Shown piece by piece: positions 1 to 64,000 of a DNA stretch of 64,000 bases. The notes below the pieces were generated by a model. It worked only from the letters and a program-made list of their open reading frames with translations, searched no databases and had not been told where the DNA came from. The position numbers and the translations under genes are program-made. Position 1 is the first letter of the stretch; every line of letters begins with the position of its first letter. This DNA is from Rebecca billardiae RCC1528. Taxonomy: Eukaryota > Protista > Haptophyta. Where the stretch lies: assembly GCA_965240325.2 (NCBI GenBank), contig OZ251223.1:4030001-4094000 (forward strand). The letters are read 5' to 3'.

Positions 1-164
1 CATGAAACAAGCAAGACACATTGTCAATCAGTAATCACATACACAATCAGACTGTCTTCAGTCTGACAGACAACTTGCTTGCAGTAAGTGAGTAGCCCGC
101 CGCCATATTGATTGACGATCAGCCTCGATCATCAGACTCACAGTACAGTATGCACGCGCGCGCT

Positions 165-1988
165 TCACTGCTGGTCGGACGAAGACGCCGAATTCGGCGC
201 GCGACGGCGAGACGCGCGCAGCGTGGGCGCGACACAGAAAGGCGTGGGCTGCGCGAGCGACAGTGGCATGCGAGGTGAGGCGCCGTGACGCATAGACGCG
301 GCGGAGGCTGGAGAGGCCCGAGATGGCGTGGCGACGGCCACCATCCTCGAGCCGTGAGGGCTCGCACCCTCCTCGGACGTGCCCAGCGCCGCGGCCTCAA
401 TGCCCGCGCGCGCGCCCTCAAAGCTGCACGGGCTGCGCGGCGCGCTGCCGATGATGGGGCTGCCGTTGCCGTCCACGGGCTTGAGCACGTGCGCCAGCCG
501 GTGCGCGGCGAGCTCGAGCACCTGCGCGCACGTCGCGAGGGCGGCGCGCGCCGGGTTCGGGAGAATGCGCATCGCGTCAGCTCCCAGCCGGCGGTGCTGC
601 CGCCACCGCGAGCGCGCGGGGCGGCCGGTCGCCGCGCGGGCGGCGCGGCCGAACTCGCGAGCGCCGTCACCTGCCTCTCGCCGTGCGCGCCGTCCAGCTG
701 GCTGCGCATGCGCTCGTTGTCGAGCACGAGCTCCTCGCCTTGCTGCCTGAGCGCGCCGAGCTGCGCGCGCAGCTCGCGCTCGACGCCCTCGCTCTCCGCC
801 AGCTCTGTGCGCAGCACCTCACACGCCACGCCCGCCTCGACGGCCGAGCCCGAGCCAGCGGCGCCGCACGCGGTGGGCGGGCACGACCACGACCTCGCTC
901 CGGAGGAGAGGCACGCCGCGGCCGAGCTGGGCGCGGGGGTGGCCTCGGCGGCCACGGCCGACAGCCGTGCCGACGACGCGCGCGGGGGCGACGACTCGCC
1001 CCCCGCCCCGCCAAACAGCCCGTGGTGCGACGCAGCGAGCGCCTCGAGCAGGTCGCTGCCACTTGAGCTGCGACTGGGCCGCGCAGAGTCGGCGTCGTTC
1101 TCCTTGAAGGGCGAGTAGCCGTCGACCCCGTCCTGCGCGGCGGCGGCGGCGGGGGGGGGCGGTCGCGCGCGCCGGGCGCGTGAGCGTGCGCGCGCGCGGC
1201 CCGCGCGGCCGCGCACGCCGCCCTCCTCCGCCGCCGCGCCGCGCGCGCACCTGCAGCGCCTGCGCGTGCACGCGCACAAGCTCAAGTTGCTCGAGCGCCG
1301 ACTCGCGCTCGTGCGCGCACTGCCGCGCGTACTCCTCCCACTGGCCGCAGGAGACGATCGCGTCGTGCGCGCGGTCGTCGAGCTCGAGCTCGAGCCTGAC
1401 GGTGCGCGCTTCGCGCAGGCACAGCTCCCGCTCCGCGCGGTCCAGGTGTGCGCGCCGGCGCGCGAGCGAGTGCCACAGCACGACGGCCGCCGCGAGCGCT
1501 CCCACGCACAGGCCGAGTGCAAAGGACCGCCACGCGGCGAGGGACGGACGAAGCGCCGCGCCACGCGAGCGCGCGAGAGGTGGACGGATAGCGCGGGGGC
1601 GCTCCGGCTCGAGGAGCGACGCCTCCGCGAGCGCCCCGTCCTCAGTTGGCACGCGGTTGCTCGGGTGGGGCCGTTCGTGCCAGTGGCAGACGTTGTGTGA
1701 CGCGCGCCCTGCCGCGGCAAGCCGCGGGGCGGGGACGGGCGCACTTGCGAGGGTGGGTGCGAGAGTGGATGTGGGCGCATCGCTCGCCGCGTTCGCCACT
1801 CCCACGCCGGCTGCCGCCGCCATCTGCTCGACGCGGCCGGTGCGCAGCATTGTGGGCAGAGCGATGACTGCCGTCAGGAAGAGCACGCCGTAGCCGAGGT
1901 GCAGGGCGAGCGGCGGGTGGCGCGCGGCGTGGAGGTACGGCGCCTTTGGGTGTGTGCGGAGGCGCGTCGAGTAGCCATGGCGCTTCAT
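165..1988 (-). CDS. Hypothetical membrane/coiled-coil protein, 3 exons (1988-1251, 1132-671, 521-165)
   Basis: Three ORF segments join in frame across GT-AG introns 1250-1133 and 670-522. There are two hydrophobic stretches (GYGVLFLTAVIALP, FALGLCVGALAAAVVLW) and heptad-like E/L/R-rich segments. No family recognised. Confidence 0.55.
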
Positions 1989-2237
1989 CGCGGGCCCTCG
2001 AAAGGCTCTCCGCTGCTACGTCAGCGCGTGTCAGGGGCGAGGGTACGATGCGGGTCACCGGTCAAAGTCGTCAGCCATCTCCGTCAGCCGTCACCGTCAG
2101 GTCGGTGAGCGCGTGAGGCATTTTCAAAAGCCGCTGTCCGCGGAACGCGCCAAGACAAAGTTCCAACAAAGCGCTCATGATGACGAAGAAGACCGTTGGC
2201 GACCGCTCTCCTATTCAGAAAAAAATGGCGGCCGAAG

Positions 2238-2268
2238 TCCCGCCAAGATCTTGAGCCTTGGCGCGAAA
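2238..2268. promoter_or_regulatory. Possible E2F-type sites in the divergent promoter upstream of SCC3
   Basis: TTGGCGCGAAA (reverse complement TTTCGCGCCAA) at 2258-2268 and TCCCGCCAA at 2238-2246 resemble the TTTSSCGC consensus. These are short motifs in GC-rich DNA. Confidence 0.25.
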
Positions 2269-2381
2269 GGGCTCGCTCGGCGGCGGGCCACTGACCACTG
2301 CGCGGCGAGGCTGGGGCAAGACCAGTGGCGCCACCGAGCACGCCGAGAGCCGACGCGCACAGCAGCAGACCGGAGCGCAGC

Positions 2382-4957
2382 ATGCGCGAGATGCGCGAGC
2401 GTAGTAAGAGCGTGGAGTATCGCGAGAACGTACCGCGCGTGACCTCGCCGGCTGAGGCACGCGCCGTGCGCAAGCCGCGAGCGCGCGCGTCCGCCGAGCG
2501 GCCCGCAAAGGCGTCGAGGCGGTCGGCGCAGGCGGCTCGCGCGTCGACGGGCGGCGATGAGGCGGAGACGCGTGGCGCCGACGAGGTCGGGCAGCCTGAG
2601 CAGCATGACGAGGCCGAGGACGTCGACGACGCGCAGGAGCCCGTCACGGACAACCCGATCTTTGGTGCGCGCGCCGCGCGGCCGCGTGCATGCATGCGCC
2701 CTCGCGCACGCGCGCTGACGCGCGGCGAGCGCCTCGCGCTGCCGCCGCGCGCGCAGTGGCCCTCTCGTCGTCTGGGTCCGCCGTCAGCGCCCTCGCCGAC
2801 GAGTGGCTCGACCGCGTCCGCACCGAGCCGCGAGGCGCGCTGCTCGAGCTGTTCAACTTTGCAATGTCGCTCTCCGGCATCTTCCTGCAGGTGGTCGCCG
2901 GGGTCGACCCGTACGAGATGGAGATGGGGAAGGTGCTGGAGCAGATGGTGGAGGAGGCGAAGGGCGGCGAGAACCTCGTCATCGCGGGCAACGGCCTGCG
3001 CTACCCGCTCGCGTTCTCGGGCGGGCGCGGCTCGCGCTTCCGCCGACTCCGGCCGAACGTGGCCGACTTCTTGAAGGCGCTGCTGCTGTCCGCCACCGAG
3101 CACGGCATGCTGGAGAACAGCGAGGCGGAGGAGGAGGAGGGCGAGGGGCCCGATGCGGGCCGCGCCTCGCCCGTCAACTGGCTCGCCGCGCTCGTCCTCC
3201 GCATGGCGTCCACGCAGATGCACGCGCGCGCGGTGCGGCACTCGGGCACTTTCCTACTGCTGCGGCTGCTGGACGGCGCACTGCACGCGCGCGCCGAGAC
3301 GCTCAAGCAGCTGGAGACCGACCGCAAGCAGCTCGAGGGCTTCGGCGCGAAGGCGGGGAAGGGCAAGGGCGGCGCCAAGCGCGGCGCCGGCGCCGGCGCC
3401 ACCTCCGCGCCGCCCAACGTCGCCGCGCTGAAGGCGGACATGGCCGCGCGCGAGCGCAGCGCGGACGCGCTCGGCACGCTCGCGGCGCGCCTCTTCGACC
3501 AGGGCTTCGTCGAGCGGTACCGCGACGTGGCGGAGGCGGTGCGCGTGGACTGCGTGGCGGCGCTGAGCGGCTGGGCCCTCCGCGCGCCCGACCTCTTCTT
3601 CAACAACCCGCACATCAAGTACCTCGGCTGGATGCTCTCGGACGAGGAGGCGGGCGTGCGCGCCGCCGCCGCGGACGCGGTGTGCGAGCTTGTGTGTGCC
3701 GAGCACGCCGACAAGCTGAAGGCGTTCCTCGGCCGCTTCGCGCCGCGCGTGGTCCAGATGACGGACGACGTGGACGCGGGCGCGCGCGCGTCCGCGCTCA
3801 AGCTCGTCGCCGCGATCGCGCGCCTCGGCCTCCTGCCCGGCGCGAGCCGCGAGCGGCTCGACTTCCCCGCGCTCGTGAACGACGCGGACGGCGCCGTGCG
3901 CGCGCTCGCGATGGCGCTCATGATCGAGCTGCCGGCGGGCGGCGCGAAGGACGCGGCGGGCGCGGAGGGCGCGGGCGCGTCGAAGGGCTCGGCCAAGAAG
4001 AAGGGCTCGCCCGCGCTCAAGACCCGCCTGCGCGACCTCGCCTCGTCGCTCCACCGCCTCACGCGCGCGTCGGCCGACGGCGGCGGCGCCGAGCCGTTGC
4101 CGCCGACGGTCGGCATCGACAACACCGCTGACAGCTGGGCCAGCGGCGCGCGGGCGGAGCGCGTGAAGGAGCTCTTCCTCGACGCCGCGAAGGGCCAGAA
4201 GGACCTCAACTCGCTCGACGCCATCGCCGACGTCATCCTCGCCGCGCGCGCCGACGACGACGACGACGAGCGCGCGGAGGGCGCCGACGACTTTGCAGTC
4301 GACGGCGGCGGCGCCGACGGGCCGCGCGCGGACTCGGACGAGGCGGCCGGCATCGACTGCGTGCTGCTGTGCATGCTCGACGCCGCGCTGGACTCGGCGG
4401 TGAAGGCGGCGAAGGGCGGCGCGCGCGCGCGCTCCGCCGACAAGCAGGACGAGCGGCGCCAGGCGCTCGACCAGCTGCACACCTCGCTCGCGCGCCGTCT
4501 GCCCGCGCTGCTCGACGGCAGCCGCGCGCACGCGGGCGCGAGCGCGGCCGCGTGCTCGCTCGTGTGCAAGCTGCCCGTGGGCGTGTTCGCGGAGCGGGGC
4601 CTGCGGTGAGCGCGCGCCTGTGCGCACCGCCGCCGCGCGCGCGGCACCGCGCACCGCGCCGCGCCGACGCCCAGTGTCGCGAGTGCGCCGCTGACTCCGC
4701 GCGCGTGCGGCCGGCGCAAACCTCGGGCACCGGCGCCGCGCCCTCGCCCGCCGCCGCGCAGCAAACCGTTCGCCGCGACGGTCGAGGCGCTCGAGCGCAC
4801 GTACAACGCGCTCACGCCCGACTACGCGCTCGTCGCCTGCGCGCGCGCGTGGGCCACGCTGTGCGCCGACGGGCACACGTTCAGCTCGGAGGCGCGCGTG
4901 TCCCTCGCCAGGCTGGCGGAGCGCGTGGGCTCGGCGGTGGAGGCGATCGCCGCTGCG

Positions 4958-4990
<33 letters not shown>

Positions 4991-7353
4991 AAGGGCGGTG
5001 CGAAGGGGCGGAAGGCGCGCAAGTCGGCGGCGGGCGCGTCGGACGGCGGCGGCGCCATCGCCGACTACGAGAGCGCCGTCGTCTCGCTGCGCCGGCTGCG
5101 CGTGCTGTGCACGCACTGCCCGCTCGGCCCCGGCGCCTCGGCGTGGGCGCCGTGCGCGGCGCTGCTGCGCGCTGAGCTGGACGCGTCCGCCGAGCGCATG
5201 CGCGTGGGCAAGTACGACGTGTACGCGGTGGACGTGCTGGTGGCGCAGTGCGCCATCGAGCTGGCGCACACGCTGCGCAGCCTGCTGCTCGACGAGCTCT
5301 TCAACGCCTCGAGCCGGCCCGCCGCCACGCCGCGCTCGGCCAAGCCGGCCTCGCGCGGCCGCGCGCCCAAGCGGCGGTCGCCCGGCTCGGCCGCGGAGGA
5401 GGAGGAGGAGGGCGGCGAGGAGGAGGAGGCGGCGGGCGGCGGCGCGGCGAGCGGCGCGGTGGAGGGCGAGCTCCGCGAGCACCTCGACGAGCTGCTCGAG
5501 CTCCTCAGCGCGCTCGTCTCCGAGTCCGGCCCGTGCGCGTCGAGCACGGCGCTCGTGGACGCGCTCGAGCTGAGCGCAGACGTGTTGGTGGGCTTCTGCA
5601 CGGCGCACGCGCGCGTGCAGCCGCTGCAGCCGCCGGCCGCGCTGGTGGGCGCGCTGAGCAGCTCGGCGTGGTACGCGTTCGACGAGTCCGAGATCCAGGC
5701 CGCGGCCGCCGCCGAGCACGCCGCCGAGCACCGCGCCGCCGCGCCCCCCGACGGCGCGCTCGGCGCGCAGCTCCGCGAGCGCGTCGTGCTGCTGCTCGCC
5801 AAGCTGGCGCACCGGCGCGCGGCGCCGCCCGAGCAGCTGCTGCCGACCGTGCTGCACGCGCTGCGCGTGCCGACGGAGGACCCGTCGGCGCTGCTCGCGC
5901 GCAGGTTCTGGCACCTCGCGCAGAGCACGCTCGCCGTCGACGAGGTGCGCGCCGTCGAGCTCCGCGCGCTCGAGCTCGAGCTCGACGCCGCCCCTGGCGA
6001 CGAGGGCGCCAAGGACGCGCGCTCGCTGTTCAACTGCCTGCGCGAGCAGCAGCGCACAGCCGCCGCGCACACGGAGAACGACGACCCGGACGAGCCGGCG
6101 GCGGCGACGCCGGCGCGCTCGCGCACCTCCGCCTCGCGCAGCGCGTGGGCCGCCGACGTCGTCGTGCGCGCCGCGCGCCTCGCCATCGAGCGCTCCGTCG
6201 AGTCGGTCGAGGCGGCCGAGCGCGCGGACGGCGACGCGCACGGCGACGCGCCGCTCGCGCGCGCGCTGCGTCTGCTCGAGGACGTCGCGATGCACGTGCT
6301 CGGCAAGCTGCCCGCCGACGTGCGCGGCCGCGTGGCGGACGAGGTCGAGCGCGCGCGCGACGCGGCCGACCCCGAGCTCCCCGCTCAGCTCTTCGTGCAG
6401 CTCGACCTGCTGATCGCCACAGGCCGCGCGAAGGAGCGCGCCGCCACGCCCGGCCGCCGCTCCTCCGCGGGCTCGGCGCGGCGCGCGCGCCCGCCACAGA
6501 GCCTCGCGGAGGAGGTCGACGCCGACGCGGGGCCCGTGGCGATGGGGATGGGAGACGAGGACCCGCTCGTGCGGCCGACGAGCGAGCCGCTGCCCGACAA
6601 CGTGCTCGACGAGGAGCCGGACGAGCGCGTGGGCGGCACGGAGGAGGTGGGCTCGGGCCGCAAGAGCAAGCGCTCGCGCCCTGCGCGCGCGCAAGAGCCG
6701 AGCGCGCGAGAGATGCGCGCCGGCGCGCGCGGCACGTCGCGCTCGAAGCGGCAGAAGGAGTCGGAGCCCGAGGAGGAGGACGATGCACCGGACGACGATC
6801 CGCCGCCCGCGAAGGTACCGCCGCCCGTCGGCCGCCCCCCTGCTCGCGCGCGACGGCCAGCGCCGCAGCCCTGCGCCTCACACGCTGGACCGCCCCCGCC
6901 CCGCCCCGCCTGCCCCGCCGTGCGCGCGCGCGCGCAGGCGGGTGGTGGCCGCGCGCTGCGCACACGTGCGGCCGCCCCCACACAGGCGCGAGGCGCGAGC
7001 CAGGCGCAGGACGAAGGTGCGCGCGTCGCCTGGCCCCGCCCGTGCGCCCGATGTGCGCACCCCGCGCGGTGCGCGCGCCATGCGCTCGTGTGCCAGTGCT
7101 CACGCGCGCGCACGCACGCGCGCACTCACACGCGCGCACACGCGCCGATCGGCGTGCGCCCTCGCGCCCTCGCCGAGCAGACATGGACGCGGAGGACGAG
7201 GCCGAGAAAGACGAGGAGAACGAGGACGGCGAGGAGGATGAGCAGGAGCCAGAGGCGGCTGGCGCGGCCGGCGAGGCTGAGGACGAGGAGAGCGACCTGG
7301 ACTCGGAGGACCGCATGCTGCTCCAGCCGCGCCAGCCCATGCGCCGTTATTGA
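2382..7353 (+). CDS. SCC3: Cohesin subunit SCC3/STAG (stromalin) family protein; introns ~2665-2756, 4606-4761, 6815-6937, 7017-7180
   Basis: STAG motif RAVRHSGT and stromalin conserved domain FVERYRDVAEAVRVDCV...W...PDLFFNNPHIKYLGWMLSD...VR. HEAT-like helical body and acidic C-terminal tail. Start codon uncertain. Confidence 0.85.
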
Positions 7354-8144
7354 TTGACGAGTGCGCGTGCACCACCAGTCGTGCCCCCAGCAATGCCGCA
7401 CAGACCCAGAGCGATCGCCCGCATACCTGCGACCGCGAGTGACCATGCACCACTGTAACCGACTCACGAGCGCGCCTTCATGGGACTCCTCTCCAGCATC
7501 GTCGTCAAGGCCCGAGCAGGCAGCGGCGAGCGCCGAGCGGGCGGCGGTGAGTACGTTGACCGTCGCAACTTGAACTACACCGTACATCACGCAGCCCATG
7601 ACACCGCTCGCTCGGAGCAGCTGCTGAGAGCTCTGCGCCTGCATGCACATGTGGACTTGGGCCAAGCCACCTCGTCAATAAACTGATGCTGTCTGCGCTC
7701 AGATGACTATACAGACTCGGACAATATATATAGGCGTTTCTTACTAAGTTAAAGCGCGAGTCGCGCCGGCAGTACTACGGTATAGTAGCAGTAGTGAGTA
7801 CGTACCGTGATATCGGCGAAATGGCGATCGAACTACGCGACGAATAATCTATCATATATATATATATATATAATTAACTCTGATTTACTGATTAGTGAGT
7901 TCCGAACTACGACGCTGCGTAGTGCGTACGCTTTTAAATTTATTTAATGGCCGCGCTGCTGCTGCTGATGCTATACTACCGTAGTCGTACTGATGTTACT
8001 GATCGCGGAACTTAACGGCGTATTTAACGGATGATGAGACCGTGAGTCTGCCATGAGACGTTGCAGTACTCCGCAGCGCAGCTTAATATATAGTACTGTA
8101 CTCGTCTGCTAGAGTGGCGTCAAGTCGTGATGAGCGCGCTATAA

Positions 8145-8284
<140 letters not shown>

Positions 8285-8635
8285 TGCTGCTAGCTTTATT
8301 GATGAAGCCGTGGCCCCGTGGGCGTGGGTGTGTGTGCCCGTGTGTCGGGCCGTGTGCGGTGTGGCGCCATCGTCGCGTCCGTTACGGCGTGTCCGCACAC
8401 GTACTCCGGTAGTCGCGCGTTGCCGATTGACATACTATGCAAGTGGGCACCGCTGGCCGCTGCCACAGCCTGCATTGGCTGTCGCGGCTGTGCGCAATCG
8501 ATCGCCGTCAACACCGGACCCCGACCGGGCCGACGTCCGACGAATCGTCACGGTCACGGCACTCTGCCACTGCTCACCGCTGACACCAGCCGTGCACGGC
8601 CTGCCGACCCAGGCAGCACGCATTTGCATCTGCCA

Positions 8636-9574
8636 TCAAGACGCCACCTGTTCGGCTGGAGCGGCGTCCACGTAGACCTGCACGCGGCCGTCGTCACCGC
8701 CGGAGGCCAGCCGCCCGGTCGACCCTTCGTACGCAAGCGCCCAGACGTGATCGGTGTGCACGCCGTCGTGCGAGCGCAGCGCGGTGCGCGTGCGCGCGTC
8801 CCAGATCTTCACCTGCCGATCAGCAGAGCTCGTCGCGTAGTGCAGGCCGTTCGGCGCGCACGCGATCGCGAGCACCCAGCCCGCATGGGCGGCGACGCTG
8901 TCGATCCTCTCCCCCGTGAGCACGTCCCACACCGAGTAGGACGCGTCGTCTGCTCCGGCGTACAGCTGCGCCGAGTCTGCGCTGAAGGCCACAGTGCGCA
9001 CGGGCAGAGTGGACGCGCTCACCTCGTGCACGAGCGTGCCAGACGCGATGTCGAAGACGCTGACGACGCCTTCGGTCGATCCGCACGCGAGGCGTTTGCC
9101 GTCGGGGCTGCAGGCGACCGCCAGCACCCACTTGCTGTGCTTCGCCTTGTAGCTCTCTGTGCGCTCGCCCGTCTGCACAGAGAACGCATGCACGGCGCCG
9201 TGCTGCGTGCCACTCAGCACGACCGATGCCTCCGGGTGCATGGCCACTGTCCAGCACTCGCCGGGGCCGGCGTCGATCGTGCGCGCGTGCTCTGTCTGCG
9301 CACCTTCGTCTGCGCGCCAGATGCAGATCTGGCCGTCGAGCCCGCTCGACGAGCACACGCTGGCGTCTGCCGACGCGCTCAGCGACAGCACACCGAGGTT
9401 GTGGCCCGGTGACAGAGAGGCGCCCCCGGTGATCCCGCCTTCCCCAACCTTCCACGATTTGACGAGCTCGTCGACCGAGCCGGTGAGCAGGCCACCACCG
9501 CCTCCCACCCAGGCGACAGTCCACACGCCGTCGTCGCTCGCCGACGCCAGCGACGGGCCGAGTTCCGTCGCCAT
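8636..9574 (-). CDS. WDR61: WD40 repeat protein, WDR61/SKI8-like (~312 aa, intronless)
   Basis: N-terminal DDGVWTVAW...[13 protein letters not shown], then [32 protein letters not shown] and [10 protein letters not shown]. This is a seven-WD-repeat pattern typical of Ski8/WDR61. Confidence 0.85.
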
Positions 9575-9857
9575 CCTCGCTCGGCGCGGCGCACCCGGGT
9601 GGGTGCTTTGGAGTCCGGACCAGAGTTTGAGAGCCGTGAGCTGTTCGCACTTCGGCCGGCTCCGGAGTCCGGACCGAGCAGCACGTGGCTCTGCACGCGC
9701 GGCTCTAGCTCGCCAGGTGCGCGTCCAGGCGTGGCGACCCATTGGGCGCGCGCACGGCATCGCCTGGCGCTCGGGCAGTCCCGCCGACTGGACAGCAGCC
9801 TCCAGCGCGTTCCGACACCGTGGTTCGCGCGTCCCTCGCGCCCGCGACTCGAGCAGG

Positions 9858-10376
9858 ATGGTGAAGATCAGCGTGCTCGCTGACACGCTGAAAACCATGA
9901 CCAACGCCGAGAAGCGCGGCCGCCGGCAGGTCATGCTGCGCCCCTCGTCTAAGGTGGTGGTCAAGTTTCTTCAGCAGATGATGAAGCACGGTTCGCGCCT
10001 GCGCGCGCAGCGCTGCTCGGCCGCGTGTGGGCCCGTTGCAGCGGCGCAGCGCACACCGTGCAGCCATGGTCGCTCATGTGCGGGTGTGCCGCCCACACCC
10101 GCGTGCGCGCGCGCAGGCTACATTGGCGAGTTTGAGATCATCGACGACCACCGGTCTGGCAAGATCGTCGTCGAGCTCAACGGCCGCATCAACAAGTGCG
10201 GCGTCATCTCGCCGCGCTACGACGTGTCCGTCGGCGACCTCGAGCAGTGGGTCGTCAACCTGCTGCCATCGCGCCAGTTTGGCAAGATCATCCTGACCAC
10301 ATCCATGGGCATCATGGACCACGACGAGGCGCGACGCAGGGGTACGGGCGGTAAGATCCTCGGCTTCTTCTACTGA
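9858..10376 (+). CDS. RPS15A: 40S ribosomal protein S15a (uS8); intron 9991-10116
   Basis: [45 protein letters not shown]|[36 protein letters not shown]...GGKILGFFY. Confidence 0.98.
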
Positions 10377-11587
10377 GGCGCCGCTGGCCTTTCCCATCCC
10401 GCCGCGTCCGCTCGGGCGCACTGCACGCGGCTGTCGTGCAATGGCGCAGGGGTGGGGACGCGGGGCTGCGGCGTGGATGCTGCGCGGCGGGTTTGCGCCA
10501 TGCCATCAAGGCTACGGCGTTTGGGGCAGCGTGTGGACGTGAGCAGAGCGTGTTCGTGGATGCTGCTCGCAGTGAGCAGCTTCCAGCGCAGATGAGCCCG
10601 ACTCAAGCTGCTGAGCTCGGCTGGTGGCCGCATGTCATTGTGATTAATCGCAAGCGGCGCAGCGCCGCAAGCCTCCGCACTCCGCCGAGCCGAGTGGGCC
10701 GACCGGTCGTCGGAATTCTGGGCTGCTACGTGCTAGCGCCGGGCGTTTGTCTGAGTAGCTGATGATGAGCTCGGCAGCTGCCATCATAGCGGCGAAAGCA
10801 GTGCTGGCTGGTGCGCTGATTAATATTATTTATAATATATATATACTAATTTAATATATCGAAATTATTTATGGCGGCGCTGCTGATTAATAATGGCGAT
10901 TGACTGTTAATTATTAACGAAGTTCGTAATGTCTTAATTAGTAGACCTTGGTATTAGACGACAGTCAGAGTGTCGGCGTCGCAGTCTCAGCCCTGAACTC
11001 GTCACTCTACGAATCTTGTTACTTGTATAGTAGTTACTAGTTATAGTAACTAGTAGAAGTATCCCGTACAGACGGTAGAGTGTTCTACGAGTACGTACTA
11101 GCAGCTCTCTGAATGGTTAACAAATACAAGTAAGTGATCAAGTACTCTCAAGTCTCAATACGACTAGAAGACTGATGCTAAGTCGGGCCGCACCGGGCGG
11201 CCGCACCGACCTTGGCATTCAGTCCTTGCCCAAGGTAAATAAAGGTTGGCGCGGCGGCGGGCGCAACTTGGCCGAACTTGGCGCGCGGACCTGACGCAGC
11301 TTAATGATTACTGCTGATAGTGCTTATTAGTGGCGCCGTGTAACAGATGACTGAATACGACGCTGCTCTTAAAGCGGTTATATAAATAATATAAGTATAT
11401 ATATAAGTATCGTCCGAGTTACGACGACATCACTCTTAAAGTCACGGTCCGGACTCTGTCAGTCGAGTGATATCCGATCGACTACTTCACTTACTTGAAC
11501 TAGTAGTCTTCGGCGGAGTCAGAGTGATCAGTATAATCAGTAATGCGACTGAGTGCAGAGTGGCAACGACCGCCGTCACGCCGCGAG

Positions 11588-13824
11588 TCACGCCTGCTGC
11601 GCAGCTGGGAACACCTCGGTTGTCTCGACCTCGCGCTCGGCGGGACGCTCGACCTTGTACTTGAAGGCGATGGTGTGCTTCGCGGACGGCTGCAGCTCGA
11701 GCATCCACACCAGGTTGTTGGTGACCCGATTCTGCACGATCGCGACGACGGCGGCTCCGGTGCCGCCGCCGCTGGGCGTGTCGCGCTGCTGCGACCCCGA
11801 TGCACCATCGCCAGCCTGAGTGTCCACGGCTGCGCCTGCCACGTCCGAGTGGCGGATCTCGCCGGCGGGCGGCTCGAGGGGGACCACCTTGATCTTGTCG
11901 TCGGACGCTCGCGGCAGGCACATGGCCACGTGCACGCGCGCCGGCCGGCCGGCGCGCGTGTTGGTGAGCACGACTGCGCGCTCGGTGACGGAGGTGCGCG
12001 TCGCGGAGCGGAAGAGGCCGCCCTCGCCGTGCGTCGCGTCGCGCGTGATCGCCGGGCGGCACTCCACTTTGAGGGACGGGTCGGGGCCGAGGAAGAGCAC
12101 GAACGTCTCGCCAGGCATGGTATGGGGCATCGAGGACTTGCAGATGAACGAGCCGTCGACGAACACTGAGCAATTGGCCGACTGCGGCCAGCGCGCCGCG
12201 TCGCGGCGCCGCGTGGGGTCGGGGTGGGCGCGCGCTGAGCGCGCGCCGCCGGGTGCGAGCGCGGGCGTGCGGCGGAGCGCATTCGCCACGCACCTTGAGC
12301 AGCGGGTACTGCGACGTGTTCGCCACGCGCGCCTGCAGGTAGGCGCGCGCCTCAAGCGCGGGCGCCGCGAAGTGGTGCACCGTCGGCTGCAGCTCGGCGA
12401 TGCCAACCGTCACCTTGTGCGCCGCGCCGTCTGAGAGCACGCTCGTCTGGTGCGCTATCTCAAAGCGCGCGGCGCCGGCGTGGCCGCTGCCGTCGGCCAC
12501 CGCGCTCCTCGCCTCGGCGATGGGCGCGGGCGGAGGCGCGGGGAGCGCGCCTTCGGCCTCGTCCTCCTCGTCGCCCATCAGGCACGCGTTTGAGAAGCCC
12601 GCCACGCCGCCGGGCGGGCCCTCCATGCACGCCTGCGCAGGCATCTCACTCTGACAGCGGTCAGTGGGCGCGGACCGCATCGAGAGCAGGGCGCGCCCTC
12701 CGCGCTGCGCGCGCGGGAGCGGCATTGGCTTGCTCTTCCAGCCGAGCACCATCGTCGGCAGCGTGGGCGGCTGGCCGCCCGTGGCGGGCTGTGCCGTGGA
12801 GAGCGCGAGGCGCGTGTCCTTCCAGTCCTCGCCCGTGCAGTTGGTCACCATGCTGATGGTGTGATGGGTGGGGGTGCGCGCGTGCCGCGTGCGCGTGCCG
12901 CGTGCGTGTGACAGCGGCGTGGGTGCGGGCGCACGCGCGCGGATGAGCGAGCGCGGGGCGAAGGTGAGCGCGCAGGCTGCGGCGGCGGGCGCGCGCGCAC
13001 CCATAGTAGCTGAGCTGCAGCCCGAGCGCGCGCCCGCCCCCCTCCAGGTCCGCGCGCGCGTCGTACGAGGGCTCCCAGCTCGCGCCCTGCACCATGTAGG
13101 TCACGCGCAGGCAGACGGGAGCGGGCGGCGCTGGCTTGGCCGGGCCGCCGGGCGGCGGGGTGTCGAGGGCAAGGCGCACGCGCACGGTCTGCGAGCGCCG
13201 CTTCGGCGGCGCGCGCAGCCGGCCCAGCTGCTGCTCCAGCGCGCGAATCTCGCCATCCAGATCGGCCTTCTGCTCAGACAGCTGCGCGCTCGTCTCGTCA
13301 ATCGACGCGGCGCGCGCCGCGTAGAACTCGAGCACCTTCTGCATCGAGGAAGGATCGATCGGCGCCGTGGCGGCGGCAGAGGTGGTGCTGGGGCCTGCCG
13401 GTGGCTGCGAGGCCGAGGTCTCGGCGTACTTGACGAGAAGCTCGCGCTCGACGCGCGAGCGCGCGAGCGCGGCCTCCACCGCTGCGCGCGCCTTGCGCTT
13501 GGCCTTGAGCTCGGAGTCGAGCTTCGTGCGCTCTCGCGCCGTGCCGGCCGTGTCGACATCATCCGCATCGAACGAGACGTCCGTACCCACCTCGAGGATC
13601 GTGGCCGGACCAGTCCCCTTCACGCGCACCGAGTCGGCGTCCATCCTCGACGAGACGCTCGTGATGAGCACTCTGCACAGGTCGGCCGCACCCGTGGTCG
13701 CCGGGTCGAGATCGACGCGTCGGGTCACTTCGGCGCGATCGGCGTAAACGACCACCTGCTCGATGTCGCATTCGGCCACGGCGAACTTGCACTCGCATGC
13801 GTCCGCGCCCTGCTCGTCGGACAT
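11588..13824 (-). CDS. DUF4140/DUF4139 domain protein (mucoidy inhibitor A-like); introns 13000-12853, 12293-12182
   Basis: IEQVVVYADRAEVTR, DADSVRVKG, coiled coil, YMVQGASWEPSYD, NCTGEDW...LSTAQP, SDGAAHKVTV, AYLQARVANTSQYPLL, FLGPDPSLKVE. Confidence 0.85.
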
Positions 13825-14452
13825 GCCGGCCAGACGGACGGCGGGGGGCGGGCGGCACACGGAGTCACGGACGGGTCCTAAATTCCTGGGCGGGTCCCGG
13901 TCGGCACCGAGCGGTTTGTCACTCCACAGTTGAGCTGTGTAAGACTGTGAGTCTCTTCTTAGTTAACTGTACAATAGTCCATCCGGTACCTCTGCCGAGT
14001 CTGCCGCTCTGCGGCTCCGCTGGCTGGGCAACCCTGCCACTGTGTGACTGTGGCCGTGGGACGGGAGGGCTTCCAAGCCCGCCAGCCAAGCTTCCGTCAG
14101 AGTCCGTAGGCTCGTCACTCATCACTCTGCTAGGAATACTGTAAGTGTCTGCCTGCAGTCCGTCAAGACAGCATCCGTCAAGGCATCATCAAGGGACGAA
14201 GGGTTTTAAAGTCGCCAGCGGGTGACCTCCTCGACGACTCGACTCGACGCAGCCCGCACGGCACGGACTGCCGACCGCACCCGCCGCCAGGGACCATTGG
14301 TAGTGCGGGTGCATCCAGGACACTGTCGTAGCCCCGGCATCCCGAGGCATCCTCGTGGAGAGTCAGGTCCGCCGACGTCCGCGATGATAGCGGACTGTCA
14401 CGTGTGGAAGCGCACGCCGTCGGCTCGGCGGTCAGAGCGCGGACGGCAGACG

Positions 14453-14968
14453 TCAGTATCGGCGGTGAAGTGTGACGCCGTCTTTGGTGATGGTGGACTT
14501 GCGCGCGAAGGATTGCTGCCCACCAGGGCCGCGATTCATGCCGGGGAAGATGGTCGTGAGGCCAAGGGGCATGATGTTCTGCTGCGGCTTAAAGATGGAC
14601 ATGGCCTGCGCATCTGTTTGCGCAGCGCGGTGCGCGCCGTCGGCCGGGACTGGCACTCGCAGCCCCTCGCGCTCATCGCCGTCTCGTGCCTCGGCCTCGG
14701 CCTGTGCGCCGTCCGAGTCGTGCGCCGCGTGCGCGTCGCCAGCCATGTCCTGGCCCTCGCCGGCTCGCATCAGCGCCTCCTGCCTGGCGGCCCACATCTC
14801 CTCGTCCGAGGCGTCAGGAGGCAGAGCGCCCGGGCCCAGCGCTGGCCTCTCTGCAGCCTGCACGGGCAGGCTGGGCACGTGCAGGTGCTGCGAGCCGGGC
14901 TGCTGCCGCTGCTGCTGCATGTTGACGTAGCCCCATGGACGGTCCATGTCCTCCGGCGTGAGGTGCAT
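14453..14968 (-). CDS. Hypothetical protein (~171 aa)
   Basis: ORF with protein-like composition (MHLTPEDMDRPWGY...FKPQQNIMPLGLTTIFPGMNRG), divergent from the UBZ gene. No family recognised and the start is uncertain. Confidence 0.45.
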   Translation of the reverse strand: MHLTPEDMDRPWGYVNMQQQRQQPGSQHLHVPSLPVQAAERPALGPGALPPDASDEEMWAARQEALMRAGEGQDMAGDAHAAHDSDGAQAEAEARDGDEREGLRVPVPADGAHRAAQTDAQAMSIFKPQQNIMPLGLTTIFPGMNRGPGGQQSFARKSTITKDGVTLHRRY

Positions 14969-15542
14969 CCCACCGCGCGCAGACTCGCCCGGCGGCGCCG
15001 CTGTGGAGGACGCGGACGCAGGGTGCGCGGCACGTGTCAAAAGTGCGGCGGGCGGGCTGGGCGTGGGCGCGGCGGATGCGCGCGCGTACGTCTGCCCCTG
15101 GGTGGCTCTGGCGGCCCACCGTAGATGAGATCTTTCGCCGATTCGCGCCCAGGTAACGAGTTGTTGCTCTTCACAATCCTGTAGTCCGGCCGATCGTACG
15201 ACAGCCGTGGAATGGCACGCGGCGGCGGGTCGCCAAGGTTCAGCCCGCTGGACTTCCCCGCCGTTCGAGAAAAGTCGACGGGCGCCGGGGGCGGACGCGG
15301 GGGTCCGTAGATTGCGAGGGATGGCGGTCCACCCGGCAGCGGCGCGTGCGCGCCGAAGGCGAGAGGGTTGTCCCGCGAGGTGGAGAGGGCACTCCCGGCG
15401 GGCAGGCCGTTTGGGCCGCCTGTCGTGGCCCACGCCATCGTTGCTCAGGGTCGAAGACAGGTGCGCGCGTGGTGAAACCGCCCACTTCGACCCTCCTGCC
15501 CTCCACAGCGTCCGGGCAAGCCGGCAAGCTGGTCGAGCGACG

Positions 15543-17333
15543 ATGGCGGAGCCCGCCGAGGGCTCGCCCGGCGAGTCGCTTGGAAGCCACTGCGCTCGGA
15601 AGCCGCTGCGCTCGCTCGCATTGCGGCGCGAGAAGCGCAAGCTCTCGTGGGGTCCAGTCTTGCAGGCGATCCCACACAATGACGCGCACCGGGGCGAGGC
15701 CGACTCCGTCGAGCTCAGCGGTGCGACGCCATCCCAACCGCACGCTGAGGCGCACGGCGCGGCCGAGCCGGTGGCTGCGGCCGCGAAGGGCAGCCTCGAG
15801 GACGACGATCGACTACGCGAGCTTGCGAATGATGCGCCGCGCGAGAGCGTATCCGCGCCTTACGCCGGGTCACACGCGCTTGCGGCAGCAGCGGCGCTCA
15901 GCCCGCAGCGCGTGGAGGCTGCGGCCGCAGCCGCAGCCCGCAGCCCGGCTGCCCTCCCGGCCGAGAGCCAGCCGGCCAGCTGCCCCATCTGTGACGCAGA
16001 CCTGAGCGCGCTCGACACGCAGGCGCGGCTGGCGCACGCGAACACGTGCGCTGACGCGTGCGCCTCCCCCCGCTCGGCCGAGCGGGGCTGGCGCTGCCCG
16101 GTGTGCGCCGAGCCTCTCGGCCCACTCAGCGCGGCCGAGCGCAACACGCACGTCCTCGCGTGCGTGGGCGCGGACGGCGCGGAGGCGGCGCGGGAGGACG
16201 AGGACGCTGACTTTGCGCGCGAGGCCGCGAGGCCGGCCCGCGCGCACGCCGAGCAGTACCGCTGCGAGCTCTGCGGGCGCGACCTGACGCTCCTCCCGGC
16301 CTCACGGCGCAACGCCCATGTGAACGGATGCCTTGAGAGGGCTGAGGCGCGCGGCCGGCGTGGCGGCGGCGCGGCGGGCCGCGGGCGCGGGCGCGGGCGT
16401 GAACGCGACGCGGGGCTCTCCCGGGCCGCGCCGGTGCGCGACCAGCCGGCGCTCCTGGCGCTGGCCACCGGCACCGACGGCCGCCCGCTCCCGCTGCCGA
16501 GCGCGCACGTGTGCGTGCTGTGCGGCAGCACCGTCTCACTCCCGCAGGGCGGCGGGCGCAAGCAGCTGCGGCTGCACTACCGTGTGTGCGCCAAGGCGCT
16601 CGAGCTGACGGACGAGCGCGTGCGCGACATCTGCGTGCGCGCGCGGCCGCAGCGTGCGCGCGGAGGCTCGCACGACGCGCCCTGCCGAGCGCCGGTCGCG
16701 CGGGTGGCCCTCGCTGCCGAGCGGCTGGCCGCCCGTGCGGCGTGCGCGCCAGCGCAGGTGGATGCGAGGGCGCCGCCCGGCCGGTGGCCTCGGCTGTGGC
16801 GCGCGGCGAGCGCGGCGGTGGCGACAGATGACGACGACGCCGTGCCCGCTGGGCTCTGCCTACCGCGCACAGTGGATCCCGACAGCCTCGCTGCCACGCC
16901 CCCTGCCACGGCAGCGCCCGTACCCGAGGCCCTGTCCCCACGCCTGTGCGCCGACACCGCCGATGCGGCGCCGACCGAGCCATCGGGGCGAGCACCCTTC
17001 ACCGACTCGTGCGCCAGGCGATGGGCCGCTGCGACTGAAGGCGACGTGGACGGCGAGGACGAGATCGCTCGCCCAGCGGACGGCTCGCCGGAAGGTTCCC
17101 GCGTGCAGCGCCTGCGAGCGCACGGCCAGCTGTCGGATCTCACTCAGAATCTCAGCGGCAGCGACTCCGCTTCCGAGTCCGATGATTGGTGGCAGCGCCG
17201 AGCGCGACTGGACGACGGGGAAGGCTGTGCAGCAGCAGCGCCGGCGGACGAGATGTGTGCTGACGACGACTCGTCAGACGACGATGCCCTCGACACTCTG
17301 TTGCGAATGATGACGCAGGATTGCAGTCACTGA
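15543..17333 (+). CDS. Protein with four UBZ4-like C2HC zinc fingers (resembles SLX4/SNM1A N-terminus); probable intron 16635-16757
   Basis: CPICDADL...HANTC, CPVCAEPL...HVLAC, CELCGRDL...RRNAHVNGCLE and CVLCG...HYRVCAK. Confidence 0.7.
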   Translation: MAEPAEGSPGESLGSHCARKPLRSLALRREKRKLSWGPVLQAIPHNDAHRGEADSVELSGATPSQPHAEAHGAAEPVAAAAKGSLEDDDRLRELANDAPRESVSAPYAGSHALAAAAALSPQRVEAAAAAAARSPAALPAESQPASCPICDADLSALDTQARLAHANTCADACASPRSAERGWRCPVCAEPLGPLSAAERNTHVLACVGADGAEAAREDEDADFAREAARPARAHAEQYRCELCGRDLTLLPASRRNAHVNGCLERAEARGRRGGGAAGRGRGRGRERDAGLSRAAPVRDQPALLALATGTDGRPLPLPSAHVCVLCGSTVSLPQGGGRKQLRLHYRVCAKALELTDERVRDICVRARPQRARGGSHDAPCRAPVARVALAAERLAARAACAPAQVDARAPPGRWPRLWRAASAAVATDDDDAVPAGLCLPRTVDPDSLAATPPATAAPVPEALSPRLCADTADAAPTEPSGRAPFTDSCARRWAAATEGDVDGEDEIARPADGSPEGSRVQRLRAHGQLSDLTQNLSGSDSASESDDWWQRRARLDDGEGCAAAAPADEMCADDDSSDDDALDTLLRMMTQDCSH

Positions 17334-18999
17334 TGTCCGGTGAGCGGTCCGGTGAATGGTGATGTCTGATGACTCCTAGTCCTGCCCCTGGATGCGGCGG
17401 ACACAGTCAGTACCGTGTCAGTAGTCACAGACCTGCTCAGCAATCAGCATCTCATAGATGATAGACTACTCTCCCGGAACTTGTCAGTTGTCTACCGCTT
17501 AAACTTAATAAAGTCATCCGCGTAGATATTTACTTGACAGCAAAATTAAACTCAGGAGAGTACTGAGAGTGAGAGTGAGACGCGCCTGACTGTATAAATT
17601 GAACTTCTGAATAACATCAATTAATTGCTGACGAAAAACAGTACGTTAGTAACCCGCCTACTAATAGTTTTACAATAATATAATAAAACTACGACACCGC
17701 ATCACTGGCATTAGCTACATCACCGTTAGTTATGAAATTAAATACGACGTGTCATAATTATTATACTACTTAGGATTTACTAACAGTCACTACTTAAGCT
17801 GACAGTACCGTGCTGCAGCAGCGTAGCCGATTCAGAGCCCGAGTCGGGCTGAGACTCAGATGGGGTGTAACTTGCCTGAGGCCAGTGCCGCAGTCAGTGC
17901 GGACAGCGCGGACTCCACCGGCACCGCCGGCGCCAGTCTGAGTGAGAGTCTGAGTCGGCGGCGGCGGGCCCCCCTGCGGGCCCGGCCCCGGCGCGGCCGC
18001 CACGCCCACCCGCCGCACCGCGCCGACCGCGCCGCGCCCGCGGCCAGCGCGGACTCTCCGCGCTGAGCCTGACTGAGTCCGCGACCCGTCCCCGGCCCGG
18101 GATCCGGGAATATCCGAATATCGACCATTTTATGCCATTTAAATGATTTATCGACCGTTAGGAATTATTAACTCAATTATTATAGGAGCCGAGTGAGCCC
18201 CGTGTCCGCGCCCGCGGTGACGGTGTGCCCTGCCCCTGGCAATTGTCACATCGTCGGAGCCTCAGCAGAGCAGCCCCTCTCTAGGCTCTAGCTGTGTATC
18301 ATCATTTAAGAAGCTGTGCAGACACTGCTGTCACGACTTGTCAGCTCGGCCGCGAAGAGATCAAGACAACTCAGAAGACAATCTGAGTCGTGCTCACAGA
18401 CAGAGTGTAATACCGCGATTGGCCGACGGTCACGCCTCACGGAGTCGGACACGGTCCAGTGGCGCCGTCGGATCGGCCGCCACGGATATCACATCACGTC
18501 GGCAGCACTCCTGCTCCCAGCTCCGAGGCGGGCCGCCGATTCCGGAAACCCTCGGCACAGACAGATGCCCTGCCCACTCGCATTGCCGCCATTGGCAGTC
18601 GCGCCCACCCGGGCCGCTGCACTGCAGAGTGCAGAGTCCGGAAGAGCAGGCTCACTGCTCAGTGCAGCGGCCGCGCGTACAGGCAAGAAGCGGTACACGC
18701 CGGCGGTTGCCGCATCGCGCAGCTGTCACGGGCACGTCTCCGGTCCCATGCCACTGACAGGCAGCTCAGGATCATGCCCTGCACCGCTGCTGGCGGCCCG
18801 GCCGAACAGCCATGCCCCGAGGACCGCACTGCGATCAATGCCGTGACCTGTATTGAAAAGTATTTGTGACAGGCTCGAGACGAGCAAGATGCCGTTGGGG
18901 ATGCTGCGCAGTGGCGGGTTGGGAATGCACGTGGCGCGCGAGGGCAGCGTCCTGGCGGTGTACGCCGCCCCTGCCAGCAGAGAGCGATCCGCGCGCATC

Positions 19000-19161
19000 T
19001 TACTGCTGCTCCTCCTTGGCGAACGGATCGGGCAGCTCCTCACGAACGAGGAAGAACGTGATAATGCCCGCGCCGACGGTCCACCGCGCAACCGCAGCGG
19101 CCACCGACCCGTTCGAGTGCCCCGGCATGATCGGCCGCATCTTGTTCAGGAGGTTGAACAT
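19000..19161 (-). CDS. Small single-TM protein (53 aa), possibly cytochrome bc1 subunit QCR10/UCRY-like
   Basis: Manual translation MFNLLNKMRPIMPGHSNGSVAAAVARWTVGAGIITFFLVREELPDPFAKEEQQ*. It has GC3-rich codons, A at -3, and lies head-to-head with eIF1. Below the ORF-track length cut-off. Confidence 0.6.
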   Translation of the reverse strand: MFNLLNKMRPIMPGHSNGSVAAAVARWTVGAGIITFFLVREELPDPFAKEEQQ

Positions 19162-19503
19162 GCTCGACCACGGGGGAGCAGCTGGCAGCCCGAGGAGCGC
19201 GTCGGGATGGGCACCTTACTGAGCGGCCCGAATGAGGAACCCCCGGACTCGAACTGCTGAGTGAACAAGACAGTGAGTGCTTCAACAACCGGACCTGTGT
19301 GGACAATCATCATATATGATTTGCTATTGACTTTTACCCATCACTTATACGTGTCAGCAACATCTTGATAGCAGCTCGTGGGCTTGATCATATGGGGTGG
19401 TTACCCGGCTTCGCAGCGCAGCGCTGTCAAGCAGCAGACGTGCTCGCCTCCCCCCCCAAAGCCAAGTCCAGGTCGCCCGCCGCGGTTCTCTTCTTGCGTG
19501 TGC

Positions 19504-20062
19504 ATGAACATCGAGAACCTCGCGAACGCCGGCGGCTTCGGTGCGTCCGCCTGCATCGAGCTCACCCGATCAGCCCTCTCCCGCGCCCACCCTCCCCCGT
19601 GCTGCGTGCCTCATGCTCATGCGCGCGCCCGTGCCCTGAAATCGGCGCGCCTGCCCCTAACTGCAGATCCCTTTGAGAATGCCCACGACGAGGGCGACCA
19701 AACCAGCGACATTCACATCCGCGTGCAGCAGCGCAACGGCCGCAAGTGCATCACCACGGTCCAGGGCCTCGACGCGGCCCTTGATCTGAAGAAGGTTCTC
19801 AAGGTGATCAAGAAGGTGAACCACGCAGCGCCTCCATTAGCTGGCGCTGGCGCCGTGCTCGCGGGCACGCGCGCGTATGGGTGTGCTCACGCTGCGTCCG
19901 ACCGCGCGCGCGCAGGAGTACTGCTGCAATGGCAACATTCAGGAGGACGAGCAGATGGGGCAGGTGCTGCAGTTTCAGGGAGACCAGCGCCAGAACATTG
20001 GCAAGTTCCTCATCGAGAACCAGCTTGCGCCCAAGGAGAAGATTAAGACGCATGGCTTCTGA
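19504..20062 (+). CDS. SUI1: Translation initiation factor eIF1/SUI1; introns 19541-19666, 19816-19915
   Basis: MNIENL...FDPF...IHIRVQQRNGRKCITTVQGL...KK|EYCCNG...QFQGDQR...IKTHGF. Confidence 0.97.
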
Positions 20063-21446
20063 GTCGCTGCTGCCCGGAACGGCTGGCTGGGCGACTGGGC
20101 AGGTGTTGCGTGGGAGCGCGGAGCAGGGCTCCGGCGGGCGTGGCATCCGGCTGCGCTCGCGCGCGCCCTGCCTCCGCTGTGCTGCAGCGAGCTGGGCGCC
20201 AGCCGCTACGGCGCGGGCCGAGACTGGCCCTGTTCCCAGGGCGTTCGGGCGATCCTGGCCCGCTGCAGGCACCATGGCCGGTGGGCGCAGATATCTCGGC
20301 TGGAGAGTAAGCAGATCCTCCAGACGGGGATGCCGTGACCGTAGCGAGCGTCGCGCCGCATCGAGCTTGGCCGTGTGCGTCGACCTAGAGCCTGTGTGGC
20401 TCCGCGGCCGCGGGTCGAGTCAGACGACGAGGTCAAGTCCCGCAAGGCCAAGGGCAAGTTGCGAGGCGGCATCCGGCGCATCCGCATGAGTCAGCTGTCA
20501 TCACTGTCAGAGTGGCGGATCCTATAACCTACTGGCTGGCGACCCGAGGCCGCCGGGGAGGCCGCGTGGTGCCGTGCTCGGTGCTGCCCGACTCTCCGAG
20601 ACCGACTCCGAGGCTCTCCGCCAGACGGACTGTGTGATGCCAGTGTCTCATCCGACTCATGTCTGACGGCGTCCGGCGGCCCGCCGCGGGGCCGGGCGCG
20701 GGCGCGGCCCGCTCAGGCCGCTGGCGCCGGCGGGCGCGATCCTCGGGATAGTGACTGCTAGTGTGACGGTATCGTGGCCTGCGCCGTACGGTCCCGTACT
20801 CCGGGCCCGGGCCCGGAACTCGGAACGGACGCGGGAACTGTCACTCCGCACTCGGCACCGTGTCAGTACGACTGTCACTCAGTTGATGACTGGCAGTACT
20901 CTTTCGTAAATACTGTCTACTACAATAATCGTACAATAAGTTCACTCGAGACTATGACGATGATCAAGTGACGCCGCGGGCCGCACGCCCCCCGGGCCCG
21001 GGCCCCGCGGCCCACCGCCTCGGCCACGGCACGTACGGCGCGGACCGGCCGGCCACGGCACGGGCACGCGGGCACCGGGCCCACGGCCGCACGGCCACGA
21101 GCACGCCGCGTGCACGGCCACGGTGGACATCTAACGGTGACGGAGCCGCCCCTGTAGTCGTACACCGTACACAGAGACGCGGTCCGGCGGACTGTAGATA
21201 GAGAGAGACAATGAGAGTATAGACCGGTCAGTGGCGGCAGTGCGCGGCCACTCAGCATCACTCTGCTCCGTCAGTCTGAGTTTACTAATTACTAACGGGC
21301 TAAGCGGTAAGCCGCACTACGATTCGTTATTTATATCGTTTTCGTTACATCGACGGTAGTTACACCGTCGGCGAGTGACTGTAACGGTTCTAAGAGTTGA
21401 TATACGCTAATCCGCGGACGATAGCAGTCCTAATTCGGACGTCACT

Positions 21447-22535
21447 CTACCAGGTCAGCATGCCGCCAGGCGGAAAGACAGCCTCCAGAAGCGCCACGAG
21501 CTCGGCGCCATCGACCTCGGGGATGGCGTTGGTCTGCTTCTTTGATCCATGGTCGTAGGTGCCAAACTCCTTGATGAAGTCCACGTGCGCGACGCTCACA
21601 GGGTCAGACGCGAGATGTGCGCGGAAGGCATCCCGCTCTGCAGGTGAGACGTACTTCCACGGCGTGCTCGTGGACGGCTGGGGGATCTGCGTGCGCGGGC
21701 TGATCTCGTGGAGCGAGTGGTAGCGCACAAGCGACCACACTCGCGGCGGCAGCTGCGCGCCTGCGCGCCGTAGCTTGAGGTAGCCATACTCATCGTGATT
21801 CCACTGCGCGCGGAGCTGCATGAGCCTCTCGGCCCAGCCGGCTGGCACATTCCCCGGTCGCGGGTGCTCGTACGCGCCGGGGATCACACGGTTCATCCCG
21901 TCGACGTTGTGGTCCTCCTCGCCTGCGAGCGACAGCAGCTTGCCAAAGTCGTGCACGAGCGCAGACACGAGCAGGTCCTTCTTGAAGCCGGCGTCGAACA
22001 TCGGCTCGGGGTAGTGCGCGGCACGCACGGCGTTGTACACCTGCAGGCAGTGCACAAGCTGCGACGAGTAGAAGAGGCGCGAGTCCGTGTGGTCTACCGT
22101 GAAGTGCAGCAGCTGGAGCAGCTCGAGGGCGTGCAGCGCGCCAAACTGAGTGCGGTTTGCGTGCCTGGCACTCAGCCGGTCGTGGTCGTCAAGAGTCTGC
22201 GCATTGTGGCGCACGTGCACCTCGCGGCCGTGTGGACGGAAGGCCTTGCGCGGCATGCGCTTCCCTCGCACGCTCAGGTGCACACCGTTGTCCAGGCGCA
22301 CCTGCGGCCCCACGAGTATCTGACGGATGGTCTGCCCGCTGGGACGTGGCGGTAGTCGGCTGCCCCACTCGGTGACGTTGCCGAGGCGCGCTTGGATCTC
22401 GGGTACGCTGAGCATCTTGTCGTTGGACGCGTGCATGACATTGCGTTGTGCGTCGTAGCTGCGCACGCCGATGCCGCACATCGCGGCGATGAGCAGCCAC
22501 CGACGAAGCAGGTGGCGAGGTTGTGCGGCCTCCAT
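21447..22535 (-). CDS. Myo-inositol oxygenase-like HD-domain diiron enzyme with N-terminal hydrophobic leader
   Basis: VDHTD, SQLVHCLQ, LVHDFGK, WNHDEY, RYHS and YDHGSK align with MIOX motifs VDESD, H-x-x-Q, HDLGK, WGHDEY, RYHS and YDLYSK. Confidence 0.75.
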   Translation of the reverse strand: MEAAQPRHLLRRWLLIAAMCGIGVRSYDAQRNVMHASNDKMLSVPEIQARLGNVTEWGSRLPPRPSGQTIRQILVGPQVRLDNGVHLSVRGKRMPRKAFRPHGREVHVRHNAQTLDDHDRLSARHANRTQFGALHALELLQLLHFTVDHTDSRLFYSSQLVHCLQVYNAVRAAHYPEPMFDAGFKKDLLVSALVHDFGKLLSLAGEEDHNVDGMNRVIPGAYEHPRPGNVPAGWAERLMQLRAQWNHDEYGYLKLRRAGAQLPPRVWSLVRYHSLHEISPRTQIPQPSTSTPWKYVSPAERDAFRAHLASDPVSVAHVDFIKEFGTYDHGSKKQTNAIPEVDGAELVALLEAVFPPGGMLTW

Positions 22536-22572
22536 GATGGGCGCCTTCAGTAGAGAAATGAGTGCTCAGGTA

Positions 22573-23098
22573 TGGGGGGGGCTGGGTTAGTTTTGGGGTG
22601 CCCTCAACTGCCAAAACCACCCCTCGCGGAGAGGCTTGGACGGACGCAAGATGGGCACCCCTTGCCCTCGCCGTCGAGGACAAGCCGGAGGACGCCCGTG
22701 TCGGTAAGGCACCCGCTGGGGCCGGGTCGCCGCGGCCGCACATGCTCGCGCCAGGCGCGTTTGAAAATGACCCCAAACGACCCCACCCCAAAACTAACCC
22801 GGGAGGCGCGTGCGCACGCGCGGCGCGAGCTCGTGGGCAGCATTGCTGGCGAAGCGAGCCGCCTTCTCGTGCTGCCCAGGCTGGGGATCCCCCCGCAATC
22901 ACTCCTGATGAGGCGGAAGCGACGCGCCGAAGCACTCGCGATGCCACCGAGACGGGCAGAGCCGTTGCCCAGCGTCGCCTTGTGGGACATGGCGAGCCGC
23001 TGGAGCGGCCATGCTCTCCCAGTTCGCGCGGCCACCCCAGTGCGGCGCCCAGTGGCACCCCAAAACTAACCCCACCCCAAAACTAACCCAGCCCCCCA
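22573..23098. mobile_element. MITE-like non-autonomous DNA transposon with TA target-site duplication
   Basis: Left end TA|TGGGGGGGGCTGGGTTAGTTTTGGGGTG, right end CACCCCAAAACTAACCCAGCCCCCCA|TA. Extra internal copies of CACCCCAAAACTAACCC at ~22785 and ~23057. Confidence 0.8.
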
Positions 23099-23457
23099 TA
23101 GTGCGCAACCTGCTGACAGTGGGCAGGTGCTGTGAGGGGGCGCTGTACCACCACGATGGTAGGCAGGGATGGAAATAATCCACCCGGGCCCTGGCGCTGT
23201 AGGATTGTAGCTATATTGAACATTGAACATGCTAATGAACATGATGATGCATCAGCACTACTTTACCGCCCTTGACTTTACCTTATTACGAACTGACTGT
23301 ACACTGTACACCGCCCTTGACTGTACCGCCCGTACTGTACCTACTGTTGCTGTCCTCGTGTCCTCCGACGACCTCAGCCCCGGACTCCCGGTGTCGGTGA
23401 GGTCGGAGCGTGACCGCATGGCTCAGGCTCGTCGATGACGTCCGACGACTGCTCATC

Positions 23458-25161
23458 TCACAGCTGCTGTGAGGACACTCCTGTGACACCAATGATGTTT
23501 GCGCGGGCCCCGCCGTGGTCATGGAGACGAGTGCAGCCTGTGGAGACCCCCCGCGGCCGCTCGTTGGCAGCGTGCGCGTACGCCATGCATGCCTGCAGGC
23601 TGGTGAGTGGCGCCGCGGCAGCGGCCTGCGCGCCATCGCCGCGCTCGGCGGTACCCGTGATGCACGCGCCGCGAAGTGTGTGCCCCGTCGCCTCGGCGAT
23701 GTGCACGACGGCGTACTCGCCAACGGCCGGCGTGCGCTCGCCCGGCGGCACTGTGAACACCACGCGCTTGTTGCCGTCCGTCCGTCCGGTAAGCGCGCCC
23801 GGAGCGCGCCTCGCGCCGCCCTCGACGAGGACGACGCGATGGGCGCCGACCTCGTCCTTGCGATTCTTCTCGTGCACGCCCGCGTGGAATGCGTCGATGA
23901 TCTCCTGCAGTCGCCGCCGCTTCGTCTCCGCCGGCACGTCGTCCGCCATCCTCCGCGCCGCGTGCGTCTTGGAGCGCCACGAGTAGGCGTACATGAAGGC
24001 CTGGTCGAACGCCACCTCGCGCATCAGCGCCACCGTCTGCGCGTGCTCCGCCTCGGTCTCGCCGCAGAAGCCGGCGATCACGTCGGTGGAGATCGTGACG
24101 CCGGGGATCGTCCCGCGCGCCGAGCGCACCAGCTCGAGGTACGCCTCGCGCGTGTACTCGCGCCGCATGCGGTCGAGCACCGAGCTCGAGCCCGACTGCG
24201 CGGGCAGGTGCAGCTGGCTGCAGATGTTGGGCGTGCTGCCGATCAGCTCGAGCACGCGCGGCGGGAAGTCCTTGGGGTGCGGCGAGGTGAAGCGCACGCG
24301 CAGCTCGGGCGAGACGGCGGCGACCGCCTCGAGCAGCTCGGCGAAGCGCGCGCCCGCGCCGTGCCGCGCCTTGAACACGTTGCCAAAACCCGCCGCCGTC
24401 TCGTAGCCGCCGCCTCCGCCGCCTCCGCCGCCTGCCTCGGTGCCCCTGTCGTGGTAGCTGTTCACGTTCTGCCCGAGCAGCGTGACCTCGCGCACGCCCT
24501 GCGCGACGAGCTCGCGCACCTCGTCGACGATCGTGCCCAGCTCGCGCGAGCGCTCGCGCCCGCGCGTGAAGGGCACCACGCAGTAGGAGCACATGTTGTT
24601 GCAGCCGCGCATGATGGTGACGAGCGCGCTCGGCGAGCGAACGGGCGTGGCGGCGGAGGGGTCGGCGAGCGCGCGGACGGGCGCGATGTCGGCGTAGGTC
24701 TCGTCCAGCGAGAGCTGCGTGTGGATCGCGTGCGGCGCGCCGCCGTCCAGCGCGTCGAGCAGCGCGGGCAGGTGGCGGTACGAATCGGGGCCGGCGACGA
24801 GGTCAGCCGCGCGCGACTCAGTCAGCTCCTCGCGGAGGCGCGTAGCCATGCAGCCGAGCACGCCGAGCCGACGATCTCCGCCGCGCGCCCGCCACTGTGA
24901 GAGCCGCGTGCGCACCTTGTTCTCCGCCTTCTCGCGCACGCTGCACGTGTTTGTCAGCAGCACACGCGCGTCGTCGACAGCACTCGTCTCAGCCCAGCCA
25001 GCGCGAGTTAGGATGGCGCGCACAATCTCCGAGTCAGAAGCGTTCATCTGGCAGCCGTGCGTTTCGAGGAAGAACGTCTTCTCACGGCTCGGAGCGGCCG
25101 AGGACAGCATTCGACTTCGCGCGCCCGGCCGCAACGCGCCGAGCCAGCGCGCGCCCATCAT
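23458..25161 (-). CDS. CDK5RAP1: MiaB/CDK5RAP1-like tRNA methylthiotransferase (radical SAM), probably mitochondrial
   Basis: ETHGCQMNASDSE, NTCSVREKAE, LGCMA, RGCNNMCSYC (CxxxCxxC), LLGQNVNSY, RFTSPHPKDF, HLPAQSGS, C-terminal TRAM (GRTDGNKRV). Arg/Ser-rich presequence. Confidence 0.95.
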   Translation of the reverse strand: MMGARWLGALRPGARSRMLSSAAPSREKTFFLETHGCQMNASDSEIVRAILTRAGWAETSAVDDARVLLTNTCSVREKAENKVRTRLSQWRARGGDRRLGVLGCMATRLREELTESRAADLVAGPDSYRHLPALLDALDGGAPHAIHTQLSLDETYADIAPVRALADPSAATPVRSPSALVTIMRGCNNMCSYCVVPFTRGRERSRELGTIVDEVRELVAQGVREVTLLGQNVNSYHDRGTEAGGGGGGGGGYETAAGFGNVFKARHGAGARFAELLEAVAAVSPELRVRFTSPHPKDFPPRVLELIGSTPNICSQLHLPAQSGSSSVLDRMRREYTREAYLELVRSARGTIPGVTISTDVIAGFCGETEAEHAQTVALMREVAFDQAFMYAYSWRSKTHAARRMADDVPAETKRRRLQEIIDAFHAGVHEKNRKDEVGAHRVVLVEGGARRAPGALTGRTDGNKRVVFTVPPGERTPAVGEYAVVHIAEATGHTLRGACITGTAERGDGAQAAAAAPLTSLQACMAYAHAANERPRGVSTGCTRLHDHGGARANIIGVTGVSSQQL

Positions 25162-25288
25162 GACTAGACGATGCGCTCGTTACTGATACAACCGAGTCCG
25201 GACTCGGGTGCCGCGCCTCGCTGTCGAGTCCTCGACAGCTGCGTCAACGCCCTGCCGACCGGGTTGCCGTTGAGCGAGCTGAGACTCT

Positions 25289-26344
25289 GAGAGGCCACTC
25301 GAGCGACTTCGTGTCAGGCGAGGCAGATCGCGCCAGTGGGAGGCGAGGCAGACGCTCGCCTGCCTCGCCTCGAGGCGAGGCAGCTAAGCTAGTAAAGCCG
25401 CGGCCGAACTTTACGAAAGCCAAATGTCTGCCGGGGCGCCGCCGGTCTTCGCGCACGGTGACAAGGGCGCGCGAGGGCGCTTCCTCACGATCCCGAAGAG
25501 CGCTGCGCGCGGCGTCGCGTTGGCGGCGGCAGCGGCGCTTGGGTGTATCTTGCCCATTCTGCGTGGCGGCGCGCGCTCATGACGCCTCGGCCGCCGCCAC
25601 GCCATGAGCGACCAGGCGTGTCGCCTTCTTGACGGGCAGTGCACACGCCCTTGCAACCGCACAGCCGTGAAGAGCCGAGAGCGTCCGTCGCGAGCACGCC
25701 GCCCACGCGGGATGCGTTGTCAGGACTATTCGTATGACACTGGGTGTTCACGCTCTGGCATGTGCAAGCCACGATGACCATGGGTAGCAGCTACGATGAG
25801 CAATGCTCACCTGCATTTCAGCCGATCACAACCTCTCGTTCAGCGATCGTGACTGCACTGAACGCATGGCGAACTCGGCGGAGCGCATGCGCAAGGTAGC
25901 TTCGTTGATATCACAACGCATCCCGCCTGGGCGGCGTGCTCGCGACGGACGCTCTCGGCTCTTCACGGCTGTGCGGTTGCAAGGGCGTGTGCACTGCCCG
26001 TCAAGAAGGCGACACGCCTGGTCGCGCATGGCGTGGCGGCGGCCGAGGCGTCATGAGCGCGCGCCGCCACGCAGAATGGGCAAGATACACCCAAGCGCCG
26101 CTGCCGCCGCCAACGCGACGCCGCGCGCAGCGCTCTTCGGGATCGTGAGGAAGCGCCCTCGCGCGCCCTTGTCACCGTGCGCGAAGACCGGCGGCGCCCC
26201 GGCAGACATTTGGCTTTCGTAAAGTTCGGCCGCGGCTTTACTAGCTTAGCTGCCTCGCCTCGAGGCGAGGCAGGCGAGCGTCTGCCTCGCCTCCCACTGG
26301 CGCGATCTGCCTCGCCTGACACGAAGTCGCTCGAGCGGCCTCTC
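25289..26344. repeat. Foldback element 1: ~432-bp inverted arms (25289-25720 / 25913-26344) with 192-bp spacer
   Basis: The arms are near-perfect reverse complements with only a few substitutions, and mirror-image ORFs appear in the track. Termini GAG...CTC. Confidence 0.92.
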
Positions 26345-26347
26345 GAT

Positions 26348-27460
26348 GAGCAAGGGTAGTAAGGGTGAGCAACTCCGCTGGCGACAGCCGCGAAGGTCGG
26401 GAGCCCTCTGTTTGCCGCGAGCGGAGCGGAGCGAGCACTACCAGCGGCGGAGGGCGCTGAGGCCGCGCACGGCGTGAGGCGCGGCGTCGGCCGAGTCGGT
26501 CCGCGGAGGATGCGCGGCGCTCGGCCCGCTGCGCAGCGGCAGTGCGCCTCACTTTGCCCCGAGCGCCGTCCTCCGCGTCGCCTCCTTCCCGCCTTGGAGC
26601 AGCACGCATGTGCGCGCCACCACCTTGAAGGCGGGGCACGGGCTTGCTCAGACGACCGCGCGCGCGTGGCGCGCGACTTGGTCGGCTGCGCGCGCGCGCT
26701 GCCGCGGTGCAAGGTAGCGCCGCCGCATGCGCGCGCCGTGCCAGCGCGAGCCTTTGCTCACGGCCATCTCATGAGCGTAGTGCTCGCTTGTCTGCTTGCT
26801 CTCACGAATGATTCGCTGTGCCTCACGCTGGCACTCGTCGGGTCGATCAGCGAGGTGTTGAGTGACATTGGATACCCAGGACGAAGGCCTAGTCTTGTTT
26901 ATTCCTTCTCAGCACGAATGCAAGTGGACGCTAAGGCTCCGCATCGATGGTACCAACACTCACGCCGCTGTCTTTTCCAGCTTCCCGTCAGTCCGCAAGT
27001 CGGATGCCAAGCAGCATTCGACATGTGTGTGAGGTCGCACTCAGGTCCGCGCACACGCTCTCGCGCTGGCACGGCGCGCGCATGCGGCGGCGCTACCTTG
27101 CACCGCGGCGGCGCGCGCGCGCAGCCGACCAAGTCGCGCGCCACGCGCGCGCGGTCGTCTGAGCAAGCCCGTGCCGCCTTCAAGGTGGCGGCGCGCACAT
27201 GCGTGCTGCTCCAAGGCGGAAAGGAGGCGACGCGGAGGACGGCGCTCGGGGCAAAGTGAGGCGCACTGCCGCTGCGCAGCGGGCCGAGCGCCGCGCATCC
27301 TCCGCGGACCGACTCGGCCGACGCCGCGCCTCACGCCGTGCGCGGCCTCAGCGCCCTCCGCCGCTGGTAGTGCTCGCTCCGCTCCGCTCGCGGCAAACAG
27401 AGGGCTCCCGACCTTCGCGGCTGTCGCCAGCGGAGTTGCTCACCCTTACTACCCTTGCTC
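26348..27460. repeat. Foldback element 2: ~402-bp inverted arms (26348-26750 / 27060-27460) with ~309-bp spacer
   Basis: GAGCAAGGGTAGTAAGGGTGAGCAAC... mirrors ...GTTGCTCACCCTTACTACCCTTGCTC. Mirror ORFs at 26474(+) and 27334(-). Confidence 0.92.
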
Positions 27461-27491
27461 TGAGAGCGGCCGAGCGCAGCTCTCAGGCAGC

Positions 27492-28676
27492 ATGCCGGTG
27501 GCCGCACCAACGGCGCGCCAGTGGCGGCTTGGCCTCGCGCTGTGCGCAGCGATGGCGCCCCTGACGGCGGTGGCCCCGCCGGCAGTGGCAGCGGAGGCCC
27601 GCAGCCGACGCAGACGCCTCAAGATGGCGCCGGCCAACCTGTGCCTCCACGGCCACGTGGCGCCCACGCTGCTGCTGATCGGGTGTCAGAAGTGTGGCAC
27701 CACGAGCCTCTGGAACGACATGCACGACCACATCGAGGGCACCGTCCCGGCGCAGCCCTGGAGTGACGAGCAGCACTACTTCAACAAGGAGCAGCACTTC
27801 TTCGACAAGGAGACGCGCTTCAGCCGCGGCTTGCAGTTCTACGTCCGGCATTACCCAACCTGCCCGCCCCGAGGCCAGGCCATGTACGCCATGGACGCCA
27901 CGCCTGAGTACATGCGCTACCCGGGCACGGCGAAGCGCGTGCACCTCGCGTACGCGGGTCACACGCGTGCGCTGCGCATCATCACCATCGTGCGCTCGCC
28001 GACCGAGCGCGTGCGCTCGTGGTACGACCACCTCGGCACGCTGGGCGGACGCGCGCGTGCCACGCTCGACCACTGGGTGGAGGCGATGGTGCGGCGCATG
28101 CGCGAGTGCGCCGCAAAGCACGGTGTCGACGCGAAGGGCAGTGAGCTGTGGGCATCGCCGTGCCGCGAGCTCGGCCCGGGCTACGGCGACGCGCTCTCGG
28201 GCGGTCTGTACGCGCCGCAGCTCGCAGAGTGGCTGCGCTGGTTCCCGGCCAATCAGATCGCGCTCGTTACATTTGGCGGGTACGTGCAGCAGACGGATAA
28301 GGTGATCGCGGACATTGCGCAGTTCGTGCGCGGTGGGCACGTCGGTGGCGAGTACGGCCCGGCGCCGCGCATCGTCAACCGCCGCCTGCAGCAGCGCCTC
28401 GGCGCGCACGTGCCGCGCGAGAGCGACATTCGCTCTGGTCGGGCCAATGCCACGGCCGCAGCACCAGCGCGGCGGCGAGCCATCGAGGCCGCCCACGCCA
28501 ACAAGAAGCGGCACCACACGCTGGGCGCGCATGCGCGCGCCACGCTCGAGGACTTCTACCGGCCGCACAACGCGGCATTCGTTGCCCTGCTGCACAGACC
28601 TGCGAGCCGGGCGGTCCGGACAACACCGGTCTCGCCGGCATCCGCCCTCACCTTGAAGTCTCTGTTCTCCCACTGA
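27492..28676 (+). CDS. Sulfotransferase (heparan-sulfate 3-O-sulfotransferase-like fold) with signal peptide/anchor
   Basis: 5'-PSB loop [24 protein letters not shown], 3'-[23 protein letters not shown]...F, FYRPHN. Confidence 0.88.
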
Positions 28677-28765
28677 TTCTGCTGATATTCTGATGGACCA
28701 TAAGCTGATGATGCTGCTATAGTTAGTCGTACAGTAGTTACATCAACAGTATAGTCATGCAGTGC

Positions 28766-28936
<171 letters not shown>

Positions 28937-29519
28937 TAGCCGTCCTCGTGAACGCCGACGCCAACTGCTGGCCGAAGGTGGGCACGCCGCCTTGCCGAAA
29001 GATGTTGGTCGGTGCACGCGACGCGCCACCCGCGTGCGAGCCGCCTCCGCCGGCGACGCAGGACGAGCTTGGCTGGAGCCATCTCGCACGCCGCGCCTGG
29101 CGAAGCAGGCGGCAGAGGCCGGCGCCGGAAACCGATCTCCTCGGCAGAAAGAACAACCCGGACAGACTGTTTGTCCGGGAGCAGCGCCCTTTGAGGCGAT
29201 GGTCTGGTAGAGGGCGATGTGGCTGATGAGCGGCGCTGGCGCCCGGCGTTCTTGTCGTCCTCTTAGACAATCAGTTATTGTACCAATAACCCCACATATA
29301 TATAGCTATATTTCGTAGTACGTGGCGGCTCAAATAAATAATCGGCTCCGGCTGTCCGACGGTCCCGACCCGCCCCCCAGCCGTGTCCGGTTACCGAAGT
29401 TACGTCGATCTCGTGGCCCCGAGCCGAAGTCAACCAAGCGGACCATGCAGCAGAGTCCCTTATTCCGACCCCCGATTGATGACAATTTTCAACGAGAAAT
29501 GTCGCATCTGAATTCTGAC

Positions 29520-29697
29520 CACCTCCCAATAGGTTCAGACTCTATTTTATTTACTATGTATTTACCGCCCGCCCCTTACTCAGTTTTCAGCACAGTCCGG
29601 GAGCGTTCCGGATCGGGATACTTGTGTACATATGCAAAAAGGGTACCCGGGCTGGGTATTTAGTTATATAAAATAGAGTCTGAACCTATTGGAGGTG
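29520..29697. mobile_element. Small inverted-repeat element (MITE-like, ~180 bp)
   Basis: Perfect 25-bp inverted repeat CCAATAGGTTCAGACTCTATTTTAT (29526-29550) / 29668-29692, extendable with mismatches. No clear TSD. Confidence 0.55.
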
Positions 29698-29878
29698 TGG
29701 CTGATGATCCATCGGGCCGTAATGTCGTCCAAGCCTCCAAGGGACCGCCTGGGGTGGTCTAGGAGCTATCGTAGATCGATCATCAGAGGCGGCGATCCCG
29801 CCGATTGTAGTGTCAAGATGTAACGCTCCAGCAGTGACCGGACTGGGGGGGGGGGGGGGGGGCGAAGCCGGAGCCGCT

Positions 29879-30514
29879 CCGCAAAATCAAAAAAGAGGAT
29901 GCGCGCAGGATTTTGGTAATCACTAAAACCATCAGGCCTTTACATTTTTAACGTCGCTCAGGCGGGCAGTGATCATTGGTGATAATATACAGGTGATTTA
30001 GAAGAGTTGGAGACCACGCTGATTGGCTTTGAGTCGGACCTCGATATCAAGAAGCCAGGCTTCTTGTAACTTAGACTGTTCACCGATGAATTATCCTATG
30101 ACTACGTACTCATGCTTAATATGGGCATGGGAATCTTGGGTCACAACCGCAATCAATAATCATGATGACTGTTCCTTTCAAATTGCCCAGGGCCAGGACA
30201 CTCACTCGTCGTTTTTAACAGAGAGCTGTTAATCCTCGCAGATAGAGGTGTCGAATGCCACGGCATAATGCCACCCGCATTGAATCGGCATTGGGCCAAG
30301 AAGGCCAAGGCTATTTGTTGCTATTCAGCGAGGGAATTCTCCCATTAGTGGTACAAAACAATTAATGCGAGCAGGGGAATCGGGTAGTACGAACGCAATC
30401 AAATAACCGTAATCAAGGGCAGTGCAATGCAATCAAATGCGTTTTTCACACCTAAAAGTCCACCTACAAAATCCCCAAAATCCTGCGCGCGCATCCTCTT
30501 TTTTTATTTTGCGG
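29879..30514. mobile_element. Degenerate TIR-bounded element with low-GC interior
   Basis: CCGCAAAATCAAAAAAGAGGATGCGCGCAGGATTTTGG (29879-29916) is inversely repeated at 30475-30514 with one substitution and a 2-bp indel. Confidence 0.6.
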
Positions 30515-30962
30515 TGAGCACGTGCGCCGCTCCCCCCGGCTTTCGCTCACGCTCAGAATGGCATCATATATCGTAGTCGATCATCATCTGCTGATGACGG
30601 CGGCAGTCGTACTTGATGCTGAGTGACAGAAGCGATGACTGATGAGTGATGACATGCGCTACGTCAACGTGCCCTAGTGACGCACTCCTAAGTGACTATA
30701 CTCAGTGACTCACTGACAGGCTCAGCGCGGTCGACTAACATATATAGTCGTCTACTATTACTGCGGCACGACTACTGATATATGCAGATACCACGTGCAC
30801 AACGGGGGCATGCAATTCGATCGATGTCCGGATGAACGGACGATGATCGCGATGATGCTGCTGAATATTCCGATGATGACCAAGCCGACGCCGTGCATGT
30901 GAATCGGACGTCGCCAGGCTGTGCGGGCTACGGCAGCACGGGCGCGGATAAATAGTCGTGAG

Positions 30963-31655
30963 TGTTGAGCTGACGCAGCCTGGGGCGCGCATCTCAGCAG
31001 ATGGCGTCGCCGCTGGGACGTCAGGGCCGGCGCCGCACCAGGCGGGCCGGCGGCATCAGCTACGGAGCAGTGGCTGGCTCTGGCGGCGCGCGCGCGCGGC
31101 GCGCGCGGCGGCAGGAGCGCGAGCGCAGCAGCGCTGGCGCGGATCGACGTGGACGCGGAGCGCGGACGCGGCAGCGCGGACGCGGAGCGACACGGACGCG
31201 GCGCGTGCGCGGGCGGTACGGCCCGGCGCAGCGCGGCACGGTGACGTCGCACGGGCATGGCCCGGCCGCCATCGTGGAAGCGTGTTGGAGTTCTCGAGAA
31301 CGCAAACACGACCGTTTCATCCAGAAATTCATCACGGACGAGGACGTCCGGATTCAACGGGTACACGGATCCAGAAACCGTGTGCGACCAGCAGTTACGG
31401 CGGTGCGTCGGGAACACCTGTGATTGGTTGACGCACGGGGCGTGCGGCTCGGAATCATTGAGATTCCCCGAGCCGGGCCAGCAAACGCCGGGTCACCCCG
31501 CCGGAGCCGAAAAGAGCTCGGCGGGAGGTTAGCTTCGTTCGTCAGAGGAGCGAGGGTCGAGATTGCCTCGTGGGCGTCATCGTCGACGCGCCCGAGGACG
31601 TGCCGGTGAGCTTTTAGCAGGGCTCGAGACGCTCGGAGCTCGCGTTTACCCAATA
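30963..31655 (+). repeat. 5' LTR (693 bp, TGTTG...CAATA)
   Basis: Direct repeat of 37612-38200 plus 39113-39222. Confidence 0.95.
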
Positions 31656-34273
31656 TGCATGCAGCGATCGGGAGGGATCGTACGCGCGGCGCTTTCTCAT
31701 CGATCGCGCCGATGGGCACGAGCGGCCGGATGCACGGCTCGGTCGACGTGGGGATGCTCAACGACAAGGGCAATCAGCAGCGCTGGCTCGCGCAATCGGC
31801 GAGCAGGCTGGCGGCGCTTCCGGCGGGGCAAGGTGCTACGATGTCCGCACTGAACGGCATCATCGTGACGCACGGCCCGAACGCGGAGCACCGCATCAAC
31901 ACGCTCGAGGAGTACAACTCGACGTGGGAGACCTTTAACCCATCCGCGGCGAAGATGATCAAGGTCAGTGCCGAGCGGATGGACCTGGCGCGTGAGAACT
32001 ACGCGCTGCAGCAGCGGCTGCTTGACCATCGCCACGAGCACGAGCGCCGCGAGCACGCCGAGCGCCGCGCCGCGGCGGAACGCGCGGCGGCGGCGGCGGG
32101 GGCGAGGCAGGCGCCCAGTTACGCGCAGGCTGCCTCGGAGGGCGCAGGGAGTGGTTTAGCCACTCCGGGCGGCCCGACGGCGACCGGACCGGGGTCAGGT
32201 CCGGCGGCGGGCGGCGGATCCGGAATTTCCCCGGGTCCGGCGACCGGCACACCCGGTCCGGGTGTGGGCACAGGCGGCGCGGCAGGTGCGCCGGCTGGGA
32301 CTGACGGCGCGACGCCTGCGGGCGGCGCCGGCGTCGGCGCGGCGCCTACGGGCGGCGCCGGCGGGATCGGTGGCGCGGCGCCCGCGGGCGGCGCTGCCGT
32401 GACGCTCGATCCGCGCGCGCGCGAGCTCTACCGCCGCGAGCGCGAGACCGAGGATCAGATGCATGAGCGGCAGGCGAGCGAGCACGCCATGCTGGACATC
32501 AAGCTCCGACAGAGCGTGTTGGAGGCAGCGCCGGACGGCGACGAGGCGGACCCAGCCAAGTACGCCGGGGCGCAGTACGAGAAAGGGACGGCTTTCTTAC
32601 GCACCGAGCTGCGGTCGTGGGTGACGGAGGCTGCGTGGCAGCACATCAACCGCCTCATGGAGACGCAGCCGGAGGTGCAGGAGGAGCGCGCGCGCCTGGG
32701 CGCACTTACGCCGGGGCGCGAGTTCCTGTACCTGTGGAAGGCGATCCTGCGCATGCGCAAGCCCGACGACATGCGGAAGTACATGTCGGTGCGGGCACGC
32801 TGGCATCGGACGGTCCTGCCGGACTGCGGCAAGGACGGCGTCGGCGCACTCGAGCTCTTCCAGGTGCTACAGCACAACCACGTGCTGCTGCAGGAGCTGA
32901 GTGACGCAGCGCCAGCGGCGGAGATGCTTGCGCGGCTCATCGAGTTCATTCCGCCGGTGGGCGCGGGCATCGAGATGCGGACGCGGTACGAGTCGAAGGA
33001 CTACAGGACCGTGACGAACTTCGACGTGCAGGAGCTCGTGCACGAGCTCAACGGCAAGTTCGAGGACTGGGACTTCTCCAAGGGCAAGCGGGTTGACCGC
33101 GGCGGCCCTGGGCGCCCAGGGGCGGGTGGCCGCACGCCAGGAGGCGGCGGCGCTACCCGCGCGCACCCAATCGACGGGCTCCGCCTGGCGCAGGCGGCGG
33201 CGGCGTCGGCGGGTGGCGGCGGCGGCGACACGACGTCGCCGGCTGGCCGTGGTGGCGGCGGCGGAGGTCGTGGCGGTGGCGGCGGCGGCACTGGCCGCGG
33301 CGCCGGCCGCGGAGGCCAGGACGACTCCGACGACGCGCACGGGCCGCGCTGCTACAAGTGCGGCGCCGTGGGGCATATCAAGCGTTACTGCCCGCAGGTG
33401 ACGCAGGCTGATCGCGACTCGAACGCTGGCGATGACGCGGCGTCGACGCGGTCGGATCGCAGCCGTGGCTCACATCGGAGCGGCGGCGGCGGTGGCGGCG
33501 GCGGCGGCGGGGGCAGCACCCGCGCCGTGGTCGGTAATGGCAACGGCGGCGGCACGGTCCGCACGCAGGTCGCGTTCGCTCCCGAGCAGGGTGACGAGCC
33601 CGACGGCGCCGTTGGTGGCGACGGTGACGCTGACGCCGGAGACGGCGGCGGCGCCGGCGCCGGACTCGGCTTGGCGCCTATTGGCGCGGCTATCGGCGGC
33701 AGGGCGCAGCGCGACGAGGACATTGAGATCGTCGCGGCGCGGGCGGCCGAGGCACGCGTGGCGCCGCCGGAGGACAACACGCGGGCGTTGGTGTTTGACA
33801 CTGGCGCACGGAAGAACATCGCCATGGCCGAGGATTTGACGAATCTCACCCCGGTGGACGGCGCATGTCAGATCGAGTGGGGGAACGGTGCGCGGGAGCG
33901 GGTCACTCACCGCGGGACCCTGGTGGTCAAGCTTGCGGCGGACGACGACAGCGACAAGGTCCTCACGCTCGAGATCGAGGCGTGGGCGTCGCGGCGCGTC
34001 ACGGCGCCGCTGCTGTCGGTCGAGCACTGCGCGGACGCAGGCATCGAGTTCCACTACTCGCAGCGCGGCAACACTGCGGACTTTACGGCGCTGGGAGGCG
34101 GCGTCGTGCAGCTGCCGCGCGATTCCACGCTGCGCGCCGAGATCGTACGGCGCCAGGTGGGGCCGGACGTCGGCGATGCGCCGGCGGAGGCGCGCGCACG
34201 GCGCAGGGCGCCAGTGCGGCGCGTGGGCGCGGGGCGGGGGCGCGTTGGCGCTGCGCCGCCCCCAAACGCCTAA
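31655..34273 (+). CDS. gag: Copia ORF1: Gag plus aspartic protease
   Basis: Zinc knuckle CYKCGAVGHIKRYC; protease LVFDTGARKNI...IEWGNG...PLLSV. The start could be a later ATG. Confidence 0.88.
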   Translation: MHAAIGRDRTRGAFSSIAPMGTSGRMHGSVDVGMLNDKGNQQRWLAQSASRLAALPAGQGATMSALNGIIVTHGPNAEHRINTLEEYNSTWETFNPSAAKMIKVSAERMDLARENYALQQRLLDHRHEHERREHAERRAAAERAAAAAGARQAPSYAQAASEGAGSGLATPGGPTATGPGSGPAAGGGSGISPGPATGTPGPGVGTGGAAGAPAGTDGATPAGGAGVGAAPTGGAGGIGGAAPAGGAAVTLDPRARELYRRERETEDQMHERQASEHAMLDIKLRQSVLEAAPDGDEADPAKYAGAQYEKGTAFLRTELRSWVTEAAWQHINRLMETQPEVQEERARLGALTPGREFLYLWKAILRMRKPDDMRKYMSVRARWHRTVLPDCGKDGVGALELFQVLQHNHVLLQELSDAAPAAEMLARLIEFIPPVGAGIEMRTRYESKDYRTVTNFDVQELVHELNGKFEDWDFSKGKRVDRGGPGRPGAGGRTPGGGGATRAHPIDGLRLAQAAAASAGGGGGDTTSPAGRGGGGGGRGGGGGGTGRGAGRGGQDDSDDAHGPRCYKCGAVGHIKRYCPQVTQADRDSNAGDDAASTRSDRSRGSHRSGGGGGGGGGGGSTRAVVGNGNGGGTVRTQVAFAPEQGDEPDGAVGGDGDADAGDGGGAGAGLGLAPIGAAIGGRAQRDEDIEIVAARAAEARVAPPEDNTRALVFDTGARKNIAMAEDLTNLTPVDGACQIEWGNGARERVTHRGTLVVKLAADDDSDKVLTLEIEAWASRRVTAPLLSVEHCADAGIEFHYSQRGNTADFTALGGGVVQLPRDSTLRAEIVRRQVGPDVGDAPAEARARRRAPVRRVGAGRGRVGAAPPPNA

Positions 34274-37200
34274 GCCCGGAACCCGCGCAGGTGCGAGCCA
34301 CAAACACAACCACTACGGTATCTGATACCACTACTACTACGGAGGCGGCGCGAGGCGCTGATCCGGCGTGGTTACGCACTTGGTCGGTTCGAACGGGCAC
34401 CAATGACCAACGTCTACTCGAGCGCACGCGACGCGTGGCCGAGGGGATGGAGGGGGCGAACGCGCGGCGTGAGCCGCTCGACGAGCAGTCGGCGGCGGGC
34501 ATGACGCGGCGGTCGTTCGCGGACGCGATGCCGACGGCGCACTACCCTGGGCAGGTGACGCACGTCGACATCTTCTCTATGGCGCGCATCGACTTACCAG
34601 TTGGGGCCGATGGCGCACGTGGAGGGTATCCTCATGGGATCATATTCATCGATGGGCATTCACGTCGATGGCAAGTGTACGCGCTACGCAGCTTGGATGA
34701 CGCCGAGGTTGGTCGGGCATTCCGCTGGTACGCGCAGTTGCTTGGAACAGGGGCCATGCACATGTCGCATTGGGTCCTGGCGTCGGGGTGTACTATGGCG
34801 CGACGCCATATTCACACCGACGGTGGCTCGACGTTGCTGAGTACGTACGTCGAGGGTGAGCTGGCGAAGCTTGGGTTCTCGTCGACGGTCACGTCGGCGC
34901 CCGACTCGCCGAGCTCGAATGGCGTGGCGGAACGCGCTATCCGCACGCTGAAGTCGAGACTGCGCGCCACTGTCGTTGCGCGTGGAGTCACGAGGGTCGA
35001 TTGGCACTACGCGGCGTGGCACGCATGCGCGTCGCGCAATCGACTGGCGTCACGTGGTATCATTCGTGACGATGGAGACATTGAGTGGCTCACGCCGGAT
35101 GAGCTGTTCTTTGGCAAACGTCCGACGTGGAAGCATCACGTGGCGTTTGGCGCGCGCTGCCGCGTGCTGATGCTGGGCGCACGGCGCAATGCATTGGGGC
35201 AGCTGAAGCAGCGCGCACTACCCGGACGTGTCTATCTCTGGGGTGGGCACGGCGTGCAGTGGCGCGGTACATGGCGCTACGTGCTTGGGTACGTATGTCG
35301 TTTAGACGACGGACGTCTCGTTCACTCACGTGATGTACGCATCGACGAGACCGACCTGGTCGAGGGGGGGCACTCGTCGCTGGGCGCACCTGACGGTGGC
35401 GCGTACGTGGGTGATGGGGACGGCGCCGCGGTAAGCGGCGGACATCGTCCAGTCGGCGGTGATGCCGACGGTGAGGACGAGGACGGCGACGGCGGCGAGA
35501 CGCCAGCCGACGCCGGGAATGACGACGCGACAGGGTTCGACGTCGGGTACGACGACGACGCAGATGCGTCAACGTCGGGGCGCGGGCGCAGCAGCGTGGA
35601 CGCGGGACAACGCGGGTGCAGCAGCGCGGGCGCACAGCCGTCGACGCCGACGCCGCAGGGCGGGCGTGGCGGGGCAGGCGCGTCAATGACGCAGCCGGGT
35701 CGGCAGGATCAGATACCGCCGACGGAATCACGGCGCGGGACCGCAGCAGATGCTGGCGGGCCGCCGCGCGGCGCAGACGGTGACGACGGCGTGATCGAGG
35801 ACGCGCCGCCGCCCGGTCTGGATATGGGACACGATCCGCTTCGCAGGGATCGGACGTCGCGCCGACGGCCGCAGCTGCTTACTGCCGTCGTCAGCGCCGC
35901 GTCGGTGTTCCAGAAGATCAACGTGAAGGTGCCGACGAACTATCGCGAGGCGATGCGGTCGGCGGAGGCGCCCCAGTGGCAGGGCGCCATGCTCGAGCAC
36001 TTGGAAGGTCACAAGTTGCTCGGCACCTCGGAGGAGGTGGTGGTTCCGGAGGGCACGCGGGTGTTGCCGAGCCAGTGGGTCTTTGACGTCAAGTCGAACC
36101 CGGAGGGCGAGGTGACGCGCTTCAAGGCGCGGTCGGTGCTACTGGGGAACCTACAGCGGCCGGGGATCGACTTTCAGGAGGTCTTTGCTCCGACGATCCG
36201 GCCGGAACAAGTGCGACTACTCGTGGCGATCGCCGCTCAGCAGGCTGGCGCGAGAGTCGACTTGGGTGCAGCGTCGGTTGCGGCGCTGGGCATACTGTCG
36301 AAGGGCGACGTCAAGGACGCGTACCTCAACTCGGAGTTGAAGCCGGATGAGCGGCCTCTCTTCTCATTCCCGCCGGGCTACGTGCCGAGCACGCAGGCGC
36401 CGCCGGGGTACAAAGTCGTGGGCCGGAGCCTGAAGGCGTATCCGGGCCTACGCCAGTCTGGGCGCGCGTGGCATCGCACGCACCGCACCCAGCTGCTCGC
36501 GCGCGGCTTCTCGGAGTGTCCGAGTGCGCCGTGCATCTACGTCAAGGAGTCGGCGCCGGGCGAGTTCATCATCGCGGGCGGCTTTGTCGACGACTTGCTG
36601 TTTCTCAACCTGACGCGCGACGCGCGCGCGGTGGAGAAGCTGGCGGCTGACCTGAAGGAGCACTACGAGATCAAGCTGAGTGAGCGGCTCGATAAGTTCC
36701 TGGGCGCCGTGTTTGAAGTTCATGACGACGGCATCCTGATGCATCTGGGGCCGTACGTCGAGAGCGTGCTTCAGCGGTTCGGTTTGAACGCGAGCACGCC
36801 GGCGCGCACGCCGGAGCCGGCGGCGCGGGCGCAGCTGAGCGACGACGACGAGGCGTTGCTGCAGCGCGCGGAGATTGAGAACTACCAGGCGATGGTGGGA
36901 TGTCTCATGTTTGCGATGGTCACGGCGCGGCCGGACATCGCGCACGCGGTGAACATGCTGACGCGACGCATGTCATGTCCGCGGGCGGTGGATCTGGTAA
37001 GTGCGAAGCGTGTGCTGCGCTACTTACGTGGATGCCCGCGATTGGGAATCTTGTTCAAGTTTGCAACAGATTCCGAGCACCCCGACCTACTTGCTTTCGC
37101 TGACTCCGATTGGGCAAGCAATCCGGTGGAGACCAAGGGCAGGTCGACGGGTGGATACATTGTGTTCTACAATGGGGCGCCGGTGTCGTGGCACAGCGGG

Positions 37201-37575
37201 CTGCAAGGTACAGTCTCGCTGAGCTCGACGGAGGCGGAGTACGTCGCGCTGAGCGATTGCTGCCGCGAGGTGAGCTACTTGCGGAGCATACTCGAGTCCA
37301 TGCGGCAGCCGCCGCGGGCCGCGACGGAGGTGCGAGAGGACAACAAAGGGGCTATCGACCTCGTAGAGAATCCTGTGCACCACAAGCGCTCGAAGCACAT
37401 CGAGATCAAGCATCACTATGTGCGTGACGCGCAGGAGGGTGGCAAGGTGAAGGTGGTCAAGGTACACACCTCACTCAACCACTCTGACATCATGACGAAG
37501 GCGACGGACGGTGCGACGTTCAAGCGGCACGTCGACGCCATCATGGTGGAGCGACACCCGACGCGCGCGCGGTAA
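34261..37575 (+). CDS. pol: Copia ORF2 (-1 frame; open from 33865): integrase, reverse transcriptase, RNase H
   Basis: IN: HVD, HTDGG, NGVAER. RT: WVFDVK, RFKAR, DVKDAYLN, GLRQSGRAW, FVDDLL. RH: ADSDWA, EAEYVAL, EDNKGAI, SDIMTK. Confidence 0.95.
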   Translation, partial: PKRLSPEPAQVRATNTTTTVSDTTTTTEAARGADPAWLRTWSVRTGTNDQRLLERTRRVAEGMEGANARREPLDEQSAAGMTRRSFADAMPTAHYPGQVTHVDIFSMARIDLPVGADGARGGYPHGIIFIDGHSRRWQVYALRSLDDAEVGRAFRWYAQLLGTGAMHMSHWVLASGCTMARRHIHTDGGSTLLSTYVEGELAKLGFSSTVTSAPDSPSSNGVAERAIRTLKSRLRATVVARGVTRVDWHYAAWHACASRNRLASRGIIRDDGDIEWLTPDELFFGKRPTWKHHVAFGARCRVLMLGARRNALGQLKQRALPGRVYLWGGHGVQWRGTWRYVLGYVCRLDDGRLVHSRDVRIDETDLVEGGHSSLGAPDGGAYVGDGDGAAVSGGHRPVGGDADGEDEDGDGGETPADAGNDDATGFDVGYDDDADASTSGRGRSSVDAGQRGCSSAGAQPSTPTPQGGRGGAGASMTQPGRQDQIPPTESRRGTAADAGGPPRGADGDDGVIEDAPPPGLDMGHDPLRRDRTSRRRPQLLTAVVSAASVFQKINVKVPTNYREAMRSAEAPQWQGAMLEHLEGHKLLGTSEEVVVPEGTRVLPSQWVFDVKSNPEGEVTRFKARSVLLGNLQRPGIDFQEVFAPTIRPEQVRLLVAIAAQQAGARVDLGAASVAALGILSKGDVKDAYLNSELKPDERPLFSFPPGYVPSTQAPPGYKVVGRSLKAYPGLRQSGRAWHRTHRTQLLARGFSECPSAPCIYVKESAPGEFIIAGGFVDDLLFLNLTRDARAVEKLAADLKEHYEIKLSERLDKFLGAVFEVHDDGILMHLGPYVESVLQRFGLNASTPARTPEPAARAQLSDDDEALLQRAEIENYQAMVGCLMFAMVTARPDIAHAVNMLTRRMSCPRAVDLVSAKRVLRYLRGCPRLGILFKFATDSEHPDLLAFADSDWASNPVETKGRSTGGYIVFYNGAPVSWHSGLQGTVSLSSTEAEYVALSDCCREVSYLRSILESMRQPPRAATEVREDNKGAIDLVENPVHHKRSKHIEIKHHYVRDAQEGGKVKVVKVHTSLNHSDIMTKATDGATFKRHVDAIMVERHPTRAR

Positions 37576-37602
37576 GCGGCGCAGCTCGCGGCTATGGCTG
37601 TC

Positions 37603-37611
37603 GAGGGGGGG
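37603..37611 (+). other. Polypurine tract
   Basis: GAGGGGGGG immediately before the 3' LTR. Confidence 0.8.
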
Positions 37612-39222
37612 TGTTGAGCTGACGCAGCCTGGGGCGCGCATCTCAGCAGATGGCGTCGCCGCTGGGACGTCAGGGCCGGCGCCGCACCAGGCGGGCCGGC
37701 GGCATCAGCTACGGAGCAGTGGCTGGCTCTGGCGGCGCGCGCGCGCGGCGCGCGCGGCGGCAGGAGCGCGAGCGCAGCAGCGCTGGCGCGGATCGACGTG
37801 GACGCAGAGCGCGGACGCGGCAGCGCGGACGCGGAGCGACACGGACGCGGCGCGTGCGCGGGCGGTACGGCCCGGCGCAGCGCGGCACGGTGACGTCGCA
37901 CGGGCATGGCCCGGCCGCCATCGTGGAAGCGTGTTGGAGTTCTCGAGAACGCAAACACGACCGTTTCATCCAGAAATTCATCACGGACGAGGACGTCCGG
38001 ATTCAACGGGTACACGGATCCAGAAACCGTGTGCGACCAGCAGTTACGGCGGTGCGTCGGGAACACCTGTGATTGGTTGACGCACGGGGCGTGCGGCTCG
38101 GAATCATTGAGATTCCCCGAGCCGGGCCAGCAAACGCCGGGTCACCCCGCCGGAGCCGAAAAGAGCTCGGCGGGAGGTTAGCTTCGTTCGTCACGGAGGA
38201 GGCCTGTTTTATTTCTACGAGAGCCCAAAGGCGACATTCGCCAAAACGCGGTACAATGGCGGCTTGCCCGCTGGTGCGGGCCCCGGAGCTAGTCCGGAGA
38301 AGTGATGGCACGTCATTCGCGCATTCTCGTGTTGAGGCGCTGCGCTGTGGCGAAGGATGTTGTCAGACATGCTGATTCGCCTTGCCGTGGTGCTTCGCCT
38401 TGACACAGGGGTCACTCGCGGTGCACGGCAGTGTGCACGATGCAGCGGCGGCGAGCGGCGGCAAACCGGCGCTGCAGCTGGAGGCCCTCTGCAAGCTGCA
38501 AGCACTCTGCCTTGGCTGCTGCGTCGCACCCGTGTCAGTTAGCGACCAGTTCACAGCCAGATGGACTGCAATCGCCACCAGCTCTAAACGCTCCGCCGCC
38601 ACTACCTTGTCGAGCTTGAGATGCTTCCGTTCGGCGTGCGCTTGCTTGCAGCTTGCTGCCTGCATTTGAACGTGATCGCGGAAGGTTAGTAGGCCGGATG
38701 CTCAGGCCTCCTCGGCGTATAATATTACAAGGTGCGTGCCACGCGCACCCATGACGCGCGGAAAGGCGTGCACACGCGTCCTCGCGCATCTTTCAGGCTG
38801 CAGTCTTGGCCAAGATGATGAGAACAAGCCTGCCAGTGCCGCGCAGGCGCGAGCGCGCGGAGAGTTCTGGGATCCGACCCATGGTGTTGGGTGTACCTCG
38901 TGTGCGACAACGACGAGGCGGACGAGCGCCGCAACTGGATTCGTGCACTCACCGGTCACCGAGGAGTGCACGAATCGCATTCCTTGCGCACGTGGGGGCC
39001 GCCATCGGCCGTGAGAGGTACACCCAACGGAGCGTGACACCGATTCCCACTGGCGAGCACGGGTTTGTCGCCGTGACATAGTAAATGGAATCTGGTAGAA
39101 ATAAAACAGGCCAGGAGCGAGGGTCGAGATTGCCTCGTGGGCGTCATCGTCGACGCGCCCGAGGACGTGCCGGTGAGCTTTTAGCAGGGCTCGAGACGCT
39201 CGGAGCTCGCGTTTACCCAATA
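37612..39222 (+). repeat. 3' LTR interrupted by a nested DNA element
   Basis: Matches the 5' LTR up to 38200 and resumes at 39113. Confidence 0.95.
38201..39112. mobile_element. Non-autonomous DNA transposon (912 bp) nested in the 3' LTR
   Basis: Perfect 18-bp TIR GGCCTGTTTTATTTCTAC / GTAGAAATAAAACAGGCC and a 4-bp AGGA duplication. The 5' LTR shows the empty site. Confidence 0.92.
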
Positions 39223-39493
39223 GTGAGTATATAGTATCAATAACTTTATTGCATGTATGATGTATAGTGTCAGTACTACCGCCAAGTACCGGGTCACGGA
39301 CCCGGTTTACTTCGGCGACTTAAGTAATATATAGAACTGATAAGTAGCACGTCAGTATCTAGCGCAGTACTCGTCTCAGTAGTATATAGTATTCGGATGA
39401 CTGCTGCTACGGCCCCGGTACTAGACGGGGCGTATAGTAGTATCGATATATACTAATCATAAGTACACATCATCATGAGGACCGCCTACGTCA

Positions 39494-42400
39494 TCAGTCA
39501 GGACGGGCGTGCGCGCGGGCGGCCTGCACCGCTGCCACAGCGGCGCCGACGCTGCCGCCGGCGGCCGCAGCTCCGCCCGTGCCCGTGGGCTGCAGCCGCC
39601 GCAGCAGCTCGATGACCTGCTCGCACCCCTCCGTGCCCTTGTCCACGCAGCTGTCCAGGCCGGATGCCTCAAAGGCCTCGCGGTCGGGCGAGCCGCTCGG
39701 GTCGCCCGTCATGCCAACAATGACGCCCAAGTACCCGCCCGCCCGGAGCTCGCTCGCCGCGTTGGCGCCCGTCATCACCGGCATCTGGTTGTCAAGGAGG
39801 ATGAGCGTGAAGGGCTCAGGCCGCGCGCGCACGCGCTCGAGCGCCTCCGCGCCGTCCGCCGCCTGCTCGTACGCGATGCCCAGCGGCTCGAAGAGCCGCG
39901 CCGGCAGCGTGAGCCGGAGGAAGAGGTCGTCCTCCACGTGCAGCACGCACGGCGGCAGCGACGGGCTGGCGAGCGGCGCCGCCGCGGGCACGATGGGCCT
40001 CGGCAGTGCGTGGGCTTTGGAGAACGAGCCATCGCCCTCCACGGCGTGCAACCCGAGGCCGAGCGCAGCGCTGAGGTTGCCGGTGCTCACGCGCATGTCC
40101 TTGGCCGACCCTATGCTGCGCAACCCAAACGAGTTGGACGGGGTGCGAGTCTTGGACGAGGTGCGAGCCTTTGGAAGCACACCGCGGCTGATGGGCTGAT
40201 CTGCGCCGGGCTCGATGGAGGCGGTGGCGGCGGTGGCGGCGAGCGCACCGGTCGGCATGAGCTCGGCGACGCGTTCGTGCCCGAGCGAGACGTCGCGGCT
40301 GGGCGGCATCGACTCCAGTGCGATCGACGAGCGAGACTGGATCGCGTCCTCACCCCGCGCGGGCGCCGCGGCCGAAGAGCCCACGGGCGCGGAGCCGTCC
40401 GCGCCTGGCACCGCGCCACGCGCGTCCTCGCCGCCCTCGGCCTCGGCCTCGGCCTCGGCCAGCCTGCAGTACACGCGCATGAGGAAGGTGAAGCCCTGCC
40501 CCTCGCCCGCCGAGCTGAGCTCGAGCTTGGAGCCGTAGTGCAGGCTGAGCAGCTGCCGCGTGATGGCGAGGCCGAGGCCCGCGCCGCCGTGGCCCTGCAG
40601 CTGCCCCTTGTGCACGTGGGCGAACAGGTCGCCCGAGCGCAGCACCTCGAGCTCCTCCGCAGAGACGCCCGCGCCGCTGTCGCGCACCTCGAGGCAGACC
40701 TCGGCCCAGCCGTCGCTGGCCGGGCGAGCCTCGGCGGCCAACGGCGCCTCGTCTGTGTGAGCGCCACTCGTGCCGCGATGCGTCGGCCCAGACTCCCGCG
40801 AGCTACGGCCGAGCATGTGCGAGAGGTGCGAGCTGATCGCCGCCACGCCGGACGCACGGCCGGCGCCGCCCAAACGCCGAATGCTGTGCGTCTGTGGCGG
40901 AGTCCTCGCCGGTGTGGCGCTCGCGAGGCTTGGCGAGGACGCCGGCGGCTCCGAGTCGACCGACGACAGCCGCGACGCGCACGCCGCGGACTTGTCGTGC
41001 CTCCACACTCGCGTGGAGCTCGCGGCCGAGCTCTCGCCCGACGCGGAGTGGACAGTCGTCGGCGGAGGCGACGGCCGCGACGATGCGGGCGCGTGCTTGC
41101 CCGCACCGCGCTCAAAGCGCGCGCGGTGGTCCGACGTCGGGCCCTTGGAGCCGGGCTCGACCCACGCGCGCACGCCCACGGTGCCGCCCCTCGGCGTGAA
41201 CTTGATCGCGTTCGACAGCCCGTTGTGCAGGCACTGCTGCAGCCGCTTGGCGTCCCCCAGCAGCTGCAGCGCGCTCAGCTCTGCCGGGCTGGCCTCGATC
41301 GAGAGGCTCACGCCGTTGGCGAGCGCGACCTCGTCGAAGACGAGCCGCGCGACGTTGAGCATGCCCTGCGCGCGGAACGGCTGCGGCTCCAGCTCGATGC
41401 GCCCCGTCTCCACCCTCTCAAAGTCCAGCATGTCGCCCATCTGCCGAGCGCGCGCGCGGCGCGCGCAGCACGGTGCACGCGCGCACACGGGCCGGTGGAG
41501 TGAGTGCGAGGGGCGCGCGCACCCGGCGGTCGTGCGCGCGGCCGCACGCGCGCGCGCGCCGGCGCCGGCATCGGGCGCGCACAATCGTCTCCATCATGTG
41601 CGAGCACGTCCCAAGCACCCGCAGCTCCGAGGCGTTGGCGACGACGGGCTGGCCGTCGTCGTGCGACGGGTCGGCGGCGGGGGCTGCCGCGCGCACGGCG
41701 GCGAGGCCGGTGCCGTCGGGCGTGCGCAGCGTGCTGCGCTGACTCGCGCGCTCGAGCAGCGCGTCGACCACGCTGAGCACGGCGAGGAGGGGCGAGCGTA
41801 GATCATGCATCACCTGCGTTGGGCGAGCGCCACCGCGGCGGGGCGCAGGTGATCAGCGCGGGTGTGCGCTTGGACGGTACGCATCGAGGGGCGCGCGGGC
41901 AGGGGCCGCGCGGCACACGGCGCGCACGCACGGCGCGTCGCAGCGGCGCGCACCACTCGAATCAGCTTCGAGCGGGCATCGCTGGCCGCGGTCGCCGTGA
42001 GGCTGGCCGTGCGCGCCGCTGCCTCGGCCGCCTCGAGCGCGCGCTCGTGCTCGTGAGCGGCACGCAAGGTCCTGCGCAGGTCGAACTCGGCGCGGCTCGC
42101 GCGGCAGCTCGACCAGCGCCCCGCGACGAGGAGCGACACGCCCGCGCACAGGATGCCGAACTCCCGCAGGACCAGGCCCTCCGGGCCGACGTTGTGCAGC
42201 CCGACGCCGACGAGCGCGACCATGCACGCGCACAGCACCGCGTACGGGACGGGCTGCATCGCCGGCGCGAATCCGTTGACGAGGACGAGCAGCGTGAGCA
42301 GCTGCAGCCCGATCGAGCCGGTCACGCACTCCGGGATCCGGTCGTAGGATGCCGAGTAGTTCAAGGTCGCCTCGTCGATTTCAAGCTGCGTGATGAGGCC

Positions 42401-42805
42401 CGCCTGCACCGTCAGTATCGCAGTCGCGCCGTACTGAAACGCGCGATGGGGCCACACGCGCGGCACGGCGTCCGCGTGCGTGCGCACGCACGCCACGCGG
42501 TGGCAGAGCGCGGCCGCCAGAGCCAGCGTGGACACCGTGCAGCCCACGAGCGCCAGCACGCCCCGGCGCGTGAGCACACCGCGCGTCGCAGCCTCGCGCA
42601 AGAGGGCCACGACAAAGCCGAGCAGCATCACGACGAAGACGCGCGGCAGCTGGCGTGCGAGCGCCGGTTGGACAATCGCCGACCGGTACTCGCGCTCCAA
42701 TGCAGCCACCCGGAACGGCCCGTCCATGCGGATCGCAGCCAGCTGCTCGGGCTCCTCGGAGCCCACGCTGCCGAGCTCCACGTCCCTCGTCAGGTCAGCC
42801 GGCAT
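39494..42805 (-). CDS. Membrane hybrid histidine kinase (multi-TM, HisKA, HATPase, receiver); introns 41953-41814, 41582-41441
   Basis: H-box VMHDLRSPL, N-box NGLSNAIKFT, G1 EVRDSGAG, G2 GAGLGLAI, receiver HVEDD...LLDNQMPVMTG...K. About six hydrophobic segments at the N-terminus. Confidence 0.9.
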
Positions 42806-43826
42806 GCTCGGAAGCGCCGCCGGCGGATGCGAGCGTCGTGCGTGCAGTTGGGCGCCTTTGGCAGTGGCCCCAGTCGTCTCGTCTGGGTGCGTGCGCCAGC
42901 GCCCCGCGAGGGGCTTCATCTGCCGGGCCGCCACGCGCGGGTCAGGGTCAGATGAAGGGATCGGGATTCGGGCGGAGTCGTTCGCCGCGCGCTCGCGAAC
43001 CGGCGAAAATAACGATAGTCAAGCGCACAAACGTACGCCAATCAACACGGCTTCGTCAATGATGAGACAGGGGTTGATGACTCTTTTTCAGGTTGGTTCA
43101 GTGAAACGACCTCATCACTGAACCAAGGGCGGAAAGCACTGAACAGTCATCATCCTCGACGAGAATCAAAGCGGTGTAATTTCTGAAATTATCCGTACTG
43201 TATTGTACACTCCCCGAACTGGCGAGCGGCGAGCGGTCACGGAGTCAAGCGTGCCCGCTGATGAGGTCATGACGGCGCGGCTGGGACGCGGGAAACCCTT
43301 TGAGGCATGCGACTCCCTTGCTCACGCAAGCCTGTGTAGCAGATCTGACGCCTCACCAGGACCGTTAGCAGTGGTGCGACTGGCACGCAGCAGGCGGCCC
43401 GGCAGCACCGCGTGTTCATTCTTATCGGCCCCGCCGCGGCGCCTCTGGGGGGCCCATCTCGGGCATCTCGGAGCCGGCAGTCTGGCATGAATCACTGCGT
43501 TGACAACGGTGTCAACAGCCCGCTTCGGTGGGCATGTCTGATGACGAAGCGCGCGCCAATTCAGACGGTCAGACCACCTCGGGCCGCACCTACGCGGTAC
43601 GCCATGGCCGGACCGGCCCGCGGTCCGACTGACTCCGAATCGCGTCCCAGCGATCCTGGACTCATCAGCGATCCCGGTGAGTCATCGGCGAATTGTGTAA
43701 TGCGACGGACGAAGCATCAGTCACCAATAGTACATATCGTAGAAGGCCACGACATGCCTCATGGATGCCATCACATGGCTCGGCAGACATGCAGTAACGA
43801 CTACAGAGTACAGTCGCGGAATCACG

Positions 43827-44951
43827 TTACAACTCGTCCGGTGCACCGTCCACGTACGCGCCGAGCGGGCAGTGGAAGTGGCGTGGGTAGAGAGGCTTCC
43901 CGTGGATGCTCTCCATCGCGACGTCGTATCCCGCTTGGTTGAGCCGCAGGACGAGGGCGTCGCGCCGCGCGCAGCGCTTGCACAGCAAAAAGCGGCGGCT
44001 TGATGCGCTGCGCCCGGCGCGCGATGTGCCGGCCTGCGGCCACACACAGGTGCCACGCCGGGATTGTCGCGACACAGATGTCAGCATCGATGGGCAGGTG
44101 TCCACTCGCGGGGCGGGCGTGAGGTGCGCGAAGGCGCAGGCGCGTACCGTGGAGGTGCGCTTGCAGGCAAACTCGCCCAGCGCGTCGAAGCAGCCGTGGC
44201 AGCCGTGCCTGAGCGCGAGGTGCACCCACATGCCGTGTGCGGCGAGCACGCCCGCGGGGCCGTGACGGCTGGACTGCCGCCCCTGCTGCTCGCGCTCGAT
44301 GGCGTGCGAGCGGCACCACGACTCGAGGGATGCATTCACCGCCGCGAGGAGGTGGCGGCTGAGCACGGCCATTCGCACCAGCCGGGTCGCCACGGGCAGG
44401 AAGCTGAGCACGTGTGCCCACAGGTCTTCGGACAGGGCAGCCACGCTCGCGCTGGCAGGCGCGGGGAGGAGCGGGCGGCACGGCGTGGATTCTGCAGCCT
44501 TTGCGGTGCAGTCTGAGCACAGCCACGAGTCCAGCAGCTTGGCCTGCTTCGGAGAGACGTCGACACACGAGCCGTGGAACCAGCGCTGGCACGGCCCTTC
44601 GCACGCGAGCATGAAGCGGTCGCCCCACGGCTGGCCACACGTGCAGTACGTGGGCTCCTCGAGCCACTCGCCGCCGCGCGCCGAGCAGAGCGGGCACACC
44701 CAACGCTCGCCCGGCTGCACCACATCCGGCGTCACGTCCATGCACTCCAGGTGGTACCAGTCTTGGCACTTGCCCTCGCACTGAATCATCGGGCGAGACG
44801 CCCACCGCGAGCGGCAGATGCAATACTTCTTGGTTCGTGAGTGCGGCGTCCACTTGCGCACGCGGGGTAGCTTCGCGGGCGGGGTCAGCATCACTGCCTC
44901 CGCCGCCACCTCCGGCTCCGGAGCGAGCAGGTCCACCATCGGAACCTCCAT
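43827..44951 (-). CDS. Tandem PHD finger plus F-box-like protein; probable intron 44147-44034
   Basis: YCICR...MIQCEGKCQDWYHLEC...WVCPLC; YCTCG...MLACEGPCQRWFHGSC...WLCSDC; LSEDLWAHVLSFLP...MAVLSR. Confidence 0.82.
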   Translation of the reverse strand: MEVPMVDLLAPEPEVAAEAVMLTPPAKLPRVRKWTPHSRTKKYCICRSRWASRPMIQCEGKCQDWYHLECMDVTPDVVQPGERWVCPLCSARGGEWLEEPTYCTCGQPWGDRFMLACEGPCQRWFHGSCVDVSPKQAKLLDSWLCSDCTAKAAESTPCRPLLPAPASASVAALSEDLWAHVLSFLPVATRLVRMAVLSRHLLAAVNASLESWCRSHAIEREQQGRQSSRHGPAGVLAAHGMWVHLALRHGCHGCFDALGEFACKRTSTVRACAFAHLTPAPRVDTCPSMLTSVSRQSRRGTCVWPQAGTSRAGRSASSRRFLLCKRCARRDALVLRLNQAGYDVAMESIHGKPLYPRHFHCPLGAYVDGAPDEL

Positions 44952-45091
44952 TACGGCCGGCCGCCCGATGACGCCCGGCGACCTCGCCGCCGCCAGGCTT
45001 CCGAGTTCCGACACGAATTCTCACCAATTCTTAGCGCAGTAAACTTCAGAACCAGTGCCGAGAGCATGCACAGGGGCGTTGACTCATTCTA

Positions 45092-46248
45092 TGATTTAAC
45101 GACACAGGTCCGCGCGGGTCATGCGCCAATAAAACTCACGCGCGAAAACAAAGCGCGGAAAATGAAAACGCGCTTCGCGAGGGCGCGCTGGCCTCGATGG
45201 GCGCTTGGCGCGCGCGCGGCGCGGCGCGCTGCGGCCGTCGAGTTGCCGTGCGAAGGCGGCGCGTTGCGTGCGTGGCATCGGAACGCTACCGTGTTCCGCA
45301 CTGCGCCCCGCAGCTCGCTCCTCGTCGGCTTTGCCGCGCCTACGATCAGCGCGCATGCGAGCGTCGCCTCGGAATGAGCAGCCCGCGCCGGCCTCAGCCG
45401 TGAGCGCCCGCCTGGCGCGCGATACGATCAACTCGGGGCACGAGCTGCGGCTGAGCGATGAAGCATGTGCCTGCGCGCAAGCCGCGCCGCCTTGAGACAT
45501 CGATCGTGCGCGTTGATGCAGCTTCAGACGGCTGTCGACGAATGCCGATCAGCCTGCACGAGCCTTGCATGCAGTGGAGATGAAACAACAAACCGTGAGC
45601 GCCCTGAAGCGATGAATAGGAGTCTTCGGGTTGCGTGTGCGCGCAGCGACTTGTGTACATCTATGCATCGCCTGCGCGCGTGGCTGCCGTCATGCCATGC
45701 TTGAGTAGTTGCTCTGATGAGGAGTCCTTTCAAGGGCACCGCGACATTCGCAAGGGCAAGAAGAATAGTTGCGTGCAAGGTGCATGCTCTGCTCACGATC
45801 GATGTCTCAAGGCGGCGCGGCTTGCGCGCAGGCACATGCTTCATCGCTCAGCCGCAGCTCGTGCCCCGAGTTGATCGTATCGCGCGCCAGGCGGGCGCTC
45901 ACGGCTGAGGCCGGCGCGGGCTGCTCATTCCGAGGCAACGCTCGCATGCGCGCTGATCGTAGGCGCGGCAAAGTCGACGAGGAGCGAGCTGCGGGGCGCA
46001 GTGCGGAGCATGGTCGTGTTCCGATGCCACGCAAGCAACGCGCCGCCTTCGCACGGCAACTCGACGGCCGCAGCGCGCCGCGCCGCGCGCGCGCCAAGCG
46101 CTGGTGCGCCGCAGTCCGGGTTGGCGGCCGCCACTGGCGCAGCGCCAGTCCGGAGGGGTGGCAGCGCTGACCCGGGAACGCCCTTGCGGTTGCGGCGGGT
46201 GGGGCCGGGCCGGGGGGGGGTCTTCGTCCTAGCTGTGTCGTTGAATCA
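45092..46248. mobile_element. TA-flanked element with 16-bp TIRs enclosing foldback 3
   Basis: TA|TGATTTAACGACACAG (45092-45107) and CTGTGTCGTTGAATCA|TA (46233-46248), one mismatch. Confidence 0.6.
45201..46101. repeat. Foldback element 3: ~308-bp inverted arms (45201-45508 / 45794-46101), 285-bp spacer
   Basis: Mirror ORFs 45205..45495(+) and 45807..46097(-). Flanked by TGG on both sides. Confidence 0.92.
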
Positions 46249-46665
46249 TATATATATATATGATTATACCACGTCGTTAATATATATATATATATATATA
46301 TTGAGTACTAGTTCATTGCTATGATAAGGTACAGTTCGTCACTACCAGTAAGAGAGGGTCTTCGACAGATCTAAGATAGCAATCTCCCAACTCCAATGGT
46401 AGTTAGTTTCACTATGGCACTTTAGTTGGACACACACAAACATTCCCCCTGACCAATCTAAACGGATCGACGCCAATCAGGGGACGGGCGTGTCAGTATT
46501 TCTTCAGCTCAGGCACCTATTAATCATCGACAGCGCGCTGATTGACACTACTATGGTCATGATCGGCCACGCACCGTATCGCGAGTTCGCGACCCTTTGA
46601 TCTACCCAACCTCGCCCGGGCGGGAATCCGGCCAGCCCCCCCGCTTCTCCGGAGGCTGGGGTGAA

Positions 46666-48977
46666 ATGCCCTCGGGCGCGGGAGCAAAGCCGAGCCCATG
46701 GCGCTCGAATGGGGCGCGCTCGAGCCGCGTGACGCCCCAGCAGGAGAGCTCGGGCAATCTGCTCGCAAGCGTGGCGCGACACTCGCGATCGGTCGCGAGC
46801 GCAGGGCGCAAGGGTGAGAGCGACGGCGGGCAAGCCAGCAGAGCGCGAGCGAGCGCTTCGAGCGCCAGCTCACGCGATGACGTCAGAGTCTCGCTCGTGC
46901 GTCGGCTCTCGGTCGGGCCGCGCGCCTTCGGCGGCTTTGGGCAGAACGCGAACGTGCGTGCGCGGCTCGACTCAGCGCACGCCACGGGCGCCCGCTTCCG
47001 CCGGACCGTGCAGCTCCCGCTGCTCGCGTGGAGCGGCGTGCTCAGCTGCGGCGGCTTCGCGCTCGCGCTTTTGCTCCTCGCCCACGACCAGCTCGACCTC
47101 GAGCTGCAGCTCGCCTTCCAGCTCATCATGTTTGGCTGCTTTGTGCAGCTGTTTGCGCTGCTGCCGACAGACAAGCTCTTCATCGACCTGGTCGCGATGT
47201 TCGAGGGCTCTGCGGGCTCGGTGTGGGTGCTCGTGTGCCTGGGCGTCACCGCGCTCGAGCTCCGCCGCGGCTCGCGCATAGCCGACGACCCGCTCGCCGC
47301 GCCCGCGCCGTACGGCATGTACGAGAGCGGCTGCGGCTCCGGGCTGCCGGCCGTGCGGCCGTGCTGGTGGCCTTACGCGATCGCCGCGCGCACGTTTGCG
47401 TGGGCCGCGCTGGTGGCGTACTTCGTGGGGCGCGTCGGCGTGCTCTGCGTGCCGTGGCCCTCGTGCGTGCGCCGCGCGCTCTGCCTCGGCGAGCTCCGCT
47501 CGTCCCGCGCGCGGCTGGACGTGCAGTGGCACGCCAAGGGCGTGGTGACGGCGGGCTCGTGCTGCGCGAGCGCGCTCACGCTCGGCCTCAAGCACGCGCT
47601 GATGCCGTCGTGGGTGCCGCTGGACGCGCTCGCGGGGGACGCGGCGCTGCTCGCGCGCGCGCGGCGCGAGCGGGCGCTCGTGATCGGCGCGTGGCTCGGC
47701 ACGCTCCTGCAGGGCTCCGTCGCCCTCTGCTGCTTCATCCCGCGCGTGCGCGTGCGGCTGATGGCCTTCCTGGCGGCGCGCTCCGAGAGCCTGAACGCCG
47801 CGGCGGGCATCGCGGCGCTGCTCGGCGGGCGCGAGCCGGCGGCGGTGCAGAAGGAGGCGGAGGGCGCGTTCCGGTACGTGACGCTCGACCGCCTGTCCAA
47901 GGACGAGCTCGCGCAGCCCACCCCCGACCCCGTGCTGTACGCCCGCTCCGTGCCCGCCGCCTTTGGTGAGGTCGATGCGTTTGTCTCACACTCGGTGCGG
48001 CGCGCGCGTGTGCGCGCGTGTGTGTGTGCGCTTGTGTGTGTGCGCGTGCGCGTGCGCGTGTGTGTGTGCGTGTGCGCGCGTGTGTGTGCGTGTGCGCGTG
48101 TGTGTGCGCGCGTGCGCGTGCGCGTGCGCGTGCGCGTGTGTGCGTGCGTGCGTGGCCGTCGACGGGCGCGGCGCGGCGCGGGCGTGTGCGCGTGTGCGTA
48201 TAGCGCGCGTGGGTGCACCGGCGCCGCGCCCGTCGGCGCGCGCACGGGGCGCGCCCCGCCGCACGCCCCGCCGCGCCGCTGAGGGCTCACACGCCCCGCC
48301 CGGCGCGGGCGCGCGCACGCCTCCAGTGGAGTGACTCGGCGGGCGAGAAGTGGGAGGCGCTGCAGGCGTGGCGCGCGCAGTTCAAGATGCGCTGCGGGCG
48401 CGAGCCCAAGCTGTGGCTGTGAGCGCCGCCACCGCGCGCCGCGCGCGCCGCCGCAGGCCACACGCGACCCCTGCCTGGCGCTGCTGCTGCGTGTGTGCGC
48501 TGACGGGCTGGGTCGGCCCCGCCACCGCCACCGCGCGGCCGCGCCGCGCCGCGCCGCCATCGCTGCTGCCTCAGTGACAAGTGCTGCATTGACCAGCGAA
48601 ACATCGAGCAGAACCTGGCGTGCCTCCCAGTGTTCCTCGCCGGCTGCCACACGCTGCTCATCTTCGCGGGCGAGACCTACCTCACGCGGCTCTGGTGAGC
48701 CGCCCGCCCGCCCTGCCCGCCCGCCGCCGCCGCCGCCGCCGCCGCGCCGCCGCTGCGGCGGCACGCACGCACGCGCCGCCGGCCGCGAGGCGCGGCTGGT
48801 GCGGCGGCGCGCTGACGGCCCGCGCGCCGCCCACGCCCTTTCGCGCCCCGCCCCCGCGCAGGTGCGTGATCGAGCTCGCCGTCTTCCTCGAGATGGGCGG
48901 TGAGCTGCACCGCATCGCGTTCGTGCCCCTCGGGCTCAGCCGCGAGCCGAGGGGCGTCCCCGCGGAGGCGGCGGCGC

Positions 48978-49017
<40 letters not shown>

Positions 49018-49630
49018 GCACGGCGCGCCGGGCATGGCCGCGGCCGCCGACGCGGTGCTGGGCTTCGACGAGGAGGCGGCGGACGCCGAGCCGCCCGGTC
49101 CGCGCCCCGCGCACGCGCCGCGCACCAAGAGCCACTCGGGCGCATACGCCTCTCTCGAGCAGCGCGTGCGGCACTTTGACGTGACGGCCGCGCAGTGCTC
49201 CAACCCGCTCGAGCGCGAGCGGCTGCTGGCGATGGTCGAGCAGGGCTTCGGCGGGATGAGCGCGTTCGACCAGTCGCTGCGTGTGGTGCTCGAGCCGCTG
49301 ATCCTCGCCGACGCGCCGCAGGCGGCCAGCTCGCGCCACGCCGCGCACTTGTTCGATCCAGGCACGACCATCGAGCGCGCCATGGCGGCGGCCGAGCGCG
49401 CTGCCGCCTCGGCCGCCGCCGCCGTGCTCGCATCGCGCGGCCACGACGAGGGCAAGGTGCGGCCCGGGGCTCGGTTCGGGCTGACACCAAGTAGCCGCCG
49501 CCAGTCGCCGGAGGCGTTGGTCGGGAGCGCCTCCTCGGCGTCCTCAGCACCCGCCGATGCGTCGATGGCAGCCACGACGCGGATACAGACGCTCGCTGCT
49601 TCTCCTACTGTGCCTGACGCGGTGCCATGA
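46666..49630 (+). CDS. Multi-pass membrane protein with C-terminal TIR-like domain; introns 47995-48326, 48419-48574, 48695-48861
   Basis: The spliced product reads DAFVSHSWSD...KW..L...WLDKCCIDQ.NI...[10 protein letters not shown]...[14 protein letters not shown]. Six to seven hydrophobic helices lie upstream. Confidence 0.75.
48001..48152. repeat. Intronic alternating purine-pyrimidine (GT/GC)n tract
   Basis: gtgtgcgcgtgtgtg... over ~150 bp, which makes this the longest intron in the window. Confidence 0.85.
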
Positions 49631-49897
49631 CACGGAACTACGGTCCTCATCGTCACGAGTCACGAGTCACGTCCGTAGCACTAGCAGACCTACGACTGAT
49701 AGTATATATTTAATATATATAGTCTTCATCATATATTCATCTAAACTATACGGCGCGGTACTGTAAGTTCATTGCGCGCCGTAACTATATATATACGACG
49801 ACTATACGTACTAGCTATACTATAATTATGAGCAGTACGGCCGACGACGATCTGCGATGCGCTTGATACTCGACGACGACAGTTATACTTATTCATC

Positions 49898-49900
<3 letters not shown>

Positions 49901-49952
<52 letters not shown>
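49901..49952. repeat. (TA)n microsatellite
   Basis: TA run in a convergent spacer. Confidence 0.95.
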
Positions 49953-49956
<4 letters not shown>

Positions 49957-50264
49957 GCATATCTGTCGTCGGAGTCTCGCCACAATGAGTCTCTCGGATG
50001 ACGACCGATCGTCCAGAGCACAGTCCGGTAATAATTGACTACGGCGGTACGTGAGTATCACGTCGGTCGTACGTTACACTCTGGGTACTGACGCGCGTAC
50101 CCGCCGCGCCGCGCGTCGTATATTGCCTGGTACCGCACGTGATGTAGCTGTGAGTGAGACTACTGGCAGGCACGCGTACTCGTCAGCTGCTAGTCACCTA
50201 GTGCCCGTAGACGTCACAGTAGTAGCTTACGCGGCACGCACGCCGTGCCCGCGACCGGGCCGGA

Positions 50265-51197
50265 CTATTCGCGGTGATTGCGCCGCAAGAGCCGCTGGAA
50301 GTAGCCTGCCATCGGGAGTCGCCCGTCGGCCCCGACCGTGTCCGTCCGCGCCTGGTCGGACACTGCGGCTGCCTGCCCTGGCAGCCGGGGTGGCTGGAGC
50401 TCGATGCACCAGCCCTCGCGCAGCCGGCTGGAGGGCAACGGGCAACCCTCCGCCGACGCAGCAGCAGGCGATGTCGCCCTACCCTCTGCACTGTCACCGT
50501 CACTGCCTTCGCGCCAACTCGGCGATGTTTCCTCAATGTCGCACGCGGGCTCCTTCCTCACGAGCACCAACGCGTCATCCCGAGGATTGGAGTAGTAGCC
50601 TCGGCGCCGGCCGGCACCGTCAAAGCCTCGCGCTCCGTAGAGGCGCAATGCTGCGCGGTTGGAAGAGCGGACCTCGAGCACGAAAAGCGCGACACCAGCC
50701 TGCCGACCCTCGTCGATGGCAGCATCGAGTAGGAGCGCGGCTGCGCCACGCCGCCGATAGCGCCGTGACACGGCCAAGTTTGTGATCATGGCCTCGTCGA
50801 GCACGATGCTCAGAAAGATGAAGCCGACGAGTGGTGTGTTCGCGCCATTCGCAAACAGGCCAAAGGCGAGCGTGCTGTCACTCTGGATCTCCGAGAGGTA
50901 CTGGTCGCGCGTCCATAGGCCCGGCGCGTGAGCGTCAACGTCGAGGGCGTGCACGTCCTCGACGTCCTCGTTTTGCAGCAGGCGCACCGTGCACGGCACC
51001 GCTCCCCACAAGTCGACGTCGCCAGCACGTGCAGAGAGGGATTTGACGGTGCCGCGCACGCGCAGCGGGTGCCTGACGAGACCGACGTGCGCTACGCGCA
51101 TGGGCGAATCCATTATGCCAAGCGCCGAAGACACACCCAGCACAAGCGACAGCGCCCGAGTTGAGCGCGTGCGATCGGCACGCACGCGGGCCGCCAT
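50265..51197 (-). CDS. rimI: RimI-like GNAT N-acetyltransferase, possibly organelle-targeted
   Basis: VLDEAMITNLAVSRRYRRRGAA, LEVRSSNRAALRLY...GF...GRRRGYY..PRDDALVL, plus an N-terminal leader. Confidence 0.85.
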   Translation of the reverse strand: MAARVRADRTRSTRALSLVLGVSSALGIMDSPMRVAHVGLVRHPLRVRGTVKSLSARAGDVDLWGAVPCTVRLLQNEDVEDVHALDVDAHAPGLWTRDQYLSEIQSDSTLAFGLFANGANTPLVGFIFLSIVLDEAMITNLAVSRRYRRRGAAALLLDAAIDEGRQAGVALFVLEVRSSNRAALRLYGARGFDGAGRRRGYYSNPRDDALVLVRKEPACDIEETSPSWREGSDGDSAEGRATSPAAASAEGCPLPSSRLREGWCIELQPPRLPGQAAAVSDQARTDTVGADGRLPMAGYFQRLLRRNHRE

Positions 51198-51434
51198 CGT
51201 TCCTTCGGCAGCAAAGATGCGACAGGCGAGCCCGACGCCCGTGCCTGGACACGCTGCCTGCACCTGCGCACCCGTGCGGTGTTGCGCGCACCCGGCCGTC
51301 ATCAATCCATGGCCGACAGGACCAACAACCCCACTCGGCGGGAGGAGGACGCAGCTCATCCCGTGCGAGTGAGCTCGGCCTCCGATCGGGGTGAGACCAG
51401 CCGCCCCAAGCAGCCGCTTCGTCCCGGCGGTCCG

Positions 51435-54400
51435 ATGGGCGACGGCGAGGCGGCGGAGGCGCTGCCGGAGGGTTCCCGGAGCGTCACCGTGGGTGTGCGA
51501 TCGTCTGGGCCGAGGCCGCATGGCCGTGCTGCGACTGGCGCGACGAACGCGCCGAGATGGAGTGGCTGCACCGCCACTCACTCGTTTTCAGTCGACCAGG
51601 GCCCCACCGCCCCCGCCGCTTCGCCCTCGCTGGGCCCTCCTGCCGCCTGCTCACTGGGCCAGCAGCGACCGGCGGTCGTTGATGCGAGCGCACACCAGAG
51701 CGCGCCGACTGTCATCCAGTTCCGCCCAGGCGAGGACGACGTCGGCGAAGCTTACGGTGCTGGGGCGCTCGCGCACACTCGACGCGCGCTCCAGATCGCC
51801 GCGGCCTCCCGCGCCGCCATCCTGGCCAACCGCGCGGCGTACGCGGGCTCCGGGGTGCGCGAGCGCCGAGCTGAGGACGGCGCTGGTGCTGGTGCCCTCG
51901 CGGCCAATCGGCGCGCGCTGCAGGCCGCCGCGGCCTCCCGCGCAGCCATCCTGGCCAACCTCGCGGCACGCGCAGGCTCGGCGTGCCAAGTGCGCCAGCC
52001 CACAGCCGGCGACCACTTCGGCTCCAGCCGCGCGGCTGCTCGCGCGCCTCGAGCGCACGAGCAGCACAGCGGCGCGCGGAGGGATGGTGGCGGCGCAGAG
52101 AGGGGTGGTGGCAGTGCCCTCGAGGCCAACCGGCGCGCGATCCGCCTCGCCGCTGCCGCCCGCGCCGCCTACCCCGCGCGCGTGGGCGCGGGCGCGCACC
52201 CCGGGCACCGAGAGCACCGGCCAGCAGCCGCAGACGCTTTCTGCGCGCCGCCCCACTCGCGCAGCGAGGCGCGCTCGGCCGAGGGGCTCGGAGCGGTGGC
52301 CGACACCCTGGCTGGTGCGGCCGAGTGCGATGCGCGACTCGCCGTCAGCGACGTCTCGCAGCCCGCCGTCTCAGCGCACCGCGCGGCGGGCGCGGTGGTA
52401 CGGCTGGGCACGGCGACGGAGTCCTCCCACTCGAGCCCCGACCCCGCCTGCGAGCCTCGCGCGGGCAGCGCCGAGCTCGCGCCGTCGCACGGTGCGGCCG
52501 CGCCTGCGAGCGCTCACGTTGCCCCTGCAGCCGCAGGCAACTCGCAGCCCGCCGCTTCAGCGCACAGCGCGGCAGACGCGGCGGCGCGGCGGTGTGCCGC
52601 AGCGCGGCGGTGCGCGGCGGCGCGGCGGTGCGTGGCGCCCGAGTCCTCCCGCTCGAGCCCCGCCCCCGCCTGCAGGCCTCACTCAGGGGACGCCCCCAGG
52701 CTCGGCTCGGCGCACGGGGCGGCCGCGCCAGCGGCAGGCGAGGGCGCGCTCACCGACGCCGTGGCGGAGTCCTGTGGGCTCAGCCCAGCCCCGGCTGGCG
52801 AGCCTCGCGCAGGCGAGGACGAGCGCGCAGCAGCGCACGGAGCGGCTGCTCCGCTGGCCGATCGCGACGCGCTCGCCACGACTGCCGCTTCCCAGCCGGT
52901 CGCCGCAGTGCGCCACTCGGCGGGCGCGGCGTCTCGGCAGCGCGGCCCGGCGCAATCATTTCGCCCGAGCCCAGCCCCGGCCTGCGAGCCACGCGCGGAC
53001 GACGATGCGCTCGCAGCAGCACAAGGAGCGGCTGCGCCGGCGGCCGAGCGCGACGTGCTCCCCAACAGCGGAGCCTCAGCCGCCATCTCCCTCGGCCTCA
53101 CAGCGCGCGCGGCGGCTGCCGGGCCGTGCACGGCGGTGGCGGACAGCTCCGCAGCCACGCAGTCCCTCGGTGCCAGCCCGGCCCCTGCCTGCGAGCCTGA
53201 TCTGGTCGACCGTGGGGTCGGAGCAGCGCACGGCGTCGCTGCGCTGGCGGCCGACCGCGATGCGCTCGCGAACGCCGACGCCTCCGAGCATGCGGCCGCC
53301 GGCAGCGGCCGCGTGCTGCTTGCCCACACAGCAGCCTCAGCAGGCGAGGGCGCGCCAGGCGCCGCTGCAGCGGCGCAGCCTCGCGCGCCCGCGGCGGAGG
53401 GCGATTCTCCCTGCCGAAGCGCGAACCGGCACTCGCCTCCGCCAGCCTCGGCGCCGCCTTCTTCCCGCGGCGCTGCGATGGCCGCGGTGCTCAAGGCTGG
53501 CACGCTCCGCAAGCGCGGCGCATCCACGTGGCAGTCGAAGCTCTCGCCGCGGCTCTTCGTGCTGCACGCCAACCGCCTCGACTACTACCTCCCTCTGCCC
53601 GAGCTGGAGCTGCTCGCAGCGATCTCGCTCGACGACTGCGAGCTGACGCCCGTCGCGAGCGCGGGCCGCGGGACGTACTATGCGACCTCGTGCGGGAGGC
53701 TGCGCGCGCGGTTCGACGGCGAATCTGGCGAGAGCATGCGCGCTGCCATCGCCTCCGCCTCCGCCGCCGTGCGCAAGTCCCTGCTGGGCAACTTCACGCG
53801 CTCGCTGTCGTTGCTCCCGCTCGAGGTCGTCGTCATGGCGGCGCTCGGCTCGATCCCGTCGCTCGAGACCTTCTGCTACCTGCCGCACGCCGGCTCATCC
53901 GGCTCGTCCGGCTCGCCCGCCGAGCCGGGCTGCGTGGCGTGGATGATCTGCAGCATCGCGACGCGCACGCTGTTTGTGGTGGGCGGGCCTCTCGTCAAGC
54001 TCGTGCAGCGCGGCTCCATCCCGCTGTACGGCCCGGGCTGGATGACGGGCGCGGAGCTGGACGGGGAGAACGAGCTGGAGCTCAAGCTGACGACGGGGCA
54101 GCGCGAGTACCGCGTGCAGACCGGCACACCCGAGGAGGCGTCGAGCTGGCTCGCCGCCATCCGCGCGGCCATCCGAGCGCTGGGCGCGACGATGGAGGCC
54201 AGCGACATTGAGCGCACGCCGCCGCCCGACCCGGCGCCGCTGCACGCCGAGGAGCGGCGCGGGTCGCACCCGTTCCCGATCGCGTCGTGCGACTCGCTCT
54301 TCGCGCTCGACGAGCCCGCCTCCCCGCCCCACGTGCTCGGCGTCGTCGAGACGCCGGCCACGCGCGCCGGTGCGGACGCGGCCGCGGCGGCCCGCGCTGA

Positions 54401-56069
54401 CGGCAGCGCCGAGCGCGGCGCAGGCGGCAAGGGCGGGGCGGGCGACGGGACGCCGGGCACGCGCGCGGCCGTGGGCAAGGCCTTGCCTGGCCCCGCTGCC
54501 GCGAGCGCCGAGCGCGGCGCTGGCGGCACGCGCGAGCCGGCCGACGACTCGACCGCACCTCGCGCCCAGACCGGTGCGGCCGCGCTCGCAGAGGCGGCTC
54601 TCGCGTCGAGTGGCGCGCGCGCGTCGAATGGCGCGGCTGCGCCCGCGCTGAGCCCGAGCGGGACCGATGGTGCTGCGCAAGCGCACTCGGAGGCCTCACT
54701 CTCGCCGCTCTCGCACGACTCGCCCTCGCGCGCGCCGCCCTCGGCCGGCGCCTCCCCCGGCATGGCGGGTGCGATGATGCTCGTCTGGTCGAGGCTCTCC
54801 TCCGAGCGCGAGCAGCATCAGCTGCTGGCGGCCTTTGCGCGCTGGCGCCACTTCGCCGAGTCCTCCACGCTGGCGGAGGTGGAGGCGGTGCTGCAGCGCT
54901 ACTTCGAGCTCTCGGGCGGCTCGGACCTGCTGATCAGCCCGGCCAGCCTCTTCCGCAGCTCGTACGTCCCGCTGGGCGACGACTACGACGAGATGAGCTA
55001 CGCGCCTTACGCGCCCTTCCGCCCGCACGGAGACGCGCAGACCGACGGTGCGCAGAGCGACGCGGACGAGCTGAGCTCGACGCCCGCCTCCTCGAGCTCG
55101 ACGCCGGCCACGGCGGGTGCGCACGCGGGCGCGGGGCGCGAGCATGCGGAGGACGCGCGGCGTGCCGGCGCGGCGGCGGAGGTGGCGCAGCACGCCGCCG
55201 CTGCGCTCGACGCGCCCCCAGCCGACGTCTGCATGCCGCCGGCCGGCGAGGGCTCGTGCGCTGCCGCCGGCACGCCTGGCACGCCGCTCAGCCAGGGCCG
55301 CGCGTGCTCGGGCTCGAGCGGCGCGCAGACGCCCACGCGGCGCGTGCGCGCCGCGTCTCGGCTGCAGACCATCATCGACGAGCTCGAGCGCTCCGTGCGC
55401 GCCGGCGCGGGCTCGGACGCTCCCAGCGGCACGGCCGGAGCGGGGCGGCCGCGCGAGGAGCAGCTGCTGCTGCTGCTCGAGCAGGCGCGCGCGCTCGCGG
55501 GCGCCGTGCGGCCGTCGCGCTCGTTCGACGCGACGCCGGCCTCGCTCGATGCGGCCGCCGTTGCCGAGGAGGCGGCCGCGCGCTCGGAGGCGCGCGCCCC
55601 GCCCGCCGCGGCGCCGTGCGCGCCCGCCGCCGCCGTGACGGCGCCCCCGGAGCGCGCAGACGGCGTGGCTGGCCGCGGCGGCGCTCCGCGCGCGCTCAGC
55701 GTGCACGTGCTCTCCAACGCGACGCGTCGCGACGCGCGCGGCCGGTACACGGCGTACGAGGTGAGCGTGAGCGACGGCGAGATGGCGTGGGTCGTGTGGC
55801 GGCGGTACTCGCAGTTCGAGGCGCTGCACGCGTACCTGCAGGACGAGCGCGGCTTCGCGCCCGCGCTGCCGCCCAAGACGCGGCTGCCGCTGCGCTCGAG
55901 AGTCGTCGCGCTGCGCCAGGCCGAGCTCGAGCGCTACCTGGCGGAGGTGACGGCCAACCTGCGCGCGTACACGCCCGAGCAGCGCAAGGTGCTCGCAGGC
56001 TTCCTGCAGGCGCCCGTGGCCTCGCTCGCTCGCGCCGCGGGCGCGGACCCTGCCATAGTCGTAGGCTAG
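51435..56069 (+). CDS. Large PH- and PX-domain protein with a repetitive low-complexity N-terminus
   Basis: PH: VLKAGTLRKRG...RLFVL...LDYY and REYRVQTGTPEEASSWLAAI. PX: YTAYEVSV...VWRRYSQFEALH...LPPK...RQAELERYL. Start uncertain. Confidence 0.8.
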   Translation: MGDGEAAEALPEGSRSVTVGVRSSGPRPHGRAATGATNAPRWSGCTATHSFSVDQGPTAPAASPSLGPPAACSLGQQRPAVVDASAHQSAPTVIQFRPGEDDVGEAYGAGALAHTRRALQIAAASRAAILANRAAYAGSGVRERRAEDGAGAGALAANRRALQAAAASRAAILANLAARAGSACQVRQPTAGDHFGSSRAAARAPRAHEQHSGARRDGGGAERGGGSALEANRRAIRLAAAARAAYPARVGAGAHPGHREHRPAAADAFCAPPHSRSEARSAEGLGAVADTLAGAAECDARLAVSDVSQPAVSAHRAAGAVVRLGTATESSHSSPDPACEPRAGSAELAPSHGAAAPASAHVAPAAAGNSQPAASAHSAADAAARRCAAARRCAAARRCVAPESSRSSPAPACRPHSGDAPRLGSAHGAAAPAAGEGALTDAVAESCGLSPAPAGEPRAGEDERAAAHGAAAPLADRDALATTAASQPVAAVRHSAGAASRQRGPAQSFRPSPAPACEPRADDDALAAAQGAAAPAAERDVLPNSGASAAISLGLTARAAAAGPCTAVADSSAATQSLGASPAPACEPDLVDRGVGAAHGVAALAADRDALANADASEHAAAGSGRVLLAHTAASAGEGAPGAAAAAQPRAPAAEGDSPCRSANRHSPPPASAPPSSRGAAMAAVLKAGTLRKRGASTWQSKLSPRLFVLHANRLDYYLPLPELELLAAISLDDCELTPVASAGRGTYYATSCGRLRARFDGESGESMRAAIASASAAVRKSLLGNFTRSLSLLPLEVVVMAALGSIPSLETFCYLPHAGSSGSSGSPAEPGCVAWMICSIATRTLFVVGGPLVKLVQRGSIPLYGPGWMTGAELDGENELELKLTTGQREYRVQTGTPEEASSWLAAIRAAIRALGATMEASDIERTPPPDPAPLHAEERRGSHPFPIASCDSLFALDEPASPPHVLGVVETPATRAGADAAAAARADGSAERGAGGKGGAGDGTPGTRAAVGKALPGPAAASAERGAGGTREPADDSTAPRAQTGAAALAEAALASSGARASNGAAAPALSPSGTDGAAQAHSEASLSPLSHDSPSRAPPSAGASPGMAGAMMLVWSRLSSEREQHQLLAAFARWRHFAESSTLAEVEAVLQRYFELSGGSDLLISPASLFRSSYVPLGDDYDEMSYAPYAPFRPHGDAQTDGAQSDADELSSTPASSSSTPATAGAHAGAGREHAEDARRAGAAAEVAQHAAAALDAPPADVCMPPAGEGSCAAAGTPGTPLSQGRACSGSSGAQTPTRRVRAASRLQTIIDELERSVRAGAGSDAPSGTAGAGRPREEQLLLLLEQARALAGAVRPSRSFDATPASLDAAAVAEEAAARSEARAPPAAAPCAPAAAVTAPPERADGVAGRGGAPRALSVHVLSNATRRDARGRYTAYEVSVSDGEMAWVVWRRYSQFEALHAYLQDERGFAPALPPKTRLPLRSRVVALRQAELERYLAEVTANLRAYTPEQRKVLAGFLQAPVASLARAAGADPAIVVG

Positions 56070-56702
56070 TTACTGGGCAGTGGGCTTCGATCGGCATCAT
56101 GCATAATGCCGCATGGATCCGTCGTCCGATCGGACGAGTAGTCAGCGGCAATATATCCCGCGGAGTCGTTGGCACACCGGGCCGGCCCGCACCGAATCAT
56201 CAGACTACGATGACGACCAAAAAAACATTCCCGGCGCGCCAGCGGCGCGGACGGGCCTAGTCGCGGGTCGATCTGGTGCCGGTGGTCAAGAACAGCTGAC
56301 GACATGCTGTGTGCCATCACTACGTACGCACTATAACTAACGGACGAGACTGTTGACTGGTGCCGGCGGTGCGCGGCTCGCGCGAGACTCTTCGCCGGCG
56401 CGCGGTGTAACCCACGGCCGCACCCGCGCCGGCGCGCGATCTGACCGACGGTGTCCGTAGTACCGGGCCCGGGGCCACGGTCCGCGACGAGCGGCGAAGC
56501 CTGCGGTGCCGGTGGCGGAAAGGGCAGCGTGCGCTGCGAGCTCCCGTGCGCGAGCACGCATTCTTGGTCTGCTCACGAAGTTGCGCAGGACAGATCGATG
56601 CAGTGGGGTGCGAGGCAGTAACCAGTGAGCATGTGGTCAGTCAGGCACACGGACAGGGTGCGATGCCTTGGAGCCAGGCCTCGGAGTGACAGTCGGCAGG
56701 AT

Positions 56703-59028
56703 TCAGTCGTGGAAGCGCTCGCAGAACGTTTTGTGGTGCCACCTGAACTCCTCGACGGCTGCCTGGAGCGCGCTGGTGGAGGGCAGGAAGGTGGTGCGGA
56801 AGCCAACGCGCCCCTCCGCCTGGTGCAAATGCGCGCGGCGCGAGCGAGTCGCGCGTCAGAGGCGAGTGCGCGGCGCGAGCGCGGCGGGTGACGCGAGTCG
56901 CTCGCGGGGCGGCGGCCCACCTGGCCAAAGCCCGAGGCGGGCACGACGCACACGCCCGTCGTCTCGAGCAGCGACATGGCGTAGAGGCAGTCGACGCTCA
57001 TCCCGCGCTCGGCCGCCGCCTCCCACGCGCGCTCGGGCACCTCCACCGCGGGGAACGCGTACATGCTCCCCTTGGCCTCGTTGCACGTGAAGCCGTCGAT
57101 CGAGTTGAGGCCCTGGACCAGCAGCTTGGACTTGTGCGCGAGCGAGTGCCTGATCTCGCCGACCTCGGCGGCGTACTGCTCGAAGGAGGCGTCGCCGGGC
57201 TGCGGCGGGCGGACCATGAGCGACGTGAGCGCCTGCCCCGGCACGGCCGAGCACAGCCCCGACGAGGCCAGCTTGAAGAGCTGCGACTGCACGTAAGGGT
57301 CCTGTGTGCCGTGTGAGGGGCCGTGTGCGCGCGCACGGGACGCGCGCGGCGGCGCACACCGGTCGCGCGGCGCGGGGGCGGGTGAGCGGCGCGGCGCGGC
57401 GCCGGCCCCGCGCGGCGGCGGCGCGCAGCCGAGCGCCCTCCCTCGCGCCCTCCCTCGCGCGCGCGCGCACGATGTTGTGCAGCTCCATGTACCCGCCCCT
57501 GCGGCCGCACTCGCCGATGAAGCCCTTGGAGGTGCTGTGGAAGGAGACGAGTTCGAGCGAGGACGCCTCCGCGCCCATCTCGATCGCGACCTTGCGCGCG
57601 GAGAGGAAGCTCGCGTCGTCGGCGTACACGTTCTCCTGGTACACCTCGTCCGCGAGCAGCACGAGCCGCTCGCGCACGCAGAATCGGATCACGTCCTGCA
57701 GCGTGCTCCGGCCGAACACCTGGCCGGTCGGGTTGCCCGGGTTGATGATCACGCACGCGCGCGGCGCCTTGCCGAGCGCGCGCGCGTCGTCGACGGCGGA
57801 CTGCAGCCGCTCCGGCGTGATCGCCCAGTCGCGCTTCTCGTCGAGCTGGTACCCCGCCTGGTACGCGCCGAGCAGCGAGAGCATGCCTGCGTGCGCGCAC
57901 CCACGCACCGCGCGCGCGGCGCGCGCGCGCGAGGGGAGCGTGTCGCGAGCCGAGCGCGCGGCGGTCGCGGCGCGGCGGTCGCGGCGGCATGGCGCGGCGG
58001 GCTGCGCACCGGAGTAGATGGGGTACTGCGGGATGGGCACGAGCACGGCGTCGTCGTCGGTGCTGATCACCGCGGTGAGCAGCATCTGGATCGCCGCGCT
58101 CGCGCCGTTGGTGAGGAAGAGGTGGTCTGGGGAGACCGCGTGGCCGTCGCGCGCGCTGATGAAGTCGGCCACGTCCTGCCGGAAGCCGAGGATGCCCTGG
58201 GTGTGCGTGTACGCGCCCGTGCCGCCGGTGCCCATCATCTCGTGCATCTCCCGCGCGCGCTCGATCGCGTCCGACGGGAAGAGCTGCGACGCCATCGGAT
58301 GGTCGATGCCGTACTGCGGCGGCAGGTCGCACAGCGCAAGCACCTGCGGCGCATGCACACGGGGCGGAGGGCGGCGCCACCAGCGCGCGGCGCGTGAGAT
58401 GGCCGCGTGCCACGCCGCGGTGCACGGTGCTCGGTGGCTCGTGCGCGGGCCCGCGCGCGCGCGCGCACGTCCGCGCGCACGGCCCGCGCTCGCCGCCGCC
58501 GCGCACCTGCCGGAAGAACGTGATGGGCGTCTGGCCGACCGCCTGCGGGTTGCCATTGTGCGCGTACGTGATCTCGGAGAAGGGCAGCGGGTCGCCGGCG
58601 AGCAGCTGCGCCTCGATCTCCTCGGCGCGAACAAGCACCTCACCGCGCACGGCGTACTCCATCTGCCGCAGCTTCTGCGACATTGTGAACTCGTTGAGCG
58701 CGCGCGGGCGCTCCTTGGCGGGCGGATGCGGGTGCGCGTCCTCCTCGAGCTGTGCCTGCGCGCGGCGCTCGAGCTCGTCCCAGTCGATCTCGTCGACCGA
58801 GCTCGCCGCCACGGCGGTGCTCTGATGCCTGTCCCATGCGGGGGAGAGGCTCACCGGACGTCGGCTCCCTCGCGCAGGGAGCGCGCTCGCCGTGCGCAGC
58901 GCGCGCACGCCAACGCGCGCGGCGATGGACGATCCAAGCGCGAGCGCCTGTGGCGCAGCGACCACCGAGTGGAGCGCGCGCGCGGCGATGCCCGACGAGT
59001 AGATCGTGGACGAGATTGCCGAGGTCAT
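56703..59028 (-). CDS. Alanine (glutamate:glyoxylate-type) aminotransferase with presequence; introns 58506-58344, 58009-57887, 57470-57302, 56920-56820
   Basis: MEYAVRG, NGNPQAVGQTPITFFRQV, VPIPQYPIYS, INPGNPTGQ, ADEVYQEN, PLP-lysine motif SFHSTSKGFIGECGRRGGY, SGFGQ, FRTTFLP. Confidence 0.95.
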
Positions 59029-61410
59029 GGTCTTGAGTGCGCGTGTGTCAGCGCGGAGCGTTCGGGAACGTGAGAGAGGGCCGAGCGGGGGAAGTCGGCG
59101 CGATTGCGGCCGTCGCCGTCGTCGGCTTGCTTTGATTGTGCAGTTGGACACTTGGACTTTCCACTTTTTCCTTCCACTTCGTGACTTCGCGGTTCGGCAG
59201 GGCAAAACTGAGACATATCTTCTTGGCTTCGTCGGCCAATCACGTCGGCGGCCTTGCTGAAGTAGTAGTAGTAGTATGGGAACAAATAACCAATGGTCGT
59301 GCACCTGCTCGAGTCCAGGGCTAGATTTGCTCTAACCAAATTCGTCGTTTGCTTGCCGTTGGGAGTGTTTTGAGCAGTCCTCTCATCCTCAAAAAGTGTC
59401 GAATCGATTCGCGCATTTGCTCCGGAACGAATGTTTGGTTCCTTCCGCTTTGTTTGGTTCCGGATCCCCCTGCGTGGTGGTCGAACAATGGAGCGTCGGC
59501 AACCCAACCACCCCGCGGTCGCTGCAACTCAGACTGGCGGTCCGTCGTCAGGCGATAACGGGCCACGCCATGTCGTTCACTGGTGTCGTCCCCAAGATGT
59601 ACACACCCGCGCTGTCCCGGAGCCGATAACCATTCGATTGAGTCCGAAGACATTGAAAGCGTTGCCCGAGTACTTCACTCAGAATTGAGCAGCGCGGCCC
59701 TGCGATGCAGATATCTGCTGATGCATTGTCAAAAGCCTGTGGTGGCAGTCGCGTTGTGCGTTGTGGCAAGGGCTCGATAGCATTCACTCAGTTCGTATTT
59801 CCGACGGTGACTTAGCCACCGCGGGCACCGAGCCTCTCGGAACCTGCGGCCTGTAGGCCGGCAGCCTCGGAGGCAGCCTGCGTGCCGGTCCGTCCACTCT
59901 AGTGCCAGTCCTCCGTGAGAATGTGGCCCAGAGCGGCCGCACTTGCGCCGAAAACCCCCTCCCCCTTCGCTCCACCCCGCCACCAGACAAAGACGCGGTG
60001 GTGCGCACGCGTCGACGCAAGACGGAGCATTGGGCTTCCGCTCGGTGATCGGCGTTCGGACGACTGTCGACCAGTGCGAGGAGCGCTGGTCCTGTCGTCA
60101 GTTCGTCCCTGCTAACTGCGATCTGCTGCAGCTGCCTGACTCTGACGCCTGCCCGTTGCATGCCACGACGTTGCATACATACGCGATATACAGTTCGACC
60201 CAGACTCGCCCATGGGCGATCAATTCTGACGACGAGGAGGCGCAGCTGAGTCAGACGAGGGCAAAGCGAGTTCCCTGCCAGCCGCAGCACCGCTAGCCGC
60301 CGCCAGCCAGCCAGCCGAGCAGAGCGGCAAGCGCGCATTGCGACCGCGCAGAGCACGCATGGACGGCCGCATCACCGCAGGACCAACCGCCAGGGCCCAG
60401 CGGCTGAGACGGCCGTCTGGCAGTGGCATTCGGTCCCGGCTGACTCCTGCACCCTCGCCCCTTGACTAGGTACTGCCAGACTAGGGCGCAGCAGGCCCAT
60501 GCCGGAGCTGCGCAGCGCGGGTGGATCGCGCTGGAGCAGCTCAAGACGCGCTTGAGCTAAATTTTCGGAAATATTTTTCGATCGCGGTGCAGACAGGGGC
60601 TCTGCCACCAACGCCGACTACGGTGTCGACGATGGCCACTGGCACTCCGCACTGCGGGCCGACAAATCACAGGAGACCTGCGACCGGCCGTCTAGCCATA
60701 CTGTTTCGGTGTCGGCTGTCGCCGTCGCGCGGTGTCAGTGTCACCCGTGTCTGATCAGACGTGACGACTCGTCACGTTGTCGTTATTATATATATCACCT
60801 TGAAAAAACGCCACCAGCGTTCGCGGCCACATTGAGAAGTTTTTCACGGCTCATTGATCGACGCTAAGCAAGATCCACCATTAAGGCAGGTCGGCCAAGG
60901 GAATCACGTCCATCGATACGCGACCAATCAACAGGCTCCATTCGATTTACTCATGATTCCGGCGAGGCTGGTAATGCGGGTAGATGAAATGGCGCTGTCT
61001 GATTGGTCAGCCGTTTGCTATCATTCCTTCGCGGCATCCAATCATCTGCAACTCTGAAACGAAGAACAGGGCCCATCAGGTCTCTTTTCGGGTGCTCGGT
61101 AGATCGAAAGCGGGCGCTCGCCCCTCCGAGCGAGCGAGGCTCACCATCCACCTGCGCCGGCGGGCGGCTGGGCCACGCATCGCGTGAGGTCGTGCAGCCG
61201 TTGCGTTGCCCTGCTGTGGGCATGTGCTGCCTGGGCTGCGGCAGATCAGCACTAAGTGCTTCAGCCTGCCACGCAAGTGCTCCTCCTTGACACCGTCTCC
61301 GGGTCCGTGGAAGTCATGCGCGCCGGCCCCGCTGCCGTAGAGGACGAAGTGCTTTGACAGTTCAAGTTGCTGCTGGCCCAATATCGCTCTGAAGTCATCA
61401 ACGACATCGT

Positions 61411-61414
<4 letters not shown>

Positions 61415-61458
<44 letters not shown>

Positions 61459-61498
61459 AGAGAGAGAGAGAGAGAGTAATAAGAGAGAGAGAGAGAGC

Positions 61499-61541
<43 letters not shown>

Positions 61542-61545
61542 GAGA
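61415..61545. repeat. Interrupted (GA)n microsatellite
   Basis: GA run with several interruptions. Confidence 0.95.
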
Positions 61546-61983
61546 GGCATCCATGACCATTCGGAGGAATGAGGATTGATTGAGGTCCTCCCGGCTGTGC
61601 ACGGTTTTCACGAGTCATGAAGTTCATCATGTCCGAACTACGACAGCAGACTGTTTAGAGTGTACACATCATCAGTACACTAGCTGCTCACGTCAGACAG
61701 TACTCAGTAGTGATGCCCGTCTCATGACTATGATGAGTCCGATCACTCCGATGGGCTCATGCCCCATGGCCATGGGCCCGCCGTCGGACTGGCGTGAGGC
61801 GGGGGTCCGCGCCGCACCCGTAACTCCTATGAGACGAACCGCGGAAGCCAGATCAGATGATGAGCCCTATATATATATATGCACTAATACCTGTAGGGCG
61901 ACATCACATTTATTATGCAGTAGACTGAATGTTTATAACGTCGACGATCCGCCGACGCTGACGATGCGCGTCACAGGCGGCGC

Positions 61984-64000
61984 TTATTTGCGCAGCGCTG
62001 CGCGCACGAGCACAAGGCCGAGAGCGCCGGCGAGGGCGCATGCGATCGGCACGATCGGCACGCCGTCGAAGAGACCGGGCGGCTTCGGCAGCTCGCCGAT
62101 CTTGAACTTGGAGAGGATCTTCTCCGCGTTGTCCGAGTGACCGACCTCCTCGTATGCCTGCGGCGCGCAGACGCCAGCCGGTGGCGAGGGGGGGCGGGGT
62201 TCGAGTGAGGACGGGCGGGCGGCGCGACGCAGGCGTGTGGCGCGGGCGAGCTGGCCCGCACCTCAGTCGCATCGGTGCCGACGACGCCCATGATCGACTC
62301 GGGCCCTCCCGGATGCTCCTTCATGTACGATGCCGGGATCTTATAGACGTTGCCGCGGATCGCGAGCCATGCGTCATTCTGCGCACGCGGCGGCACGTGT
62401 CGGCGGCGAGGGGGGCAGGTGAGCACAGGGCGCGAGCGCCAGGGCAGCGATGCATCGCTCGCTCGCAGAAGGGCGCTCGCGCACGCGCGCTCACCGCGTC
62501 GGTGTGCTTGGCGACCTCCTCGAGCTCGATCGGCCCGTCCACCACGGGCATGCTGTCCGGCTGCCGCTCCGGCGCCGAGGCCCCGCCGCTCTTTGCGATG
62601 TCGTTCATCGACGAGCCCTGCGCGAGTTTGCCCTGCGACGCGGACGACGTCATGCCCGGGTTTGGCGAGCTGCCGGCCAGGTTGTTGGACGACGAGTTGC
62701 GGTTCAGCTGCAGGCCCGAGGCGATGCGACGCATGCCGGCGATGAGCGGCGAGGGCGACGCCGCCGCCGCCTTCTCCGTCTCCATCCACCCGCCCGGCAG
62801 CTTGCCCGGCTGCGTCGGGTGCTCGAACGTGAGCTGCGACACAACGCCGCGCGCGTACGTGCGGTGGATCTTGACGCGGAAGATCGGGTTGTTGAGCATG
62901 CCCATCACGTTCCAGGTGAGGTGGTTCGGCTGCGTGTTCATGTGCGAGTCCCACGCGCGGCAGCAGATCTCTTTCGCGCCGAGCAGCCGCGAGACGGACA
63001 CGTCGAACGACCAGAGGCAGTGGCACCAGTACCGGCCGTACTCGGTGGGCGTCTCGGGGTGCTCCACCTTGCCGCCCTCCCACGACACGCCGCCGTCGAG
63101 CGAGATCTCCGCGCGGATCACCTTCTTGCCGCCGCCCGAGTAGGCGTAGCCGCGGATGGTGTACACCTCGCCGGCGACCGAGTCCGGCGTGATCGGCATC
63201 ACCTCGTCGTGCGCCGGGCTCTCCATCGCCGAGTTGATGTTGAGCTCGTTGATGATGTAGTCGGGCTTGTACCACCAGCCCTCGGCCGTCGCCGACTCGG
63301 GCGTGACGCCGACCGGCAGCACGCGGTTGTCCATGAAGTGGTAGTGGTTGTCCGACTCGGCCTCGGCGACCTCGATGTGCGTGAGCCACTTGATCATGCG
63401 CCCGCCGATGTACCCCGGGATGATGATGCGCACCGGGTAGCCGTGGTCGGGCAGCAGCGTCTTGCCGTTCTGCTCCCACGCGACCATGATCTCGTTCGCC
63501 GGGTCGAGCACCTTGTGCAGCGGGACCGACGTGCCGTAAGAGCCGTCCTCGCCCTTGGGGAGCTCGCCCTTCGGGCCGCGGAAGCGCACGTGCAGCTTGC
63601 CCTCGGGGTCGTCCTTGACGCCCGCCGCGCGCAGCACCTCGCTCAGCAGGCAGCCGCCCCACACGGTCGTCGCCCACGCCGTCGGGCCCCACGAGAAGCC
63701 GATCGTCTGCTTGACCATGTTCTGCTCCTTGCGCCGGTTGCCCGCGCAGACGAGCAGGACGGGGATCTGGCGGAAGGGCATCTGCTGCAGCTCCGCCATC
63801 GAGAACTGCCGCGGCTTGTCGACCAGGCCCTCCACGTCGATGCGCCACTCGTCCCACACCTTCTGCTTGGCCTCGTCGGTCGGGATCTTGACGGGCACGG
63901 CGCCGTGGTTGCGGACGTAGTGGAGCTGCGGCGGGCAAATGAAGCCCTGCTTCATGCACAGCGTCAGCGGCGGCTCGCAGTTGAACGGGTGCAGGCCGGT
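61984..64000 (-). CDS. NIA: Eukaryotic nitrate reductase-like protein (5' end outside window): Moco, dimerisation, hinge 1, cytochrome b5, C-terminal TM anchor; introns 62494-62379, 62261-62158
   Basis: HPFNCEPPL, HYVRNHG, LVCAGNRRKEQN, PDHGYPVR, GGRMIKWL, RGYAYSGGG, WNVMGMLNN, FEHPTQPG..GGWM. The b5 domain has HPGG and GHS. Stop TAA at 61986-61984. Confidence 0.92.

What the first reader, a model, noticed from the sequence alone, without database searches (positions are those of the whole stretch)
61984..64000. Tail-anchored 'half' nitrate reductase lacking the FAD/NAD(P)H domain
Seen in sequence: an intact NR-type Moco and dimerisation region (CAGNRRKE, FEHPTQPG..GGWM) splices through canonical introns into a cytochrome b5 domain with both heme His motifs (HPGG, GHS). 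The last exon reads ...KFKIGELPKPPGLFDGVPIVPIACALAGALGLVLVRAALRK*, a ~20-residue hydrophobic helix with a short basic tail. I see no b5-reductase motifs (RxYT, GGTGITP, CGP) between this stop and the next gene. Established: eukaryotic assimilatory NR is a soluble Moco-b5-FAD polypeptide, whereas microsomal and outer-mitochondrial cytochrome b5 end in this kind of tail-anchor. Inference: a split, membrane-bound nitrate (or nitrite-to-NO) reducing system that takes electrons in trans from a separate membrane b5 reductase, analogous to the mARC/CYB5/CYB5R chain.
Basis: partly seen in the sequence, partly recalled or inferred. Interest (0 to 1): 0.9.

Follow-up and report, generated by a model that had tools for sequence, protein, structure and literature searches.

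The report
Membrane-anchored nitrate reductase without flavin domain
This haptophyte alga and its relatives in the order Pavlovales encode a nitrate reductase that has lost the built-in NAD(P)H/FAD module found in all textbook eukaryotic versions and instead ends in a membrane anchor, so it probably receives electrons from a separate reductase.

Summary
On the minus strand, 64000..61984 (the 5' end lies beyond the window), three exons with clean GT..AG introns encode an NR-type Moco domain, a dimerisation domain, a long hinge, a cytochrome b5 domain and a 20-residue hydrophobic C-terminal segment followed by RAALRK and a stop.

- **No FAD/NAD(P)H domain.** None is coded anywhere in the 64-kb window, or next to five orthologous genomic copies.
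- **Not an artefact.** Eight Pavlovales-type sequences share the architecture, among them Diacronema lutheri and Pavlovales sp. CCMP2436. Spliced transcripts from two species end in the same tail, a stop and a 3' UTR. The tail is under purifying selection.
- **Origin.** The clade nests inside five-domain NRs, so the reductase module was lost secondarily. The b5 domain is NR-derived, not captured from a free b5 gene.
- **Function.** The residues that separate NR from sulfite oxidase are in the NR state. In D. lutheri, two NarK/NRT2 transporter genes lie 4-9 kb away.

Not shown: the membrane it sits in, the electron donor (a separate b5 reductase is inferred) and whether a canonical NR coexists; none was found. 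I found no description in the searched literature.

Verdict: a real, conserved new variant of eukaryotic NR.

The parts
62495..64000 (-). Exon A (partial; 5' end beyond the window): Moco domain, dimerisation domain, hinge, first 13 residues of the b5 domain
   Evidence: Open frame, GT donor at 62494; Pfam hits; 75% identity to D. lutheri P0002
63341..63859 (-). Molybdopterin-binding domain (PF00174), with Mo-ligand Cys in CAGNRRKE at 63725-63748 and YVRNHG at 63902-63919 just upstream
   Evidence: E 1e-51; alignment to Pichia NR 2BIH; coordinates
62861..63259 (-). Mo-co dimerisation domain (PF03404). NR-state substrate-pocket residues: Asn in FMDNRVLP (63314-63337, between the two domains) and Met-x-Met in WNVMGMLNN (62888-62914)
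62534..62860 (-). Long hinge 1 (~110 aa, low complexity) with the conserved GMRRIASG / LKR[IV]AS motif at 62714-62737
   Evidence: low pLDDT in the model of the orthologue
62379..62494 (-). Intron 1 (116 nt, GTGAGC...GCGCAG), phase 0
   Evidence: same position as the first intron shown by D. lutheri transcript-to-genome mapping
62262..62378 (-). Exon B (117 nt): core of the b5 domain with first heme ligand, HPGG at 62304-62315
   Evidence: (Cyt-b5 E 1.5e-10)
62158..62261 (-). Intron 2 (104 nt, GTGCGG...GCCGCAG)
61984..62157 (-). Exon C: end of b5 (second heme ligand in VGHS, 62134-62145), linker PKPPGLFD, hydrophobic segment, basic tail, TAA stop (61984-61986)
62005..62064 (-). Predicted tail-anchor transmembrane segment GVPIVPIACALAGALGLVLV (20 aa, mean Kyte-Doolittle 2.31)
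   Evidence: In orthologues P0123 and P0002 the C-terminal segment is the only 19-aa window above 1.6 in the whole protein. Conserved in 8 orthologues
61987..62004 (-). Short basic C-terminal segment RAALRK (net +3)
   Evidence: net +3 or +4 in all eight orthologues
59029..61983 (.). Downstream region up to the next minus-strand gene: lower GC (56-64%), (GA)n microsatellites at ~61417-61540, no FAD/NAD-binding coding potential

Best explanation
The gene encodes a functional, homodimeric, NR-type molybdoenzyme of about 663 residues. It keeps the Moco, dimerisation and cytochrome b5 domains of eukaryotic assimilatory nitrate reductase but has secondarily lost the C-terminal FAD/NAD(P)H (b5-reductase) module. 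In its place, at the position of hinge 2, it has a C-terminal tail anchor. The catalytic domains face the cytosol and are tethered to an endomembrane (ER/outermost plastid membrane or mitochondrial outer membrane; undetermined). Nitrate is reduced at Mo with electrons that reach the b5 heme in trans from a separate reductase. The most likely donor is a membrane-bound NADH-cytochrome b5 reductase, as in the mARC/CYB5/CYB5R chain. It is probably the nitrate-assimilation NR of Pavlovales. Shown: architecture, conservation, transcription, NR-state active site, derivation from five-domain NRs, NRT2 neighbours in D. lutheri. Inferred: membrane insertion and location, donor identity, physiological role.
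For: Domains and splice model. No FAD/NAD coding in the 64-kb window or in five orthologous genomic loci, including 10 kb downstream in D. lutheri. Eight orthologues all end in a 19-20 aa uncharged segment (14 aa in L007) plus a tail of net +3/+4. Spliced transcripts: D. lutheri L003/L004 carry the 666-aa ORF with a stop and at least 217 nt of 3' UTR, and map to the genome as three exons; L001/P0123 shows the same in a second species. Purifying selection: median dN/dS 0.10 on the b5 end and 0.34 on linker+TM+tail. No N-terminal hydrophobic signal, and in P0123 and P0002 the C-terminal segment is the only hydrophobic window above 1.6. NR-state residues: Mo-ligand Cys, Arg, Asn of DNR, Met-x-Met, invariant across 35 NRs; best PDB hit is Pichia NR at E 8e-93 against sulfite oxidase at 8e-63. 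Phylogeny: half-NR clade 100/100, sister to Chrysophaeum-type five-domain NRs (96/91), and that pair sister to P0008+P0131 (100/99). The b5 domain is closest to the b5 of sister-clade NRs (64 bits). Two tandem NarK/NRT2 genes lie 4-9 kb from the D. lutheri copy (TIGR00886, E 1.7e-67). Pavlova sp. CCMP459 has NRT2 and Fd-NiR transcripts in the alignments of PMC6400420. No Pavlovales-labelled canonical NR appeared in two wide searches.
Against: There is no RNA or read evidence for this genome itself; none was listed. Absence of a canonical NR in Pavlovales rests on top-120 lists and length windows, not on a genome-wide search. No donor reductase was identified: the search for an NR-type stand-alone FAD/NAD protein returned none labelled Pavlovales. 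AlphaFold2 gave the tail pLDDT below 50 and no helix, which is uninformative rather than contrary. No NRT2 or NiR lies in this window. The hydrophobic segment is Ala/Gly-rich and only moderately hydrophobic.
Confidence: 0.6

Rival explanations
1. Accessory enzyme rather than the assimilatory NR. Pavlovales also have a canonical soluble NR that I did not see, and this membrane-bound paralogue does something else, such as nitrite-to-NO production, reduction of another N-oxide, or nitrate sensing and redox signalling at a membrane.
For: It does not group with the prymnesiophyte haptophyte NR clade, so an orthologue of that clade could exist. The searches only list the top 120 hits and have length limits. 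No nitrate-pathway gene lies in this window.
Against: No Pavlovales-labelled five-domain NR appeared, although prymnesiophyte NRs of similar expected score were listed. All its close relatives in the tree are NRs and the active-site residues are fully NR-like. NRT2 genes lie next to the D. lutheri copy.
Confidence: 0.2
2. The C-terminal hydrophobic stretch is not a membrane anchor. The protein would be a soluble FAD-less NR, and the tail would serve as a docking or oligomerisation helix for a soluble reductase partner, or as a degron.
For: The segment is Ala/Gly/Pro-rich with moderate hydropathy (about 2.0-2.3). The L007 orthologue has only a 14-residue uncharged run. AlphaFold2 did not model a helix.
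Against: Length, position (ending 6-11 residues before the C-terminus), flanking positive charges and lack of an N-terminal signal all match tail-anchored proteins, free cytochrome b5 included. Hydrophobic character is conserved while the sequence drifts (dN/dS 0.34).
Confidence: 0.1
3. Annotation or assembly artefact: the FAD/NAD exons exist but are missing from the assembly, lie far downstream, or are joined by trans-splicing; or the b5-TM exons belong to a neighbouring free cytochrome b5 gene.
For: The window cuts off the 5' end, and no reads could be laid on this genome.
Against: The same three-exon structure and tail occur in six independent assemblies. Intron-free transcripts from two species run from Moco through b5 into the tail, a stop and a UTR. 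No FAD/NAD sequence lies in the ~62 kb of window beyond the gene's 3' end. The b5 domain is most similar to sister-clade NR b5 domains.
Confidence: 0.03
4. It runs oxidatively like animal sulfite oxidase, with Moco oxidising a substrate, b5 passing electrons to an acceptor, and no reductase needed.
For: Moco plus b5 without a flavin is the cofactor set of animal sulfite oxidase.
Against: The domain order is NR-like, with b5 C-terminal. The positions that separate SO from NR are in the NR state. It is phylogenetically nested in NRs, and it scores 315 bits to NR against 216 to SO.
Confidence: 0.04

Closest known systems
Canonical eukaryotic assimilatory nitrate reductase (EUKNR; Moco-dimer-b5-FAD-NAD(P)H, soluble homodimer)
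   Same: Moco, dimerisation and b5 domains in the same order; Mo-ligand Cys, Arg, Asn and Met pocket residues; nested inside the EUKNR tree; about 50-61% identity over Moco+dimer.
   Different: No FAD_binding_6 or NAD_binding_1 module. Hinge 2 is replaced by a short linker, a ~20-aa hydrophobic segment and a basic tail. One residue more between the two heme histidines (VGHS, as in free b5). Very long hinge 1.
mARC / cytochrome b5 type B / NADH-cytochrome b5 reductase three-component system of the mitochondrial outer membrane (reviewed in PMC10637980)
   Same: A working analogy: a membrane-tethered molybdoenzyme reducing an N-oxygenated substrate with electrons passed NADH -> CYB5R (FAD) -> b5 heme -> Mo, with a tail-anchored b5. 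The best PDB match of the b5+tail query is rat outer-membrane b5 (57.6 bits).
   Different: mARC is a MOSC-family enzyme, not sulfite-oxidase family. There b5 is a separate polypeptide; here b5 and the Mo domain are one chain and only the flavoprotein would be separate. Localisation is not tested here.
Tail-anchored cytochrome b5 (microsomal and outer-mitochondrial isoforms)
   Same: A b5 fold followed by a short linker, one C-terminal TMD and a few polar or basic residues; His-His spacing and the VGHS motif.
   Different: The b5 here descends from an NR heme domain (closest to sister NR b5, 64 bits) and carries about 540 residues of molybdoenzyme upstream.
Ichthyosporean chimeric putative NR (CS-pNR; Moco-dimer-b5 fused to NAD(P)H-NiR reductase domains), PMC6400420
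   Same: A precedent that the EUKNR reductase module can be replaced while Moco-dimer-b5 is kept.
   Different: There a different flavin reductase is fused in cis. Here no reductase is fused and a membrane anchor is added.
Raphidophyte NR2-2/2HbN (PMC6128913) and the globin-NR fusion P0121 seen here
   Same: Lineage-specific remodelling of algal NR by domain gain. P0008/P0121 belongs to the five-domain group next to the half-NR plus Chrysophaeum-type pair.
   Different: Those keep all five NR domains and add a haemoglobin; this one loses two domains.
Plasma-membrane-bound NR activity of plant roots and Chlorella (biochemical entity cited e.g. in PMC10535175; reported as GPI-anchored, from my own recollection)
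   Same: NR activity associated with a membrane.
   Different: A GPI anchor needs an N-terminal signal peptide, which is absent here. The organisms differ, and I am not aware of a gene assigned to that activity, so no sequence comparison is possible.

Membership tests
Eukaryotic assimilatory nitrate reductase (EUKNR) | Sulfite-oxidase-family Moco domain (PF00174) with Mo-ligand cysteine | tested here: met
   (E 1e-51); CAGNRRKE at 63725-63748; aligned to Pichia NR 2BIH
Eukaryotic assimilatory nitrate reductase (EUKNR) | Mo-co dimerisation domain (PF03404) | tested here: met
   (E 2.2e-45)
Eukaryotic assimilatory nitrate reductase (EUKNR) | Nitrate-pocket residues that separate NR from sulfite oxidase (Asn in DNR; Met in WNV-M-G-M; conserved Arg residues) | tested here: met
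   These columns are invariant across 35 NRs, half-NRs included. The engineered chicken SO chain 3R19 shows N and M-x-M at the same columns; its identity as the nitrate-reducing mutant is my recollection.
Eukaryotic assimilatory nitrate reductase (EUKNR) | Central cytochrome b5 heme domain with two His ligands | tested here: met
   HPGG and VGHS; PF00173 E 1.5e-10 on exon B and about 1e-19 on full orthologues
Eukaryotic assimilatory nitrate reductase (EUKNR) | C-terminal FAD_binding_6 + NAD_binding_1 (cytochrome b5 reductase) module in the same chain | tested here: not met
   absent from the protein, the window, the transcripts and five orthologous loci
Eukaryotic assimilatory nitrate reductase (EUKNR) | Phylogenetic placement within the EUKNR clade | tested here: met
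   (nested among five-domain NRs; support 96/91 and 100/99). The tree is unrooted, with no sulfite oxidase outgroup.
Eukaryotic assimilatory nitrate reductase (EUKNR) | NAD(P)H-dependent nitrate reduction; nitrate-induced expression | not testable with these tools
   No RNA runs were listed. Indirect only: NRT2 neighbours in D. lutheri.
Tail-anchored membrane protein | Single hydrophobic segment of ~20 aa ending within ~10-30 residues of the C-terminus | tested here: met
   a 20-aa segment, 6 residues before the stop; the same in 8 orthologues
Tail-anchored membrane protein | No N-terminal signal peptide and no other TM segment | tested here: met
   maximum 12-aa hydropathy below 1.0 in the first 70 aa of five proteins of the clade (P0001 and four orthologues). 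In P0123 and P0002 no other 19-aa window exceeds 1.6. The window's own N-terminus is taken from P0001.
Tail-anchored membrane protein | Post-translational membrane insertion and defined target membrane | not testable with these tools
   Moderate hydropathy plus a net +3/+4 tail resembles outer-mitochondrial or plastid-envelope TA signals (my recollection of the b5 isoform literature). Not tested.
Sulfite oxidase (animal type, b5-Moco-dimer) | N-terminal b5; Tyr/Arg sulfite-pocket residues | tested here: not met
   b5 is C-terminal and the pocket is in the NR state. 216 bits to SO against 315 to NR.

The most novel reading that the evidence does not exclude
The tail-anchored, FAD-less enzyme is the only nitrate reductase of the whole order Pavlovales. 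If so, primary nitrate assimilation in these algae runs through a membrane-bound two-component chain (separate flavoprotein reductase -> b5-Moco enzyme). That would be the first natural eukaryotic NR that is not a self-contained NAD(P)H enzyme. It may be sited on the outermost plastid/ER membrane or the mitochondrial outer membrane so as to channel nitrite. A distant contig (L011/P0395) hints that the same solution arose independently elsewhere.
Probability: 0.45. Interest if true: 0.8.

Novelty: new variant of a known kind. Interest (0 to 1): 0.7.

Why it matters
Eukaryotic assimilatory NR is a textbook example of a self-sufficient multi-redox-centre enzyme (NAD(P)H -> FAD -> heme -> Mo in one chain), and surveys of the pathway treat that five-domain architecture as defining.

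A whole algal order that keeps only the Mo-heme half, and bolts it to a membrane, would show three things:
- The flavin module is dispensable in vivo.
- Nitrate reduction can be wired to a shared membrane b5-reductase pool, which links it to lipid-desaturation redox supply.
- NR can be localised to a membrane, which matters for nitrite channelling and for NO production.

There are practical consequences as well. Standard soluble NADH:NR assays and domain-based annotation pipelines may misjudge or miss NR in these organisms. Several database gene models for this family are truncated or mis-spliced. Pavlovales such as Diacronema lutheri are aquaculture and lipid-biotechnology strains grown on nitrate.

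Tried and rejected
1. RNA or read evidence for this genome: the look-up of sequencing runs listed no run.
2. A hidden FAD/NAD domain in the window or in orthologous loci: none.
3. A P0121-type long NR in Pavlovales that the length window would have hidden: the search with P0121 returned no Pavlovales-labelled protein. This is inconclusive because only the top 120 are listed.
4. A gene-fission partner (stand-alone NR-type FAD/NAD protein): the top hits were fragments of P0008-like NRs and generic CYB5Rs, none labelled Pavlovales.
5. Capture of a free tail-anchored b5 gene: rejected, because the b5 is closest to sister-clade NR b5 (64 bits against 57.6 for rat OM b5).
6. AlphaFold2 on orthologue P0123: the domains were confident but the tail was uninformative. 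No fold search was run.
7. Nitrate gene cluster in this window, or synteny with D. lutheri: none.
8. Other FAD-less candidates from the exhaustive search. P0363 ends in Illumina adapter and is an artefact. P0371 (Chromosphaera) stops at the end of b5, possibly a truncated model. For P0365 no contig could be retrieved.
9. Homology of the hinge LKR[IV]AS motif to the plant NR regulatory serine: the alignment does not place them in the same columns.
10. Pfam on two pieces of the downstream neighbour gave nothing, probably because of frame or intron problems.
11. Literature: five full-text searches and four papers checked gave no description of this architecture. The EUKNR MMETSP alignment of PMC6400420 was not among the searchable files, so absence of Pavlova from it cannot be claimed.
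Full report
**What is there**

The feature lies on the minus strand, and the window end cuts off the first ~65 codons. A three-exon model with canonical GT..AG introns in phase gives a 598-residue partial protein:
- exon A: 64000..62495
- intron 1: 62494..62379
- exon B: 62378..62262
- intron 2: 62261..62158
- exon C: 62157..61984, with TAA at 61986..61984

Pfam finds Oxidored_molyb (E 1e-51) and Mo-co_dimer (E 2e-45) on exon A, and Cyt-b5 (E 1.5e-10) on the 39-residue exon B alone. The database protein P0001, 100% identical to the window's exon A, reads through intron 1 but supplies the missing N-terminus. That puts the full length at about 663 residues.

**The missing reductase module**

Six full-length five-domain NRs were searched by tblastn against the whole window. 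They matched only the Moco, dimer and b5 parts; nothing beyond E 0.3 matched their FAD/NAD portions on either strand. The ~3 kb between the stop and the next minus-strand gene is lower-GC sequence with (GA)n repeats and no long conserved ORF.

**It is real and conserved**

The nearest database relatives (73-84% identity) all lack FAD/NAD domains in their precomputed Pfam. They include Diacronema lutheri KFE25_009894 (P0002, 666 aa) and a Pavlovales sp. CCMP2436 protein (P0005). Every five-domain NR is at most 61% identical. So the organism is a Pavlovales haptophyte, in line with other notes of this scan.

P0002, P0005 and P0123 end in the same kind of tail. For five further genomic copies (L002, L006-L009) I located the b5 exon pair and read the terminal exon through to its stop. 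All have an AG acceptor and the hydrophobic tail, and none has an FAD/NAD match in its flanks, including 10 kb downstream in D. lutheri and ~5 kb in L007.

Across eight orthologues:
- The tail has a 19-20-residue uncharged segment (14 in L007) with mean Kyte-Doolittle of about 1.8-2.3.
- It starts with a conserved VPxxPIAC motif.
- It is followed by 6-11 residues of net charge +3 or +4.

**Transcripts**

No sequencing run was listed for this genome, so the splice model here rests on orthology. In D. lutheri, two JGI contigs (L003, L004) carry the 666-aa ORF uninterrupted with a 34-nt leader, a stop and at least 217 nt of 3' UTR. They map onto the PacBio genome (L002) as three blocks, with two introns at the same positions as in the window. 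A second species gives the intron-free L001/P0123 with the same ending.

**Selection**

Pairwise Nei-Gojobori dN/dS over seven DNA sequences has a median of 0.10 for the end of b5 and 0.34 for linker+TM+tail. This is noisy, because the segments are short and dS is near saturation. It still fits a coding segment constrained mainly for hydrophobicity and charge.

**Topology criteria**

In P0123 and P0002 the C-terminal segment is the only 19-residue window with hydropathy above 1.6. The first 70 residues of five proteins of the clade (P0001 and four orthologues) never exceed 1.0 in 12-residue windows. There is thus no signal peptide, no bipartite plastid signal and no basis for a GPI anchor. This is the definition of a tail-anchored protein with the bulk in the cytosol. 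AlphaFold2 modelled the three domains well but left the tail at pLDDT below 50, which is uninformative.

**Is it a nitrate reductase?**

The best solved relative is Pichia angusta NR (E 8e-93, 315 bits); sulfite oxidases score about 216 bits. The Mo-ligand Cys, the Arg residues, the Asn of DNR and the Met-x-Met of WNVMGM are present. They fall in columns that are invariant or nearly invariant across 35 NRs. The b5 domain has both heme histidines.

**Origin**

In a quick tree of 118 sequences and a careful tree of 46:
- The half-NR clade has 100/100 support.
- It is sister to a clade of five-domain NRs that includes Chrysophaeum taylorii (96/91).
- That pair is sister to P0008+P0131 (100/99).
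- It is separate from the prymnesiophyte haptophyte NR clade (100/100).

All near relatives have five domains, so the FAD/NAD module was lost. The trees are unrooted, but this inference does not depend on the root.

The b5 domain scores highest against the b5 of a P0008-like NR fragment (P0224, 64 bits), with shared EEVAKHT and AYxKDHPGGxDSI strings. Free rat outer-membrane b5 scores 57.6 bits. So the b5 was inherited within NR and not captured from a free b5 gene. It has gained one residue (VGHS) that gives it the His-His spacing of free b5.

**Context bearing on function**

In D. lutheri, two tandem genes 4-9 kb downstream match the NarK/NRT2 nitrate/nitrite transporter family (TIGR00886, E 1.7e-67 for a 399-aa piece). 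Nitrate-pathway clustering is a known theme (PMC6400420). The window itself holds no NRT2 and shares nothing else with that locus. Pavlova sp. CCMP459 contributes NRT2 and Fd-NiR sequences to the alignments of PMC6400420, so Pavlovales have the rest of the pathway.

Two wide protein searches returned no Pavlovales-labelled five-domain NR, although prymnesiophyte NRs of the expected score range were listed. The length ranges were 276-878 aa and 618-1965 aa. This suggests, but does not prove, that the half-NR is the only NR.

**Mechanism proposed**

Without a flavin domain, the b5 heme must be reduced in trans. The simplest donor is a membrane-bound NADH-cytochrome b5 reductase, which these PUFA-rich algae are expected to have for their b5-dependent desaturases (general knowledge). 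NADPH-P450 reductase is an alternative. I looked for a fission product, a stand-alone NR-type FAD/NAD protein, and found none attributable to Pavlovales. The working analogy is the mARC/CYB5B/CYB5R3 chain, except that here b5 and the Mo enzyme are one polypeptide.

The moderate hydropathy and the basic tail resemble outer-mitochondrial or plastid-envelope tail-anchor signals more than ER ones. That is my recollection of the b5-isoform literature and was not tested.

**Distribution elsewhere**

An exhaustive HMMER search of 1.84 billion representatives, followed by a scan of all 490 fetched proteins for a b5 followed closely by a C-terminus, found the hydrophobic-tail form only in the Pavlovales clade, with one exception.

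The exception is P0395, a 971-aa intronless ORF on a 6.3-kb, 44%-GC JGI metagenome contig (L011). It has Moco-dimer-b5, no FAD/NAD in 2.5 kb downstream, and a hydrophobic extreme C-terminus. It sits on a long branch far from Pavlovales. It may be an independent case, but it rests on a single contig.

Other short candidates were artefacts or unresolvable.

**Literature**

Five full-text searches and targeted reading found no description of a FAD-less or tail-anchored eukaryotic NR. The closest precedents are the ichthyosporean chimeric NR (PMC6400420) and the raphidophyte NR-haemoglobin fusions (PMC6128913). The library lacks most subscription journals, so prior mention cannot be excluded.

**Verdict**

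- The trans-donor and membrane location remain inference.
- Novelty: a new variant of a known enzyme family.
- Interest is fairly high, because it contradicts a defining feature of eukaryotic NR and is directly testable in a culturable alga.

Noticed in passing
P0121 / P0008 (locus L005, JGI sample 3300017252): P0008 (61% identical, the most similar five-domain NR) and P0131 form the outgroup to the half-NR plus Chrysophaeum-type pair in the tree. In its long form (P0121, 1123 aa, MMETSP transcript) it is a fusion: N-terminal classical globin (PF00042, E 5e-22), then a hydrophobic stretch (~res 178-225), then a complete five-domain NR. This differs from the raphidophyte NR with an inserted truncated haemoglobin. 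Organism unknown.
   Followed up: partly
P0131 (951 aa, ENA contig of 505 kb): The sister of P0008 in the tree is a five-domain NR whose N-terminus begins with a hydrophobic segment (MTLAAVLSGIAGAATLHVI...). It may be an N-terminally anchored NR, which would suggest membrane association is a theme in this NR subclade.
   Followed up: no
L011:815-3730 (P0395; JGI metagenome 3300002099): An unrelated 44%-GC organism encodes an intronless 971-aa protein: a 300-aa N-terminal extension, Moco-dimer-b5, and ~70 aa ending in a hydrophobic extreme C-terminus. No FAD/NAD lies within 2.5 kb downstream. It may be an independent origin of the same architecture.
   Followed up: partly
L002:16395-22053 (D. 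lutheri JAGTXO010000012.1): A ~3-kb unit holding a NarK/NRT2-type transporter gene and a TYRAAT1_C-domain gene is tandemly duplicated, 4-10 kb downstream of the half-NR gene.
   Followed up: partly
window 62714-62737 and orthologues: The long hinge between the dimer and b5 domains carries a conserved basophilic motif L-K/R-R-[IV]-A-S (GMRRIASG here). It resembles a CDPK/SnRK-type phosphorylation site but lacks the +2 Pro of the plant NR 14-3-3 site, and it does not align column-for-column with the plant motif.
   Followed up: partly
window 61417-61540: Long interrupted (GA)n/(AG)n microsatellite about 450 bp downstream of the stop codon, inside a ~3-kb lower-GC (56-64%) region that contrasts with 70-79% GC in the neighbouring genes.
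   Followed up: no
window ~57000-59028, minus strand: The next gene downstream starts at the ATG at 59028 and has at least one intron near 58340-58505. Its N-terminal part contains ...MEYAVRGEV...ITYAHNGNPQAVGQTPITFFRQV, which I recognise as alanine-aminotransferase-like. Pfam on two crude pieces gave no hit, so this is unverified.
   Followed up: partly
L010 (Logan SRR29236927 contig), last 22 bases: The contig ends in Illumina adapter sequence that was translated into the C-terminus of database protein P0363. The apparent FAD-less NR there is an assembly artefact.
   Followed up: yes
Database gene models P0001, P0003, P0004, P0005, P0006, P0127, P0130: Most public models of this family are wrong at the 3' end: they read through introns or skip exon B (P0005). 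This hides the b5 and/or tail and probably explains why the architecture has gone unnoticed.
   Followed up: yes
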